Shown here piece by piece: positions 1-64,000 of a stretch of 64,000 nucleotides of DNA. The translations under genes were made by a program, and so were the position numbers. The DNA comes from an uncultured Erysipelotrichaceae bacterium (GTDB lineage Bacteria; Bacillota_I; Bacilli_A; RF39; UBA660). The notes below the pieces were generated by a model. It was not told where the DNA came from and ran no database searches. It saw nothing but the letters and a program-made list of their open reading frames with translations. How positions within the stretch are numbered: the first letter of the stretch is position 1; each line of letters starts with the position of its first letter. The DNA is taken from the NCBI GenBank assembly GCA_902785135.1, contig CACZXL010000001.1, positions 2,109 through 66,108 of the forward strand. Reading direction: 5' to 3'.

Positions 1-7211: not shown

Positions 7212-8288
7212 TTATTTTTTCTTATTTGTCTTAAATTTATTCTTAATATTCTCTTGTATTTTTTTTCTATCAAACACAATATTAGTAGTTAAAACAATCC
7301 AAGATATTATTACTAATAATATAGCATATAGTATTTGACCTAGTTTTGAATTTTGTAATACATATACTATTGATGCCGCTGAGAATAATATTTGAATTAA
7401 ATATATTATTAATACTGTTTTAGTTTGATTTCCAGATAATTTTAATATTTGATGATGAAAATGTTCTTTGTCTGCTTTAGCAAAAGATTCTTTTTTTAGT
7501 ATTCTTCTTATAATCGCAAATAATGTATCTAATATAGGAATTGCTAATATTAATACAGGAACAATAAATGATGTTAATGTAACGTTTTTAAATCCTAATA
7601 AAGATATTACTGCAATTATATAACCCAAAAACATTGATCCACTATCACCCATAAATATTTTTGCTGGATGAAAGTTATATACTAAGAATCCTAAAGTAGC
7701 TCCTATCATTATTAATGATAATGAAGCATCTAATCCATTATAAATACCCATTATACTTATTATTATAGATATTGTTATAAAGAAGATAGTTGCTATTCCA
7801 CCAGCTAACCCATCTAAACCATCTATTAAATTTAAACAGTTAATTATTCCTAAAATAAATATAATAGTAAATGGTCTAGCTAATAAACCAAAATTAATAT
7901 ATAGTCCATAAGCTGAGATATCTTGCATAACTACATTACCATAATATACTACTATAATTGCTGCTATTAATTGACCACAAAACTTTGATATAGCTCTTAT
8001 TGGATTAATATCATCTATCATACCAACAATTATTAAAATAAATCCACCTATTAAAATAGATATCATTTGAGGAGTTTGTGAACAGAATAACATATATCCT
8101 AAAAGAAAACCTGCAAATATTCCTAAACCTCCTAATCTAGGCATAGGTTTTTTATGAACTTTTCTTTCATTTGGTATATCTAATGCATTTACTTTTTCTG
8201 CAATTTTCATTACAACTGGCATTATTAATACAACAAATAAAAATACTACTAATATTATTTTTGCATTATTTAAAATATTACTACTCAT
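7212..8288 (-). CDS. tagO: Undecaprenyl-phosphate GlcNAc-1-phosphate transferase (TagO/WecA, glycosyltransferase family 4)
   Basis: DIPNERKVHKKPMPRLGGLGI, GMIDD, NLIDGLDGLAG, KIFMGDSGSMFLG. Confidence 0.9.
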   Translation of the reverse strand: MSSNILNNAKIILVVFLFVVLIMPVVMKIAEKVNALDIPNERKVHKKPMPRLGGLGIFAGFLLGYMLFCSQTPQMISILIGGFILIIVGMIDDINPIRAISKFCGQLIAAIIVVYYGNVVMQDISAYGLYINFGLLARPFTIIFILGIINCLNLIDGLDGLAGGIATIFFITISIIISIMGIYNGLDASLSLIMIGATLGFLVYNFHPAKIFMGDSGSMFLGYIIAVISLLGFKNVTLTSFIVPVLILAIPILDTLFAIIRRILKKESFAKADKEHFHHQILKLSGNQTKTVLIIYLIQILFSAASIVYVLQNSKLGQILYAILLVIISWIVLTTNIVFDRKKIQENIKNKFKTNKKK

Positions 8289-8342
8289 TTTAATCACCTA
8301 TTTTAATTATAACATAATTATTAAAAAAAATAAGTACTAGAC

Positions 8343-9332
8343 TTATTTTTCAATTAATTTAAGATTACTTAACATTATTCCTGTTCCATCTACTACACAA
8401 GTTAATGGAGATTCAGCTACTTTAACTGGTATCTTTAATTCTTCATTTAAAAGTTTATCTAATCCGTCTAACATTGCTCCTCCTCCAGTTAATACTACTC
8501 CATTTTCTACAATATCAGCGGATAATTCAGGTAAAGTAGTTTCTAATACATTTTTTGCACCATCTATTATTTCATATAGACTAGACTCAAGTGCTTCATA
8601 TATTTCTGAAGATACAATTGTTTTAGAACAAGGCAAACCAGTTTCAAGATTTCTTCCTTTAACTACTTTCTTTCTTTTTTTATCATCATTTATGGCAGAA
8701 CCTATTTCTATTTTTATTTCTTCTGCAGTTCTTTCACCTATTAATAACTTATATTTTTCTTTAATATAATCAATGATCTTTTGATCAAATATATTTCCTG
8801 CGACCTTTAAAGATTTACTTGTTACAATATCACCAAGTGATAAGATAGCTATATCTGTTGTTCCTCCTCCTATATCAATAACCATACTTCCATTAGGTTT
8901 TGATATATCTAAACCTGCACCTACTGCTGCTACTTTTGGTTCTTCTTCTATATAAACTTTCTTGGCACCAGTTACCTCTGCTACTTCTTTAATAGCTTCT
9001 TTTTCTACTTCTGTTATATTAGTTGGGCAACATATTAATATAGTTGGTTTCGAAAAAGTATTCTTAGCTTGTACTTTTTTTATAAAATGATTTAGCATAG
9101 CAACAGTTAATTCAAAATTTGCTATAACTCCATCTTGTAAAGGCTTAATTGCTTCAACTTTTCCAGGAGTTCTACCAAGCATTTTATATGCATCTTCACC
9201 TACTGCTAAAACTTTTTTAGAATTAGATTCAACAGCAACTACACTAGGTTCATTTAATACTATTCCTTCACCTTTAACATATATTAATATATTAGCAGTT
9301 CCTAAATCTATTCCTATATCTTTTCCAAACAT
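8343..9332 (-). CDS. mbl: MreB-family actin homologue (Mbl by synteny)
   Basis: DIGIDLGTAN, NEPSVVA, DIGGGTTDIA, LTGGGA; follows spoIIQ as in Bacillus. Confidence 0.9.
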   Translation of the reverse strand: MFGKDIGIDLGTANILIYVKGEGIVLNEPSVVAVESNSKKVLAVGEDAYKMLGRTPGKVEAIKPLQDGVIANFELTVAMLNHFIKKVQAKNTFSKPTILICCPTNITEVEKEAIKEVAEVTGAKKVYIEEEPKVAAVGAGLDISKPNGSMVIDIGGGTTDIAILSLGDIVTSKSLKVAGNIFDQKIIDYIKEKYKLLIGERTAEEIKIEIGSAINDDKKRKKVVKGRNLETGLPCSKTIVSSEIYEALESSLYEIIDGAKNVLETTLPELSADIVENGVVLTGGGAMLDGLDKLLNEELKIPVKVAESPLTCVVDGTGIMLSNLKLIEK

Positions 9333-9340
9333 ACTAACCT

Positions 9341-9970
9341 CTATATTTCTTTTATTTTCTTATTATAGTATTTTTCAGGATTAACATATTTACCTTCTTT
9401 AATTAATTCAAATAATAAAGAATTCTTTAAATTCACATCTAAACTAATTTCTCCACTTTTTCCTATTACCGTTCCTTGAGTTACTTTATCATTCTTTTTA
9501 ACATTAATAGATTTTAATCCTTGATATGTACTAATTAAATTATCATCATGTTTAATTTCAACTACATATCCTAATATATTATCTTTTTTAACTTCTATAA
9601 CATCTCCGTCTAATACAGATAAAACATTAAATTCTGAATCTGAATTATAAAGTACACCTGAATTTTGCATATAAGTATTATTATAATAAATTATAGAATC
9701 CTCTTTATTTTGTTCTGAATCATAGAACTTTTTATATACAGTAACCTTATTAGAATCAAATGGTTTTAAAATAATCTTATCTTCATTCAAAGTTGGAATA
9801 ACTTTATTAATAATACTATCGTTGACATATGTATATTGTTGATTTAATTCAGTTTTTATTTCTGGTTCACTACTTAAAGATAATAAAGTAATTATTAACC
9901 CAGAAAACAATATTGCGCTAAATACAGGAACAACAAATCCTTTTAATCTTCTCTTTTTCAATTTATTCAC
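9341..9970 (-). CDS. spoIIQ: SpoIIQ-like degenerate M23/LytM protein
   Basis: N-terminal TM; QNSGVLY, GYVVEIKH..STYQGL (degenerate HxH), VTQGTVIGKSG, LLFELIKEGKYVNPE; spoIID-spoIIQ-mbl synteny. Confidence 0.8.
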   Translation of the reverse strand: MNKLKKRRLKGFVVPVFSAILFSGLIITLLSLSSEPEIKTELNQQYTYVNDSIINKVIPTLNEDKIILKPFDSNKVTVYKKFYDSEQNKEDSIIYYNNTYMQNSGVLYNSDSEFNVLSVLDGDVIEVKKDNILGYVVEIKHDDNLISTYQGLKSINVKKNDKVTQGTVIGKSGEISLDVNLKNSLLFELIKEGKYVNPEKYYNKKIKEI

Positions 9971-10006
9971 CTCATTTAAATAATGGATAATAAATTAAAA
10001 AATATA

Positions 10007-10939
10007 CTATAATTTTTTTATTTCTGTACCTTGATAATAATATTTTATTATTTCTTGATATTTTTTATTTCTTTTTGCTAATGCATTTGCACCGTACTGA
10101 CTCATACCTACTCCATGACCAAACCCTTTTGTAGTTATTAATATATTATTTGATTCTTCAATAGTAAAATCATTGGATCTTAAACCTAGCTTTTTTTGAA
10201 ATTCTCTACCTTTAAAAGAAATACCATTAATATTAATACTTAGAACTCTATTAGATTCAGATCTTTTAATATTATCAACAATTAAAGAATCTTTATATGG
10301 AATTTCTAATTTATTATAAAAATCTTCTTTTAAAAATTCTTTTGTTACTTCAAAGGAATCTGTTTCTTCTTCATCAAAACTACTATCAACAGATTTAAGA
10401 TAAGGCAAATCTTCTCCAAAAACATTTATATTATCTTCTGTTTTTCCATTACTTGTTGAAAAGAAAAAAGCATAAATATAATCATCATTATAAGAAATAT
10501 ATTCTCCTTTGGTAGAATTCACTATATTTTTAATCTTATTATAATTTTCCTCATATTTATTTCCCCATCTTTCTTTTAATTCCTCATTTGTAGAATAAAC
10601 TTGAGATGAAGTATCATCAGTAACATCATATTCTTTATCAATATTGTTTTCAATTTGTTTTAAAGCATATGTTCTTGCCGCTACTGCCTGTGCTTTTAAT
10701 GCCTCTTCTTCAAAATATAAAGGCACTTCTGATGATACAACTCCCACTAGATAATCTTCTAAATCTAAATTATCCACAGTATTATTGCTTTTTAAAATTC
10801 TAATATTTATTTTTTTTGATTCAACATTATTTGAATTAAAACCAGATAGTTTTGTAGTTATTTTATAAGAATAAAAAAAGTTAATAACCAAAAATGGAAT
10901 ACTAACTACTAACACAATAAAAAGAAGTAATCTTTTCAT
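10007..10939 (-). CDS. spoIID: Stage II sporulation protein D (lytic transglycosylase)
   Basis: LEDYLVGVVSSEVP..EEALKAQAVAARTYA, FFSTSNGKTE, GFGHGVGMSQYGA..YYQGT. Confidence 0.93.
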   Translation of the reverse strand: MKRLLLFIVLVVSIPFLVINFFYSYKITTKLSGFNSNNVESKKINIRILKSNNTVDNLDLEDYLVGVVSSEVPLYFEEEALKAQAVAARTYALKQIENNIDKEYDVTDDTSSQVYSTNEELKERWGNKYEENYNKIKNIVNSTKGEYISYNDDYIYAFFFSTSNGKTEDNINVFGEDLPYLKSVDSSFDEEETDSFEVTKEFLKEDFYNKLEIPYKDSLIVDNIKRSESNRVLSININGISFKGREFQKKLGLRSNDFTIEESNNILITTKGFGHGVGMSQYGANALAKRNKKYQEIIKYYYQGTEIKKL

Positions 10940-10954
10940 ATATATCACCAATAT

Positions 10955-10981
10955 AATATATGTTAATTACTTCTTTCATAT
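10955..10981 (-). promoter_or_regulatory. Possible SigE-type promoter of spoIID
   Basis: ATA-N16-CATATATT, 15 nt upstream of the start; weak evidence in AT-rich DNA. Confidence 0.4.
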
Positions 10982-11397
10982 TCACTTATTTTATTAATTC
11001 TTCTAATATGTCTTTCTTCTTCACTAAATTTTGTTTCTATAAAATTTGAAACAATTTTAATAGCTCTTTCTTTATTAATACTAGCCGATAAAGATATAAC
11101 ATTTGCATTATTATCTTTTTTTGTATATATTGCATCTTTTATACTATTTACCTTAGCACATCTAATTCCTTTAACTTTATTACATGCGATAGATATTCCT
11201 ATACCACTTCCACATATAACTAAACCTAAACAATTATTTTTAACCACATATTCACCTAATTTAAATGCATAATCTGGGTAATCTCCAGATTCCTTACTAT
11301 TAGTACCTAAATCAACAATATCATAACCTTTTAAATGTTTTTTTAGATACTCTTTTAATTCATATCCTCTATGATCAGAGGCAAAAGCTATTTTCAT
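10963..11397 (-). CDS. rpiB: Ribose-5-phosphate isomerase B
   Basis: IAFASDHRGYELK, DYPDYA, ICGSGIGISIACNKVKGIRCA, ERHIRRI. Confidence 0.93.
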   Translation of the reverse strand: MKIAFASDHRGYELKEYLKKHLKGYDIVDLGTNSKESGDYPDYAFKLGEYVVKNNCLGLVICGSGIGISIACNKVKGIRCAKVNSIKDAIYTKKDNNANVISLSASINKERAIKIVSNFIETKFSEEERHIRRINKISEYERSN

Positions 11398-11442
11398 ATA
11401 ATCACCAATTTTATTATACAAAAAAATTAGACATAAGTCTAA

Positions 11443-11655
11443 TTATTTTTCTTCTTTATTTAAACCATATTTAGCATTAAATTTTTCTACATTACCCTTT
11501 TTAGATGCTCTTACTTGTTTTCCTGTATAAAATGGATGACATTCTGAACAAACTTCTACGTGAATTTCATTTTTTGTAGACTTTGTATCAAATGTTGCTC
11601 CACAAGCACAAATAACTTTGCAATCTTGATATATTTCATTCTTTTCTTTTGCCAC
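11443..11655 (-). CDS. rpmE: 50S ribosomal protein L31, Zn-ribbon type
   Basis: [21 protein letters not shown]; GTG start. Confidence 0.93.
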
Positions 11656-11760
11656 TTTATTTCTCTCCTCTCGCCATAACTAAATGTTATAGAATTTTTT
11701 CAAAAATCTATTATATTATAACAACATAAGTACTATAAATCAAGTAAAATATTTACTTAT

Positions 11761-13011
11761 TTACACTAATTCTACATCTGCACCTATTTTTCTAAGTTTA
11801 TCTACTATATTTTCATATCCTCTTAAAATATAATCAGCATTGTTAATTGTAGTAGTTCCTTCAGCTAATAATGCAGCTACTACTAGACCTGCGCCTGCTC
11901 TTAGATCTGTTGCATTTATTTCAGTACCTTTTAATTTAGTAGGACCTGTTATGTATGCTTTACTACCATTAACTTCAATTTTTGCACCCATTTTTAGCAT
12001 TTCATATAGATTTAAGAATCTATTTTCCCAAATAGTTTCATCTATAGAAGATTCTCCTTTAGCTTGAGTCATTAATGAAGCCATAATTTGTTGTAAATCA
12101 GTTGGAAAACCTGGATAAACTAATGTTATTATTTCTGTTGCTTTTAGTCTCTTACTTTGTTTAACAGTAACACTATTCTTTCCAATTTTCATTTTAACAT
12201 TCATTTCTTTTAATTTTTCTAATAAAGAATCTATATGTTTAGGAACTATATTCTTAACTACTAAGTTTTTAGCACAAGCTGCACCTAAAATAATATATGT
12301 TCCTGCTTCTATTCTATCCGGTAATACTGTATGAGTACATGATTTTAAATAATCTACACCTTCTATTGTAATAATGTCTGTCCCAGCACCTTTAATCTTT
12401 GCTCCCATTGCATTTAAATATTCAGCTATATTAGGAATTTCAGGCTCTTTTGCAGCATTCTTTATAATAGTAGTACCTTTTGCTCTAACAGCTGCTAACA
12501 TAATATTAATTGTAGCACCAACAGATGCAAAGTCTAAATATATATCAGCACCAGTTAACTCATCAGCATCTAATATTATATTTTCATCATCACCTGATAC
12601 TTTAGCACCTAAAGCTTTAAAACCTTTTAAGTGTAAATCAATTGGTCTTTTACCTATTGAACATCCTCCAGGAAAACTCATTTCTACATGTTTATATTTT
12701 CCCAATAAAGCTCCCATAAAATAATAAGACGCTCTTAATTTCTTAGCTAATTCTTCGTCAATAGGTTTATTGTTAATAGAACCAGAATGAATAACAACTT
12801 CTCCATTATTCTTTCTATCAATTTTGGCATCTAAATGAATTAAAATTTCTTCTAATGCATCAACATCAGAAATATTTGGAACATTAGAAATAGTAACATC
12901 TTCATCACATAATAAAGCAGCAGGAATTAAAGCAACAGCACAATTCTTTGCACCACTAATACTTATTTCTCCCTTTAATTCCTTATTACCATTAATAATT
13001 AATTTATGCAT
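11761..13011 (-). CDS. murA: UDP-N-acetylglucosamine 1-carboxyvinyltransferase
   Basis: SGAKN, RASYY, FPGGCSIGKRPIDLH (catalytic Cys), PDRIEAGT, PGFPTDLQ, TDLRAGA. Confidence 0.96.
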   Translation of the reverse strand: MHKLIINGNKELKGEISISGAKNCAVALIPAALLCDEDVTISNVPNISDVDALEEILIHLDAKIDRKNNGEVVIHSGSINNKPIDEELAKKLRASYYFMGALLGKYKHVEMSFPGGCSIGKRPIDLHLKGFKALGAKVSGDDENIILDADELTGADIYLDFASVGATINIMLAAVRAKGTTIIKNAAKEPEIPNIAEYLNAMGAKIKGAGTDIITIEGVDYLKSCTHTVLPDRIEAGTYIILGAACAKNLVVKNIVPKHIDSLLEKLKEMNVKMKIGKNSVTVKQSKRLKATEIITLVYPGFPTDLQQIMASLMTQAKGESSIDETIWENRFLNLYEMLKMGAKIEVNGSKAYITGPTKLKGTEINATDLRAGAGLVVAALLAEGTTTINNADYILRGYENIVDKLRKIGADVELV

Positions 13012-13153
13012 AAAAAAAACCTCCCAGTCTTATTACATATTATGACTAAAAGCATAATTTGTTAACAATATTTTATCACAAAGATTTAATAAAAAAAAGA
13101 GATTAAATACATAATCTCTCTTTTTTAAACCCCTTTTTAATATTAACTTCTAA

Positions 13154-14356
13154 TTAAGCATTTAAAACTAATTTTCTAGTTCCATTTAATGAAGAAGTTT
13201 TATTGTTTGTAATGATTTCATTAAGCTTATCATGAGCTTGTCTCTTTCTATTACAATCAATTCTTTCATATTGATAATATTCCATAGTTGATAAGAATAT
13301 AGCATAATCAATAATAATATTTGAATGTTCTATAGATAATCCATATTCAGCAGCTATTTCTTCAGCTTCAGGTGTTCTACCTTCATAATATGATGTACTA
13401 ACATCCTCAGCTACTTTATTAATATCAAAACCATATATAACGCTGTCTTCTTTTTGTACTTCTTCTTTTAGATTTTCAATTAAATCTTCTATTTTTCTTT
13501 CTTCATTAGATGCATTAATCTTGATTTCATCTATACCATCGTTACCTTCGATATAAATTACTTGTGGTTGCATTGCACCAGCCATTCTTAATGCATATTT
13601 ATGTTGATCAGAAATAACAAATAAGAATCCGTTAACTGTTGAACTTGATAAACCTGTATCATCGTTATTAAAATCAGTTACTTCGTTCTTTTTAATGAAT
13701 GCGTTAATACTATCTATATCGAAAGTTCTACTTTCATTCATTAATTTTCTTTGTTTTTCTAATTCATCTTCCCATTCTTTAGTCTTTCTAGCAGTTATTT
13801 TACCACCAGAAATATTTTGATCTATAAAGTCAGATATTTTAGGAATTTCTGGAATAATTATTCCATCATCTTCTGGTTTAATATCACCATTATTTATAGT
13901 ATTAATATTATCTATTTTTTGACTTACTTTATAAGGAAGCATAATTCTTTCAACATTACAATAAGCTAAAGCCATTTCATCTTCTGTGAATACTGGAGAT
14001 CCAGCTTCATCAGTATATTTATCATTGATAAAGAAAATCATATTTCTAATTTGATCTTTATCAATACCAGTTTCTTCATAGAATTCTTGGTATTTTTCAT
14101 AACTTTCATCTACAACTTTTTCTATAGAAGCATTATTAGTAATATCTAATCCATCAGTAACAACTTCTTCAGTTGTAGCTTCTGTTGTTACTACTTCAAT
14201 ATCTTCAGTTGTAGCTTCAGTAGTTGTTTGTGTTGCAGGAGCTGGAGTATCAGCTGTTTTAGTATTAGCTTTTCCACATCCAACTGGAGCGAAAGTTAAC
14301 ATTCCTGCAAGAATCATAGAAATTAATTTTTTATTTACTTTATTTCTTTTTTCCAT
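13154..14356 (-). CDS. Hypothetical exported protein or possible lipoprotein with a Thr/Glu-rich linker
   Basis: Signal-like KKLISMILAGMLTFAPVGC (non-canonical lipobox), TTTEATTE repeats, SD AAGGGGG. Confidence 0.75.
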   Translation of the reverse strand: MEKRNKVNKKLISMILAGMLTFAPVGCGKANTKTADTPAPATQTTTEATTEDIEVVTTEATTEEVVTDGLDITNNASIEKVVDESYEKYQEFYEETGIDKDQIRNMIFFINDKYTDEAGSPVFTEDEMALAYCNVERIMLPYKVSQKIDNINTINNGDIKPEDDGIIIPEIPKISDFIDQNISGGKITARKTKEWEDELEKQRKLMNESRTFDIDSINAFIKKNEVTDFNNDDTGLSSSTVNGFLFVISDQHKYALRMAGAMQPQVIYIEGNDGIDEIKINASNEERKIEDLIENLKEEVQKEDSVIYGFDINKVAEDVSTSYYEGRTPEAEEIAAEYGLSIEHSNIIIDYAIFLSTMEYYQYERIDCNRKRQAHDKLNEIITNNKTSSLNGTRKLVLNA

Positions 14357-14370
14357 AAATCATAACCCCC

Positions 14371-16044
14371 TTAAGCTCTATAAGTTAATGTATAAGCTCT
14401 ACCACCTACAGTAACTTCTCCTAATGTATTTTCTTCTTCTTCATCTTCATCAATAATAGTTGGTTCATAGAATGTGTCATCTGCTGGAATTTCTATATAT
14501 TGATCTTGATATTCATATTCATCATCTTCTGTATAAATAATAATAGGTGCATCAGTAGATGGGAATATTCTTTCTTCATCAGCTATTTTATTTTCTTCTG
14601 AAGTTGATGATTGATTATCAGTATTAGTATTTACATTTTCTTCTTCTTCGTCGTCTTCAATAGTTGTTGGTAACGAATTATCTGTATTTTCTTCTGAAGT
14701 TGATGATTGATTATTAGTATTATTATCATTTGTATTAGTATTTGTATTAGTTTCTGTACAATTTTCTTCTACTTTATTAATAATTTCATTTATTTTATCA
14801 GTATAATCATTTTCAGTACCATCATCTTCTATTTCTGTTGGTAATTCTGAATTATCATTCTTTTCTTCAGTAACAGTATCTTGTTTATCTTCATCTGTTC
14901 CTGAATATTCATCTTCAGTTTTATCTGAATTATCATCTATATTATATGTTTTTTCATCATCATCACTATCTGTTTCATCAATCTTATCTTTTGATGGAGT
15001 AGTGTCTGGAGGTGTTTGTTCTTCAGTTTTATCTTTTTTATCTTCGCCATCTCCAGTATATTCAGGTTCGTCCTTTTTCTTTTCATCTGTTACTTTATTA
15101 GTTTTTTCATCAGAATTTCCACCAGTCTCATCTATTTTCTTTTTTGATGGAGTAGTGTCTTTATTTTTGTTATCGTTATCATCTTTTTTATCTTTATCAT
15201 CTTTTTTATCTTTATCATCTTTGTCGTCTTTTTCATCTTCATTATTTTCAGGTGTATCTGGTGTATCATCTGGAATAATAATTACTTTTGGTTGTGGAAT
15301 TGTTTCTTCAGGATTATCTTTTGGTTCATTTTCTATTTCTTCTGGTAATACTTCTGTTGTAGTTGTTGTATTAGTGTTTTCTGTAGTATTTTCTGTATCA
15401 TTAGTAGTTACAGTTGAAGTATCATTTGGTCCTTCACTATTTCCACCTGGATTTGTAGTTGTAGTCTTGTTCTTATCATCTTCATTAGATTTTTCATCTT
15501 TTTTGTCATCTTTATTATCTATAGATGCTTTTTCAGTAGACTTATCTTTTGAATTATCCTTATTATTATCTTTAGTATCGTCTTTCTTTTCTTCTTCAGT
15601 AGTTTGATCTTGAGTAGTAGTTACAGTAGATTCATTACCTAAACCTCTATCCTTATTTTTATTATATAATTTAATACCACCAAATACTAAACCACCTAAT
15701 AAGACAGCAGTAAGACCTACTTTATACACTCTTCTTAATGCTACTTTTCTCTTTTGATGAATACCTGAATAATCTCCTGTAATTACATCATCAATTAATT
15801 TTTCGTTTTTAGCATATATTTTCTTTTGAGATAATAAATCTTTATAAGTACAATATTTTTTATAAGAAAGTTTACCTTGTTTTAACTTCTTTTCTAATTT
15901 TTTAGTACTTAACTTATTTAAGTAATCTCTTTGTTTAGCTAAATCTGCAGATAATTTTGTTAATTCTACAGCATTAGCCTCTGGATCTTTTGCTAATTTT
16001 TCAATTTCTAACATAATTGTTTCATATGTCTTTATTGTTTTCAT
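14371..16044 (-). CDS. Hypothetical single-TM protein with a long acidic, repeat-containing disordered tail
   Basis: Basic N-domain, TM GLTAVLLGGLVFGGIKLY, then D/E/T/N/K-rich region with duplicated DTTPSKxKIDET and NQSSTSEEN units; SD AAGGGGG. Confidence 0.8.
   Translation of the reverse strand: MKTIKTYETIMLEIEKLAKDPEANAVELTKLSADLAKQRDYLNKLSTKKLEKKLKQGKLSYKKYCTYKDLLSQKKIYAKNEKLIDDVITGDYSGIHQKRKVALRRVYKVGLTAVLLGGLVFGGIKLYNKNKDRGLGNESTVTTTQDQTTEEEKKDDTKDNNKDNSKDKSTEKASIDNKDDKKDEKSNEDDKNKTTTTNPGGNSEGPNDTSTVTTNDTENTTENTNTTTTTEVLPEEIENEPKDNPEETIPQPKVIIIPDDTPDTPENNEDEKDDKDDKDKKDDKDKKDDNDNKNKDTTPSKKKIDETGGNSDEKTNKVTDEKKKDEPEYTGDGEDKKDKTEEQTPPDTTPSKDKIDETDSDDDEKTYNIDDNSDKTEDEYSGTDEDKQDTVTEEKNDNSELPTEIEDDGTENDYTDKINEIINKVEENCTETNTNTNTNDNNTNNQSSTSEENTDNSLPTTIEDDEEEENVNTNTDNQSSTSEENKIADEERIFPSTDAPIIIYTEDDEYEYQDQYIEIPADDTFYEPTIIDEDEEEENTLGEVTVGGRAYTLTYRA
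14591..14714. repeat. 28-bp direct repeat inside the acidic protein gene
   Basis: TTTTCTTCTGAAGTTGATGATTGATTAT at 14591-14618 and 14687-14714. Confidence 0.85.
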
Positions 16045-16074
16045 AGTATTTCCCCCTTCGAATAAACGTGCTCT

Positions 16075-16103
16075 ATACTAACATAATTTATTTTATTTGT
16101 CAA
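16075..16103 (-). promoter_or_regulatory. SigA promoter of the two-gene orphan operon
   Basis: TTGACA-N17-TAGTAT with extended -10 TG. Confidence 0.65.
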
Positions 16104-16149
16104 ATTTAAATAAGCCAATATTAAATATAAGGAAAAAAAAGAGGATTTT

Positions 16150-16959
16150 TTACTCCTCTTCATACTCATTACTTATCATAATAAATTCTTCAATTGTTAA
16201 TGATTCAGCCCTAACAGTTAAATCTTTTCCTAGTTTTTTTAAAGATTTTTCTATTTTTTCTAAATTATATCCTTTTAAATTATTTTTTAAATTTTTTCTT
16301 TTAAATTTAAAGGAATCTCTAACTATATTAAAGAATAATTCTTCATTATTTGCCTTATATTTATTAATTCTTTTAAATTCAATAATTGCGCTATCTACAT
16401 TTGGTTTTGGAACAAATGAATTTCTAGATACATCCATTAATTTTCTTATTTCAAAATAATAATTTAAGAATATAGTTAATGAATTATATTCTTTCGAATT
16501 TGGTTTTGCATTAAATCTATCTCCAACTTCTTTTTGAACCATAACTACTATCTTTTCCACAGGAATCTTATCTTCTATTAATTTAGTTATAATTGGAGTA
16601 GTTATATAGTAAGGTAAGTTCGCTACAACATATAATTTCTTAAAATCATACTTCTTTATATCATCAATAGGATTACTTTTAAGAAAATCAGTATATATTA
16701 TTTCAACATTTTCACGTGTTTCTAGTTGTTTATCTATTATTTCTTTTAACGATTCATCTATTTCATAACCTAAAACATTCTTTGCTTTTTCACTTATATA
16801 ATAAGTAAGATAAGCTGCTCCTATACCGATTTCTATTACTAATGTATCTTTATCAACTTCTGATTTTGTTACTATATTTCTTAATATATTTTCATCTTTT
16901 AAGAAATTTTGACCAAATTTTTTCTTAAAATTAAAATCTTTTATTAATTCTTGATTCAT
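16150..16959 (-). CDS. rsmA: 16S rRNA m6,6A dimethyltransferase
   Basis: KKKFGQNFL, VIEIGIG, VVANLPYYITTPI, FVPKPNVDSA. Confidence 0.96.
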   Translation of the reverse strand: MNQELIKDFNFKKKFGQNFLKDENILRNIVTKSEVDKDTLVIEIGIGAAYLTYYISEKAKNVLGYEIDESLKEIIDKQLETRENVEIIYTDFLKSNPIDDIKKYDFKKLYVVANLPYYITTPIITKLIEDKIPVEKIVVMVQKEVGDRFNAKPNSKEYNSLTIFLNYYFEIRKLMDVSRNSFVPKPNVDSAIIEFKRINKYKANNEELFFNIVRDSFKFKRKNLKNNLKGYNLEKIEKSLKKLGKDLTVRAESLTIEEFIMISNEYEEE

Positions 16960-17705
16960 AAATTATATAACTCCTTAGCATTATTCGTAGTAATTTCTAT
17001 CACTTCGTCTTCTGTTAATTCTTTAATATCCGCAATTTTTTTCGCAATATATTTTAAATTTAAAGGACTATTTTGTTTACCTCTATTAGGTTCAGGTGAT
17101 AAATAAGGACTATCAGTTTCTAATAAAATATCCTTTAAATCTATATTTTTAACTACTTCTACACCTTTTTTATTATTTTTATAAGTAATCGGTCCATCTA
17201 TACCAATCTTAAAACCTAGCTTTATAAACTCTCTTGCCATTTCTAAACTACCTGAATAACAGTGCATAGATCCTTTATGAATATCCATTTCTTTTAATAT
17301 ATCATATACATCTTGTACTGATTCTCTAGCATGAACTATAACAGGTAAATCATATTCTTTAGCTAGTTTTAATTGAGCCTTAAAATACTTAATTTGCTTA
17401 TCTTTATTATCTTTTGTCCAATAATAATCAAGTCCAATCTCTCCAATTGCGACTATTTTTTCATTTTTTATTAATTTTTCAAGTTCTATAAGGTCTTTTT
17501 CCTCAACTCTATCTATTGTGTCATAGTTTAAACCAATCGCTGCATATACATTTTTATATGTTTTAGAAAGACTAATTATATCTTTACTAGATTCAATATC
17601 AACAGCATTAACTATCATAGAAATATCTTGTTTATCACATTCTTCAATTATATCTTTATAATCTGACATTTCTTCTTCATAAACATGGCAATGTGTATCT
17701 ATCAT
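16956..17705 (-). CDS. tatD: TatD-family DNase
   Basis: IDTHCH, AIGEIGLDYYW, IVHARE, MHCYSG, LETDSPYL. Confidence 0.95.
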   Translation of the reverse strand: MIDTHCHVYEEEMSDYKDIIEECDKQDISMIVNAVDIESSKDIISLSKTYKNVYAAIGLNYDTIDRVEEKDLIELEKLIKNEKIVAIGEIGLDYYWTKDNKDKQIKYFKAQLKLAKEYDLPVIVHARESVQDVYDILKEMDIHKGSMHCYSGSLEMAREFIKLGFKIGIDGPITYKNNKKGVEVVKNIDLKDILLETDSPYLSPEPNRGKQNSPLNLKYIAKKIADIKELTEDEVIEITTNNAKELYNL

Positions 17706-17755
17706 TTTTCTTCACCTAAAAAGATTATACCATAATTAGTATAATCTTTTAATTA

Positions 17756-18223
17756 TTAATTAGTAGAACCAATTCCACCTTTTCTTTCACCATCAGCTTC
17801 ATCATCATCTGTTAATAGGTATTTTTGGAATATTCCTTGAGCGTATTTTCCACCTTTTTCACAAGTGAATACCTTATCTCCTTCATTTTTTAAAGCTACA
17901 AATATATGTCCCTCATTATCTGGATTATTATAATAATCTGAATCAATAATTCCTGTTTGATTACATAATCTAACATTATATTTAAATCCCATACTACTTC
18001 TAACTAGAATAGCTAAAAATTCATCACCATTCATATCTGCTTTTATACCTGATGGTACTTTAATTATTTCACCAGGTTGTAATTCAAAAGCAAATGGACT
18101 TATAAAATCATAACCAGCTGAATGTTTAGTAGATCTTCTAGGTAATTCTATATCAGAATAACTACATTTATCTTTTAAAACCTTTTCAAATTCTTTTTCG
18201 CTTATTTTTTCAAATTTTCTCAT
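17756..18223 (-). CDS. dut: Trimeric dUTPase
   Basis: RSTKHSAGYDF, RSSMG, GIIDSDYYNNPDNEGHI, RKGGIGST. Confidence 0.93.
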   Translation of the reverse strand: MRKFEKISEKEFEKVLKDKCSYSDIELPRRSTKHSAGYDFISPFAFELQPGEIIKVPSGIKADMNGDEFLAILVRSSMGFKYNVRLCNQTGIIDSDYYNNPDNEGHIFVALKNEGDKVFTCEKGGKYAQGIFQKYLLTDDDEADGERKGGIGSTN

Positions 18224-18298
18224 ATTTACTACTCCTATTCTATATATAATTATATCATTTTTTACTTAAAAAAGATAGTAATTATACTATCTCTTTCT

Positions 18299-20173
18299 TT
18301 ATAATCTTTTTGTGTTTTTTACTTCAACTTCTACTTCTTTTTCTTTGTTTTGTTCTAAATATATTTGAGTATTTATAACATATATTGGAATTTCAAAATA
18401 TTTAGCATGTTTTATACTTTGATCATTTATTTTATCAAAACAAATTATATAATCTGGTCTTATTCTATTTCCATTTTTATCTTTTCTATTAATTATAACT
18501 TCATTATAATTTTTCTTATTTTGTATTTCAAAAGGTAGTGGAACTTGTTCATAATATTTTTCTTTAGTATTAAAACCATGCATTTTAGACCCCATATCAT
18601 GATTATATGCTCCATATATTATATCTTCAGGAAAATTGTTAAATCCATAAATAACTTCTGTTCTATTTAAAAATGCAAATAAACCGACACTAGTACTACT
18701 AGTAACATTTTCATTACTTATTATTGAGGAACATATAACATTATTTCCGCCAGTTTCCTCATCCCATATATTTGGATTTTCTTGCAATTTATTACCTATT
18801 TTTGCATTATTCCAACCATCTTCTTTTTTTGTTGGAATACAATGAGCCATCATCATATATGGTTGACCTTCTAAATTATATACATCAATCTCTTTTCCAT
18901 TATTATCTAGTATTGGTTCTCCATTTTCATCTAAAAGTGGATTACTTTTTATATCTTTATTAAAATTATTAAATTCCTTCTTTATTAATTCAACAAATGT
19001 AATTCTTTCTAAAGAACTTAAGTATGCTTCAATTTCATTATAATTCCTTTTAAATTGTTCTATTTCTTCTTTTGTATATCTATTAATATTTTCTTTTATT
19101 AATTTATATTCACTATTGATCAATTTATAAAAAGTATATTCATTACTATATTTTTTTAATAATTCATATTTATTATTTGATGAATCAATTCTACTAATTA
19201 AAGTATAATAATTATTTGCATCATTTTCAGAAATTCCATATTCTTTATCAAGAAAAATTTTTTTTATTTTTAAATAATACTTATAATTATCATCAACAGA
19301 TAATTCATATATACTTTTATTAAAATCTTCCTCTTTAAGTAAATAAAATATATCTCTTCCATATTTACATATATCGCTTATTAATTCATAGTTTCCTATT
19401 TCATATATTTTTAATATTTTATCAATTTCTTTACTAGTATAAGCTGTTGATTGAGATAATATCCATTTATATACCTCTAAATCAAACTTATTAATAAAAT
19501 TCATATCTAATAGTCTTGTATCAAAACCATTACCTTCCATTATGTTTTTTATATCCGGAATATTATTAAAGACATATAACAATCCCTGTTCATATCCATC
19601 TTCTAATATCTTATTAATTAAATCAATTCTAATATTTTTTGTATTTACAAAAAGCCATACTTTTGATTTACCTATTTCATTATTTGAATATAGAAAATCT
19701 AATGTTTTATTATTAATATAGTTAGAATTATCTTTTGTATTATTAAATCCCCAACTTTTATTCCATGAAATATGGCCTAAAAATTCTTTTAGTAATTTTG
19801 TTTTATTTGATAGTATTATTTCTTTAATGTTATCTGAGAATATCTTATTATCAAATTCATCATATAATTTATCAAAATCTGGGTGCATTAAAATCCTTGA
19901 ATCCAAATTTGAAGATTCTAACAAATGAAAATTAGATTTAATTTTTTTTAAGCAAAATACAAATTCTTCATCATTATTAATACCAGAAAAAAATTGAATA
20001 TACCTGATTTTTTGTTCAATTCCTTGTATATAATCTAAATTATATGAAAATTCGTCATAATGATCAGAAAAAACTTGATTATTTTTTATTTTTTTAATTA
20101 TTTCGTCATCTAAATGTATGCTCTTTAATTCTGGATATTTTTTATTAAATAACGCTTTAGAAATTAGATTCAT
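18299..20173 (-). CDS. Hypothetical 624-aa protein; C-terminal domain possibly ADP-ribosyltransferase-like
   Basis: Long ORF with its own SD and terminator; C-terminal MAHC..ICSSIIS..YNEVII..RPDYIICF pattern. Confidence 0.7.
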   Translation of the reverse strand: MNLISKALFNKKYPELKSIHLDDEIIKKIKNNQVFSDHYDEFSYNLDYIQGIEQKIRYIQFFSGINNDEEFVFCLKKIKSNFHLLESSNLDSRILMHPDFDKLYDEFDNKIFSDNIKEIILSNKTKLLKEFLGHISWNKSWGFNNTKDNSNYINNKTLDFLYSNNEIGKSKVWLFVNTKNIRIDLINKILEDGYEQGLLYVFNNIPDIKNIMEGNGFDTRLLDMNFINKFDLEVYKWILSQSTAYTSKEIDKILKIYEIGNYELISDICKYGRDIFYLLKEEDFNKSIYELSVDDNYKYYLKIKKIFLDKEYGISENDANNYYTLISRIDSSNNKYELLKKYSNEYTFYKLINSEYKLIKENINRYTKEEIEQFKRNYNEIEAYLSSLERITFVELIKKEFNNFNKDIKSNPLLDENGEPILDNNGKEIDVYNLEGQPYMMMAHCIPTKKEDGWNNAKIGNKLQENPNIWDEETGGNNVICSSIISNENVTSSTSVGLFAFLNRTEVIYGFNNFPEDIIYGAYNHDMGSKMHGFNTKEKYYEQVPLPFEIQNKKNYNEVIINRKDKNGNRIRPDYIICFDKINDQSIKHAKYFEIPIYVINTQIYLEQNKEKEVEVEVKNTKRL

Positions 20174-20216
20174 ACCATCACCTACTTTAAATATATTATA
20201 TCACAATAAAAAGACA

Positions 20217-23200
20217 TTAAATTAATGTCTTTTTTATATAATCTAATAAATCTGTAAAGTAATAAATAAAATGTTTATCTAGTCCACTTAATAATAGTTT
20301 TATAAATAATCTATCATTTTTATAATTAAATCTAAATTTATCAGATAATTTAGAAGCATATACAAATAAATCTGATACATCCAATTTATCAACTATATCT
20401 TTATTAATAGATAATTCTACATATAGATTATTTTGAACCACATCATTTATTCCAAGTGATTTAGCTTGTTTTTCAAACCATTCACTATACATATAAACAA
20501 TTACATCTTCTTTTAATTTACCAAATCTATCTTCTAATTCTTGTTTAACTTCTTCAATTCTTTCCTTAGAATCAATCTTATTAATGATTTTATGTATTTC
20601 AATCTTTAATGAATCATTATTAACATAATTATTAGAAATATGAGTAGAAACCTCAATTAATGGTTTTTCATTTTCTATTACTTCTTCTTTTATTTCTAAT
20701 CCTTTTAATCTTGCAACTTCATCATTAAGAATCTTAACATATAGATCATAACCTACTGAATCTATAAATCCAGCTTGTTCTGAACCTAATATATCTCCTG
20801 CACCTCTAATAGATAAATCTCTCATAGCAATACTAAATCCACTTCCAAGTTCAGTAAATTCTTTAATCGCATTAAGTCTTTTAACTGCAGTTTCATTTAA
20901 TACTTTAGTTTTACCATACATTAAATATGCATATGCAATCTTATTACTTCTTCCTACTCTTCCTCTTATTTGATAAAGCTGAGATAAACCAAATCTATCC
21001 GCGTCATATATAATTAATGTATTAACATTAGGTATATCAATACCTGTTTCTATAATAGTAGTACACAATAATATATTAAATTCATTATTAATAAAACTGT
21101 TCATTGTGTCTTCTAGTTCTTCTTTAGACATTTGACCATGCGCAATTCTAATATCAGCTTCTGGAATTAATTTTTGAAGTTCCATCTTCTTTTCTTCAAT
21201 ATGTTCTACTCTATTATATAGAATAAATACTTGTCCATTACGAGACATTTCTTTATATATAGCGTCTTTCATAAGAGCATTACTTTCTTCTACAACATAA
21301 GTTTGAACTGGATAACGAGATGCTGGCGGAGTTTCAATTAATGCTAAATCTCTAATACCAACAAGTGACATTTGAAGTGTTCTAGGTATAGGAGTTGCAC
21401 TAAGAGTTAGTACATCAACGCTAGCTTTATATTCTTTTATTCTTTCTTTATGAGTAACACCAAATCTTTGTTCCTCATCTATAACAAGTAATCCTAAATC
21501 TTTAAACTTTATATTAACATTTAATAATTTATGAGTACCTATAACAAAATCTATTTTACCTTCTTCTAACTTTTGATATATTTCTTTTACTCTTCTTTGT
21601 GAGGTATATCTATTTAATAACGCAATTTCTATACCAAAACTCTTAAATCTTTCCAATGCATTAACATATTGTTGATTAGAAAGAATTGTTGTTGGACAAA
21701 GATACGCAACTTGCTTACCTGATGCGATAGCTTTAAATATTGCTCTAAAAGCTACTTCTGTCTTACCATAACCAACATCTCCACATAAAAGCATATCCAT
21801 TGGTGCTTCTGATTCCATAGCTTTTTTAATCTTTTCTATTGCAATATATTGATCTTTTGTTAAATCATAAGAAAATTCTGAATCAAATTCTTTTTGTAGA
21901 TCATCATCTTTCTTAAAAGCAAATCCCTTTTGCATACTTCTTTCAGCAGAAATTTTTATTAATTTATCTGCGATATCTTTAACTTTATTCTTAATTCTTA
22001 GTTTTGTCTTTTGCCATTCTGAACCACCGAGCTTGTTTAGTTTAGGCGCAAGACCTTCTTTGCCTGAATACTTACTAATTAAATCTATCTTTTCCACAGG
22101 AATAAATAATTTATCTTTACCTTGATAACTAATTTCTAAGTAATCTTTTTTATTACCATTTTTAGTAAGAGTTTTAAGACCATTATAAACACCAATACCA
22201 TGATTAATATGAACTACATAATCTCCTACTGTTAAATTATTAAGATCTTTTATCTTAGAACCTGCTTTATATTTATTCTTATAATTAACATTCTTTATCT
22301 TTTGACCAAATAATTCATTTTCAGTGATAAATATGTATTTACCTATTTCAAAACCTTCATCATAATCTTCTTTAATTATATTTAATTCATTTTCATAAAT
22401 ATGATTTATATCTGTTACTCTAGAATCAATTTCTAAGAATTTTTGAACATTTTCTATTTTCTTATTACTATTTAAACAAATAATTATAGTTTTCTTTTTA
22501 AATAATGATGTTTTAATATATTCATTAATAGCATTAACATTAGATTTAAAGTTTTCTATATTTTTTGCACCTAAATTATATATCTTATCTAGTTTAATTC
22601 CAGAAAGTAAGTTATCCACAGTTAAAAGGTATATTGTATCTTTAAACTTAATATCTTCTAGATTAAACATATAATTTGTCTTGCATTTTTCATCTAATGC
22701 TTGGTCATAATCAAATATCTCTTTTCTTAAAGAAACATATGAATTATTTAACTGATTATAATCTTTAATAATAGTAATAGGATTATCCAAATAATCAAAT
22801 ATACTAAATACTTCTTTTGTAACAAGAGGTAAATACTTTTGTTTTTCTTCTATTTCTATCCCGTTTTCATTAATAAATTCTGAATATGTATTAATATTAA
22901 TCTCTTTTATTTCTTTTTCTGATCTTTGAGTACTTGGATCAAAATATCTAATTGAATCTATTTCATCTCCCCAAAACTCTATTCTTATAGGATTATCTTC
23001 TTTAATTGGAAATATATCTAATACAAATCCTCTAGATGCGATTTCTCCTGTATTTGTAACTGTAGTCTCTGGATTATAACCTAAAGACATTAATTTAGAT
23101 ACTAGTTCATCTTTATTAACTGAATCACCTTTTTTAAGAGAAATAATGCTATCTTTCCATAGTTTTTTACTTGGTAAGTATCTAAGTAATCCCATTAAAT

Positions 23201-23513
23201 TAGTAATTACTATGTTATTTTTACCTGTGGATAATTCATTTAGAGTATTTAATCTTATAGATAATAAATCAGGTGATATCGCTAAAGCTTCACTTGTTAA
23301 AAAATCATCCATAGGAAATAAATAACAATTATCATTTAACTTAGATAATGATTGATATATAACGTTCGCTTCATATAAAGAATTAGTGACAACTAATATA
23401 TCTCTATTAGTTTTTTTATAGATATTAGACACTGAAAAAGAGATTAACTCATTAGTTAATCCTGTTATACCAATATTATTAAATTTTTCAATTTCTAATA
23501 TCTTATCAAACAT
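20217..23513 (-). CDS. mfd: Transcription-repair coupling factor
   Basis: GDYVVHINHGIG, LCGDVGYGKTEVA, IDEEQRFGV, SATPIPRTL, QIRGRVGRS, RDLSIRGAGDILG. Confidence 0.98.
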   Translation of the reverse strand: MFDKILEIEKFNNIGITGLTNELISFSVSNIYKKTNRDILVVTNSLYEANVIYQSLSKLNDNCYLFPMDDFLTSEALAISPDLLSIRLNTLNELSTGKNNIVITNLMGLLRYLPSKKLWKDSIISLKKGDSVNKDELVSKLMSLGYNPETTVTNTGEIASRGFVLDIFPIKEDNPIRIEFWGDEIDSIRYFDPSTQRSEKEIKEININTYSEFINENGIEIEEKQKYLPLVTKEVFSIFDYLDNPITIIKDYNQLNNSYVSLRKEIFDYDQALDEKCKTNYMFNLEDIKFKDTIYLLTVDNLLSGIKLDKIYNLGAKNIENFKSNVNAINEYIKTSLFKKKTIIICLNSNKKIENVQKFLEIDSRVTDINHIYENELNIIKEDYDEGFEIGKYIFITENELFGQKIKNVNYKNKYKAGSKIKDLNNLTVGDYVVHINHGIGVYNGLKTLTKNGNKKDYLEISYQGKDKLFIPVEKIDLISKYSGKEGLAPKLNKLGGSEWQKTKLRIKNKVKDIADKLIKISAERSMQKGFAFKKDDDLQKEFDSEFSYDLTKDQYIAIEKIKKAMESEAPMDMLLCGDVGYGKTEVAFRAIFKAIASGKQVAYLCPTTILSNQQYVNALERFKSFGIEIALLNRYTSQRRVKEIYQKLEEGKIDFVIGTHKLLNVNIKFKDLGLLVIDEEQRFGVTHKERIKEYKASVDVLTLSATPIPRTLQMSLVGIRDLALIETPPASRYPVQTYVVEESNALMKDAIYKEMSRNGQVFILYNRVEHIEEKKMELQKLIPEADIRIAHGQMSKEELEDTMNSFINNEFNILLCTTIIETGIDIPNVNTLIIYDADRFGLSQLYQIRGRVGRSNKIAYAYLMYGKTKVLNETAVKRLNAIKEFTELGSGFSIAMRDLSIRGAGDILGSEQAGFIDSVGYDLYVKILNDEVARLKGLEIKEEVIENEKPLIEVSTHISNNYVNNDSLKIEIHKIINKIDSKERIEEVKQELEDRFGKLKEDVIVYMYSEWFEKQAKSLGINDVVQNNLYVELSINKDIVDKLDVSDLFVYASKLSDKFRFNYKNDRLFIKLLLSGLDKHFIYYFTDLLDYIKKTLI

Positions 23514-23517
23514 AAAA

Positions 23518-24078
23518 TCATCTCTTATTATATTTTCCCATCAATAAATCAAAATTCATCTTGAAAAAATCGTCTATGATATTTAAACAAATATCATAAG
23601 ATTTTTCAAGTATTTCTTTATCTTCTTTAGAAAATTTACCTAGTACATAATCTTTAGTATCTCTATTTTTATCATTAGATATACCTACTTTTAATCTTTT
23701 AAAGTTATTTGTACCTAGTTTTTGTTCTATATCTTTAATTCCATTATGACCTCCAGAACTAGATTTTTCTTTTAATTTAATCTTACCTACTTCCATATCA
23801 AGATCATCTTGAATTACTAATATATCATCTATATTAATCTTATAAAAATCCATTACTTTTCTTACTGAATCCCCACTTAAATTCATAAATGTTTGAGGTT
23901 CTAGTAATATTACATCTTCATCATTAATACTAGTTTTAGTATATTTACCATTAAACTTATCTTTATCTAATTTTAGATTATTCTTTTTTAAATATAAATC
24001 TAAAACATTAAAACCAATATTATGTCTTGTATTTTCATATTCTTTTCCTGGATTTCCTAGTCCCACAATAAGTCTCAT
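23518..24078 (-). CDS. pth: Peptidyl-tRNA hydrolase
   Basis: LIVGLGNPGKEYENTRHNIG, PQTFMNLSG, GGHNG. Confidence 0.97.
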   Translation of the reverse strand: MRLIVGLGNPGKEYENTRHNIGFNVLDLYLKKNNLKLDKDKFNGKYTKTSINDEDVILLEPQTFMNLSGDSVRKVMDFYKINIDDILVIQDDLDMEVGKIKLKEKSSSGGHNGIKDIEQKLGTNNFKRLKVGISNDKNRDTKDYVLGKFSKEDKEILEKSYDICLNIIDDFFKMNFDLLMGKYNKR

Positions 24079-24079
24079 A

Positions 24080-24664
24080 CTAATCCTCCTTTATATAATT
24101 CATTATATATCTATAAATGTCTCCCCAATTATTTACTTCTTTTAAATATTCATTTTCTTCTAATTTCTTAATATTTGTATCTCTAAAATATAAAGTATTT
24201 ATTTTATTACCTGATATCTCTTTTACTATTTCATAATAATCATCAATCATAATATCTATATTCTCTTTTTTACATATTGCTAATTTATCATTTTGTTTCC
24301 AATAAATTTTATCAAATTTTATATTATTTTCATCTAGTATTCTTTGAGCATCAACCATCATTTCTTCTAAAAAGTTACCTCTAGCAGTTATACAAATTAA
24401 CTCTATATCTTCTTTTCTTAATAATTCATATACAGGTTTAAATCCAGCCATTATTGGGCTATTCTTAGATACTTCCATAAAATACTCATGTATAAATTCT
24501 TGTTTATCTTCTTCGGACCAATCATATCTTTTTTGAAATCTTGGTTCTTCTCTATTTACTAGAGTATTTCTGTTTTTTTTCATATCAAAGATTTCTTCAT
24601 ATGTTCTATAAGTTGTTTCACTATCAAATACTACACCATCTAAATCTATACCAATTTTTAACAT
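24080..24664 (-). CDS. HAD-superfamily hydrolase, 5'(3')-deoxyribonucleotidase-like
   Basis: IGIDLDGVV (DxD), CITARG, IMIDD, VNNWGDI. Confidence 0.8.
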   Translation of the reverse strand: MLKIGIDLDGVVFDSETTYRTYEEIFDMKKNRNTLVNREEPRFQKRYDWSEEDKQEFIHEYFMEVSKNSPIMAGFKPVYELLRKEDIELICITARGNFLEEMMVDAQRILDENNIKFDKIYWKQNDKLAICKKENIDIMIDDYYEIVKEISGNKINTLYFRDTNIKKLEENEYLKEVNNWGDIYRYIMNYIKED

Positions 24665-24666
24665 AT

Positions 24667-25509
24667 TTACTCCTTATTTTCTAGATACATTTTATATACT
24701 TCATTCTTTGGCATATTATGAAGTTTAGATACTTCTTTAATCGCATCTTTATCTCTCATACCCTTTTCAACAAGCATTTTTATATGATCTATAACATCAA
24801 TGTCATCATAATTTTCTTCTGTTTTGTTTTCTTCAACAACAATTACAAATTCTCCTTTAGGATCAGTGAGTTCTTCTATAACGCTCTCTACTGTTCCTCT
24901 ATATATTTCTTCATGTTTTTTACTAATTTCTCTTGAAATACTTATATTTCTATTACCAAATATTTCTTTAATTAGTTCTAATGTTTCTTTTACCCTAAAT
25001 GGTGATTCATAAAATATTATAGTATACTTTAATAGTTTTAATTCCTCTAATTCTTTCTTCTTTGCACTTTTTTTACTATTTAAAAAACCATAAAATAAGA
25101 AATGATTAGGATTAAGACCGCTATTAACTATAGCAGGTGTAAAAGCAGTCGCACCTGGTAAACATACTACATTGAATCCAGAATTAATTACTTTAAACAC
25201 TGATACATATCCTGGATCACTTATTGATGGAGTACCTCTATCAGTAATTATAGAAACATCAAAACCTTGATTTAAATAATCAAGGACTTTTAAATATACT
25301 TCATCTTCATTAAATTTATGACATGGTATTAACTTCTTTTTAATATCAAAATAATCTAATAACTTTTTAGATTCTCTTGTATCTTCAGAAAATATAACTT
25401 CTGAATTTTTTAATGTTTCCACACCTCTATAAGTCATATCTCCTAAATTACCTATAGGAGTTGGTACTAAATATAGTGTTGGTTTACCATCATAACTTTT
25501 TTGACTCAT
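24667..25509 (-). CDS. rsmI: 16S rRNA C1402 2'-O-methyltransferase
   Basis: LYLVPTPIGNLGDMTYR, EDTR, DRGTPSISDPG, YESPFR, REISKKHEE. Confidence 0.96.
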   Translation of the reverse strand: MSQKSYDGKPTLYLVPTPIGNLGDMTYRGVETLKNSEVIFSEDTRESKKLLDYFDIKKKLIPCHKFNEDEVYLKVLDYLNQGFDVSIITDRGTPSISDPGYVSVFKVINSGFNVVCLPGATAFTPAIVNSGLNPNHFLFYGFLNSKKSAKKKELEELKLLKYTIIFYESPFRVKETLELIKEIFGNRNISISREISKKHEEIYRGTVESVIEELTDPKGEFVIVVEENKTEENYDDIDVIDHIKMLVEKGMRDKDAIKEVSKLHNMPKNEVYKMYLENKE

Positions 25510-25510
25510 A

Positions 25511-26230
25511 TTAACACCCCTTAAATATATTTTCTATTTCTTTTCTATAATCTCCATTTTCTTCATGAATAATTAATGGCTCTAATACTTTTAAAGCATT
25601 ATTACCATTCTTAGTTCCTTCAATAATTATCATATTACTCTCAGTTTTTTCTTTTGGATAAATAAATTGTATTCTTTTTGGAGATATATTATATTTTTCC
25701 ATTAATACTATTATTTCAGATAATCTTTCTGGTCTATGAACTAATACTAAACTACCATTATTTTTTAATAGTTTTCTAGATAATTTAATAATATCTTCTA
25801 AAGTTATTTCTATTTCATGTCTTGCGATAGATTTTATTTTATTATCATTCTTTTTAGTTTCTTCATTTATTTTAAAATATGGTGGATTACATGTGATTAA
25901 ATCAAATGTATCAGTTTCAAACCTTTTTCCTAATTCCTTAGCGTCCATATTTAATAACTCTATTTTATCTTGTAAGTTATTAATTTCTATGGATTCCTTT
26001 CCTAGTTCATATACTTCTTTTTGTATTTCCACAGCATATATTTTATTATTTACTTTAGTAGAAATAAGCATTGGAATTGGACAGTTACCAGAACATATAT
26101 CTATTACTTTCATATTAGGTTTTAGATTAAGAAAATTGTATAAAAGTACTGAATCTAAAGAAAAATTAAAGAAATCTGTATCTTGAACAATTTTCATATT
26201 AAAACCTAGTAAATCATTAATTACTTTCAT
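25511..26230 (-). CDS. tRNA1(Val) A37 N6-methyltransferase (YabB/TrmN6)
   Basis: FSLDSVLL, DICSGN, VEIQ, TCNPPYF, ARHE, VHRPERL. Confidence 0.88.
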   Translation of the reverse strand: MKVINDLLGFNMKIVQDTDFFNFSLDSVLLYNFLNLKPNMKVIDICSGNCPIPMLISTKVNNKIYAVEIQKEVYELGKESIEINNLQDKIELLNMDAKELGKRFETDTFDLITCNPPYFKINEETKKNDNKIKSIARHEIEITLEDIIKLSRKLLKNNGSLVLVHRPERLSEIIVLMEKYNISPKRIQFIYPKEKTESNMIIIEGTKNGNNALKVLEPLIIHEENGDYRKEIENIFKGC

Positions 26231-27011
26231 CTTGGAATATTTCTATAACATCTTTATCTTTAGTTTCTATTTTATATGAATGTCTAAAGATATCAACAGA
26301 TATTACTTTACCTTTCTTTCCGTCTTTATCTATAATTTGACCTATAGAAGGATAATTTTTCTTTTCTTCTGAATAAGTATCATCCTCATATTCTAAACAA
26401 CATAATAATCTATTACATGCACCATTAATTTTTGTTGGATTTAATGATATGTTTTGATTTTTAGCCATATTAATAGTTATATTATTAAATGAATATAAGA
26501 ATTTAGAACAACATAATGGTCTTCCACAAGGTCCTAAACCACCAACTTCTTTAGCTTTATCTCTAGGACCAATTTGTCTAAGTTCAATTCTTACTTTATA
26601 TATAGCCGCAAGTTGTTTAGCTAGTTCTCTAAAATCAACTCTATCGTTTGATATATAAGTGAAATATAATTGTGTTCTTTCAAAATTATATGAAGCATCA
26701 ATTAATTTCATATCAAGTCCATCTTGTTCAATTAATTCTTTGCATTTTTCAAAGGCTGCTTTAGCATCTTTAATGTTATTTTTATGTTGATTATAGTCTT
26801 TTTTAGTACTAATTCTTACTACAGGTTTCATTGGATCAGAGTTCTTCTTCTTTTTAATAGTAGTTAATTCTACTATATAACCAAATTGAAGACCTCTTTC
26901 TGTTTCAACTATAACAGTAAGTCCTTCTTTTAAATTTAGATTATTTGTTAAAAAATAATACTTTCTACCATATTTAGTAAATGTTACACCCGCAACTTTT
27001 AATTCTTCCAT
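26217..27011 (-). CDS. yaaT: PSP1-domain protein YaaT/RicT
   Basis: RVDFRELAKQLA, RIELRQIGPRD, GGLGPCGRPLCC, MAKNQNISLNPTKINGACNRLLCCL. Confidence 0.93.
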   Translation of the reverse strand: MEELKVAGVTFTKYGRKYYFLTNNLNLKEGLTVIVETERGLQFGYIVELTTIKKKKNSDPMKPVVRISTKKDYNQHKNNIKDAKAAFEKCKELIEQDGLDMKLIDASYNFERTQLYFTYISNDRVDFRELAKQLAAIYKVRIELRQIGPRDKAKEVGGLGPCGRPLCCSKFLYSFNNITINMAKNQNISLNPTKINGACNRLLCCLEYEDDTYSEEKKNYPSIGQIIDKDGKKGKVISVDIFRHSYKIETKDKDVIEIFQDESN

Positions 27012-27013
27012 AA

Positions 27014-27937
27014 TTACACCTCACTAAATTTAATTATGAATTCATCCATTAATAGTTTTAAATTCATATTTGTTTCTAGCTTAATTTTTGTATTTTCTAT
27101 AAGTTGTAATTTGCTTTGTATTTTATCTATATTATTTAATTCAATTATCTTCTTCATTTCTTCTAGATAATCATTCATAAATATAATTTTTCTAGAAATC
27201 ATAAAGTTTAACATATCATAATAGAAATATAACATAAAGTCAAATAATATATTTATCTCATCTTTAGATTTATATATATCAAATATAGAGTCCTTAAAAT
27301 GTATAAATTCTTTCATTTTTAATTTTTCTATTTGATCTATAAAACCAATCATGTTTTCTTTTAGTTTATTAAATTCATCGTTGAAATCTTCTTTATCATA
27401 TACTTTATTTTTATATTCATTTAATAATATATCTAATTTATTTAATTCTTCTTCTTTTTTATTCTTAAATATCAAATTTTGACATCTAGATTTGATAGTT
27501 GGTAAAACCTTAGGAAGATTATCTGTTAATAGGATTGCAACTATATTTTCACTAGGTTCTTCTAAAAATTTAAGAATTGTATTAGCAGAAGAAACATGTA
27601 GCTTATCAGCTCCATTAATTATATAAACTAATTTATTTCCTAATGTAGGTTTTACTTGAAAAGATTGTTGTAAATCCAATAATTGTTCTTTTTTTATTAT
27701 ATTATTTACTGGTTCAATAATCTTTAATTCTGGATAGTTATTATTATCAATCATATTACATATTTGTTCATCATAGTTCTCAGTTATTAGTTTTTTAGAA
27801 AAAGAAATAGCATAATCCAGCAAAAAAGACTTATCATTTGATATAAATAGATAAGCTTGAACTAGTTTATTATTTTTAAAACTATTTAATAATAATTTTG
27901 TAACTATTGGTTGATCATCTATGTAATTTTCTAACAT
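27014..27937 (-). CDS. holB: DNA polymerase III delta' subunit
   Basis: QAYLF, ADKLHVSSANTILKFLEEP, LPTIKSRCQ; holB-yaaT synteny. Confidence 0.9.
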   Translation of the reverse strand: MLENYIDDQPIVTKLLLNSFKNNKLVQAYLFISNDKSFLLDYAISFSKKLITENYDEQICNMIDNNNYPELKIIEPVNNIIKKEQLLDLQQSFQVKPTLGNKLVYIINGADKLHVSSANTILKFLEEPSENIVAILLTDNLPKVLPTIKSRCQNLIFKNKKEEELNKLDILLNEYKNKVYDKEDFNDEFNKLKENMIGFIDQIEKLKMKEFIHFKDSIFDIYKSKDEINILFDFMLYFYYDMLNFMISRKIIFMNDYLEEMKKIIELNNIDKIQSKLQLIENTKIKLETNMNLKLLMDEFIIKFSEV

Positions 27938-27949
27938 AACTACCTCTAT

Positions 27950-28144
27950 CTAGAAGTTAATTAAATAAAATATAATAAGTCCAATAAATCCTGGAATACC
28001 TAATATTGTTGTTATACCAATTGTCCATATATTAATAGGAATTGGTAAATTAAAATGAATCATCAGTATATTATAAGCATATAAAATACCAAAACATACT
28101 ACTAATCTTTTAAACAACTTAGCTAAGTATTTCATTATTATCAC
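27950..28144 (-). CDS. bofA: Pro-sigmaK processing inhibitor BofA family
   Basis: Small hydrophobic protein, LYAYN..IPINIWTIGITTILGIPG; lies after recR as in Bacillus. Confidence 0.8.
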   Translation of the reverse strand: MIIMKYLAKLFKRLVVCFGILYAYNILMIHFNLPIPINIWTIGITTILGIPGFIGLIIFYLINF

Positions 28145-28174
28145 CTAATATATTTTATTTAAGTAACAACAATT

Positions 28175-28777
28175 TTATGATACTTTATTTCTACCTTCTA
28201 ACGCTCTTTGAATAGTAAGTGAATCTAGATATTCCATATCTGCTCCTACAGGTATACCTGCAGCAATCTTTGTTACAGTTACATCTGTTCCTTCTAATAA
28301 CTTTGTTATATATAACGCAGTTGTTTCACCTTCCATACTCATATTCAAAGCAAGTATAACCTCTTTTATATCTTCTTCTTTTATTCTATTTATTAATTGA
28401 TTAATTTTTATATCTTCTGGATTAATTCCTTCTAATGGAGAAATTAATCCTTCTAAAACATGATATTTACCTTTAAAAGCATTTGATTTTTCAAATAAAA
28501 TTAGGTCTTTAGTACTTTCCACAACACAAATAGTAGAAGAATCTCTTGTATCATCTGAACATACCAAACATAATTTTGAATCTTCTGTAAGATTATTACA
28601 TCTTTCACATTTTACTATTTTAGTTTTAACATTATTGATTGCTGTGGAAAACTTTTCTGCATTTTCATCTGAAAATTTTAAAACTGCAAAACTTAATCGT
28701 TCTGCATTTTTTTCACCAATTCCTGGCAATAATTTAAAACAATCTATTAATTCTTCTAAACTCTTAGGAAACTTCAT
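28175..28777 (-). CDS. recR: Recombination protein RecR
   Basis: LPGIGEKNAERL, CERC..CLVC, YHVLEGLISP, EGETTA, GIPVG. Confidence 0.97.
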   Translation of the reverse strand: MKFPKSLEELIDCFKLLPGIGEKNAERLSFAVLKFSDENAEKFSTAINNVKTKIVKCERCNNLTEDSKLCLVCSDDTRDSSTICVVESTKDLILFEKSNAFKGKYHVLEGLISPLEGINPEDIKINQLINRIKEEDIKEVILALNMSMEGETTALYITKLLEGTDVTVTKIAAGIPVGADMEYLDSLTIQRALEGRNKVS

Positions 28778-28778
28778 A

Positions 28779-29072
28779 TTAGAATAAACCTGGCATCATG
28801 CTTTTATATTTACCTAATTTACCTTCCATGGCTTTATCTGCTTGATTAATACAATCATTAACAGCAATTAAAATCATATCTTCTAATGCTTCTATATCAT
28901 CTTTTTCTATATCTTTACTAACAGTAACTTTCTTAACTGTTTTATTTCCATCCATTTCAACTTCAACTAATTCTTGTTTTGCTGTAAAAGTCATAGCTGC
29001 TACTTCTTTTTGTGATTTTTCCATATCTTTTTGCATTTTTTGTGCTTGTTGCATTAACTGATTAATATTCAT
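28779..29072 (-). CDS. Nucleoid-associated protein YbaB/EbfC
   Basis: MQQAQKMQKDM..V.MDG..LEDMILIAVN; dnaX-ybaB-recR synteny. Confidence 0.92.
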   Translation of the reverse strand: MNINQLMQQAQKMQKDMEKSQKEVAAMTFTAKQELVEVEMDGNKTVKKVTVSKDIEKDDIEALEDMILIAVNDCINQADKAMEGKLGKYKSMMPGLF

Positions 29073-29075
29073 ATT

Positions 29076-30728
29076 CTACTCTCCTATCTCTAATAGATCT
29101 TCAAATTCATTTTTTTCTGAAGAATCTTTATTATTTATTTTATTTATAATATCAGTTTCATCTAATATCTCTATATCTTCTTTATTTTTAATTCTTTTTA
29201 TATATTCAGGTCTCTTTTCATTCCAAGCATTTTCATTATAAAAACAAACCTTTAAATCTTTTGATAGTTTATTAATAAATAAATCTTCGATTTCTTTAAA
29301 ACTATCATATAATTCATTAAGAATATTATTATTAGATGCTGTTATTATTATACCATCTTTTGAACCAGCTTTAATAGAACAATCTAATAATAAATTAAAT
29401 ATTTTTCTTTCATCTAAATTATCTAAATTACTTTCTAAATTATTAAAGAATTCAACATATTCTTTAAGAGATTCTTTATCTGCTATTCTAAGTATATTAT
29501 TTAATCTTATATCCATTAACTCTTTATAATTGTCATATTTTTTAATATCTTCTTCTTTTTTTGGTTCTTCTTTTTTTATTTCTGTTTTATTATTATCTTC
29601 TTTTTCTATTTTAATAGACTTTTCTTCTTTTTTAGATTCTACTTCAATAATTTTTTTATCCTCAATACGAACATTTGTATTATTAAATATATCTAATAAT
29701 TTTATTATTAATAAATCAAAATAAATTTTCTTTTCTTTTATATTTCTAATGTAATTTATATAATCAGTAATTTGATAAATAATATTAATAGCGTTATCTT
29801 TGCCTACTTTATTTATCAAATCATTTTTATTATTAATTTGATATTCAATTAATGAATTCTTAATATATTTAATTATATCTTCACATACAAATATAAAGTC
29901 TTTACCTTCTTCATCTATCTTATCACTTAAATTAAAAGCCTTATCTATTTCATTATTATATATGTAATCAATAAATAAATTTATATCTTCATCACTTAAT
30001 CTACCATTTAATAATAAAACATCTTCTTTATTAATATTTCCATTGGTATATGAATTTAATTGATCTAATAATCCGATTCCATCTCGTAATCCACCATTAG
30101 AATTAATACAAACTTGTTCTAAAGCATCTTCAGATATTTTGATGTTTTCTTGATCACATATATATTGTATTTTTTCTTTCATTAAATTAACTGGAATTGA
30201 TTTAAATTCAAAACTTTGACATCTAGACATAATAGTTAATGGTACTTTTTGTGGTTCTGTTGTCGCAAGTATAAATATTACATGTCTTGGTGGTTCTTCT
30301 AATGTCTTTAATAAAGCATTAAAAGCTCCAGCAGATAACATATGTACCTCATCTATTATATATACTTTATATTTAGAAAATGTTGGCATTAATGTTACAT
30401 GATTTTTTATTTCACGAATTTCATCTACACCATTATTTGATGCAGCATCCATTTCAATAATATCTACATTTTCATTACTATTTGATAATTTACAAATTTC
30501 ACATTCTTCACAAGAATTACCATCTTTTGTATGTTCACAATTAATTGTTTTAGCAAAAATCTTAGCTATACTTGTTTTACCTGTTCCTCTAGGACCAATA
30601 AATAAATATGCATGAGTTAATTTGTTATTATTAATCGTATTTTTTAATGTTTGTACTACAATCTTTTGTCCGCAAACATCATCAAAAGTTTTTGGTCTAT
30701 ATTTTCTATATAATGCTTGGTATAACAT
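29076..30728 (-). CDS. dnaX: DNA polymerase III gamma/tau
   Basis: LYRKYRPKTF, GPRGTGKTS, EMDAASNNGVDEIR, IIDEVHML, LLKTLEEPP, SRC. Confidence 0.97.
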   Translation of the reverse strand: MLYQALYRKYRPKTFDDVCGQKIVVQTLKNTINNNKLTHAYLFIGPRGTGKTSIAKIFAKTINCEHTKDGNSCEECEICKLSNSNENVDIIEMDAASNNGVDEIREIKNHVTLMPTFSKYKVYIIDEVHMLSAGAFNALLKTLEEPPRHVIFILATTEPQKVPLTIMSRCQSFEFKSIPVNLMKEKIQYICDQENIKISEDALEQVCINSNGGLRDGIGLLDQLNSYTNGNINKEDVLLLNGRLSDEDINLFIDYIYNNEIDKAFNLSDKIDEEGKDFIFVCEDIIKYIKNSLIEYQINNKNDLINKVGKDNAINIIYQITDYINYIRNIKEKKIYFDLLIIKLLDIFNNTNVRIEDKKIIEVESKKEEKSIKIEKEDNNKTEIKKEEPKKEEDIKKYDNYKELMDIRLNNILRIADKESLKEYVEFFNNLESNLDNLDERKIFNLLLDCSIKAGSKDGIIITASNNNILNELYDSFKEIEDLFINKLSKDLKVCFYNENAWNEKRPEYIKRIKNKEDIEILDETDIINKINNKDSSEKNEFEDLLEIGE

Positions 30729-30803
30729 AATCATTTTCCTTTCATATTAATTATAACATATTTTATAAAAAATCTATATAAAATAAAGGTAAAATAAGTA
30801 TTA

Positions 30804-30819
30804 TGTTTCACGTGAAACA
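30804..30819. promoter_or_regulatory. parS site 1
   Basis: TGTTTCACGTGAAACA, perfect match to the Firmicutes parS consensus. Confidence 0.92.
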
Positions 30820-30848
30820 TACGTAATTTTATTTAATGATAATAAAAA

Positions 30849-30864
30849 TATTCCCCGGGAAATA
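30849..30864. promoter_or_regulatory. Noc-binding site (NBS) 1, one mismatch
   Basis: TATTCCCCGGGAAATA versus NBS TATTTCCCGGGAAATA. Confidence 0.75.
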
Positions 30865-30913
30865 TTTTTTACATAATTTTTAAATAATATTTTTAAAGTT
30901 AATAAAAAAACAA

Positions 30914-30929
30914 TGTTTCACGTGAAACA
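30914..30929. promoter_or_regulatory. parS site 2 (within a 30-bp perfect palindrome, 30907-30936)
   Basis: AAAACAA-TGTTTCACGTGAAACA-TTGTTTT. Confidence 0.92.
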
Positions 30930-30991
30930 TTGTTTTATTTTTATTAGTTTTAATATTGTATATAACTTTTTATAATAATTTTATTAAAAAA

Positions 30992-31007
30992 TATTTCCCG
31001 GGAAATA
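30992..31007. promoter_or_regulatory. Noc-binding site 2
   Basis: TATTTCCCGGGAAATA perfect. Confidence 0.85.
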
Positions 31008-31016
31008 TTTTTTTAA

Positions 31017-31032
31017 TGTTTCACGTGAAACA
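31017..31032. promoter_or_regulatory. parS site 3, abutting the tadA stop codon
   Basis: TGTTTCACGTGAAACA perfect. Confidence 0.92.
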
Positions 31033-31437
31033 TTAGCGTTTATTTTTAAAAAAATTACTTAATTTATTAGAAAATAAATTATTTTCTATATATTTATATT
31101 CAGGAGTTGATTCAGTTTTATAATTATTTTGTTTAGAATAAAAATATACATTTTTAATTCTTGATTTTTTTATTATACTTTTACACATTTCACATGGTTC
31201 TAAAGTAATATATAATTCACAATTATCTAATCTCCAATTATTTAGTTTTTTATTTGCTTTTTTTATAACATTTATCTCTGCATGATTTAATACTGAATTA
31301 TTTTTTTCTACTTTATTATAAGATTTTGCGATTATTTTATTATTATATACAATTAATGCCGCAACTGGTACTTCATTATGTTTTATAGCTTTATCCAATA
31401 GTTTATTTAATTCTTTAATAATAATATCTTGATTCAT
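31033..31437 (-). CDS. tadA: tRNA adenosine(34) deaminase
   Basis: EVPVAALIV, HAEINVI, LYITLEPCEMC; start ATG 31437 with SD AAGGAG. Confidence 0.9.
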   Translation of the reverse strand: MNQDIIIKELNKLLDKAIKHNEVPVAALIVYNNKIIAKSYNKVEKNNSVLNHAEINVIKKANKKLNNWRLDNCELYITLEPCEMCKSIIKKSRIKNVYFYSKQNNYKTESTPEYKYIENNLFSNKLSNFFKNKR

Positions 31438-31459
31438 AAAATCTCCTTGCATAAAAAAA

Positions 31460-31530
31460 GCACACACGAAAATTAAATGTTAAGGCTGCTATATTTCTAT
31501 CCTGACCTGGTTCCAAGTTTTTCGTTGTGC
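31460..31530 (-). ncRNA. ffs: Signal recognition particle RNA, minimal 4.5S-like form (about 71 nt)
   Basis: Minus strand GCACAACGAAAAACTTGGAACCAGGTCAGGATAGAAATATAGCAGCCTTAACATTTAATTTTCGTGTGTGC: helix-8 motif CAGG..GAAA..AGCAG, paired 5'/3' ends, then a T-run. Confidence 0.88.
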
Positions 31531-31536
31531 ATAAAT

Positions 31537-31565
31537 AATATACTATTTATTTAATAATAAGTCAA
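31537..31565 (-). promoter_or_regulatory. SigA promoter of ffs-tadA
   Basis: TTGACT-N17-TATATT, 6 nt upstream of the predicted SRP RNA 5' end. Confidence 0.7.
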
Positions 31566-31575
31566 ATTAAAACAA

Positions 31576-31591
31576 TGTTTCACGTGAAACA
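31576..31591. promoter_or_regulatory. parS site 4
   Basis: TGTTTCACGTGAAACA perfect; flanks identical to parS 2. Confidence 0.92.
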
Positions 31592-31623
31592 TTGTTAAAA
31601 ATATGTATTATTATTTAAAAAAA

Positions 31624-31639
31624 TATTTCCCGGGAAATA
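31624..31639. promoter_or_regulatory. Noc-binding site 3
   Basis: TATTTCCCGGGAAATA perfect. Confidence 0.85.
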
Positions 31640-31682
31640 TTTTTACTTTTATTATTAATAATTAATTGTAAAAAAAAGTATA

Positions 31683-31698
31683 TGTTTCACGTGAAACA
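31683..31698. promoter_or_regulatory. parS site 5 (extended palindrome, possibly also the gyrA terminator)
   Basis: AAGTATA-TGTTTCACGTGAAACA-TATACTT, 9 nt past the gyrA stop, T-run on the minus strand. Confidence 0.92.
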
Positions 31699-31707
31699 TA
31701 TACTTAA

Positions 31708-34212
31708 TTATTCTTCTGAATTGTTTTCTTCACCTATTTCAGTATTATTATTATCATTTGATATTTCATCTTGATTATCTTCTAGATCATCTCGCTTAGA
31801 TATTGATACAGTTGCTACTTTTTGTTCATCTTTTAATGTTATTAATCTAACACCTTGAGTTACTCTACTCATTTTTGATACTTGATCTAGTCTTATTTTT
31901 ATAACAATACCACTATCTGTAATAATAATTAAATCTGAATCTGGTTCAACTTTATTAATTGATACTAATGCACCATTCTTTTCAGTTATATTTAATCCTT
32001 TAACACCTTTACTTCCTCTATGTGTTAATCTATATTCACAAACATTTGTACGTTTTCCGTAACCTTTTTCAGTAATTATAAGGATTTCATCGTCTTCATT
32101 TATTACTGATGCACTAACACAAGAAGTTGATTCATCTATATCAATACCCTTAACACCACTAGCAGTTCTTCCTAGTATTCTGATTTCATCTTCATTAAAT
32201 TTAACCATTCTACCATTTGAAGCTCCTATTAAAATTTGATCATTACCATTTGTTAAGAATACTGCTAATAATTCATCATTTTCTTTTAATCCAATAGCTA
32301 TCTTACCACTTACTCTTATATTTTCAAATTCAGAAATAGATGTTCTCTTAACTAATCCTCTCTTAGTAACGAAAGTAATTAATTTATTTTCAATACCTTC
32401 TTCTACTCTAACAGGAAGAATAGCTTTAACAAATTCATCTTTTTCAATTGGTAATAAGTTTATTATTGGTAATCCTTTAGCTTGTCTACTAAATTCTGGT
32501 ACTTCATAACCCTTTATTCTATATACTTTACCTTTATTAGTAAAGAATAATACATGATCATGAGTCTTTAATGTTACCATTTGTTCAACAAAGTCTTCTT
32601 CATTAGTAGCCATACCTTTAACACCAACTCCACCTTTGTTTTGAACTTTATATGTATCTATTGGTAATCTCTTAATATAACCTTTATTTGTTAAATTAAT
32701 AATTATATCTTCTACTGGAATTAATGATTCATCTTCAATATAATCAATAGCAGTCATATCAATCTTAGTTCTTCTATCATCAGAATATTTATCCTTAATT
32801 TCTAGTAATTCTTGTTTAATAATAGCTAGAACTTTTTCTTCACTTGCTAAAATAGATTTATATTCTTTAATTTTTTCTAGTAAATCAGCAAGTTCTGCTT
32901 CAATCTTATCTCTTTCTAATCCAGTTAATCTTCTTAACTTCATTTCTAAGATAGCATCACATTGTATTTCTGTTAAAGCATAATTACTCATTAATTTATC
33001 TTTTGCTTCTTGATCTGTCTTAGAACCTCTAATTATTTTAATAACTTCATCTATATGATCTAATGCAATTTTTAAACCTTCTAAAATATGTACTTTATCT
33101 TCTGCTTTCTTTAAATCATATTGTGTTCTTCTAATAATTATTTCTTTTTGATAATCAATATATTTAGAAATAATATCCTTTAAACCAAGAGTTTTTGGAA
33201 CTCCTTTATCAAGCATTAAGAATATTACACCAAAATTCTTTTGAAAATCAGTATGTTTATATAAATTATTTAATACTACTTGTGCATTTGCGTCCTTTTT
33301 TAATGTAATAGTGATTTTTACACCATCTTTTAAATCAGTATGATAATCTGCTATTCCATCAATAGTTTTATTGTGGACAAGTTCAGCAACCTTATTTTTT
33401 AATATTTGAGTATTAACACCATAAGGTACTTCATCAACAATAATATAATGTTTACCATCTTTTTCTTCAATAGATGCCTTACTTCTTATAGTTATTGTTC
33501 CTCTACCTGTCTCATATGCATTTTTTATACCACTATTTCCTAGGATAATACCACCTGTTGGAAAATCTGGACCTTTAACATATTGCATTAATCCCATTGT
33601 ATCTATATCAGGATTATCTATATAAGCTACACAACCATCTATTACTTCACCTAAGTTATGTGGTGGAATATTTGTTGCCATACCAACAGCGATACCCATA
33701 GTACCATTAACTAAAATATTAGGAAATCTTGATGGAAGAACTGCTGGTTCTTTTTCAGATTCATCAAAGTTTGGAATCATATCAACAGTTTCTTTTTGTA
33801 TATCTCTTAATAATTCTAATGAAATTTTAGATAGTCTTGCTTCAGTATAACGCATTGCTGCTGCACCATAACCTTCAATATTACCAAAGTTACCATGTCC
33901 ATCTACTAAACAATTTCTATAACTAAAATCTTGTGCCATGTGTACCATAGCTTCATAAATTGATGAGTCACCATGTGGGTGATATTTACCCATAACATCT
34001 CCGACTATTCTAGCCGACTTTTTATGAGGTTTATCTGGAGTATAACCTGATTCATACATTGACCATAAAATACGTCTGTGAACTGGTTTTAAACCATCTC
34101 TAAGGTCAGGTAATGCTCTTGCTACTATAACACTCATTGAATATTCTAGGAATGAGGTTTCAATTTCTTTAACTATATTATTTTCTTGTAATCTATCTCT
34201 ACTGTGATCCAT
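31708..34212 (-). CDS. gyrA: DNA gyrase subunit A
   Basis: [34 protein letters not shown], GyrA box QNKGGVG. Confidence 0.98.
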
Positions 34213-34224
34213 ATTTTAACCCTC

Positions 34225-36138
34225 CTATACATCCAAATTCTCAACATATACAGCATTTTCTTCAATAAATTGTCTTCTTGGAGCAACTTCTTCACCCATA
34301 ATTTTTGAGAATGCTGCATCTGCATCTGCTAAATCACCAACTGTGATTTTTCTTAATATTCTTTGATTTATATCCATTGTTGTTTCATTTAATTCTTCAG
34401 CGTCCATTTCACCTAAACCTTTCATACGAGCAATTTCGTATCTTGTATTAGGATTTAATGAAGCTATATATTCATCTCTTTCTTCTTCATTTAGAACATA
34501 TTTTCTTGTTTTACCATGAGAAATTCTATATAAAGGTGGTTGAGCTGCATATACATGTCCTGCTTCAACTATTGGTCTAAAGAATCTATAGAATAATGTT
34601 AATAATAATACTCTAATGTGTGATCCATCTACATCGGCATCGGTCATTATTACTATTTTGTCATATCTTAACTTAGATAAATCAAATTCATCACCAATAC
34701 CAGTACCAAATGCAGTAATAATAGTTCTAATTTCTTCATTTGATAAAGCTTTATCTAATCTAGCTTTTTCAACATTTAAAATTTTACCTCTTAGTGGAAG
34801 AATTGCTTGTGTCATTGAATCTCTACCTTTAATAGCAGATCCTCCAGCTGAATCTCCTTCGACTAAGAATATTTCACATTTAGATGGATCTTTATCTTTA
34901 CAATCAACAAGTTTTCCACCGAAGTTAATTGTATCTAAATCACCTTTCCTTCTAGTTAATTCTCTTGCTCTTTTAGCTGCGACTCTTGCTCTTGCTGCAG
35001 TCATTGTTTTATCAATAATTAATCTTGCTTGTTCTGGATTTTCCATTAAATATCTTTCAAATCCACCAGCAAATACAGAATCTGCAATTTTTCTAACTTC
35101 AGAATTACCTAGTCTTCCTTTAGTTTGTCCTTCAAATTGTGGATTAGGATGTTTACAAGAAACAATCATTGTTAATCCTTCTTTAACATCTTCACCAGTA
35201 AGAGGATCATCTTTTTCTTTTAATATATTAGCTTTTCTAGCATAACTATTAATAATTCTTGTTAATGCTCTTCTAACTCCTTCTTCATGAGTACCACCAT
35301 CATGTGTATTAATATTATTAACAAATGAATAAATACTTTCTGAATAACCTGAGTTATATTGCATTGCTACTTCAAGATAAACACCATTTTCTTCACCTTC
35401 TAAGTGAATTATTTCTTCTTGAATAGGAGTTTTAGATTTATTTAAATATCTAACATATTCACTAATACCACCTTCATACATGAAAGTATCTTTCTTTCCT
35501 TCTCCTCTTTCATCAGTAAGTGTTAATCTTAAACCTTTATTTAAGAATGCTAATTCTCTTGTTCTTACTTTTAATGTTTCATAATCATATATATCTGTAT
35601 CAAATATTTCAGGATCTGGTTTAAAAGTAACTGTTGTACCTGTTTCATCTTGTGAACATATACCTATTTCAGTTAATTTTTGAGTAGTTTTTCCACCATT
35701 TCCAAATTTACATTCATAAATTTTTCCTTCTCTTTGAACTTTTACTTCTACCCAGCTTGATAATGCATTAACTACTGATGCACCAACACCATGTAATCCA
35801 CCAGATACTTTATATCCTCCACCACCAAATTTACCACCAGCGTGTAATACAGTATAAACTGTTTCTACTGTGGAAATTCCAGTTTTTGGATGAACTGCTA
35901 CTGGTATACCTCTACCATTATCAACAACTGTAATAGAATTATCATCATGTATAGTTATTTCAATATGAGTACAAAAACCTGCTAAAGCTTCGTCTATAGC
36001 ATTATCAACAATTTCCCATACTAGATGATGAAGACCTTTAACATCAGTTGTACCAATGTACATACCAGGTCTTTTTCTTACTGCTTCTAATCCTTCTAAT
36101 ACTTGAATATCAGATGCATCATAATTATTTTCTGCCAT
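34225..36138 (-). CDS. gyrB: DNA gyrase subunit B
   Basis: [52 protein letters not shown]. Confidence 0.98.
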
Positions 36139-37237
36139 TTTTACCACCTCTTGTTATTTTTCCATTTTCAACTTCAAAAATATCTGCATTTTTTACTATT
36201 TTTTTATCTATATTATCTAAATCAGTTGATGTTATAAATACTTGTAAATCATTTTCCACATATTTAATAATGTTTCCTTTTTTTATTTTATCAAGTTCAC
36301 TAAATATATCATCTAATAAAAGTATTGGTTCTTTTTTATACTCTTGTTTATATATTTCTATTTCTGCTAGCTTTAAACAAAGAATTGCTACTCTATGTTG
36401 TCCTTGTGAACCATAATTATTAATTTTTACATTATCTATATATATAGAAAAATCATCTTTATGAACACCCAGTAAAGTTACTTGATTAAATATTTCATTA
36501 TTTAATAACCTATCATATTTTTCTTGCAATTGATATTTAAGATTTTCTTCTTCACAATCATCAATAAAAGAATCATAATAAACCTTAATATTATCTTTGT
36601 CAGTTATATTTTTGTAGATGTCTTTTATATATTTATTAATTTTATCAACAAATTTTCTTCTTTCTAAATATATTTTAATATTTAAATCTATTAATTTATC
36701 AGTTAATATATCAAAATATTCTTTATTTATAGAATCATTTGTTTTTAAATATTCATTTCTTGATTTTAATACTTTATTATATTCAGATAAATATCTTACA
36801 TAATCATTATTAAAACCACTTATTTCTACATTAAAAAACGATCTCCTTAATTGTGGTGATCCTTTAATTATTTCAAGATCATCTGGACTAAACATAATTG
36901 CATTAATATTAGATAGGTATTCGCTTACTTTTTTTAATGGATTTTTATTGATAGATACTCTTTTTTCTTCTTTTTTTATTAATAATTCATATTCTGTTTC
37001 TTTATCATTATCTTCAATTAATCCAATAATCTTAGTAAATAATGAATCTTGTTTTAATAAAAATAAATCTTTACTAGTCCTATGTGATTTAGTAACTGCT
37101 AATACATATATACTTTCCAATATATTAGTTTTACCTTGAGCATTATTACCGATAAAAATATTAATTTTTTTATCAAATTCAAGAGTTATATCATCATAAT
37201 TTCTAAAATTTTTAAGTTGTAATTTTTTTAAAATCAT
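36125..37237 (-). CDS. recF: DNA replication/repair protein RecF
   Basis: [35 protein letters not shown]. Confidence 0.96.
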
Positions 37238-37368
37238 TTAAACCCTATTTTTTTGACCATATTTTTACCATACCACCTTAAATAATGCTCCTACACATAC
37301 AATACTATTATATCACAAATACGGCCGTTTTTGACCTATTTTTTTATTTTTTTATAAAAAAATGCCAC

Positions 37369-37821
37369 TTATTCAGCAGCATTTATTCTTTTTCTTAAAA
37401 CTGATTCTAATTTAGTAGCTCTTAATACTTGATTATCAAAAGATCCAAATGAAATATTTAATTTAATTTTCTTATTATTATCAAATAATAACTCAGTTTT
37501 TCCATTTTTACTTTCATAATCTTTAATATTATTTAGACCTATCCATACACAATCTAATAATCTTGGTGAAGAAGTAGGAAAATATATTAAATTCTTACTT
37601 TCTTCTATAATTATAGGAGCTTTATGAGATATGCCTATTAGTTTTTTAGTTCCTTCATGTCTTCCATTATATGAACTTCCAAAATATTCACAACTATCTT
37701 CTATTATTTCCATAACAGGTTTATTAACTATAAAAATATTATTCCTTTCTATTATTTTTGTTTCATTTTCTGATATTGGTATAAGAGCTAAAGTATCACA
37801 GTTTACTTCATAAGAAATCAT
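37369..37821 (-). CDS. comK: Competence transcription factor ComK family
   Basis: YEVN..TLA, SCEYFGSSYNGRHEGT..ISHKAPII..IYFPTSSP..CVWI, closely matching Bacillus ComK; start ATG 37821 (SD GGGGG). Confidence 0.88.
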   Translation of the reverse strand: MISYEVNCDTLALIPISENETKIIERNNIFIVNKPVMEIIEDSCEYFGSSYNGRHEGTKKLIGISHKAPIIIEESKNLIYFPTSSPRLLDCVWIGLNNIKDYESKNGKTELLFDNNKKIKLNISFGSFDNQVLRATKLESVLRKRINAAE

Positions 37822-37924
37822 AATTATTCCCCCTAACATTAATTGATTTCTATATATTATTTTCTCCAAAAAGAAAACAATACCCCCTATTTTTCACAAA
37901 ATAATTAAAAAAAATGTAGATTTT

Positions 37925-37931
37925 TGTCGAA
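37925..37931 (+). promoter_or_regulatory. Candidate Spo0A box upstream of comK
   Basis: TGTCGAA perfect (context TTTTTGTCGAAAAAA) in the dnaN-comK intergenic region; CG is rare in this DNA. Confidence 0.6.
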
Positions 37932-37969
37932 AAAATAAAAAAAGTTCAATTTTTTTGAACTTTTTATTA

Positions 37970-39091
37970 TTAATAAGTTTTAATTGGCATTAATAATTGT
38001 AATAAATCATCACTATCTTCTGTATTTAATATTATAGGACTAATTTCACTATTTAAAAGTATTCTTACATCTTTACTATTAATAGTTCTTAAAGCATCCA
38101 TCATATGTTTTGCAGAAAAAGCAATTTTAATATCTTCATTATTATCTTTTGAAATAGGAAGTTTTTCTTCTACTCTACCAATCTCTGGAGTATTACTTGT
38201 TACAGTTAATACATTACCATTAGTTTCAAATTTAATAACATTCTTTTCTTTTTCACTAGTTAATAAAGATGCTCTATCTACTACATTAAATAATTCATTT
38301 AAATCAGCTTTTATTATTAATTTAAATTCACTAGGAATTAATCTACTTATATTAGGAAATACATCATTTAATAATCTAGATTGAAATAAAATATTATCAA
38401 ATTCAAATAAAACTTTATTAGTAAATATATGTATTTTTATATTATTTTCTTCTTCATTTATTATTTTTACTAATTCACCTATATTTTTTCCAGGAATAAC
38501 TATATTTATAGGATTTTCCACAGAGTTATTTAATTTAATAGTTTTCTTAGCTAATCTATAAGAATCTGTAGCAATACATTCTAATACATCATTATCTATT
38601 TTTAAATTTAAACCAGTTAAAATAGGTCTTGATTCTTGTGTAGAAGTAGCATATATAGTTTGATTAACCATTGTTTTTATAACTTTTTTATCTAATTCAA
38701 TAGGTTTATTACTTTTTTCTATATTTAAATTAGGAAATTCATCAGGATCAATACCATTTAAATTAAAATTAGAATTTTTATTATATATATTAATCTTTAA
38801 TCCATCTATAACTTCGATATTAATTTCTCCATCAGGTAATTTTCTAACTATATCTAATAAGAATTTACCTTGAATTACTATTGAACCTGTTTTTTCTATT
38901 TTATCTATATATTTTTTATCTATAAATACTTCTATATCTATTTCATTATCACTTGCTACTAAATATAAACCTTCATCTTTTAAATCAAATTTTATTCCTG
39001 ATAATACTGGTATTACATTTTTAGTAGATACAGCATGTGCAACATAATTTAAGTTTTCTAATAATATTTCTTTCTTTATACTAAACTTCAT
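37970..39091 (-). CDS. dnaN: DNA polymerase III beta clamp
   Basis: AVSTKNVIPVLSGI, SDNEI, STQESRPILTG, ATDSYRLA, LLMPIK. Confidence 0.97.
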   Translation of the reverse strand: MKFSIKKEILLENLNYVAHAVSTKNVIPVLSGIKFDLKDEGLYLVASDNEIDIEVFIDKKYIDKIEKTGSIVIQGKFLLDIVRKLPDGEINIEVIDGLKINIYNKNSNFNLNGIDPDEFPNLNIEKSNKPIELDKKVIKTMVNQTIYATSTQESRPILTGLNLKIDNDVLECIATDSYRLAKKTIKLNNSVENPINIVIPGKNIGELVKIINEEENNIKIHIFTNKVLFEFDNILFQSRLLNDVFPNISRLIPSEFKLIIKADLNELFNVVDRASLLTSEKEKNVIKFETNGNVLTVTSNTPEIGRVEEKLPISKDNNEDIKIAFSAKHMMDALRTINSKDVRILLNSEISPIILNTEDSDDLLQLLMPIKTY

Positions 39092-39140
39092 TTTAAACCC
39101 TCCTATTTGCAAAATGATTTTTTTATTTCTTTTTTTATTT

Positions 39141-39180
39141 TAATACTATTCTTATTATTATGGAAGTGGAAAATGTATAA
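39141..39180 (-). other. Candidate DNA-unwinding element in the dnaA-dnaN spacer (degenerate DnaA boxes plus DnaA-trio-like repeats)
   Basis: Minus strand TTATACATTTTCCACTTCC followed by ATA-ATA-ATA-AGA-ATA-GTA-TTA and an A-rich tract; same position as the Bacillus incC DUE. Confidence 0.5.
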
Positions 39181-39254
39181 AACTACATTTTTTCCTTTAT
39201 TTATAACATAATTACCTGTTTAAAACTATGTTAATAATTTTTTATTTTTCCACC

Positions 39255-40628
39255 CTATTCTATTTTTTCTTTAATTTCTTCAATTATTTTTTCTAATTGT
39301 TTATTATTTTTTATCTCATTAGCTATTCTATCACAAGAACTCATAACTGTCGAATGATCTCTTCCACCAAAAGCCATACCTATTCTTGGAAATGATTCAT
39401 CAGTTAATTGTCTACTTAAATAAATAGCTATATGTCTTGGAAAAGCTATTGTAGCAACTCTTTTCTTTGATTTTAAATCATCTACAGATATATTATAATA
39501 TTCTGCCACAGCTTTTTTTATTTTTTCTATACTATTTGTATTATCATTAGTTTTTCCACCATGAATTGTACCTTTTAAAGCTTCTATTGCTAGATCTAAA
39601 GTAATTCTTTCTTGATAGAATATTGTAGAATAAGCACAAACTCTTGTTAATGCCCCTTCTATATTTCTAACATCTGATTGACAAGTATTAGCAATATAAT
39701 CTATTACTTCATCATCTATTTCAGATGCAAAATTCATATTTGCTATCTTATATCTTATTATTTTTTTTCTTAATTCGTTATCTGGTGGAAAAATATTAAC
39801 TTTTAATCCCCAATTAAATCTTGTTCTTAATCTATCTTCTAGATTCTTTAAATCATCTGGTGAATTATCACTAGATATAATTATTTGTTTTTTATCTTCA
39901 AACAATGTATTAAATGTGTGGAAAAATTCAGTTTGTGTTTTAGGTGCTGTTCCTAAAAATTGAATATCATCTATTATTAATACATCTATATTTCTATATT
40001 TTTCTTTAAAAATATCTTTTTTATCATAATTTGTACCTTCATTATTTCTATTATTAATACCTGTATAATCACTAATAAATGTTTCAGAAGTTACATATAA
40101 TACTCTTTTATTTGTATTTTGAATAATATAATTACCAATAGCATGCATTAAGTGAGTTTTACCTAATCCACTATTTCCATATATAAATAAAGGATTATAC
40201 ATTTTACCTGGATTTTCCGCCACAGCTAAAGCAGTAGCTTGAGCAAATCTATTACTCTCTCCTACCATAAAATTTTCAAAAGTATAGTCTGGATTAAGAT
40301 GTGCTTTTTTATAACTATTATAAGGAACACCTGATTCTTCTTCTTCTGTACTTAAAATTTCCACGGGTTTATCATTACTTATTTCATTTTCTAAAACAAA
40401 TTTTAATATAAAATTAGTACCAGTAATAGAATTTAAAATATCTTCAATTATATCTTTATAACTTTCAGCTAAATGTTTTTTATGTGCAATTGTTGGTACA
40501 ACTATTACTGCTTCCTCTCCTAAAGAAAATAAATAGGTATCTTTGAACCATGTTTCATAACCAAGAGACGTAACTCGTTTTTTTATCATACTAAGAAATT
40601 TATTCCATATCATATCTTTATTATCCAA
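39255..40628 (-). CDS. dnaA: Chromosomal replication initiator DnaA
   Basis: YTFENFMVGESN, YNPLFIYGNSGLGKTHL, LIIDDIQF, RLRTRF, GGRDHSTV; likely TTG start at 40628 after GGGGAGGTG. Confidence 0.98.
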   Translation of the reverse strand: MDNKDMIWNKFLSMIKKRVTSLGYETWFKDTYLFSLGEEAVIVVPTIAHKKHLAESYKDIIEDILNSITGTNFILKFVLENEISNDKPVEILSTEEEESGVPYNSYKKAHLNPDYTFENFMVGESNRFAQATALAVAENPGKMYNPLFIYGNSGLGKTHLMHAIGNYIIQNTNKRVLYVTSETFISDYTGINNRNNEGTNYDKKDIFKEKYRNIDVLIIDDIQFLGTAPKTQTEFFHTFNTLFEDKKQIIISSDNSPDDLKNLEDRLRTRFNWGLKVNIFPPDNELRKKIIRYKIANMNFASEIDDEVIDYIANTCQSDVRNIEGALTRVCAYSTIFYQERITLDLAIEALKGTIHGGKTNDNTNSIEKIKKAVAEYYNISVDDLKSKKRVATIAFPRHIAIYLSRQLTDESFPRIGMAFGGRDHSTVMSSCDRIANEIKNNKQLEKIIEEIKEKIE

Positions 40629-40694
40629 GTTAACACCTCCCCCAAGGTTCATACCTATTTTTTTGTTAATTTAATTATACCTCTTTTTCTTTAT

Positions 40695-40983
40695 TTTTCA
40701 ACAAAAAACAGAGAAAAAAGTTATACACAAACGATCTCCACAAGTTTTTCCACTTTTGAATTATTATAAAATATATTTAAAATTGTGTTTTCCACATTTT
40801 CCACAAATTTTATAATCCACTTTATACAAATCCACAATTATTTATTTTCCACAATTTTGTGTACAATTGTTGAAAATATTTATAGCTTTATATTATATAT
40901 AAAAAATTAAAAGTTTTCCACAAAAACTGTTAAAAAAATGTATTAAATTTTAATTTTGTTAAAAAGTGATTGACTTATCAACA
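40695..40983. other. oriC DnaA-box cluster (dnaA-rpmH spacer)
   Basis: TTATACACA at 40721; TTTTCCACA at 40788, 40797, 40845, 40914; several 1-2-mismatch boxes (40695, 40746, 40822, 40828, 40975); coding-strand switch here. Confidence 0.9.
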
Positions 40984-40998
40984 AAAAATCATTATAAT
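40970..40998 (+). promoter_or_regulatory. SigA promoter of the rpmH operon
   Basis: TTGACT-N17-TATAAT. Confidence 0.75.
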
Positions 40999-41031
40999 CT
41001 ATTATGTTTTATGGACTTGGAGGTGCGATTT

Positions 41032-41154
41032 ATGAAAAGAACTTTTCAACCAAATAATAGAAATATGAAAAAGAAACATGGATTTTTTTCAAGAGTTAAG
41101 GGTAAAGTATTAAACAGTAGAAGACAAAAAGGTCGTAAAAGATTATCTAAATAA
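41032..41154 (+). CDS. rpmH: 50S ribosomal protein L34 (40 aa)
   Basis: [23 protein letters not shown]; SD GGAGGTG. Confidence 0.93.
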
Positions 41155-41206
41155 ATAATTCCACATATTGTGGTTTTTTTTGTATTATGTGTAAGGAGTA
41201 ATATTT

Positions 41207-41554
41207 ATGAAGAAAATTAATATCATAAAGAAACAATCCGAAATAGATTACATAATAAAAAATGGTAAAATGATCAAAAATAGATACTATTATTTATATA
41301 ATATATATAATAAGGAAAACAAATACTATAGATTTTGTATTTGTGTATCTAAAAAACTAGGAAATGCTGTTACTAGAAATAAAAATAAAAGACAAATAAA
41401 AGATATTATTGATAAGAGTAATTTAGTATTTTCAAGGGAAAATGATTATGTTATAATATTAAGGAAAGAAATTAATAACCTATCTTTCGATGAGAAGAAA
41501 AAATATTTAATAGAAATATTATGTAAACTAGAAGGAGAAAAAAATGAAAAATAA
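41207..41554 (+). CDS. rnpA: RNase P protein
   Basis: RFCICVSKKLGNAVTRNKNKRQIK. Confidence 0.93.
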   Translation: MKKINIIKKQSEIDYIIKNGKMIKNRYYYLYNIYNKENKYYRFCICVSKKLGNAVTRNKNKRQIKDIIDKSNLVFSRENDYVIILRKEINNLSFDEKKKYLIEILCKLEGEKNEK

Positions 41555-42500
41555 AATTAAAAAAGTATTAGTTATATTTTTATTAGTTTTTATTTTAACA
41601 GGTTGTGCAACAGCATTAAAAGATAAAAAGACTAATAAAGTTGTTTATTATGAAAATGATAAAGTTAAAATAGTTCTTAATGAAAATATATTATGTCAAC
41701 CTACAGATAAAGGATTAGTTAAAAAATATAATAAATATAAAAAACAAATAGATATTAGTAAACTACCTAAATGTGAAGATTTTAGAATAAAAGATACTAA
41801 ATATGATGGTATTTGGGAAACACTATTTGTTAAACCACTAGCTTGGTTAATTGTTAGAATTAATAAAGTAATAAAGAATTATGGTTTTACAATTATTATT
41901 TTAGGTTTATTAATTAGATTAATTCTAGCTCCATTTACACAAAAAACTGCTATGCAATCTGAAAATATGAAAGCTATGCAACCAGAAATGGATAGATTAA
42001 ATAAGAAATATGAAGGTAAAAATGATCAAGAATCATTACAAAAGAAATCAATGGAAACAATGCAATTATATAAAAAATATGGTATTAATCCATTCTCAAG
42101 TTGTTTATTTGGATTTATACAAATTCCATTATTAATTGCTTTCTATGAAGCTATAAATAGAGTTCCTGTTATATTTGAAGGAAAACTATTTGGCTTAATT
42201 CTTGGATCTACACCTTTAAAAGCTATAACAAGTGGACATTATGAATATATAATTATAGTTATTCTAATAGTTGGAACTACATTCATTCAACAAAAATTAA
42301 ATAAGACAGCACCAACACCTCAAAAAGGTGATGTTAATCCTAATATGATGGGAAATATGTTAGTTATTATGGTAGCAATTATGTCTATTAATTTCTCAAT
42401 TGCTTTATCATTATATTGGATTGCTTCTACATGTTTTACAATTGTTCAAAATTTAATTGCAAAACAAATTAAGAAAAGTAAAGATAGTAAGGGAGTGTAG
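41544..42500 (+). CDS. yidC: Membrane insertase YidC/SpoIIIJ
   Basis: Lipobox LTGC, LFVKPLAW, YGFTII..IRLILAP, MQPEM, GINPFSSC..QIP, LYW. Confidence 0.93.
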   Translation: MKNKIKKVLVIFLLVFILTGCATALKDKKTNKVVYYENDKVKIVLNENILCQPTDKGLVKKYNKYKKQIDISKLPKCEDFRIKDTKYDGIWETLFVKPLAWLIVRINKVIKNYGFTIIILGLLIRLILAPFTQKTAMQSENMKAMQPEMDRLNKKYEGKNDQESLQKKSMETMQLYKKYGINPFSSCLFGFIQIPLLIAFYEAINRVPVIFEGKLFGLILGSTPLKAITSGHYEYIIIVILIVGTTFIQQKLNKTAPTPQKGDVNPNMMGNMLVIMVAIMSINFSIALSLYWIASTCFTIVQNLIAKQIKKSKDSKGV

Positions 42501-42503
42501 TAA

Positions 42504-43115
42504 ATGAAAATATATACATATGAAGGAAAAAATATAGAAGAATTAACATTACAAGCTTTAAAAGAGTTAGATGTTAAAGAAGATGAAATGATTACTGATG
42601 TTAAAGAAGAAACAGTAGGATTATTAAAAAAGAAAAAATATACTTTAAAAGTTGTTTTAAAAAGTGAAGTATTAGAATTCTCTAAAAACTATATTAAAGA
42701 TATAGCTAAAGGAATGGGTTTAGATGATATTCAATTAGAAACTCAAAGAACTGAACAACATTTAAAAATAACAATGCATTCTGAAAATAGTTCTATATTA
42801 ATTGGTAGAAATGGTAGAACATTATCTTCATTACAAACACTTTTAAGATCTGCAATTTCTAATAAAATAGAAATGAAAGTAAATATAGTATTAGATGTTG
42901 AAAACTATAAAATAAGACAAGAAAAAAATATTGAAAGATTAGCTAAAAAATTAGCTAAAGAAGTATTAAAAACAAAAGAACCTATAACAATGGATTCAAT
43001 GAATTCTTATGAAAGAAGAGTAGTTCATAATGTATTAGGTAACTTTAAAGGTATTACAACTGAAAGTGAAGGGGAAGAACCAAACAGAAAAGTTGTTATA
43101 AAACCAGTAGAATAA
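42504..43115 (+). CDS. jag: Jag/EloR (KhpB) RNA-binding protein
   Basis: KH motif ILIGRNGRTLSSLQ, LDVENY, R3H motif MNSYERRVVH, SEGEEPNRKVVI. Confidence 0.93.
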   Translation: MKIYTYEGKNIEELTLQALKELDVKEDEMITDVKEETVGLLKKKKYTLKVVLKSEVLEFSKNYIKDIAKGMGLDDIQLETQRTEQHLKITMHSENSSILIGRNGRTLSSLQTLLRSAISNKIEMKVNIVLDVENYKIRQEKNIERLAKKLAKEVLKTKEPITMDSMNSYERRVVHNVLGNFKGITTESEGEEPNRKVVIKPVE

Positions 43116-43154
43116 GAGATTAATATCTCTTTTTTTTGAATAGGAGGATAATAT

Positions 43155-44492
43155 ATGTATGATACAATAGCAGCTATTTCAACTGCGCAAGGTGTAGGAG
43201 CTATCTCAATTGTTAGAATTAGTGGGGATGAAGCATTAGAAATAGTAAATAAAATATTTGATCAAGATATTTATAAATATGAAAGTAATACTATAAATTA
43301 TGGTCATATTATAGATAAAGATAAAATAGTTGATGAAGTTCTTGTATCAGTATTTTTAGCGCCTAAAACATATACTAAAGAAAACATTATAGAAATTAAT
43401 ACTCATGGGGGTATATCAGTTACTAATAAAATATTAGAATTATTATTAGAAAATGGAGCTAGATTAGCTGAACCAGGTGAATTTACTAAAAGAGCGTTCT
43501 TAAATGGTAGAATAGATTTAATTGAAGCTGAATCTGTAATGGATTTAATAGATGCAAAAACTGAAAGTGCTAGAAAAATGGCTATTAATGGTGTTGATGG
43601 TAGATTATCTAGTAAAATTAATAAATTAAGAGATAAAGCTCTAGATATTATTTCTAATATAGAAGTTAATATTGATTATCCAGAATATGAAGATATTGAA
43701 GTAATGACTATTGAAGATATAAGAAACTATTCTAAAGAATTAAATAAAGATATAGATGATTTATTAAAAACATCTGAAAGTGGAAAGATTATAAAAGAAG
43801 GTATTAATACAGTTATTTTAGGAAGACCTAATGTTGGAAAAAGTTCTATTTTAAATAGATTATTAGATGAAGAAAAAGCTATTGTTACTGATATTCCAGG
43901 TACTACAAGAGATATTGTTGAAGGAAGTATTAGATTAAATGGTGTATTAATAAATTTTTTAGATACTGCTGGAGTAAGAGAAACAACAAACACTGTGGAA
44001 AAAATTGGAGTAGAAAAAAGTTTATCATTACTTGATAAAGCTGATTTAGTATTATTAGTTTTAAATAATAATGAAAAATTAACTAAAGAAGATAAAGAAT
44101 TATTAGAAATAACTAAAGATAAGAAAAGAATTATTGTTGTTAATAAAATAGATTTAGAATCTAATATAGATTTAGATATGGATTATGTTAAAGTAAGTGC
44201 AGAAAAAAATAATATAGATGAATTATTAGATAAAATAAATGAATTATTTAAGTTAGATGAAATAAATGATGGAGATATGACATATATATCTAATGCTAGA
44301 GAAATATCTTTATTAAAGAAGGCAAAACAATCTTCAAATAATCTAATAAAGTCTTTAGATGAAGGTATACCTATAGATATGCTTGAAATAGATATTAAGA
44401 ATATAATAGATTATTTAGGTGAAGTAACAGGGGAAAGTTATGATAATGAATTAATAGACAAATTATTTAGTAGATTTTGTCTAGGAAAGTAG
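43155..44492 (+). CDS. mnmE: tRNA modification GTPase
   Basis: DTIAAIST, GEFTKRAFLNGR, GRPNVGKSS, GTTRD, DTAG, FCLGK. Confidence 0.97.
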   Translation: MYDTIAAISTAQGVGAISIVRISGDEALEIVNKIFDQDIYKYESNTINYGHIIDKDKIVDEVLVSVFLAPKTYTKENIIEINTHGGISVTNKILELLLENGARLAEPGEFTKRAFLNGRIDLIEAESVMDLIDAKTESARKMAINGVDGRLSSKINKLRDKALDIISNIEVNIDYPEYEDIEVMTIEDIRNYSKELNKDIDDLLKTSESGKIIKEGINTVILGRPNVGKSSILNRLLDEEKAIVTDIPGTTRDIVEGSIRLNGVLINFLDTAGVRETTNTVEKIGVEKSLSLLDKADLVLLVLNNNEKLTKEDKELLEITKDKKRIIVVNKIDLESNIDLDMDYVKVSAEKNNIDELLDKINELFKLDEINDGDMTYISNAREISLLKKAKQSSNNLIKSLDEGIPIDMLEIDIKNIIDYLGEVTGESYDNELIDKLFSRFCLGK

Positions 44493-44497
44493 GATAT

Positions 44498-45421
44498 ATG
44501 AAAAATATAGGAATTATAGGTAGTGGTGCTTTTGGATGTGCTCTAGCTCATACTTTTAGCAAAAATAATAATATTATTATGTGGTCTTTTACTGAAGAAG
44601 AATATAATAGTATTAATAATAATCATTGTTGTTTATCAGTACCTAGTATTAAATTAAATAATATTAAAGTATCTTTAAACCTTGAAGAGGTAATAAATAG
44701 TAGTGATATCATTGTTTTGGTAACACCTTCAAATACAATTAGAAAAATGTGCCAAGAAATAAAAAAATACTATAACAATCAAGATATCTTATTAGCGTCA
44801 AAAGGAATGGAAAATGATAAATTATTATCAGATGTAATTAAGGAAGAAATAGGAGTAAATTCTTCAATTATTATGGGTCCATCTTTTGCTGAAGAAATAG
44901 GAGAGGATTTACCAACTTTTGTTGAATTATCAGGTAACAGAGATTTAGTAGAAATATTAAATAACGATATATTTAAGGTTTCTTATAATAATGATTTAAT
45001 AGGATTACAAGTAGGTGGAGCATTAAAGAATGTAGTAACTGTTGCTTCAGGAATAGTAGAAGGTTTAGGTTATAAAGTTAATACTTCTTCATATATTATT
45101 ACTGAAGGATTAAAAGAAATTAAAGAAATAGGTATAAAATTAGGTGCTAAAGAATCTACTTTTTATGGTTTATCTGGTTTAGGTGATTTATATGGTACAT
45201 CATTAAGTAATAAAAGTAGAAATAAAAGAGCAGGTATATTAATCGGTCAAGGTAAAGATTTAGAATATATTTATAGTGAAGTAGGAACAACAATAGAAGG
45301 TTTAGATACAGTTAAAGATGCAAAATATTTAATAGATAAATATAGTTTAGATTGTCCATTAATCAATAATTTATATGAAATTATATATAATAACAAAGAA
45401 AAAAGTAGTATTATAGGGTAA
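44498..45421 (+). CDS. gpsA: NAD(P)H-dependent glycerol-3-phosphate dehydrogenase
   Basis: GSGAFG, SKGME, GPSFAEE, GGALKNV, GLSGLGDL..SRN. Confidence 0.9.
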   Translation: MKNIGIIGSGAFGCALAHTFSKNNNIIMWSFTEEEYNSINNNHCCLSVPSIKLNNIKVSLNLEEVINSSDIIVLVTPSNTIRKMCQEIKKYYNNQDILLASKGMENDKLLSDVIKEEIGVNSSIIMGPSFAEEIGEDLPTFVELSGNRDLVEILNNDIFKVSYNNDLIGLQVGGALKNVVTVASGIVEGLGYKVNTSSYIITEGLKEIKEIGIKLGAKESTFYGLSGLGDLYGTSLSNKSRNKRAGILIGQGKDLEYIYSEVGTTIEGLDTVKDAKYLIDKYSLDCPLINNLYEIIYNNKEKSSIIG

Positions 45422-45479
45422 TACTATTTTTCTTTTTAAAATTATTGTGTTAAAATACTATTTAAATAGAGGTGATATT

Positions 45480-46190
45480 ATGTCTAAAATAGAATTAGTA
45501 AACGCCTACAAAAGAACTACAGAAAATGATATTAGAAAGGATAATTATTTTTTTGAAAGATTTTTATCATTAAATAAAAGAAATCTTATAAATAGATCTT
45601 TAAATTTTAATGAAGAAACTAATGAATATGTATATGAAGGATATGGAGAACTATTGATTTTACCAGATGGTTATTTTCCAGTAACAAGTGATTACGTAGA
45701 TAATGTATATATTTCGGATTCTTCTGATGTTTTATATAAATTAGTATATTATCCTGGTTTAGAAAAAGAAAATGAAGAGGAAATGGATACAACATCAGTA
45801 ATTACTAAAATTTCTAAACAAAAAATATACTTAGAAAGAGAATATATTTTAGAAAGATCATCATTTTTAACTGAAGAAAAATATGGAGAACATAATCCAA
45901 ATCAGTTATTATGTGCTTTAGAAAATATTGAGAGTGGAAATTATACTTCATTTACTAATAAGGAACATGCAAGAGAAGATTTAAGACAAGTTCCACCAGA
46001 AGAAATTAATCAATTAACAAGACAAATATTATATAAATATGATTTAATTAATAAAAATTCATATATAAATGATTCTGATGTTAGAAAATTATTTGTAACT
46101 TATATTAAAGAAAAGGTAAGAAAAGAAAAAATGGATAGGGTTAAAAATAATGTTTTATCTTTAACTGATTTATTAACAAATATGGATTAA
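45480..46190 (+). CDS. Hypothetical protein
   Basis: ORF of about 236 aa with SD GAGGTG and a downstream hairpin; no family recognised. Confidence 0.75.
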   Translation: MSKIELVNAYKRTTENDIRKDNYFFERFLSLNKRNLINRSLNFNEETNEYVYEGYGELLILPDGYFPVTSDYVDNVYISDSSDVLYKLVYYPGLEKENEEEMDTTSVITKISKQKIYLEREYILERSSFLTEEKYGEHNPNQLLCALENIESGNYTSFTNKEHAREDLRQVPPEEINQLTRQILYKYDLINKNSYINDSDVRKLFVTYIKEKVRKEKMDRVKNNVLSLTDLLTNMD

Positions 46191-46285
46191 ACTACTTTTG
46201 TAGTTTTTTTCTTTGTAAAATTATAATAATTATAGTATAATACTTTTGCTTGAAACTTTTATTTATAAAAAGGGAGGTGAATTTT

Positions 46286-48106
46286 ATGTATGATGCAATT
46301 GTTGTAGGTGGAGGACATGCTGGTTGTGAAGCAACTTTAGCATTAGCTAAAATGGGGTTTAAAACTCTATTAGTAACAGGTTCTATTGATAAAATTGCTA
46401 TGATGCCATGTAACCCACATATTGGTGGATCTGCAAAAGGAATTGTAGTTAGAGAAATAGATGCACTCGGTGGAATGATGGGTAAAGTAGCGGATAAAAC
46501 ATTACTTCAAATGAAAATGCTTAACTATGCAAAAGGACCAGCAGTTAGATCATTAAGATCACAAGGAGATAAAGTTGCTTATCCAAAAGAAATGCAAAGA
46601 TTATTAAAAGAGGATAAGAATATAGAAATTATAGAAGATATGGTAGAAGACTTAATAGTAGTAGATAATACTATTGTTGGAGTTAAATTATCTGGTGGAG
46701 AAGAGATTAATGCTAAATCAGTAATACTTACAACTGGTACATACATGAAAGCAGATATTCTTGTTGGAGATACTAGAACAAGACAAGGACCTTCTAAAAC
46801 AAGACCTTCCTTATTTTTATCAGAAAATTTAGAAAAATTAGGTTTTAAAATACTTAGATTAAAGACTGGAACACCACCAAGAGTGGAAAGAAGTTCTATT
46901 GACTTTTCTAAAGCAAAAATGGAACCAGGTGATGATAAACTTTATACATTTAGTTTTGATGATAAACCTTATTATAAAGTAGAAGATCAAGAACCATGTT
47001 ATTTAACTTATACTACTCCTGAAACACATAAAATCATTAGAGATAATCTAGAAAAATCTAGTATGTATGGAGGTATTAAAGAAAAACTTGGAACAGGTCC
47101 TAGATATTGTCCATCAATAGAAGATAAAATAGTTAGATTTGCAGATAAAGAAAGACATCAATTATTCTTAGAACCAGAAAGTAGATATTTTGATGATATA
47201 TATATACAAGGTTTTTCTACTAGTATGCCTCATGATGTTCAAGAAAAAATGGTACATAGTTTACCAGGACTTGAAAATGCAAAAATACTAAGATATGCAT
47301 ATGCAATTGAATATGATGCAATAGATTCTAGAGATTTATATCCAACTCTTGAAACTAAGATAGTTGAAAACCTTTATACAGCAGGCCAAATAAATGGAAC
47401 TAGTGGCTATGAAGAAGCTGCATGTCAAGGATTAATGGCTGGTATAAATGCAGGTCTAAAAATGCAAGGAAAAGAACCATTAATATTAAAAAGAGATGAA
47501 GCTTATACTGGTGTTCTTATAGATGACTTAGTAACAAAAGGTGTTAGAGATCCATATCGTTTATTAACTTCAAGAGCGGAATATAGATTATTACTTAGAT
47601 CTGATAATGCAGATTTAAGACTTAGAAAATATGGTTATGAAGTAGGTCTTATATCTAAGAAACAATATGATAAATTAATTAAAAAAGAAGAAAATATTAA
47701 TAAAATAATAGAAGAATTAAAAGAAATAACTATAAAATCAGAAAAGAAAATGAATGGTATTGAATTTGTTAAAAGAACTGAAAATAACATTTATGATATA
47801 GAAGATAAATTAAGTACTAAATATGATGAATTAGAGTTAGAACAAGCAGAAATTCAAATTAAGTATGAAGGCTATATTAAAAAAGCTAGAAAAGAAGCAG
47901 AAAAAATGAGAAAGTTAGAAAATAAAAAGATTCCTGTGGATATTGATTATGATAAGGTTCCTAACTTAGCTTCAGAAGCAAGAGTTAAATTAAAGGAAGT
48001 TAGACCAATGTCATTTTCTCAGGCTAGTAGAATAAGTGGAGTTAATCCAAGTGATATAGCTATATTATCAGTATATATGAAGAGGTATTTTAATGAATAT
48101 AAATAG
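46286..48106 (+). CDS. mnmG: tRNA uridine modification enzyme GidA
   Basis: [63 protein letters not shown]. Confidence 0.98.
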
Positions 48107-48797
48107 TTTTAATGAAGAAGTAAAAAAATTGGGTATAACATTAACAAAAGAACAAATGGATACACTAGAAAAGTTGTATGAATTACTTATTAATTATAAC
48201 GAATATGTTAATTTAACAAGAATAGTGGAACATGATGAAGTATATTTAAAACATTTTTATGATAGTTTAACTTTAATTAAAGCATATAACTTAAGAAAAC
48301 CAGCAAGTTTATGTGATGTTGGAACTGGTGCAGGATTTCCAGGACTAGTTCTTGCCATTTGTTTTCCACAGTTAAAAGTAACTTTGATAGAAAAATTAAG
48401 AAAAAAAGTAGATTTCTTATTTTTAGTAAAAAAAGAATTAGAATTAGATAATGTATTTATTTGTAATGAAAGAGCAGAAATATTTGCTAGAAATAATATT
48501 GAAAAATATGACATAGTTACAAGTAGAGCATTTGCTAGATTAAATATATTAACAGAAATATGTATGCCTCTTGTAAAAGTAAATGGATACTTTATTCCGT
48601 TAAAAGCAACATTAGATGAAGAATTAGAAGAAGCTAAAAGTACTATAGAAATAATGAATTCAAAACTAGAAGAAGTTATTACTTTTAATTTACCTGTTGA
48701 AAACAGTATTAGAAACTTACCTGTTATTAAAAAGGTTGGAAATAATAAACAAAAGTATCCTAGAAAATTTAGTGAAATTAAGAAAAATCCATTGTAA
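48093..48797 (+). CDS. rsmG: 16S rRNA G527 methyltransferase GidB
   Basis: [30 protein letters not shown]. Confidence 0.95.
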
Positions 48798-48856
48798 AAA
48801 ATGGATTTTTATTATATTATAATATATGTATAAGAATAAAAAGTGAGGGGATAAAT

Positions 48857-49837
48857 ATGAATAATATGGAAAAAGAAATTATTGAAGTATCTTTAGATGA
48901 TATTATTCCTAACCGTTTTCAACCTAGATTGTCTTTTGATGAAGATGCATTAAATGAATTAGCTAAATCTATAAGACAACATGGTATTATTCAACCATTA
49001 GTACTTAGAAAGGTTGGAAATAAATATGAAATAATTGCGGGTGAAAGAAGATATAAAGCTTCTTATATCGCAGGTCTTACAAAAGTTCCAGCAATTGTTA
49101 TTGATTTAAATGATAATGAATCTGCTGAAGTAGCAATTGTAGAAAATATTCAAAGAAAAAATTTATCTCCAATAGAAGAAGCAAAGTCTTATAAAAAATT
49201 ATTAGATAGAGGTTATTTAACACAAGATGAATTAGCTTCTAGAATGGGTAAAACTCAAGGAGCTATATCTAATAAACTTAGATTATTAAATTTATCTACA
49301 GAAGTGCAAGATGCTTTATTAAATAATCAAATTAGTGAAAGACATGCAAGAAGTTTATTAAAAATAGAAAATGAAGATGAACAAATAGAGATACTAAATA
49401 GAATTATTACAGGAAGATTAAATGTTAGAGATACAGACAATCTTATAAATTCATATATCAATAATGAAGAATATATTCCGGTTGCACCTCATAAAGGTTT
49501 TGGTTTAGGTAAAGGTTCTTCAAGTAGTAGTTCAATTGATTTTAATACATTTTTTGATACAAATAATGAGGATAATACACCATTAACAATTGAAGACAAA
49601 GTATATCCTTCTATAGAAGATAAAACATATCTAGAAATAGAGGATAAAGTATATCCTGCAATAGAAACAGAAGAAACACTATTATTAGAGGATGAATCTA
49701 CTGAATCTAAAAAAGATGTTCTTCAAAGAAAAATAAAGAATTTTATTGAAGAATTAAAAGCTGAAGGATATGATGCAACTTATGATAATTATGAATTTGA
49801 TAGAATATTTGAATTTATAATAAAAGTACAAAAATAA
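48857..49837 (+). CDS. noc: ParB-family CTPase of the Noc (nucleoid occlusion) type
   Basis: PNRFQPR, IIAGERRYKA, ENIQR; HTH region GKTQGAISNKLRLL..ISERHARSLL has Noc-type Q/K/R residues (Spo0J has SRPHIANH..MGHGR); follows rsmG. Confidence 0.8.
   Translation: MNNMEKEIIEVSLDDIIPNRFQPRLSFDEDALNELAKSIRQHGIIQPLVLRKVGNKYEIIAGERRYKASYIAGLTKVPAIVIDLNDNESAEVAIVENIQRKNLSPIEEAKSYKKLLDRGYLTQDELASRMGKTQGAISNKLRLLNLSTEVQDALLNNQISERHARSLLKIENEDEQIEILNRIITGRLNVRDTDNLINSYINNEEYIPVAPHKGFGLGKGSSSSSSIDFNTFFDTNNEDNTPLTIEDKVYPSIEDKTYLEIEDKVYPAIETEETLLLEDESTESKKDVLQRKIKNFIEELKAEGYDATYDNYEFDRIFEFIIKVQK
49589..49672 (+). repeat. 24-nt tandem repeat (IEDKxYxx, three copies plus a partial) in the Noc C-terminal linker
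   Basis: IEDKVYPS-IEDKTYLE-IEDKVYPA-IETE. Confidence 0.8.
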
Positions 49838-49859
49838 AATACCAATTTATTGGTATTTT

Positions 49860-51782
49860 TTATTTATCTTTTTTTCTTGGTTCTGTTCCTTTTAAATAAT
49901 ATATAAATTTTTTTCTTTTTGAATTGTTAGTAGCTAATTTTCCATTGAGAGGGTTTACTAATACAGCAGTAACGTTTTTAGGCTTATCATACCATTTAGT
50001 TTCTTTATCTCTTAAAAATGATTCCATAGTATCAATCCATATATTTCTTGCTATTTTAGAGTCATCTTTTGTTAGATTATCGTTATTATCATATCCAACC
50101 CATGTACCTAGAGTATATTCTTTATTATATCCAACTATTAATGAATCAGTGTTAGTACTTCCTGTTTTAATTGAATATTTTTTTGTTATTTTAGGTCTTA
50201 TACTTAGACAAGTTGGTTCACTATAATCTATTAGATTATTATCATAACAATTTGTTAATAGTTCTGTTAAAATATATGAATAATTATTATCTAATACTCT
50301 TTTTTTATTTATTTTATGTTCATATAGAGTGTTATTTTTATTATCTTTAATTGCTCTTATAAGATATGTATCTTTATATACCCCTTCACTTGCTAATGTA
50401 GAATATCCATTAGTTAATTTAATTATGTTCATTTCACTTGTTCCTAACGGTAAAGACACATTATTTTTTACATTTTTTATTCCAACTTTATTAAGTGTAT
50501 CAACTAACACATTATCTCCTAGAAAAAGGTTTGTTTTAAGGGCATATATATTATCAGAGTACGCAAGTGCTATTATCATAGGAATCTTTTTATTTGCGTA
50601 TATATCACCATAATTACTAGGTTTATAATAATCATTATCTAGTTTAAAAGAAGTATTTTCAGATAAGAATAAAGAAGATGGAGTAAAACCATTTTCTAAA
50701 GCTGCATAATATAAAAATGGTTTTATAGTAGAACCTATTTGTCTTTTAGAATTTATTGCTCTATTATATTGACTCTTTTCGTAATCTTTTCCACCTATTA
50801 ACGCAATTATCCTACCAGTATTATTTTCTATCATTACACTAGAAGTCTGAATATTATTATTTTCATCTATATTATTTTGGATAGATTTTTCTAATGATTC
50901 TTGAGCCTCTATATCTAAATTTGTATATATTTTAATACTATTATTATCTAAATAATCATTAGGTAATACTTTTATATCATCTAATTCCTTCATAACCGCA
51001 TCTTTATAATACATTAATGTTGTTAAATTTAATGTTTCTTTTTTTCCATAGTAAGTTAATTTTTCATTAAAAGCTTTATTCATTTCTTTTTTTGATATAT
51101 ATCCCTCTTTATACATATTATTTAATACTTGTTTTTGCCTTTTTTTCGCACTTTTCTCATTGTTAATAGGTGAATATTCCTGTGGATATTTAGGTATACC
51201 CGCAAGCATAGTAGATTCCGCTAAAGAAAGATCTTTAGATGATTTATTAAAATAATAGTGAGAAGCATTTTCTATTCCAAAAACACCATTTCCATAATTA
51301 ATAGTATTAAGATATCCTTCTAGTATTTCATCTTTAGAGTAATTTATTTCCATTTTAAAAGCCAAATATGCTTCTTTAATTTTTCTTTTATAAGTTCTAT
51401 CAAAAGTTAAATATAAGTTTCTAGCGTATTGTTGTGTTATAGTAGATGCTCCTTCTTCAATAGAACCAGATTTTAAATTAACAAAAAATGATTTTATTAT
51501 TCTTATATAATCAAAACCATTATGTTTATAAAATCTTTTATCTTCAGTAGATATTGTTGCATTTATAAGATTTTTATTAATATGAGAAAGAGGTATCCAT
51601 TCTTTAGATCCATTTCCTCTAAAAAATTCTTTATTGTTTTTATCATAAAGAATTATATTATTTGTTTTCTTTAAATCTAGCTTTGGAGTTAATTTAATAA
51701 AGGTATACATACATGTTACAAAAAAAGATATTAAGAATACCAAAATAACAAATATTTTTAACATAATTTTTCTTTTTTTCAT
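49860..51782 (-). CDS. Class A penicillin-binding protein (PbpG/YwhE-like by synteny)
   Basis: TG motifs EDKRFYKH, GASTITQQYAR, YLNTINYG; TP motifs GSTIKP, YSDN, KTGS. Confidence 0.9.
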   Translation of the reverse strand: MKKRKIMLKIFVILVFLISFFVTCMYTFIKLTPKLDLKKTNNIILYDKNNKEFFRGNGSKEWIPLSHINKNLINATISTEDKRFYKHNGFDYIRIIKSFFVNLKSGSIEEGASTITQQYARNLYLTFDRTYKRKIKEAYLAFKMEINYSKDEILEGYLNTINYGNGVFGIENASHYYFNKSSKDLSLAESTMLAGIPKYPQEYSPINNEKSAKKRQKQVLNNMYKEGYISKKEMNKAFNEKLTYYGKKETLNLTTLMYYKDAVMKELDDIKVLPNDYLDNNSIKIYTNLDIEAQESLEKSIQNNIDENNNIQTSSVMIENNTGRIIALIGGKDYEKSQYNRAINSKRQIGSTIKPFLYYAALENGFTPSSLFLSENTSFKLDNDYYKPSNYGDIYANKKIPMIIALAYSDNIYALKTNLFLGDNVLVDTLNKVGIKNVKNNVSLPLGTSEMNIIKLTNGYSTLASEGVYKDTYLIRAIKDNKNNTLYEHKINKKRVLDNNYSYILTELLTNCYDNNLIDYSEPTCLSIRPKITKKYSIKTGSTNTDSLIVGYNKEYTLGTWVGYDNNDNLTKDDSKIARNIWIDTMESFLRDKETKWYDKPKNVTAVLVNPLNGKLATNNSKRKKFIYYLKGTEPRKKDK

Positions 51783-51879
51783 AAAATCACCATTAATCTA
51801 TTTATATTATGTAAAAAATAATATAAAATATAAGTGCATTTTTAATAACTATATGTTATAATGCTCTTGTTAAAAAGAG

Positions 51880-52257
51880 GTGTTTTTTATTAAACATATA
51901 TTAGTTGATTTATATATAAAAAATAATGATGAAGAATTATCTTTTACTAATATTGATTGTATTTATAAAAATAATAAATTAATTTTTAGTATAAATGAAG
52001 ATAATTATGATATTACTAAAAAAGAAAATATTATTTTCCATAAAGAGAATAAAGAATCTATTATTGATTTTGAGTTTAAAGATAATGTTTTAACAAAAGG
52101 TACATATTTTATTAAAGATTTAAACTTTTATATGGATGCGAATATTAAGACAATTAAGTATATAGTAGAAAATAATATTATAGATATAGAATATAAGCTA
52201 TGGCTTCAAGATGAAGAAATAGGTGAGTTTATTTTAAAAATAAAAGTAAAGGAGTAG
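51880..52257 (+). CDS. Small beta-rich protein, YwiB/DUF1934-like
   Basis: Position immediately upstream of argS as for Bacillus ywiB; weak sequence resemblance; start uncertain. Confidence 0.5.
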   Translation: MFFIKHILVDLYIKNNDEELSFTNIDCIYKNNKLIFSINEDNYDITKKENIIFHKENKESIIDFEFKDNVLTKGTYFIKDLNFYMDANIKTIKYIVENNIIDIEYKLWLQDEEIGEFILKIKVKE

Positions 52258-52262
52258 ATATT

Positions 52263-53951
52263 ATGTTAGATATTAAAAAAGAGTTATCTGATTTATTAGA
52301 TGAAAAAGTAAGTGTTGAAACATATAATTTGATTAAAGAAATCAAAGAAAAAGATAAAGGCGATTATACTTTTCCATGTTTCGCACTCGCTAAAGAGTTA
52401 CATAAAGCACCTAATCAAATCGCAGATGAATTAAAAGACTCTATCAAATCTGAATTAATAGAAAAAATAGAAAGCATAAACGGTTACTTAAATTTTTATA
52501 TTAATAAAGAATATTTAACTAAAGTAGTATTTGAAGAATATGAAAATACTAAAAATGAATATGGTAAAGGTAACGAAAAAGGTACTGTATGTGTTGAATA
52601 CTCATCACCTAATATAGCAAAACCATTCCATATAGGTCATATGAGAACTACTCTTATTGGACATGCTTTATATAATGTTTATAAGTATTTAGGATATAAA
52701 ACAATAGGAATTAATCATCTTGGAGATTATGGAACTCAATTTGGTAAATTAATAGAAGGATATAAGCTTTGGGGAGAAGAATATGACCTAAGTACTGATC
52801 CAATAGATAAATTAGTTGAAATATATGTTAGAATTAATCAAGAATGTGAAAATGAAGAAGTACTAGAAAGATGTAGAAATAATTTTAAACTTTTAGAAGA
52901 AGGAGACGAATACTGTGTTTCTTTATGGAAAAAGTTTAGTGAATTAAGTATGAGTGAATTTAATCAAACTTATGAAAAATTAGGAATAAAGTTTGATGAA
53001 ATAAAAGGAGAAGCTTCATACGTATCAGATAAAGATAATATTTTAAATATTTTAGAAAAAAATAATAAATTAGTAGAAAGTCAAGGCGCTAAAATAGTTG
53101 ATTTAGAGAACGATGGAATAAATACTCCTTGTATTATTGAAAAAAGTGATGGATCTTCTATATACGCAACAAGAGATTTAGCAGCGATTAGATATAGATC
53201 TAAGACATATGATTATGATAAATCAATATATGTAACTGGTTATGAACAAGATCTTCATTTTAAACAAGTATTTGCAGTAGCTAAATACCTAGATTTAGAT
53301 CCTAAATATGTAAATGGCTTAGAACATGTATCATATGGTATGTATCGTCTTAAAGAAGGTAAAATGTCCACAAGAAAAGGAAATTTTATTAAATTAGAAG
53401 ATATATTAAATGATGCTATAGAAAAAGCTAAAGCAAAAGTATCTGATAAGAATCCAGATTTAGAAGATATAGATGATGTAGCTAAAAAAGTAGGTATAGG
53501 TGCTGTAGTATTTGGAGATTTATATAATTCAAGAATAAAAGATGAAATATTTGATATAGATGAAATGCTTGAATTTCAAGGAGAAACATGTCCTTATATT
53601 CAATATATGTATGTAAGAATAAAGAGTATTTTACGTAAACTTGATAAAGAAGTATTGATAAATGATATAAAATATGATAAATTACATGATGATTTATCTT
53701 ATGACTTAGTAAAGCAAATTTATAATTTTAACAATACATTAAAAGAAGTTGTAGATAAAAATGAACCATATATATTATCAAGATATCTTATTAAACTTGC
53801 TCAAACATATAGTGATTACTATAATACATATAAGATATTAAGTGATGATATGGATGAAAGAAATTCAAGAGTATACTTAATTAGTATAGTTGCGAATATT
53901 TTAAAAACAGGTTGTAATCTATTAGGAATAGAAATGCCTGAAAAAATGTAG
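52263..53951 (+). CDS. argS: Arginyl-tRNA synthetase
   Basis: VEYSSPNIAKPFHIGHMR, NHLGDYGTQFG, KSDGSSIYATRD, KMSTRKG, LGIEMPEKM. Confidence 0.97.
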   Translation: MLDIKKELSDLLDEKVSVETYNLIKEIKEKDKGDYTFPCFALAKELHKAPNQIADELKDSIKSELIEKIESINGYLNFYINKEYLTKVVFEEYENTKNEYGKGNEKGTVCVEYSSPNIAKPFHIGHMRTTLIGHALYNVYKYLGYKTIGINHLGDYGTQFGKLIEGYKLWGEEYDLSTDPIDKLVEIYVRINQECENEEVLERCRNNFKLLEEGDEYCVSLWKKFSELSMSEFNQTYEKLGIKFDEIKGEASYVSDKDNILNILEKNNKLVESQGAKIVDLENDGINTPCIIEKSDGSSIYATRDLAAIRYRSKTYDYDKSIYVTGYEQDLHFKQVFAVAKYLDLDPKYVNGLEHVSYGMYRLKEGKMSTRKGNFIKLEDILNDAIEKAKAKVSDKNPDLEDIDDVAKKVGIGAVVFGDLYNSRIKDEIFDIDEMLEFQGETCPYIQYMYVRIKSILRKLDKEVLINDIKYDKLHDDLSYDLVKQIYNFNNTLKEVVDKNEPYILSRYLIKLAQTYSDYYNTYKILSDDMDERNSRVYLISIVANILKTGCNLLGIEMPEKM

Positions 53952-54000
53952 AATAAAATTCAAAATCTCATATTAATATAATTGGAAGGAAGATTTAAAA

Positions 54001-54444
54001 ATGAGTATAAGAAAAAAGACTTTAGAAGAATTAGAATTAATGAGTTATACAGATATAGCTTATGAAATAATTAAGGAAGATAAAAAGAAAAAATATAATA
54101 CACCAAATCTTTTTAAAGAAGTATGTAAATTATTAGAATTATCTGATGAAGAATTTGCTGATAAAATAGCAGATTTCTTTACAGCGTTAACAACTGATGG
54201 AAGATTTATTCTAATTGATTCTACAACATGGGATTTAAAAGAAAATCACGTTGTTAAAGTTGTAGTTGATGATGGTGATGAAGAAGATATAGAAACAGAT
54301 GAAGAATCAGTATCAGAAGAAGATTCTGAAGATACTGAAGATATAGAAGATGATTATTCTGATGAAGCAGTAGATTCTTCAAGTGAAGATGAAGAAGATA
54401 TGCAAGATTTAACAATAGTTGATGAAGAAGATATAGAAGAATAG
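54001..54444 (+). CDS. rpoE: RNA polymerase delta subunit
   Basis: MSYTDIAYEII..FFTALTTDGRF..WDLK plus an acidic tail. Confidence 0.9.
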   Translation: MSIRKKTLEELELMSYTDIAYEIIKEDKKKKYNTPNLFKEVCKLLELSDEEFADKIADFFTALTTDGRFILIDSTTWDLKENHVVKVVVDDGDEEDIETDEESVSEEDSEDTEDIEDDYSDEAVDSSSEDEEDMQDLTIVDEEDIEE

Positions 54445-54453
54445 GAGGCAGTT

Positions 54454-55509
54454 ATGATAGAGAGATTAGAGACAACATTAAATAGATATAATGAAATAGC
54501 TGAAGAACTATCTAAACCAGAAGTACTTGGTAATGTAGAACTAATGACTACTCTATCAAAAGAGCAGTCTCAAATATCAGAAATAGTTGATAAATATAAA
54601 GTATATAAAAAAGTACTTAGTGATTTAGAAGAAGCTAAAGAATTATTAAATGATAAAGAAATGGCAGAATTAGCTAAAGAAGATATAAATAGTCTAAGTA
54701 CTCAAAAAGAAGAATTAGAAAAAGAATTAGAAGTATTATTACTTCCTAAAGATCCTAATGATGATAAAAATATCATTGTTGAAATAAGAGGAGCAGCAGG
54801 TGGAGATGAAGCAAATATATTCGCCGGTGATTTATTTGATATGTACTCTAGATATGCTGAAAATATGGGATGGAAAATAGAAATAATAAATGCAGAAGAA
54901 GGAACAGCAGGAGGATACTCTCAAATAGAATTCATGATTAAGGGAGAAAATGTATATTCAAAATTAAAATATGAATCAGGTTCTCATAGAGTTCAAAGGG
55001 TTCCAGCTACTGAATCACAAGGTAGAGTTCATACATCTACAGCAACAGTATTAGTAATGCCAGAAGTACAAAATGTAGATATAGAAATTAAAGATGAGGA
55101 TGTAAGAGTAGATGTTTATAGATCGTCAGGTGCAGGAGGTCAAGGAGTAAATACTACTGACTCTGCAGTTAGACTTACTCATATACCTTCAGGAATAGTA
55201 GTAACTTGTCAAAATGAAAGAAGCCAATTAAGAAATAAAGAAAAGGCTATGGAAATTTTAAAAGCAAGATTATATGAAGAAGAACAAAGAAAACAAGATG
55301 AAGAATTAGGTTCTGAAAGAAGAAATAAAATAGGAACTGGAGATAGATCTGAAAAAATAAGAACTTATAACTATCCACAAAACAGAGTAACAGATCATAG
55401 AATAAATTTAACTATTATGCAACTAGATAGAATAATGCAAGGTAAACTTGATGAAATAGTTGAAGCATTAGTAAATGAAGATATTAGAAGAAAATTAGCA
55501 GGAGAATAA
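54454..55509 (+). CDS. prfA: Peptide chain release factor 1
   Basis: EIRGAAGGDEA, HRVQRVPATE, SSGAGGQGVN, RTYNYPQNR. Confidence 0.97.
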   Translation: MIERLETTLNRYNEIAEELSKPEVLGNVELMTTLSKEQSQISEIVDKYKVYKKVLSDLEEAKELLNDKEMAELAKEDINSLSTQKEELEKELEVLLLPKDPNDDKNIIVEIRGAAGGDEANIFAGDLFDMYSRYAENMGWKIEIINAEEGTAGGYSQIEFMIKGENVYSKLKYESGSHRVQRVPATESQGRVHTSTATVLVMPEVQNVDIEIKDEDVRVDVYRSSGAGGQGVNTTDSAVRLTHIPSGIVVTCQNERSQLRNKEKAMEILKARLYEEEQRKQDEELGSERRNKIGTGDRSEKIRTYNYPQNRVTDHRINLTIMQLDRIMQGKLDEIVEALVNEDIRRKLAGE

Positions 55510-55536
55510 TTTTCTTTTTTTATAATTGGAGGTATT

Positions 55537-56250
55537 ATGACAGATTTAGAATATTTAAAAAAATATTATAAAGGTAATATAGATGATGCTATTGAAAAAT
55601 TAAATAATGGAGAACCAGTTCAATATATAGTTGGTGAAGTAGATTTTTGTGGAAATATATTAAAAGTAAATAAAAATGTATTGATTCCAAGATTTGAAAC
55701 AGAAGAATTAGTTGAACAAACAACTAAGTATATTAAAGAATATTTTCATAATCAAATAGAAATATTAGATATTGGTACAGGTTCAGGAGCAATTTCTATA
55801 TCATTAAAGAAAAAAACTAATGCAAATATTACCGCAACAGATATTTCTAAAGAAGCATTAGAAGTTGCAAAAGAAAATGCAAAATTAAATCAAGTAGATA
55901 TAAATTTTATAAATACAAATATATATGAAAATATAGATAATAAATTTGATGTAGTAATAAGTAACCCACCGTATATTTCTTATGATGAAGATATAATGGA
56001 TATAGTAAAAAATAATGAACCACATTTAGCGTTATACGCAGATAACAACGGATTATATTTTTATGAAGAAATATTAAAAAATATTAAAAATATTCTAAAA
56101 GAAAAATATCTTATTGCGTTTGAAATAGGTGAAAAACAATTTAACAATATAAAAAAATATAAAGAATTATATCTACCAGAATCTAGTATAACTTGTAAAA
56201 AAGACTTACAAGGAAGAGATAGAATGGTATTTATAACAAATATTGAATAA
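55537..56250 (+). CDS. prmC: Release factor glutamine methyltransferase (short N-domain)
   Basis: EPVQYIVG, LIPRFETEEL, DIGTGSG, SNPPY. Confidence 0.95.
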   Translation: MTDLEYLKKYYKGNIDDAIEKLNNGEPVQYIVGEVDFCGNILKVNKNVLIPRFETEELVEQTTKYIKEYFHNQIEILDIGTGSGAISISLKKKTNANITATDISKEALEVAKENAKLNQVDINFINTNIYENIDNKFDVVISNPPYISYDEDIMDIVKNNEPHLALYADNNGLYFYEEILKNIKNILKEKYLIAFEIGEKQFNNIKKYKELYLPESSITCKKDLQGRDRMVFITNIE

Positions 56251-56295
56251 ATTAAAAAGAATCATCCATAAAGAAAAAGAAAGGATGATTTTTTT

Positions 56296-56829
56296 ATGAA
56301 AAAAATTCTATTGTTATTATCTATAATTAGTTTTATATATATAGGATTAAATTATAAAGAAGATGATAATATTATTCCAGATGAAGCAATTAGATTTAGA
56401 GTAGTCGCTAATTCTAATACAGTTTATGATCAAAATATTAAACTTCAAGTAAGAAATACTGTTCAAAATGAAATATTTAAATTAATAAAAGACTCTAAAT
56501 CGATTGATGATACAAGAAAAATACTAAAGGAACACCAAAAAGAGTTATATGATGTAATCAATAATAAACTTAAAGAACTAGATTATAATAAAGGTTTTGA
56601 AATAAAATATGGTTTTAATCATTTTCCAAAGAAAAAATATAAAGGAGTTACTTATAAAGAAGGTAATTATGAATCACTAGTTATTACTTTAGGATCAGGT
56701 AATGGTGATAACTTTTGGTGTGTATTATTTCCACCATTATGTTTATTAGAAGCAGATGATAATTCATCATCTAATATTGAATATAAATTCTTTGTTAAAG
56801 ATTTAATTGATAAATATTTAAAAAAATAG
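56296..56829 (+). CDS. spoIIR: Stage II sporulation protein R
   Basis: AIRFRVVANSN..DQ..K..VRN, FP.K.Y...Y..G.YESL.I.LG.G.G.NFWCVLFPPLC; follows prmC. Confidence 0.93.
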   Translation: MKKILLLLSIISFIYIGLNYKEDDNIIPDEAIRFRVVANSNTVYDQNIKLQVRNTVQNEIFKLIKDSKSIDDTRKILKEHQKELYDVINNKLKELDYNKGFEIKYGFNHFPKKKYKGVTYKEGNYESLVITLGSGNGDNFWCVLFPPLCLLEADDNSSSNIEYKFFVKDLIDKYLKK

Positions 56830-56871
56830 ACCTAAAAAAATTTTTGTGGTAAAATTATTTTAGGTGATAAT

Positions 56872-57468
56872 ATGGGAAATATAGAAATTAAAATTAAAAA
56901 AATGAATATGACATCAATTATTTTTTCAATAATATTTATTTTAATTGGTGCCTTTTTATTAGCGAGACCAGAAGACGCTATCCATCTAGTTAGTTATGCA
57001 TTAGGAATAATACTTATTCTATGGGGATTGATATCTATAGTACAATTCTTCGCAGATAAGGAATCACAAAACTATTTAGATTTTGGATTTGTAGTAGGAG
57101 TATTTGTATTTATATTTGGTGTTATTATTTTAATAAAACCTAATATAATCGCAAGTATAATTCCATTATTACTAGGTATATGGATGCTAATAAATGGTGT
57201 AACAAAACTATCTTATGCATTAACTTTAAATAAAGATAAAAATGCAGCTGGTTCAATAATAATATCTATCTTAATAATAATACTTGGTATATTATTAGTA
57301 TTTAATCCTTTTGCTGGAGCTAAAACTTTAGTACAAATATTAGGAATTACTATTATAGTATATTCAATATTAGATTTAGCAGAATGTTTCGCAATCAGAT
57401 CAATAGTTAAAAAAGGTAAAAAAGAAATAGAAAATCAAGTGATTGAAGCTGAGTATACAGAAAAATAA
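56872..57468 (+). CDS. HdeD/DUF308-family membrane protein
   Basis: Repeated two-helix units (ILIGAFLLARP; FGVIILIKP; LGILLVFNP). Confidence 0.8.
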   Translation: MGNIEIKIKKMNMTSIIFSIIFILIGAFLLARPEDAIHLVSYALGIILILWGLISIVQFFADKESQNYLDFGFVVGVFVFIFGVIILIKPNIIASIIPLLLGIWMLINGVTKLSYALTLNKDKNAAGSIIISILIIILGILLVFNPFAGAKTLVQILGITIIVYSILDLAECFAIRSIVKKGKKEIENQVIEAEYTEK

Positions 57469-57558
57469 CATCTACTTTACACTTTTGAAAAAATAATATT
57501 GCTATGACAAAGAAATGTATTATATAATAAAATTGACATTATACTAAGGAGGGATAAT

Positions 57559-57855
57559 ATGAAAGTAACATCAGTTAATGTTAAGAAAATCGAGAAAGAC
57601 GGTTCAAGAATGAAAGGTATTGCTTCAATTCTATTAGATGACTTAATCGCAATTCATGATATTAGAATTATTTCTGGCGATAACGGATTATTTGTAGCTA
57701 TGCCTAGCAGAAAAACTGCAACAGGAGGATATAGAGATATTGTTCATCCAATCACTCCAGAAGGTAGAGAAATGATTGAAACTGCTATTTTAGGAGAATA
57801 TGAAAAAGCAGAAGATCCAGTTGAAACTACTGAAGAAGAAAAAGAAGAAGAATAG
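57559..57855 (+). CDS. spoVG: Septation regulator SpoVG
   Basis: MKGIASI..IHDIRIISG..GLFVAMPSRK..YRDIVHPI. Confidence 0.96.
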   Translation: MKVTSVNVKKIEKDGSRMKGIASILLDDLIAIHDIRIISGDNGLFVAMPSRKTATGGYRDIVHPITPEGREMIETAILGEYEKAEDPVETTEEEKEEE

Positions 57856-57902
57856 TTCTTCTTTTTTATTTGCCTACATATATTTAATTATGGAGGAAAA
57901 AT

Positions 57903-58190
57903 ATGGATAAAATAAAAGAAATAAGTACTAATTTAAGTCATTCGTTTTCAGTATCAGAAAGAAAAAACATAATAATAACAGGTATTATTAAAATAGATAG
58001 TTTTGATAAAGAAGAATTTCTAATAGAAACAGTACAAGGTTTTATGCATATTAAAGGAGAGAATTTAGAAGTAGTAAAGTTGGATACATATCAGGGAAAT
58101 GTTACAATAAAAGGTAAGATAGATGGTATTGATTATATAGAAGAAACAAATAAAAAAGAAAACTCTTTGTTCAATAAATTATTTAGATGA
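57903..58190 (+). CDS. yabP: Sporulation protein YabP/YqfC family
   Basis: H...SERK...ITG..IDSFDKEEFLIET..G.M.IKGENL..LD..G.V.I.G.I. Confidence 0.88.
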   Translation: MDKIKEISTNLSHSFSVSERKNIIITGIIKIDSFDKEEFLIETVQGFMHIKGENLEVVKLDTYQGNVTIKGKIDGIDYIEETNKKENSLFNKLFR

Positions 58191-58465
58191 TTTTAATAGT
58201 GCAAATTAAAATTCTATTTTTATCTTTTATATATGGCTTATTCTTTAGATACACATATAAAAAGAGTAAAGTATATTTGTTAAATAAAAATATTATATAT
58301 AAGACTATAATTAATCTATTATTTATGATAGATCATTCATTAATTTTCTTTATTTTAATTAGAAAAATTAACAATTCAAAATTACATATTTATATGTTTC
58401 CTTTCTTTATCTTAGGTTATTTATTCTTTGATTTTTACTTTACACATAAAAAAAATAAAAATTGA
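58187..58465 (+). CDS. yabQ: Spore cortex protein YabQ-like (short)
   Basis: Hydrophobic 92-aa ORF overlapping the yabP stop (ATGA); yabP-yabQ-divIC synteny. Confidence 0.65.
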   Translation: MILIVQIKILFLSFIYGLFFRYTYKKSKVYLLNKNIIYKTIINLLFMIDHSLIFFILIRKINNSKLHIYMFPFFILGYLFFDFYFTHKKNKN

Positions 58466-58529
58466 CTCTATATTTTTATAAGTGATATACTAAAAATGAA
58501 TAACTATGTATATAGAAAGGAGCGTATAT

Positions 58530-58814
58530 ATGAAAAGAAAAGAAACAAAAAGAAAAATGTTCATTATTGCGATTATATATATAGCTCTTGGTGCAGTTTT
58601 ATTACAAAATGTAGTAACTACTATGTATCAAATATATACTAAGAATAAAGAAAAGAAAGCTTTTGAACAAGAATTAGTAGAATTAAAAGAAAAAGAAGAT
58701 GAATTAAAAGCAACTGTTACTAAACTTCAAGACCCAGATTATGTCGCAAGATATGCTAGAGAAAAATATCTTTATTCCAAAGATGGAGAAATAATAATTA
58801 GAATACCAGATTAG
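58530..58814 (+). CDS. divIC: Septum formation initiator DivIC/FtsB
   Basis: TM plus coiled coil, LQDPDYVARYAREKYLYSKDGE. Confidence 0.92.
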   Translation: MKRKETKRKMFIIAIIYIALGAVLLQNVVTTMYQIYTKNKEKKAFEQELVELKEKEDELKATVTKLQDPDYVARYAREKYLYSKDGEIIIRIPD

Positions 58815-58869
58815 GTATTCTTTTTTTATTTATTATGATATAATTAAATCAATAATAAGGAGGAATAAA

Positions 58870-59334
58870 ATGAAAAGAATAGTTAAATTATCATTTGTTT
58901 TATTATTAGTTGTAATTCTTTCGGGTTGTAAAAAACAAGTAGTGACAAAATGTACTTTGAATAATGATGAAAGTAGTAATGGATTTTCTATTAAATCAGA
59001 ATATAAAATATTTTCAGATGACAGCGGAGTTAACAAAGTAGAAACTGAAGAAGTAGTTGAATCAAAAAATAAACAAGTATTATCATATTTTGAAAAACAA
59101 TTAAAAGAACAATATAAGTATATGAATGAAACTTATAAGGGATATACAATAAATATAACTAATAAAGATGGAAAAGTTATTTCTAAAATCAAAGTTGATT
59201 ATAATAAAATGAATTTAGATAAGTATACAAGTGAAAATCCAGCTTTAAAGGATTATATCAATAAAAATGGAAAAATTACTTTAGACGGAATGAAAAAAAT
59301 GTATAGTTCTCTAGGTGCAACTTGTAATAAATAA
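58870..59334 (+). CDS. Lipoprotein, DUF1307/YehR-like
   Basis: Lipobox LSGC, TKCT.., V.K.ET..V, Y.GY..N, VDYNK, GATC. Confidence 0.65.
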   Translation: MKRIVKLSFVLLLVVILSGCKKQVVTKCTLNNDESSNGFSIKSEYKIFSDDSGVNKVETEEVVESKNKQVLSYFEKQLKEQYKYMNETYKGYTINITNKDGKVISKIKVDYNKMNLDKYTSENPALKDYINKNGKITLDGMKKMYSSLGATCNK

Positions 59335-59443
59335 TTGGAATATCCAATTATTTTTTTGTTTTCAATGGATTTAAATAATAAAAAGGAGAATAAGTTTATT
59401 AGAAGCATAATTTTATTTTATTTTAAAATGTGTTATTATATAG

Positions 59444-59836
59444 GTGGTGAAAGAAATGGGGATAAATGAAATAAATACTTTGTCACTAGCATATTTAGGT
59501 GATGCGGTATATGAAATCAAAGTTAGAGAGTATTTAATTAGTTTAGGTATTCAAAAAGTAAATAAGTTACAAGATAAAGCAATGAGTTTTGTAACAGCAA
59601 AGAAACAATGTGAATATATAAACTATTTTATAAATAATAATATATTAACTGAAATAGAATTAGATTATGTTAAAAGAGGTAGAAATGCATCTGTCCATTC
59701 ACATCCAAAAAATACTGATATAGTTACTTATAAATGGGCGACAGGATTTGAATGTTTATTTGGATATTTATATTTGGAAAAGAAAACTGAAAGAATAGAT
59801 GAATTATTTAATATGATATTAGAGGTGAAAGAATGA
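59444..59836 (+). CDS. mrnC: Mini-ribonuclease III
   Basis: LAYLGDAVYE..VR, KRGRNA, Y..ATGFECLFGYLY. Confidence 0.93.
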   Translation: MVKEMGINEINTLSLAYLGDAVYEIKVREYLISLGIQKVNKLQDKAMSFVTAKKQCEYINYFINNNILTEIELDYVKRGRNASVHSHPKNTDIVTYKWATGFECLFGYLYLEKKTERIDELFNMILEVKE

Positions 59837-60531
59837 TAGTATTTGGAAGAAATGTTGCTGAAGAAGTAATTAATAGTGGGAAAGAAATAAAAAAAGTTTT
59901 TGTATCTACTACTTTTGATGATAAAAAGATTCTTAATTATTTAGAAAAGAATAATATTAAAACAATAAAAATGAATAAAAGAGAAATGGATAATAAATAT
60001 AAAGGAAATCATCAAGGTATAGTTTTAGAAATAGAAGATTTTAAATATGGGAAATTAGATGATTTATTAAATGATAAATTTATAGTTATGTTAGATCATT
60101 TAGAAGATCCTCATAATTTAGGCGCAATAATTAGAACTTGTGAAGCAGCTGGTGTTGATGCTATTATTATTCCAAAAAGAAGAGGTGTAGAAATAAATTC
60201 TACTGTTATGAAGGTATCAGCGGGTGCTTTAAATAATATTAATATAGTAGAAGTAAATAGTTTAGCTCAAACAATTGATAAATTAAAAGAATATGGCTTT
60301 TGGATATATGGTACTGACATGGATGGTACAAATTATACTGATGTTGTTTATGACACAAGAACATGTCTAGTAATAGGTGCAGAAGGTAATGGTATTTCAA
60401 GATTAGTAAGTGATAAATGTGATTTTATTATAAGTATTCCTATGGCAGGAAAGATTAATAGTTTAAATGCATCTGTAGCGGCAGGTATAACTATATATGA
60501 AGTAGTAAGACAAAAAATGAAAGGTGAATAA
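59833..60531 (+). CDS. rlmB: 23S rRNA Gm2251 methyltransferase
   Basis: NHQG, LDHLEDPHNLGAIIRT, IGAEG.G, IPMAGKINSLNASVA. Confidence 0.95.
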   Translation: MIVFGRNVAEEVINSGKEIKKVFVSTTFDDKKILNYLEKNNIKTIKMNKREMDNKYKGNHQGIVLEIEDFKYGKLDDLLNDKFIVMLDHLEDPHNLGAIIRTCEAAGVDAIIIPKRRGVEINSTVMKVSAGALNNINIVEVNSLAQTIDKLKEYGFWIYGTDMDGTNYTDVVYDTRTCLVIGAEGNGISRLVSDKCDFIISIPMAGKINSLNASVAAGITIYEVVRQKMKGE

Positions 60532-60532
60532 T

Positions 60533-61147
60533 ATGTCTAAATATAAAAATGAAAATGATAATGAATTGTTATATTTAGTTTCTGAAAATAATGAAGATGC
60601 AAAACAAATATTTTTTGATAAATACGATAATATGATAAAAATTAAAGCATTAAAGTATAAAAGCTTTACTGAATCAAAAGGTTTTGATTATAATGATCTC
60701 CTTCAAGAAGGAAGATTAGGTTTAACACAAGCTATGAATGATTATAAAGAACAAAAAAACGTAAAGTTTCAAACATTTGCTAATTTATGTATTGATAGAC
60801 AAATAGCATCTTTTTTAAGAAATATAGCGAGAGATAAACATAAGATATTAAACGAATCTATTTCTTTAGATTCTACAACTAATACAATAGGTAGACCATT
60901 AACAGAATTAATATTAGATGATAAAAATATAGATCCAGAATTATCTTTTATAGAAATGGAAGAAAAAACAGAATTATATAAAAAAATAGAAGATTTATTG
61001 ACACCATTAGAACAAGATGTTTTTAATTTAAGAATTCAAGGTTTTACATATAAAGAAATATCTGAATTATTAAATATTACATCTAAGGCAGTAGATGGCG
61101 CAATAAGTAGAATTAAAAATAAAATTAGTACAATGATAAAACAATAA
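60533..61147 (+). CDS. sigH: Alternative sigma factor SigH family
   Basis: DLLQEGRLGL..A..DY..FQTFA.LCI.RQI, H..LN.SISLD, LT.LE..V..G..YKEI..K.VD.A..RIK.K; rlmB-sigH-secE synteny. Confidence 0.88.
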   Translation: MSKYKNENDNELLYLVSENNEDAKQIFFDKYDNMIKIKALKYKSFTESKGFDYNDLLQEGRLGLTQAMNDYKEQKNVKFQTFANLCIDRQIASFLRNIARDKHKILNESISLDSTTNTIGRPLTELILDDKNIDPELSFIEMEEKTELYKKIEDLLTPLEQDVFNLRIQGFTYKEISELLNITSKAVDGAISRIKNKISTMIKQ

Positions 61148-61246
61148 AAAAACACTTAAAAACGTTGACTTATAAAGGGTTTTATGTTAATATTTACTCA
61201 AGAAGGCACAAAGAAGTGTTTTTTATTTTGGAATAAAGGTGATTTT

Positions 61247-61459
61247 ATGGAAAAAATTAAAGATTTATTTTCTGATATGAAATCAGAAGTAAAAAGAATA
61301 AGATGGTGTAAAGGTAAAGAATTATGGAAGAACGTATTAATTACTGTTGTTACAATTACTTTCTTTGCATTATTCTTTATTGCTATTCAATATATTATAG
61401 TACTAATAGGTATGATTGATTTTAAATCAATTATTAAGACTATTAGTGAGTGGTTTTAG
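61247..61459 (+). CDS. secE: Preprotein translocase SecE
   Basis: SEVKRIRW..KEL followed by a TM; precedes nusG. Confidence 0.88.
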   Translation: MEKIKDLFSDMKSEVKRIRWCKGKELWKNVLITVVTITFFALFFIAIQYIIVLIGMIDFKSIIKTISEWF

Positions 61460-61470
61460 GAGGTATTAAC

Positions 61471-62010
61471 ATGGAAGAAAAACAATGGTATGTAGTTAAT
61501 ACTTATTCAGGACATGAAAATAAAGTTAAAGAAAAATTAGATATGCGTATTCAATCTATGAACATGCAAGACTATATTTTTAGAGTTATAGTACCTGAAA
61601 AAACAGAAATTGAAATAAAAGATGGTGTAAAGAAAGAAAGAGTTAAAAAACTATTCCCAGGATATGTATTAGTTGAAATGATTATGACTGATGAAGCTTG
61701 GTATGTAGTTAGAAATACTCCAGGTGTTACTGGTTTCTTAGGATCATCTGGTAAAGGTGCTAAACCATTCCCATTATTTAAACATGAAATAGATAATATT
61801 CTTAAAACTATTGGTGTTTCTGATAAACCAGTTGTTGTTGATCTTAAAGTTGATGATAAAGTTAAGATTAATGATGGTCCATTCAAGTTAATGGCTGGTA
61901 AAGTATTAGAAATAGATAAAGAAAATAATAAAGCAAAAGTATCAATAGATTTATTTGGTCAAGAAACTACAGTTGAGGTTGACTTAACTCAAATAGAACT
62001 TGACAAATAA
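61471..62010 (+). CDS. nusG: Transcription factor NusG
   Basis: WYVVNTYSGHENKVK, FPGYVLVEM, VRNTPGVTGF, KOW GPF, FGQET. Confidence 0.97.
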   Translation: MEEKQWYVVNTYSGHENKVKEKLDMRIQSMNMQDYIFRVIVPEKTEIEIKDGVKKERVKKLFPGYVLVEMIMTDEAWYVVRNTPGVTGFLGSSGKGAKPFPLFKHEIDNILKTIGVSDKPVVVDLKVDDKVKINDGPFKLMAGKVLEIDKENNKAKVSIDLFGQETTVEVDLTQIELDK

Positions 62011-62076
62011 GTATAGACAAACATGTAAAAACATGTTATATTATTATGGCACTATGTATTTTTATATATAGATGAA

Positions 62077-62105
62077 GTGGGAGGCATATAAGTCATTTGT
62101 ACCAC
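62077..62105 (+). promoter_or_regulatory. L1-binding autoregulatory element upstream of rplK
   Basis: GTGGGAGG...GTACCAC closing stem typical of L1 mRNA targets. Confidence 0.65.
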
Positions 62106-62136
62106 TCGCGGAAAAAATTTATAGGAGGTGTTTTTC

Positions 62137-62562
62137 GTGGCAAGAGAATTAGTAAATAAGGTAAAACTTCAAATCCCTGCAGGAAAAGCTACAGCTGCTC
62201 CACCAGTTGGTACAGCATTAGGTCCATTCGGTATTCCACTACCAGATTTTTGTAACAGATTTAATGACGCTACAAAAGATAAAATGGGCGATGTAGTTCC
62301 AGTAGAAGTATATATTTACGATGATAGATCATTCGATTTCAAAGTAAAGACTTCACCTGCTGCATTCTTAATTAAGAAGGCTGCTGGAGTTAAGAAAGCC
62401 TCATCAACAGGAGCAAAAGATGTTGCTGGTTCAATTACAAGAGATCAATTAAGACAAATCGCTGAAACTAAATTACCAGATTTAAATGCTTATACAGTTG
62501 AAGAAGCTATGAAAATTATTGAAGGTACCGCTAAAAATATGGGTATCGAAATTAAGGATTAG
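62137..62562 (+). CDS. rplK: 50S ribosomal protein L11
   Basis: KLQIPAGKA..PPVGTALG..FC..FN, KTSPAA, IAETKLPDLNA, GTAKNMG; GTG start. Confidence 0.97.
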   Translation: MARELVNKVKLQIPAGKATAAPPVGTALGPFGIPLPDFCNRFNDATKDKMGDVVPVEVYIYDDRSFDFKVKTSPAAFLIKKAAGVKKASSTGAKDVAGSITRDQLRQIAETKLPDLNAYTVEEAMKIIEGTAKNMGIEIKD

Positions 62563-62582
62563 AATTTTACATATATAGATAT

Positions 62583-62609
62583 GTGGGAGGATATATCCGC
62601 AAATACCAC
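62583..62609 (+). promoter_or_regulatory. L1-binding element upstream of rplA
   Basis: GTGGGAGGATATATCCGCAAATACCAC directly before the SD. Confidence 0.7.
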
Positions 62610-62623
62610 AAGGAGGAATAAAT

Positions 62624-63322
62624 ATGAAGAAAGGTAAAAAATACGTACAAGCTTTAGAATTAATAGAAAAAGGTAAAGCTTATACTAAAGAAGAAGCTAT
62701 AGAATTAGTTAAAAAGACTAGTACTAGTAAATTTGATGGTTCTGTAGAAGTTGCTATTAATCTTAATTTAGATACTAAAAAAACTGATCAACAATTAAGA
62801 GGTGCTATAGTACTTCCAAATGGAACTGGTAAAACTAAAAGAGTATTAGTTTTAACTAAAAATGCTGATCAAGCTAAAGCTGCTAAAGAAGCAGGAGCTG
62901 ATTTTGTTGGAGAAGCAGACTTAGTTGACAAGATTCAAAAAGAAAACTGGTTAGACTTTGATATAATTATTGCTACTCCAGAAATGATGCCTATGTTAGG
63001 TAAATTAGGTAAGGTTTTAGGTCCTAGAGGATTAATGCCAAACCCTAAAACAGGAACAGTTACAACTGATGTAACAAAACCAATTGAAGAAGTTAAAAAA
63101 GGTAGAATTGAATATAGAACTGATAGCTATGGTAATGTTCATGCTATTATCGGTAAAGTATCATTTGATGCTAAAAAGTTAGTTGAAAACTTACAAGCAT
63201 TTGTTACTGTAATAGTTAAATCAAAACCACAAACAGCTAAAGGAACATATATTAAAAATATATCAGTATCTTCAACTATGGGTCCTGGTGTAAAAGTTGA
63301 TGTTTCTACATTGACAAACTAA
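62624..63322 (+). CDS. rplA: 50S ribosomal protein L1
   Basis: [40 protein letters not shown]. Confidence 0.98.
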
Positions 63323-63366
63323 TAAAAATAGTTATAATATAATTGTTATTGAAAAAGTTTCGTGTA

Positions 63367-63471
63367 CCGAAGACAGTAAGTGTTTTATATAAAACTTAAT
63401 TTCTTACCGAGGACAATATACTTATTATTTTAGAATAATAGAGTCTTTGTCCGTTGTACAAAGACTTTTTT
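63367..63471 (+). ncRNA. L10 leader (rplJ attenuator) with terminator
   Basis: CCGAAGACAGTAAG...TTAAT..CTTACCGAGG core plus AGTCTTTGT-CCGTTGT-ACAAAGACT-TTTTT. Confidence 0.8.
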
Positions 63472-63496
63472 AATATAAATAAGCAAGGAGGAAAGT

Positions 63497-63994
63497 ATGG
63501 CAAACGCAAAAATACTTGAAGCTAAACAAACAGTTATTGATGAAATAACAGAAGTTGCTAAAAACAGTGCTTCATTTATCTTGTTTGACTACCGTGGTCT
63601 TACTGCTGAAGAAGTTGCTGAACTTAGAAGAAATCTTCGTGAAAACGGAGCAAAGTACAAAGTTTGGAAAAACACTTTAACAAAAAGAGCTATGGATGGT
63701 TTAAACTTTAATCTTGACGATTGTCTAAATGGTCCTAGTGCAATGGCATACTCAGATGATTCAGTTGCTCCAATTAAAGTACTTAGTGATTTTGCAAAAG
63801 AACACAAAGCACTTGAAATTAAAGGAGGAATTGTTGATGGAGAAGTTACAACATTAGAAAATATCAAAGCATTATCAACTTTACCATCAAGAGAAGGATT
63901 ACTTACTATGCTTGCTTCTGGACTAATTGGTACAGTAAAAGATTTATCTATCGCTTTAAATATGCTTAGCGAAGAGAAAGAAAAAAGCGAATAA
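63497..63994 (+). CDS. rplJ: 50S ribosomal protein L10
   Basis: DYRGLT..V.ELRR.LRE..KVWKNTL..A, GPSAMA, LEIKGG, LPSREGLL.MLA. Confidence 0.97.
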   Translation: MANAKILEAKQTVIDEITEVAKNSASFILFDYRGLTAEEVAELRRNLRENGAKYKVWKNTLTKRAMDGLNFNLDDCLNGPSAMAYSDDSVAPIKVLSDFAKEHKALEIKGGIVDGEVTTLENIKALSTLPSREGLLTMLASGLIGTVKDLSIALNMLSEEKEKSE

Positions 63995-64000
63995 TTGGAA

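Follow-up and report, generated by a model that had tools for sequence, protein, structure and literature searches.

Can two orthogonal ParB-family clamps share one piece of DNA, and, if so, do they work together or run into each other? The classic example both of a DNA-binding paralogue acquiring a different specificity and function and of CTP switches on DNA is the pair of ParB and Noc, which have so far been studied as separate systems, the one at the origin centromere and the other at dispersed membrane tethers; in B. subtilis, the Noc-binding sites (NBSs) are dispersed round the chromosome except for the terminus. The locus described here shows that a large uncultured branch of the Bacilli interleaves both types of site at one conserved origin-proximal position, and the Noc of this branch cannot use the known membrane mechanism, which raises the further questions of what role a helix-less Noc plays and which state is ancestral. 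No published description of an interleaved parS/NBS origin array was found.

The window, i.e., the whole 64-kb stretch of DNA analyzed, which belongs to an uncultured low-GC gut bacterium, contains five perfect copies of the parS palindrome TGTTTCACGTGAAACA and three copies of the NBS palindrome TATTTCCCGGGAAATA, two of them perfect and one (N1) with a single mismatch (TATTCCCC...), as listed in Table 1. The number of parS sites remains five if up to two mismatches are allowed, with 0.01 expected from shuffled sequences; for the NBS, three matches were found at up to three mismatches versus 0.44 expected, and none of the shuffles gave three. Outside the two arrays, the whole 64-kb window is without any further parS or NBS match. 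The motifs are identical to the exact ParB and Noc recognition sequences defined in PMC7383237, i.e., the 16-bp palindrome TGTTNCACGTGAAACA and the palindrome with the core ATTTCCCGGGAAAT, respectively. The sites are ordered P-N-P-N-P in the dnaX-tadA spacer (cluster 1) and P-N-P in the ffs-gyrA spacer (cluster 2), with tadA and ffs in between. Judged from the cluster of DnaA-box-like 9-mers and the flip of the GC skew at the same place, the arrays are located 9.0 to 9.9 kb from oriC. In all these respects, i.e., the identity, number, and order of the sites, their grouping in two mixed clusters close to oriC on either side of tadA/ffs, and the lack of any other NBS in the 64 kb, the original prediction was borne out by the motif search with its shuffle control, the published definitions, the coordinates, the DnaA boxes, and the GC skew. 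The mismatch in N1 is derived, since three close relatives carry a perfect copy at the orthologous site. The listed open reading frame of tadA begins with GTG (31467); the likelier start is the ATG at 31437, which is preceded by AGGAG. A tandem-repeat origin of the window arrays was ruled out, as TRF gave only short AT-rich repeats.

Table 1. Sites and genes of the array locus, assigned oriC, and the NocL gene (positions within the 64-kb window)
Feature	Position	Strand	Remarks
dnaX	29076..30734	-	Bounds cluster 1
parS P1	30804..30819	.	Perfect 16-mer; 20-bp palindrome including flanks
NBS N1	30849..30864	.	One mismatch (TATTCCCCGGGAAATA); orthologous site perfect in relatives
parS P2	30914..30929	.	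Perfect; inside 30-bp perfect palindrome 30907-30936, flagged terminator-like
NBS N2	30992..31007	.	Perfect; A6/T7 on its flanks
parS P3	31017..31032	.	Perfect; adjoins tadA stop codon, 9 bp from N2
tadA (tRNA adenosine deaminase)	31033..31437	-	Between the two clusters
ffs (small SRP RNA)	31451..31536	-	In the tadA-gyrA interval
parS P4	31576..31591	.	Perfect; 26-bp palindrome; immediately upstream of ffs promoter-like TTGACT-17-TATATT
NBS N3	31624..31639	.	Perfect
parS P5	31683..31698	.	Perfect; inside 30-bp palindrome 31676-31705, which begins 2 nt past the gyrA stop
gyrA	31708..34212	-	Bounds cluster 2
oriC (assigned)	40721..40983	+	Six DnaA-box-like 9-mers between dnaA and rpmH, at the GC-skew switch
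NocL (Noc-type ParB-family protein, 326 aa)	48857..49837	+	Directly after rsmG

For the given composition of the two clusters, the probability that the strict alternation of the window, taken by itself, arises by chance is about 1/30, and the main weight of evidence for the array lies with the relatives. When species-representative genomes were scanned for parS-NBS pairs at close distance, at least 119 loci were obtained. In 118 of the 119 matches listed, which stem from MAGs of uncultured low-GC Bacilli, the pair is located at the same gyrA-(ffs)-tadA-dnaX locus, and the proteins of the genomes at these 118 loci are 37 to 75% identical to those of the window. The parS-NBS mixture is present at this locus in more than 100 related species, so that the proposed comparison across relatives supports the array as a conserved feature. 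Mixed sites upstream of a glycine-cleavage operon in a Clostridia MAG (L004, GC content 41%) represent an isolated second context, which was set aside as uninformative.

The 119 listed loci hold 380 perfect parS copies. Neighboring sites in these loci are of unlike type (PN or NP) in 423 cases, PP in 148, and NN in 27, compared to 312 ± 10 unlike neighbors after label permutation, and in a sample unselected for parS unlike-type adjacency amounts to 143 of 230 versus 111 ± 6, a value as high being reached in 0 of 5,000 permutations; both counts are swollen because P-N units are duplicated in tandem and the genomes are related, and therefore the adjacencies are not independent events. Several relatives possess strict P-N tandem units. 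Among the 25 intervals of a less biased sample, 16 contain both types of site, four only parS, and five only NBS; strict alternation is hence not a universal trait, nine of these intervals being single-type, but unlike neighbors are clearly in excess. Unlike sites are also close to one another: in the listed loci, 289 of the 471 N-P neighbor pairs are no more than 60 bp apart, versus 28 of the 171 P-P pairs, and many N-P pairs are spaced 22 to 40 bp start to start, corresponding to a gap of 6 to 24 bp. The spacing histogram, which is limited by the search pattern, shows bumps near 26, 35 to 36, and 48 bp and no clean helical period.

Within the arrays, the parS and NBS sites form invariant islands in spacers that have diverged. 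The conservation exceeds the 16-mers, as flanking bases are kept too: parS carries an additional A/T flank conserved at 97 to 98%, and the NBS consensus of the clade is extended to AAA(T/A)-NBS-(A/T)TTT. The arrays of the relatives were also checked for hidden extra genes, and none of relevance was found. Lone NBSs occur outside the arrays in relatives, e.g., inside dnaX, at recF/gyrB, and at jag/mnmE, and the copies within the dnaX coding sequence retain the full 24-bp consensus.

Of the 117 low-GC loci among the matches listed for a metagenome sample selected by the NBS only, about 106 match proteins encoded in the 64-kb origin region, and among the contigs of at least 3 kb only seven place the site in an unrelated context; the pattern used demanded the extended flanks, such that dispersed NBSs with other flanks could escape it. 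Among the metagenome matches listed, the NBSs of this clade thus appear to be concentrated around oriC and not dispersed. The three NBSs of the window are all located in the arrays, in contrast to the dispersed pattern expected of NBSs, with many sites in the half to two thirds of the chromosome closest to the origin. The notion that NBSs are confined to this locus holds in a looser form, as a concentration in the origin region, but not for the arrays as such, given the lone copies of the relatives.

The presumed reader of the NBSs in the window, judging from its sequence, is a Noc-type protein, here termed NocL, whose gene occupies the position immediately downstream of rsmG (gidB) typical for noc. 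NocL comprises PF02195 and PF17762, i.e., a ParB-type N-terminal CTP-binding domain and a helix-turn-helix (HTH), and the CTP-motif residues GERR (GERRYK) and ENxQR (ENIQR) are present and invariant in the orthologues. Its best matches among solved structures are Noc proteins (210 bits, with Spo0J at about 170), and among the NCBIfam models, TIGR04285 for Noc matches best; the score of 280 bits (284 for the orthologues of loci L185 and L247) is below the curated cut-off of 315. The specificity residues Q134, K140, N145, and R162 correspond to positions 173, 179, 184, and 201 (QKNR). According to PMC7383237, Q173, R201, and one lysine at position 179 or 184 suffice to confer NBS specificity, parS-specific variants always possess R173, and dual-specificity variants mostly have T or S at position 201; NocL carries Q173, R201, and a lysine at 179. 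No experimental data on the exact QKNR combination were found in the accessible part of the supplementary text. Positions 173, 179, and 184 are as in the window protein in 121 of 121 orthologues, and R201 is found in 120 of 121; among 150 representatives of the family at 50% clustering, Q173 and R201 occur together in all 83 that the search pattern could parse. The idea that the array is a retained intermediate of a parS-to-NBS switch finds no support, as the consensus is kept in full by both types of site, and the NBS signature Q173/R201 is complete in the reader.

NocL begins about five residues before the core N-terminal domain, with no in-frame start upstream, so that its residue 6 aligns to residue 26 of Noc from G. 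thermoleovorans. Consequently, the N-terminal amphipathic helix (approximately residues 1 to 10) and helix α2 of Noc are absent, and the helix is likewise missing in 120 orthologues and in the inspected family representatives. In Noc, this membrane-targeting region is conserved in all homologues examined and needed for nucleoid occlusion; the suggestion of a repurposed Noc is plausible because NocL lacks it. A search for an alternative membrane anchor revealed a hydrophobic segment in only 1 of the 150 family representatives, and the AlphaFold2 model of NocL places no helix in the linker. This linker (approximately residues 211 to 283) is disordered and acidic; in the family as a whole, the linker is long and rich in acidic residues and proline, its median length being about 208 residues. 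In the AlphaFold2 model, residues 9 to 202 fold with block-mean pLDDT values of about 56 to 86, the overall pTM being 0.37, and the C terminus is predicted to form a small domain composed of a helix and a β-hairpin. The last 45 residues of the L185 orthologue align weakly to positions 211 to 255 of the Noc profile (E value, 0.002), whereas the C terminus of the window protein gave no match to this profile.

A related array-bearing genome encodes a canonical ParB (R173/G201) together with ParA in the order noc-soj-spo0J; contig NODE_232_length_88956 carries both the array (L050) and an rsmG-NocL-ParA-ParB cluster (L247). Locus L185 similarly encodes NocL (QKSR), Soj, and ParB (RMSG), and ParA adjoins NocL and ParB in L185, L183, and L247. 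In the sub-lineage of the window, a PBP gene takes the place of soj-spo0J after the NocL gene, and the order rsmG-NocL-PBP is conserved. A phmmer search of NocL against all six-frame open reading frames of the window returned NocL only, and tblastn searches with ParB and Soj of the clade against the window and all loci gave no match in the window lineage. A ParB with R173/G201 was not found in the window plus its extensions of approximately 23 kb, i.e., in about 87 kb around oriC of a genome of unknown size. For ParA, there was neither a tblastn match in the window with the Soj of a relative nor a candidate among its roughly 50 domain-annotated genes, and the right (rplJ-rpoBC-tilS) and left (secA, HTH proteins) extensions contain no ParA, ParB, parS, or NBS. 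Of the genes to be located according to the original prediction, spo0J and soj were found in the related genome, but not in these 87 kb of the window genome.

Taking these results together, we lean towards reading the two clusters as one composite zone near the origin at which two paralogous, orthogonal CTP-dependent DNA clamps are loaded. A canonical ParB of the R173/G201 type would nucleate on the parS copies, and the Noc-type paralogue encoded after rsmG (Q173/K179/R201) would nucleate on the NBS copies located 9 to 60 bp from a parS. By analogy with ParB and Noc of B. subtilis, each dimer is expected to bind CTP at its site, to close into a clamp, and to slide to the flanking DNA, and both proteins may coat several kilobases around gyrA-dnaX, probably as far as oriC 9 kb away. 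Interleaving of the sites would guarantee that both complexes are present on one piece of DNA, and multiple copies would increase the loading rate. NocL could then partner the partition complex specifically at the origin, taking part in origin organization, positioning, or control of initiation, presumably by means of its long acidic linker and its C-terminal domain. As NocL lacks the membrane helix and its sites cluster at the origin, we infer that it is not a genome-wide nucleoid-occlusion tether.

The same geometry could be read as antagonistic or insulating, with Noc-type dimers between the parS sites blocking or throttling sliding ParB clamps, or the reverse, which might keep the partition complex compact or inactivate it under certain conditions, e.g., during sporulation. 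We regard both the antagonism and these effects as unlikely, although the tight N-P spacing, the scarcity of NN neighbors (27 of 598 in the listed loci, N being almost always flanked by P), and the prediction that both proteins are sliding clamps on the same DNA fit them. Insulation of parS leaves unexplained the lone NBSs that relatives have across the origin region, and ParB-family dimers leave their nucleation site upon CTP binding and would therefore be poor permanent roadblocks. We consider it very unlikely that the window lineage has lost ParA and ParB and that NocL, or an unrelated factor, recognizes both palindromes. The lack of ParA and ParB in the window and its extensions and the rsmG-NocL-PBP order conserved through the sub-lineage would be in keeping with such a single reader, but the inspected span is only about 87 kb, Q173 with R201 is the NBS-specific combination, parS-specific variants having R173 throughout (PMC7383237), and Noc of B. 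subtilis does not load on parS. Moreover, the parS copies of the sub-lineage are perfectly conserved together with their A/T flanks, and their number is still growing, which implies a dedicated reader.

It is highly improbable that the palindromes serve chiefly as terminators or as RNA or DNA structures among gyrA, ffs, tadA, and dnaX, their match to protein-binding sites being secondary. All sites do extend as longer palindromes, by about 3 bp on average versus 0.55 bp in controls and by at least 5 bp in 25% of the parS copies, and P5, P2, and P4 were flagged as terminator-like, with predicted hairpins of −14.4 kcal/mol followed by a U-run for P5 (minus strand) and −13.4 kcal/mol followed by a U-run for P2. 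A hairpin function, however, does not need exact 16-mers of the parS and NBS consensus over more than 100 diverged species, the extension of the palindromes is for the most part due to conserved flanking bases instead of compensating pairs that vary, weak hairpins (−6.7 to −8.2 kcal/mol) are predicted for five of the eight sites in the window, and the NBSs inside dnaX keep their consensus within coding sequence. For some copies, termination is best regarded as a side function.

The two-clamp loading zone also bears on the history of Noc. That a two-clamp centromere with a helix-less, origin-restricted Noc represents the ancestral state appears distinctly unlikely to us. Under such a scenario, parB would have been duplicated and the NBS would have arisen from duplicated centromeric parS sites by two-base changes per half-site, resulting in interleaved arrays and a second origin-loaded CTP clamp; the membrane helix and the dispersed sites would have been gained later, in the Bacillales/Staphylococcales, giving rise to a nucleoid-occlusion factor. 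Secondary loss of the helix and the dispersed sites during genome reduction is more likely. The arrays offer a natural template for the existing loading and roadblock assays of the field, and the NocL family, named "ParB/RepB/Spo0J family partition protein" at NCBI, suggests itself for annotation separate from ParB and Noc.

We rate the array as a variant of the known ParB-parS and Noc-NBS systems. With ParB/Spo0J-parS of the Bacillota, as in B. subtilis, it shares the identical 16-bp palindrome in several copies less than about 10 kb from oriC, and, in the related array-bearing genome, a canonical ParB and ParA in noc-soj-spo0J order; it differs in that all parS sites are placed in one or two gyrA-dnaX spacers and interleaved with the sites of a second ParB-family protein, in the extra A/T flank, and in the sub-lineage of the window also in that soj-spo0J is not beside noc. 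With the nucleoid occlusion systems of B. subtilis and S. aureus, it has in common the NBS consensus and a protein that is closest to Noc, is encoded where noc is expected, and shares the specificity residues of Noc, whereas NocL is devoid of the N-terminal helix and α2, possesses the long acidic, proline-rich linker, and scores below the TIGR04285 cut-off, and the NBSs of the clade are few, mostly paired with parS, and, among the metagenome matches listed, apparently concentrated at oriC. RacA-ram of B. subtilis and RicO-ricS of S. aureus (bioRxiv 10.64898/2026.03.06.710092) likewise consist of a dedicated DNA-binding protein with sites concentrated near oriC that works alongside ParB/SMC; unlike NocL, neither is a ParB-family CTP clamp, and both have a membrane or pole anchor, which was not detected in NocL, so that a functional analogy is speculative. 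In mParSpot (PMC11109969), ParB-parS and Noc-NBS are reportedly employed side by side as non-cross-reacting pairs; that arrangement is artificial and resides in human cells, whereas the arrays described here are a natural, conserved juxtaposition of the two site types in bacterial chromosomes.

A motif scan of the window recovered five perfect copies of the parS motif TGTTTCACGTGAAACA (P1 to P5 from left to right) and three copies of the Noc-binding site (NBS) motif TATTTCCCGGGAAATA (N1 to N3), all at the positions named in the original prediction. Within the window, no additional parS was found at up to two mismatches (0.01 expected by chance) and no further NBS at up to three (0.44 expected). 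The claim that the window holds no other NBS thus held, and about 23 kb of flanking sequence from the same species likewise added none. The order P-N-P-N-P, tadA and ffs, P-N-P is as described, with cluster 1 in the dnaX-tadA spacer and cluster 2 in the ffs-gyrA spacer. For clusters of this composition, a random order of sites would alternate strictly in about 1/30 of cases; taken alone, the alternation in the window is suggestive and not decisive. In alignments with the closest relatives, parS and NBS form invariant islands within spacers varying in sequence, length, and copy number, and the N1 mismatch is a derived change.

Coordinates of features in the window and, where a locus is named, in other contigs
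Feature	Coordinates	Strand	Remark
P1	30804		perfect
N1	30849		one mismatch
P2	30914		perfect; palindrome 30907-30936
N2	30992		perfect
P3	31017		perfect
P4	31576		perfect; palindrome 31571-31596
N3	31624		perfect
P5	31683		perfect; palindrome 31676-31705
Extended parS	30803-30820
Extended NBS	30988-31011
agr-like pair	5080-7110	-
ComK-family gene	37369-37869	-
gpsA-mnmG ORF	45447-46190	+	247 aa
Noc-type gene (NocL)	48857-49837	+	326 aa
L031 array	1723-2210		84-bp period, six units
L054 array	7098-7750		75-bp period, nine units
L091 parS run	2600-3010		37-bp tandem unit
L004 mixed sites	1-560		N-N-p-N-P
NBS in dnaX	L016:2298; L036:1960; L008:2700		examples
Start of giant-protein gene, L252	20531-20972		7562 aa

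The G+C content of the window is about 24%. GC skew changes sign at about 40.7 to 41.2 kb, coinciding with a group of six DnaA-box-like 9-mers in the dnaA-rpmH interval; the arrays (both clusters) therefore lie 9.0 to 9.9 kb from oriC, in agreement with the predicted placement 8 to 10 kb from dnaA. The genes to the left of oriC, all on the minus strand, are dnaA, dnaN, comK, recF, gyrB, gyrA, cluster 2, ffs, tadA, cluster 1, dnaX, ybaB, recR, and holB; to the right follow rnpA, yidC, jag, mnmE, gpsA, an ORF without Pfam or NCBIfam match, mnmG, rsmG, the ParB-family gene, and a converging class-A PBP gene. The ComK-family gene interrupts an otherwise classical dnaA-dnaN-recF-gyrB-gyrA block, and its placement is identical in every related locus spanning the dnaN-recF interval. 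Since the relatives L250 and L252 carry a sigma-70-like protein of 389 to 409 residues (Sigma70_r2/r4) between gpsA and mnmG, the window ORF at that position may be truncated or highly diverged. An agr-like pair, consisting of a 412-residue AgrB-domain protein and an adjacent 237-residue GHKL (HATPase_c_5) protein, possibly serves quorum sensing in a reduced genome. In L252, a close relative, a gene starting about 10 kb away from the Noc-type gene encodes a giant protein in which Flg_new and DUF285 repeats are numerous. The contigs derive from gut metagenomes, and MreB, SpoIID, SpoIIR, YabP, SpoVG, and PBP indicate a walled, probably spore-forming host.

A scan of 185,579 species-representative genomes for an exact parS, a gap of 9 to 39 bp, and an exact NBS yielded at least 119 loci. 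Among the matches listed, 118 of 119 share the same locus (gyrA, sites, tadA, sites, dnaX, ybaB, recR, holB), their proteins being only 37 to 75% identical to those of the window, three close relatives excepted. The listed loci belong to low-GC uncultured MAGs labeled Bacilli, Erysipelotrichaceae, "Mycoplasma", "Tenericutes", Clostridium sp. CAG:710, Ca. Onthousia, or Ca. Scybalousia, a few bearing evidently wrong labels (e.g., Muribaculaceae), and the clade is consistent with what has been published on the uncultured Bacilli orders RFN20, RF39, and ML615J-28. The only listed locus outside this clade, L004, stems from a Clostridia MAG of 41% GC; its mixed sites occupy a non-coding stretch with a 55-bp repeat that adjoins a lipoate ligase gene and a glycine-cleavage operon, and may be an independent occurrence.

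The 119 listed loci and the window together contain 469 parS and 336 NBS copies at up to one mismatch, nearly all of them in the gyrA-tadA and tadA-dnaX spacers, with medians of four parS and two NBS per complete interval. Array copy number is highly dynamic: many relatives carry strict tandem P-N units, as in L031 and L054, and L091 has a run of parS copies. Within clusters of the listed loci, 423 neighboring pairs were unlike, 148 PP, and 27 NN, whereas label permutation expects 312 ± 10 unlike pairs, and because this sample had been selected for one close pair per locus, the test was repeated on NBS-only loci, in which 143 of 230 adjacencies were unlike versus 111 ± 6 after permutation (0 of 5000 permutations reached 143); these counts include tandem duplications and related genomes and are not independent events. 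Neighbors at most 60 bp apart made up 289 of 471 N-P pairs and 28 of 171 P-P pairs in the listed loci. Among 25 complete gyrA-dnaX intervals of the NBS-only sample, 16 held both site types, four only parS, and five only NBS. Mixing is thus the rule, though not universal: the expected conservation of alternation stood as an excess of unlike neighbors and failed in the nine single-type intervals. Both sites extend beyond the classical 16 bp in the clade, parS as A-parS-T (97 to 98% of 379 copies have A at -1 and T at +1) and NBS as AAA(T/A)-NBS-(A/T)TTT (83 to 89% of 293 copies, those in coding DNA included), which suggests a longer recognition or DNA-shape requirement.

Whether NBSs are confined to the origin was addressed by searching metagenomes for the extended NBS, AAWTATTTCCCGGGAAATAWTT, with its conserved flanks required but no parS. 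It gave at least 120 loci, 117 of the 120 listed being low-GC. Proteins of the holB-to-argS stretch around oriC were matched by 101 of these 117 and the mfd/pth region (window 16 to 27 kb) by 5 more, placing 106 in the origin region; four are contigs below 1.6 kb, and only seven longer contigs show unrelated contexts. Therefore, among the matches listed, extended NBSs of the clade are concentrated in a few tens of kilobases around oriC. In relatives, lone NBSs beyond the arrays recur in the dnaX linker, between recF and gyrB, jag and mnmE, and mnmE and mnmG, and past recR/holB; parS almost never occurs outside the arrays. In about 26 related species, the full 24-bp NBS AAATTATTTCCCGGGAAATAATTT lies inside the variable linker of the dnaX coding sequence, where it encodes E-I-I-S-R-E-I-I-S; the palindrome appears to be kept at the DNA level within the gene. 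The window dnaX has no internal NBS.

The candidate NBS reader, NocL, is encoded after rsmG and comprises ParB_N and HTH_ParB domains. It scores 210 bits against solved Noc structures and about 170 against those of Spo0J/ParB, and among NCBIfam models it fits TIGR04285 (Noc) best (280 bits, under the 315-bit cut-off). Its specificity residues are Q173, K179, N184, and R201. Published experiments assign recognition of NBS adenine 1 to Q173 and of cytosine 6 to R201, find a single lysine at 179 or 184 sufficient as permissive residue, and show that parS-specific variants invariably have R173 (PMC7383237). All 121 close orthologues have Q173, K179, and N184, and 120 of them have R201; of 150 cluster representatives at 50% identity, all 83 that could be parsed by residue pattern have Q173 and R201. 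AlphaFold predicts an N-terminal and DNA-binding domain (residues 9 to 202), a disordered linker (211 to 283), and a C-terminal helix with a β-hairpin. In the family as a whole, the linker has a median length of about 208 residues and abounds in E, N, P, S, and D, and a hydrophobic segment occurs in just 1 of 150 representatives. In the copy of one relative, the last 45 residues align weakly with the extreme end of the Noc profile (E = 0.002). In the 242-residue representative P0153, a strongly hydrophobic terminal 19-mer, IGLFVIFCLVIAIPRLIFV, replaces the usual C-terminal domain and may either serve as membrane anchor or reflect a frameshift artefact.

NocL starts only about five residues ahead of the core N-terminal domain, so that its residue 6 aligns with residue 26 of Geobacillus thermoleovorans Noc; the window sequence offers no upstream start, and the short N terminus is a family trait among orthologues and representatives. 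Canonical Noc begins with a 10-residue amphipathic membrane-targeting helix followed by helix α2. Every Noc homologue examined retains these two elements, and deleting the first 10 residues abolishes the nucleoid occlusion activity of Noc. In contrast, NocL has neither element and, judged from its sequence, would in effect amount to a natural N-Δ26 Noc. Because the helix is absent and the score lies under the curated cut-off, both of which define Noc, the protein is called here an NBS-specific ParB paralogue of the Noc type, not Noc.

No second ParB-family ORF is present in the window, and no ParB of this genome was found in the window plus about 23 kb of extensions. In the low-GC metagenome contig L185, rsmG is followed by a Noc-type protein of the same architecture (QKSR at the four specificity positions), by Soj, and by a canonical ParB (RMSG) whose N terminus bears the usual peptide for interaction with ParA. 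This ParB belongs to a large family of orthologues of 292 to 295 residues, one of which, P0363, is encoded on contig NODE_232_length_88956 (dnaA, then rnpA yidC jag mnmE mnmG rsmG NocL ParA ParB and, further on, ychF rpsF ssb rpsR). The same contig holds array locus L050, so at least one array-bearing genome encodes both readers and ParA. In the sub-lineage of the window, whose Noc-type proteins are at least about 67% identical, the Noc-type gene is followed by a PBP gene and soj-spo0J is absent there; since the parS copies of this sub-lineage are perfect and still expanding, we infer that ParB is encoded elsewhere in the window genome.

With function read from sequence throughout, the best-supported interpretation is that the arrays are a composite loading zone for ParB and its Noc-type paralogue. 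ParB would nucleate on parS and the paralogue on the adjoining NBS; each would bind CTP, close as a clamp, and slide, a cycle demonstrated for both proteins of B. subtilis, and both complexes would end up on the same origin-proximal DNA. The two proteins might instead obstruct each other rather than cooperate. A single dual-specificity reader serving both sites in the window sub-lineage is disfavored by the specificity residues and by published selectivity data. The palindromes might also function as hairpins or terminators: P5, P2, and P4 lie inside perfect palindromes of 26 to 30 bp with T-runs on the transcribed strand (U-runs in RNA), that of P5 starting 2 nt past the gyrA stop (-14.4 kcal/mol), and these three may double as intrinsic terminators. 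However, this leaves unexplained why exact consensus 16-mers are kept across more than 100 species, and termination is therefore treated as a secondary use of some copies. A promoter-like TTGACT-17-TATATT for ffs directly follows P4.

An origin-specific role of NocL is more likely than genome-wide nucleoid occlusion, because the membrane mechanism would be unusable and the sites are focused on the origin. Origin organization, positioning, and initiation control are candidate roles, the last having been reported for S. aureus Noc. Full-text searches and the key papers revealed neither interleaved or adjacent parS/NBS arrays nor NBSs restricted to the origin, and no Noc family that lacks the N-terminal helix. 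The components, i.e., parS, NBS, ParB, and a Noc relative, are already known; their arrangement and the protein variant appear new to the literature.

What the first reader, a model, noticed from the sequence alone, without database searches (positions are those of the whole stretch)
48857..49837. Noc-type protein without the N-terminal membrane helix, with a relocated FGLG motif and no soj/spo0J neighbours
Seen: Noc-type specificity residues (GKTQGAISNKLRLL..ERHAR) and an intact GERR CTPase motif, but the protein begins directly at the ParB domain (MNNMEKEIIEVSLDD). After the HTH domain there is an extended linker containing HKGFGLGKG..IDFNTFFD and IEDKxY repeats. The gene is followed by a convergent PBP gene rather than by soj-spo0J. 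Known: B. subtilis Noc needs its N-terminal amphipathic peptide (MKHSFSRFFGLG) for membrane binding and nucleoid occlusion. Inference: either a membrane-free Noc acting like ParB at the adjacent NBS array, or one whose membrane-targeting motif has moved to the C-terminal linker.
Basis: partly seen in the sequence, partly recalled or inferred. Interest (0 to 1): 0.65.

Follow-up and report, generated by a model that had tools for sequence, protein, structure and literature searches.

The report
Noc-type protein lacking its membrane helix
This gene encodes a Noc-type DNA clamp from an uncultured cattle or sheep gut bacterium that naturally lacks the membrane-binding helix thought to define Noc, belongs to a large undescribed subfamily, and has its binding sites interleaved with chromosome-partition (parS) sites next to the replication origin.

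Summary
ORF 48857-49837 (+, 326 aa) is a ParB-fold protein that sits closer to Noc than to Spo0J. It has the CTP-binding motifs, the NBS-specificity residues Q134/K140/R162 (tetrad QKNR) and a Noc-type C-terminal domain. It starts about 20-25 residues later than canonical Noc, so helices alpha1 and alpha2 are missing, and no upstream start is possible.

This is not a local oddity. All 150 best 50%-identity cluster representatives and all 83 genomic relatives share the short N-terminus. They also carry an expanded, disordered, acidic linker between the DNA-binding and C-terminal domains.

The "relocated FGLG" reading is not supported as stated. FGLG occurs in only 19 of the 120 closest homologues. 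The conserved element is FxxΦF (IDFNTFF). Across the family, a [GN][KR]FFN[FL] motif occurs in 63 of 147 linkers.

No soj or spo0J lies within about 80 kb. Sister lineages keep soj-spo0J beside the rpmH operon.

The cognate NBS sites (two perfect, one with one mismatch) are 17-18 kb upstream, not adjacent, and are interleaved with five perfect parS sites between gyrA, ffs-tadA and dnaX. At least 115 metagenomic contigs carry the same composite array at the same syntenic position.

Most likely this is an origin-centred Noc variant that acts through linker motifs. How it signals is inferred, not shown.

The parts
48845..48850 (+). Ribosome-binding site GAGGGG, 6 nt before the ATG
   Evidence: Read from the sequence.
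48857..49837 (+). Noc-type ParB-family gene, 326 aa plus stop
   Evidence: The exact protein is found on three public contigs.
48875..49153 (+). ParB N-terminal CTP-binding domain (residues 7-99). GERR is at 49040-49051, with FQPR and ENIQR boxes present.
   Evidence: Pfam PF02195, 1.1e-33. AF2 pLDDT 70-83. Foldseek top hit is Noc 7NFU.
49157..49453 (+). HTH DNA-binding domain (residues 101-199). Specificity residues are Q134 (49256-49258), K140 (49274-49276), N145 (49289-49291) and R162 (49340-49342).
   Evidence: Pfam PF17762, 1.6e-33. The tetrad is QKNR, against Noc QKKR and ParB RTAG (PMC7383237). TM-score 0.90-0.92 to the Noc DBD-NBS complex 6Y93.
49469..49708 (+). Expanded disordered acidic linker (residues 205-284, net charge about -13)
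   Evidence: AF2 pLDDT about 40 with no secondary structure. Charge and hydrophobic moment. The canonical Noc model skips this stretch.
49496..49516 (+). GFGLGKG (residues 214-220), a basic-glycine motif restricted to the nearest relatives
   Evidence: Present in 19-21 of the 120 closest homologues. Together with IDFNTF it aligns with the N-terminus of sister-clade Spo0J (p about 2e-4).
49535..49558 (+). IDFNTFFD (residues 227-234), the conserved FxxΦF linker motif
   Evidence: F229 and F233 are invariant in alignment A1. FxxΦF occurs in 112 of the 120 closest homologues.
49587..49666 (+). Tandem IEDKxYP repeats (24-nt period, 3.3 copies)
   Evidence: TRF. Copy number is 0-5 in close homologues.
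49709..49834 (+). Noc-type C-terminal (dimerisation) domain, residues 285-326: one helix and two strands
   Evidence: AF2 pLDDT 68-88. The family profile matches the B. subtilis Noc C-terminus at hhalign 95%, E 2.9e-8, and the Spo0J C-terminal domain at 0.1%. It adds 12 bits to the TIGR04285 score.
49839..49862 (.). AT-rich hairpin ATACCAA-TTTA-TTGGTAT followed by a T run, between the convergent noc and PBP genes. Possibly a bidirectional terminator.
   Evidence: Read by eye. The consensus scan did not call it because it has only 2 G-C pairs.
30804..31032 (.). Composite array 1, between dnaX and tadA: parS 30804-30819, NBS (1 mismatch) 30849-30864, parS 30914-30929, NBS 30992-31007, parS 31017-31032
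   Evidence: Flanking genes.
31576..31698 (.). Composite array 2, between the SRP RNA gene (ffs) and gyrA: parS 31576-31591, NBS 31624-31639, parS 31683-31698
   Evidence: The same arrangement is found in at least 115 metagenomic loci.

Best explanation
The gene encodes a Noc-lineage, CTP-dependent ParB-type DNA clamp that recognises the standard 16-bp Noc-binding site (NBS). It belongs to a large, uncharacterised subfamily found in uncultured low-GC gut Bacilli. In this subfamily the N-terminal membrane-targeting helix alpha1 and helix alpha2 are absent, which makes the protein a natural equivalent of the laboratory N-terminal 26-residue deletion of Noc. The linker between the DNA-binding and C-terminal domains has grown into an acidic disordered region that carries short phenylalanine-rich motifs.

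In this lineage the NBS sites are concentrated in a conserved array, interleaved with parS, in the gyrA / ffs-tadA / dnaX intergenic regions 8-10 kb from dnaA. The protein therefore most likely loads beside Spo0J on the origin-proximal centromere and forms a second clamp-based nucleoprotein complex there.

Its output is most likely binding of a protein partner through the acidic linker motifs (FxxΦF, IEDKxYP repeats, EETLLLE), not insertion of an amphipathic helix into the membrane.

Shown: identity, domain make-up, missing helix, family breadth, cognate sites and their conserved arrangement. Inferred: CTP clamp behaviour (from conserved motifs and the Noc/ParB literature), co-loading with Spo0J, and partner binding by the linker.
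For: Noc rather than ParB.
- TIGR04285 scores 280 bits over model positions 1-198, and 289 bits end to end once the linker is removed. A sister-clade Spo0J scores 235.
- The best solved relatives are Noc 7NFU/7NG0 (3e-61), ahead of Spo0J (3e-49). Foldseek gives the same order, and the DNA-binding domain superposes on the Noc-NBS complex at TM 0.9.
- The tetrad is QKNR. Q173 and R201 are the specificity switches, and one lysine at position 179 or 184 is enough (PMC7383237).
- The C-terminal domain profile matches the Noc C-terminus (95%, E 2.9e-8) and not Spo0J.

Missing helix.
- Query residue 6 aligns with Noc residue 26.
- There is no upstream start.
- The N-terminus MNNMEKEI is invariant in alignment A1.
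- 147 of the 150 best 50%-identity representatives carry the IIPNRFQPR landmark, and 143 of those begin 12-17 residues before it, against 37 in B. subtilis Noc. The four with 18-31 residues (two look like miscalled upstream starts) are still short of 37.

Cognate sites.
- Two perfect NBS and one with a single mismatch, plus five perfect parS, lie in the window. Shuffles expect 0.23 parS-like matches even allowing three mismatches.
- Five perfect NBS and five more with one mismatch occur in 1.38 Mb of relatives' loci.
- At least 120 metagenomic loci hold a perfect parS within 5-35 bp of a perfect NBS. Of these, 115 carry recognisable flanking genes of the window's gyrA-tadA-dnaX(-recR) origin neighbourhood.

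Linker.
- AF2 predicts it disordered.
- Net charge is -13, and the hydrophobic moment of the motif is 0.34-0.38.
- FxxΦF is conserved in 112 of the 120 closest homologues.
Against: No biochemical evidence exists for any member of this subfamily. Whether the genome encodes Spo0J and Soj could not be determined; only about 80 kb around the origin was visible. No partner is identified.

In 63 of 147 family linkers the enriched motif, [GN][KR]FFN[FL], looks like a membrane-targeting helix. Direct membrane binding may therefore be the ancestral output of the linker and could persist here.

The protein scores below the curated Noc cut-off (315 bits). Only 3 NBS are seen in 64 kb, so the genome-wide NBS distribution is unknown and could still be dispersed as in Bacillus.
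Confidence: 0.5

Rival explanations
1. Permuted Noc. The membrane-targeting amphipathic peptide has moved from the N-terminus into the linker, so the protein still tethers NBS-bound DNA directly to the membrane and acts as a conventional nucleoid occlusion factor.
For: The family-wide linker motif x[GN][KR]FFN[FLMI][LF]E[ED]EE occurs in 63 of 147 representatives, against about 1 in shuffles. Its median hydrophobic moment is 0.50, close to 0.52 for the B. subtilis Noc segment SFSRFFGLG. It resembles Noc SRFFGLGEKE, and from memory the SepF and MinD anchors. The Noc N-terminus is a transplantable module (PMC4331003).
Against: The window protein and its 120 closest homologues carry DF(N/D)(T/S)(F/L)F(D/N/E) with no basic residue. 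The local charge is -2 to -3, the whole linker is -13, and the moment is 0.34-0.38. AF2 predicts no helix there. FGLG itself is not conserved, and its match to the Noc N-terminus is not significant (p=0.08).
Confidence: 0.2
2. Soj/ParA-type partner. The linker carries an internal copy of the ParB N-terminal ParA-interaction peptide, so this Noc variant talks to a ParA-family ATPase (Soj or MinD) from the NBS array.
For: Linker residues 216-242 (LGKGSSSSSSIDFNTFFDTNNEDNTP) align with residues 10-38 of sister-clade Spo0J (LGKGLEELFSSEVLDFDTFESNIMDSTP). The Smith-Waterman score is 50, against 24 ± 5 in 5000 shuffles, p about 2e-4. BLASTP reports a secondary hit at E=0.006. The Spo0J N-terminus is the Soj-interacting region (PMC4331003).
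Against: The comparison was made post hoc between short, low-complexity segments. GLGKG occurs in only 12 of the 120 closest homologues. No parA or minD gene is seen within about 80 kb. The Spo0J sequences compared come from one sister clade only.
Confidence: 0.15
3. Passive centromere component. The protein has no effector function. It simply loads at NBS between parS sites and shapes or limits Spo0J clamp loading and sliding, and the linker is only a spacer.
For: parS and NBS alternate tightly: 343 of 456 adjacent site pairs are one of each kind. Gaps peak at 10-13 and 19-22 bp. Linker length (about 60-540 aa) and repeat content vary widely.
Against: Short motifs inside the linker are conserved far beyond chance, which argues for a specific interaction rather than a spacer.
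Confidence: 0.1
4. It is really the chromosomal ParB/Spo0J of this organism and binds the parS sites. Alternatively, the short N-terminus is a start-codon or assembly artefact.
For: It is the only ParB-family gene in the window, and five perfect parS sites are present.
Against: Q134 and R162 occupy the positions where parS binders need R and G. Sister genomes encode both this protein and a separate Spo0J with the tetrad RTNG. The C-terminal domain is Noc-type. An in-frame stop excludes an upstream start. The identical ORF occurs on independent assemblies, and the short N-terminus is conserved across all homologue sets examined: 120 close homologues, 150 cluster representatives and 83 genomic relatives.
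Confidence: 0.03

Closest known systems
Noc (nucleoid occlusion protein) of Bacillus subtilis, Geobacillus thermoleovorans and Staphylococcus aureus (TIGR04285; PDB 7NFU, 7NG0, 7OL9, 6Y93)
   Same: ParB N-terminal CTP-binding domain with GERR. HTH domain with Q173, K179 and R201. An identical 16-bp NBS in the genome. A Noc-type C-terminal domain. The gene directly follows rsmG (gidB) in the origin gene cluster. About 43-50% identity over residues 6-219.
   Different: It lacks the membrane-targeting helix alpha1, helix alpha2 and the connecting loop (about 20-25 residues). Position 184 is N, not K. An 80-residue acidic disordered linker with FxxΦF and tandem IEDKxYP units replaces the short basic linker (KPKPRRKAFSRD). 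It scores 280 bits, below the 315 cut-off. It is not followed by soj-spo0J. [quoted passage not shown]
Chromosomal ParB/Spo0J (PDB 1VZ0, 4UMK, 6SDK)
   Same: Same fold, the same CTP-binding boxes, and loading at origin-proximal palindromic sites. The window linker carries a peptide resembling the Spo0J N-terminus of a sister clade.
   Different: It has the NBS-type and not the parS-type specificity residues. It has no N-terminal LG(K/R)GL peptide. Its C-terminal domain is unrelated to the sister-clade Spo0J C-terminal domain. It has no adjacent parA.
The engineered N-terminal 26-residue deletion of Noc (NocNΔ26, PMC8429893), and the N-terminally truncated Noc variants of PMC4331003
   Same: The N-terminal boundary is essentially the same: the protein starts just before beta1 of the N-terminal domain.
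   Different: Those are laboratory truncations that lose membrane binding and nucleoid occlusion. This is a natural, conserved and widespread form with a new linker, so it presumably keeps a selected function.

Membership tests
Noc (nucleoid occlusion protein) | ParB-type N-terminal CTP-binding domain with box II GERR | tested here: met
   PF02195 at 1.1e-33; GERR at residues 62-65; FQPR and ENIQR boxes present.
Noc (nucleoid occlusion protein) | NBS-specificity residues Q173, K179/K184 and R201 (Caulobacter numbering) | tested here: met
   Q134, K140, N145 and R162 give QKNR. One lysine at 179 or 184 suffices (PMC7383237). The tetrad is QKNR in 119 of 120 close homologues and 112 of 150 representatives.
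Noc (nucleoid occlusion protein) | Cognate NBS (TATTTCCCGGGAAATA) present in the genome | tested here: met
   Two perfect sites and one with a single mismatch in the window. Perfect sites also occur in relatives' loci and in at least 120 metagenomic loci.
Noc (nucleoid occlusion protein) | Noc-type C-terminal dimerisation domain | tested here: met
   hhalign 95%, E 2.9e-8 to the B. subtilis Noc C-terminus. The domain adds 12 bits in the linker-deleted construct.
Noc (nucleoid occlusion protein) | Highly conserved N-terminal amphipathic membrane-targeting helix (aa 1-10/15) plus helix alpha2 | tested here: not met
   The protein starts at the equivalent of about residue 21 of Geobacillus Noc. 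An in-frame stop lies upstream. The same short N-terminus is seen across the whole subfamily.
Noc (nucleoid occlusion protein) | Score at or above the curated TIGR04285 cut-off (315 bits) | tested here: not met
   280.4 bits, or 289.2 with the linker removed.
Noc (nucleoid occlusion protein) | Gene order rsmG-noc-soj-spo0J in the ancestral Firmicutes origin cluster (PMC8136486) | tested here: inconclusive
   rsmG-noc is kept. soj-spo0J are absent from about 80 kb. Sister clades have soj-spo0J divergent from the rpmH operon.
Noc (nucleoid occlusion protein) | [quoted passage not shown] | not testable with these tools
   Needs liposome co-sedimentation and in vivo assays.
Chromosomal ParB/Spo0J | parS-specificity residues (R173, G201) | tested here: not met
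   Q and R at these positions. Sister-clade Spo0J has the tetrad RTNG.
Chromosomal ParB/Spo0J | N-terminal ParA-interacting LG(K/R)GL peptide and an adjacent parA gene | tested here: not met
   No such N-terminus and no parA in the window. A similar peptide lies inside the linker, and its meaning is unresolved.

The most novel reading that the evidence does not exclude
A widespread, undescribed two-paralogue centromere. Low-GC gut Bacilli keep alternating, possibly helically phased, parS and NBS sites beside oriC. On these sites Spo0J and a helix-less Noc would co-assemble. Noc would then have been repurposed from chromosome-wide, membrane-based nucleoid occlusion to an origin-specific role such as origin anchoring, segregation or control of replication initiation. 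Its effector peptide would have moved from the N-terminus into a disordered linker.
Probability: 0.3. Interest if true: 0.8.

Novelty: new variant of a known kind. Interest (0 to 1): 0.62.

Why it matters
[quoted passage not shown] The published view is that every Noc homologue examined has the N-terminal amphipathic helix (PMC4331003). A large natural clade keeps NBS specificity, the CTP-binding boxes and the Noc C-terminal domain but has dropped that helix. This shows that the Noc scaffold has at least one other output.

The conserved interleaving of parS and NBS at one syntenic spot near oriC suggests that two ParB-family clamps share a single centromere. That makes questions about cross-talk, collision and cooperation between paralogous CTP clamps directly testable with defined DNA arrays.

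The finding also bears on how uncultured, small-genome gut Bacilli organise chromosome segregation and division.

Tried and rejected
- Upstream or alternative start: excluded by an in-frame stop and the absence of start codons. The longer N-termini in a few database homologues (MDFYY...) come from an out-of-frame or miscalled upstream ATG.
- FGLG as the relocated Noc motif: rejected. It is poorly conserved, has a low hydrophobic moment, and its match to the Noc N-terminus gives p=0.08. HMMER places HKGFGLGK opposite the canonical Noc linker RKAFSRDK.
- FtsZ C-terminal-peptide mimicry (ΦDΦxTFΦ, DIPxF): not enriched over shuffles across the family, so dropped.
- C-terminal domain homology by pairwise BLASTP: nothing found, and the fragment alone gave no NCBIfam hit. 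Profile comparison and a linker-deleted construct did show it.
- Finding Spo0J and Soj of this organism: tblastn of the window and walking off both window ends on contigs of the same assembly found none. The whole genome could not be reached, and I ran no further search on it because the top hits would be the sister clade's own relatives.
- Names and taxonomy of family representatives: only 'MAG: ParB/RepB/Spo0J family partition protein [Bacilli bacterium]' was returned.
- Expression: four bovine gut metatranscriptome runs give only short contig fragments over the conserved 5' two-thirds, a few of them exact. This is weak evidence at best.
- Promoter and terminator consensus scans: uninformative in this 24.5% GC sequence.
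Full report
**What is there**

The ORF 48857..49837 (+) encodes 326 aa beginning MNNMEKEIIEVSLDD. GAGGGG lies 6 nt upstream of the ATG. In frame, a stop lies 25 codons upstream with no ATG, GTG or TTG in between, so no upstream start can add an N-terminal helix.

Pfam finds ParB_N at residues 7-99 and HTH_ParB at 101-199, each at about 1e-33.
- GERR at residues 62-65.
- GKTQGAISNKLRLLNL...ISERHAR at 131-165.
- HKGFGLGKG at 212-220.
- IDFNTFFD at 227-234.
- Three IEDKxY units, seen as a 24-nt period with 3.3 copies at 49587-49666.

The next gene is a convergent class A PBP.

The window (24.5% GC) is the replication-origin region. On the minus strand lie dnaA (39255-40652), dnaN, a ComK-like gene, recF, gyrB, gyrA, ffs, tadA, dnaX and recR. 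On the plus strand lie rpmH, rnpA, yidC, jag, mnmE, gpsA, an unknown ORF, mnmG, rsmG and then this gene.

**Noc or Spo0J?**

Every test points to the Noc lineage.
- The NCBI Noc model TIGR04285 scores 280 bits over model positions 1-198. The ParB partition model scores 176.
- A Spo0J from a sister clade scores only 235 on the Noc model, and 204 on the ParB model.
- The best solved relatives are Geobacillus Noc 7NFU/7NG0 (3e-61) and B. subtilis Noc 7OL9 (1.5e-53), ahead of Thermus Spo0J (3e-49).
- The AlphaFold model gives the same order. Its DNA-binding domain superposes on the Noc-NBS complex 6Y93 at TM 0.90-0.92.

Jalal et al. 2020 (PMC7383237) showed that four positions set DNA specificity. 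ParB has RTAG and Noc has QKKR. Q173 reads base 1 and R201 reads base 6 of the NBS. A single lysine at position 179 or 184 is sufficient. Here the tetrad is Q134-K140-N145-R162, that is QKNR.

The last 42 residues fold as one helix and two strands. A profile of the family's C-termini matches the last 44 residues of B. subtilis Noc end to end (hhalign 95%, E 2.9e-8). It does not match the C-terminus of sister-clade Spo0J (0.1%). With the linker deleted in silico, the Noc model aligns over positions 1-255 of 255 and gains 12 bits, reaching 289. That is still below the curated cut-off of 315.

One caveat applies. It scores 373 bits full length on TIGR04285, so it is a genuine Noc sequence.

**The missing helix is real and family-wide**

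HMMER aligns residue 6 here with residue 26 of Geobacillus Noc. Jalal et al. 2021 (PMC8429893) place three elements before the main N-terminal domain: the 10-residue membrane-targeting helix alpha1, the conserved helix alpha2 and an 8-residue loop. All three are absent here. The protein is a natural counterpart of their construct lacking the first 26 residues.

This short N-terminus is conserved at every level I examined.
- In 22 homologues of 74-86% identity, the N-terminus MNNMEKEI is invariant.
- All 83 Noc-type ORFs in 80 species-representative genome loci begin a few residues before IIPNRFQPR.
- An exhaustive search of 1.84 billion cluster representatives returned 150 best hits at 259-460 bits, above the 210 bits of Geobacillus Noc. 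All are of this type.
- Of the 147 that carry the IIPNRFQPR landmark, 143 start 12-17 residues before it, against 37 in B. subtilis Noc. The four longer ones (18-31 residues, two of which look like miscalled upstream starts) are still short of 37.
- Their lengths run from 227 to 785 aa. The tetrad is QKNR in 112 and QKxR in nearly all.

The genomes are uncultured 'Bacilli', 'Tenericutes', 'Erysipelotrichaceae' and CAG-type MAGs. This organism occurs in bovine and sheep gut metagenomes. Public annotation calls these proteins generic ParB/RepB/Spo0J.

Adams et al. 2015 (PMC4331003) reported an N-terminal amphipathic helix in all Noc homologues they examined. This subfamily is therefore an unreported exception.

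**The linker and the 'relocated FGLG' idea**

Residues 205-284 are predicted disordered (pLDDT about 40) and carry a net charge of about -13.

FGLG is not a conserved feature.
- It occurs in 19 of the 120 closest homologues, and GLGKG in 12.
- It occurs in 3 of 83 genomic relatives.
- Its hydrophobic moment is low.
- Its similarity to the B. subtilis Noc N-terminus is not significant (p=0.08).
- HMMER places HKGFGLGK opposite the canonical linker RKAFSRDK.

What is conserved in this clade is different:
- FxxΦF (IDFNTFF), in 112 of 120 homologues, with F229 and F233 invariant.
- A variable number (0-5) of IEDKxYP units.
- An EETLLLE stretch, in 89 of 120.

Across the wider family the linker ranges from about 60 to 540 residues and often holds its own tandem repeats. 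Two motifs stand out against shuffled controls.
- x[GN][KR]FFN[FLMI][LF]E[ED]EE occurs in 63 of 147 linkers, against about 1 expected.
- GFMD[VI]DKI occurs in 25 of 147, against 0 expected.

The KFF motif has a median hydrophobic moment of 0.50, like the B. subtilis Noc segment SFSRFFGLG at 0.52. It resembles Noc SRFFGLGEKE. A linker-borne membrane anchor is therefore a fair hypothesis for many family members.

The window protein's version, DFNTFFDTN, has no basic residue, a moment of 0.34-0.38 and an acidic setting. For this protein I favour binding to a protein partner.

One more lead concerns the Spo0J N-terminus. Linker residues 216-242 align with residues 10-38 of the Spo0J of a sister clade: LGKG...SS..(I/L)DF(N/D)TF. 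The score is 50, against 24 ± 5 in 5000 shuffles, p about 2e-4. BLASTP gives a secondary hit at E=0.006. That part of Spo0J is the Soj-interacting end. The comparison was post hoc and the segments are short, so I rank it as a rival and not a result. An FtsZ-tail-mimic idea was tested and dropped.

**soj and spo0J**

The window has no ParA Walker motif, no second ParB and no tblastn trace of either protein. The flanks read from contigs of the same assembly also lack them: rplJL-rpoBC-tilS on the right, secA and two XRE genes on the left.

Six related genomes (L019, L024, L025, L030, L049, L073) do carry soj-spo0J, divergent from the rpmH operon and 7-8 kb upstream of their Noc-type gene. Their Spo0J has the tetrad RTNG. 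The two paralogues therefore coexist in the lineage.

The ancestral Firmicutes origin cluster includes parA, parB and noc (PMC8136486). Here parA and parB have left it. Whether they lie elsewhere in this genome could not be determined. Five perfect parS sites argue that a parS-binding Spo0J exists, but this is an inference.

**Where the protein would load**

The window holds two perfect NBS (30992, 31624) and one with a single mismatch (30849). It also holds five perfect parS (30804, 30914, 31017, 31576, 31683). These are the only sites within two mismatches in 64 kb. They alternate in the dnaX-tadA and ffs-gyrA intergenic regions, 8-10 kb from dnaA and 17-18 kb from this gene.

Relatives' loci contain five perfect NBS and five with one mismatch in 1.38 Mb. 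I estimate chance expectation for a perfect 16-mer there at well below one.

A scan of metagenome contigs for a perfect parS within 5-35 bp of a perfect NBS stopped at its 120-locus limit.
- The loci have a median GC of 0.26 and hold 340 parS and 286 NBS.
- 115 of the 120 carry recognisable flanking genes of the window's gyrA-tadA-dnaX(-recR) origin neighbourhood, with 37-97% protein identity to the window's genes.
- 343 of 456 adjacent site pairs are one parS and one NBS.
- Gaps between unlike neighbours peak at 10-13 and 19-22 bp.

The composite array is therefore an old, conserved feature of this lineage. In B. subtilis and S. aureus, NBS are scattered over the origin-proximal half to two-thirds of the chromosome (PMC5540599; PMC7383237). 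My literature searches turned up no report of interleaved arrays.

**Interpretation**

Shown here:
- A Noc-lineage protein with intact CTP-binding boxes, NBS-type specificity and a Noc-type C-terminal domain.
- No membrane helix, and a new disordered linker.
- Membership of a large uncharacterised subfamily.
- Cognate sites clustered with parS near oriC in a conserved arrangement.

Inferred:
- It is a CTP-dependent sliding clamp that loads at these NBS next to Spo0J.
- It signals through linker motifs, most likely to a protein partner.

The rivals are a linker-borne membrane anchor, a ParA-type partner reached through a Spo0J-like peptide, and a passive role that shapes the Spo0J complex.

By descent it is a Noc. 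By the functional definition it fails one defining feature, the N-terminal membrane-targeting helix, and it fails the curated score cut-off. I therefore file it as a new variant of a known kind and not as a canonical Noc.

Noticed in passing
window 30804-31698; loci L088-L207: Interleaved perfect parS and NBS sites flank ffs-tadA between gyrA and dnaX. At least 115 metagenomic contigs show them at the same syntenic position, some as regular tandem units (L129 with a 72-bp period, L164 with about 106 bp). Gaps between unlike neighbours peak at 10-13 and 19-22 bp, which suggests helical phasing. Shared ancestry of repeat units could also produce this pattern.
   Followed up: partly
L019, L024, L025, L030, L049, L073 (about 1-3 kb in each locus, minus strand): Sister genomes keep soj-spo0J divergent from the rpmH operon. 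Their Spo0J has N at specificity position 184, like the Noc-type paralogue. Its N-terminus, KKKALGKGLEELFSSEVLDFDTFE, carries an extra ΦDFxTF motif after the usual LGKGL peptide.
   Followed up: partly
proteins P0150, P0241 and P0223 (family representatives): Linkers of family members hold long lineage-specific tandem repeats, for example seven copies of PEFNFVNQEPE in P0150 and about ten 25-residue MDIPSVPTVDIPSF(D/E)xPxMPSEPQT units in P0241. The linker is a hotspot for repeat expansion.
   Followed up: no
window 37369-37869 (-): A ComK-family gene (PF06338, 1.4e-45) sits between dnaN and recF in the origin cluster.
   Followed up: no
window 44477-46190 (+): gpsA and a 247-aa ORF with no Pfam match are inserted between mnmE and mnmG. 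Further small ORFs with no family match lie at 51880-52257 and 54001-54444.
   Followed up: no
window 56296-56829 and flanks (L001, L083, L086): Sporulation genes (spoIIR, spoVG, yabP, spoIID, a sigma factor) occur in this very low-GC gut bacterium, which suggests an endospore former. An AgrB-like gene with a histidine-kinase-type ATPase gene lies at about 5080-7110.
   Followed up: no
L073 (CP091726.1, 'complete' MAG chromosome): Many conserved genes (spo0J, yidC, mnmE, mnmG, rsmG) are split by frameshifts. These look like assembly errors rather than pseudogenes, so gene content read from this record needs care.
   Followed up: no
L201 (GC 0.48) and L146 (GC 0.38): Two array-bearing metagenomic loci have much higher GC than the rest, and L201 keeps the tadA-dnaX context. 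The parS/NBS pairing may therefore extend beyond the low-GC clade.
   Followed up: no
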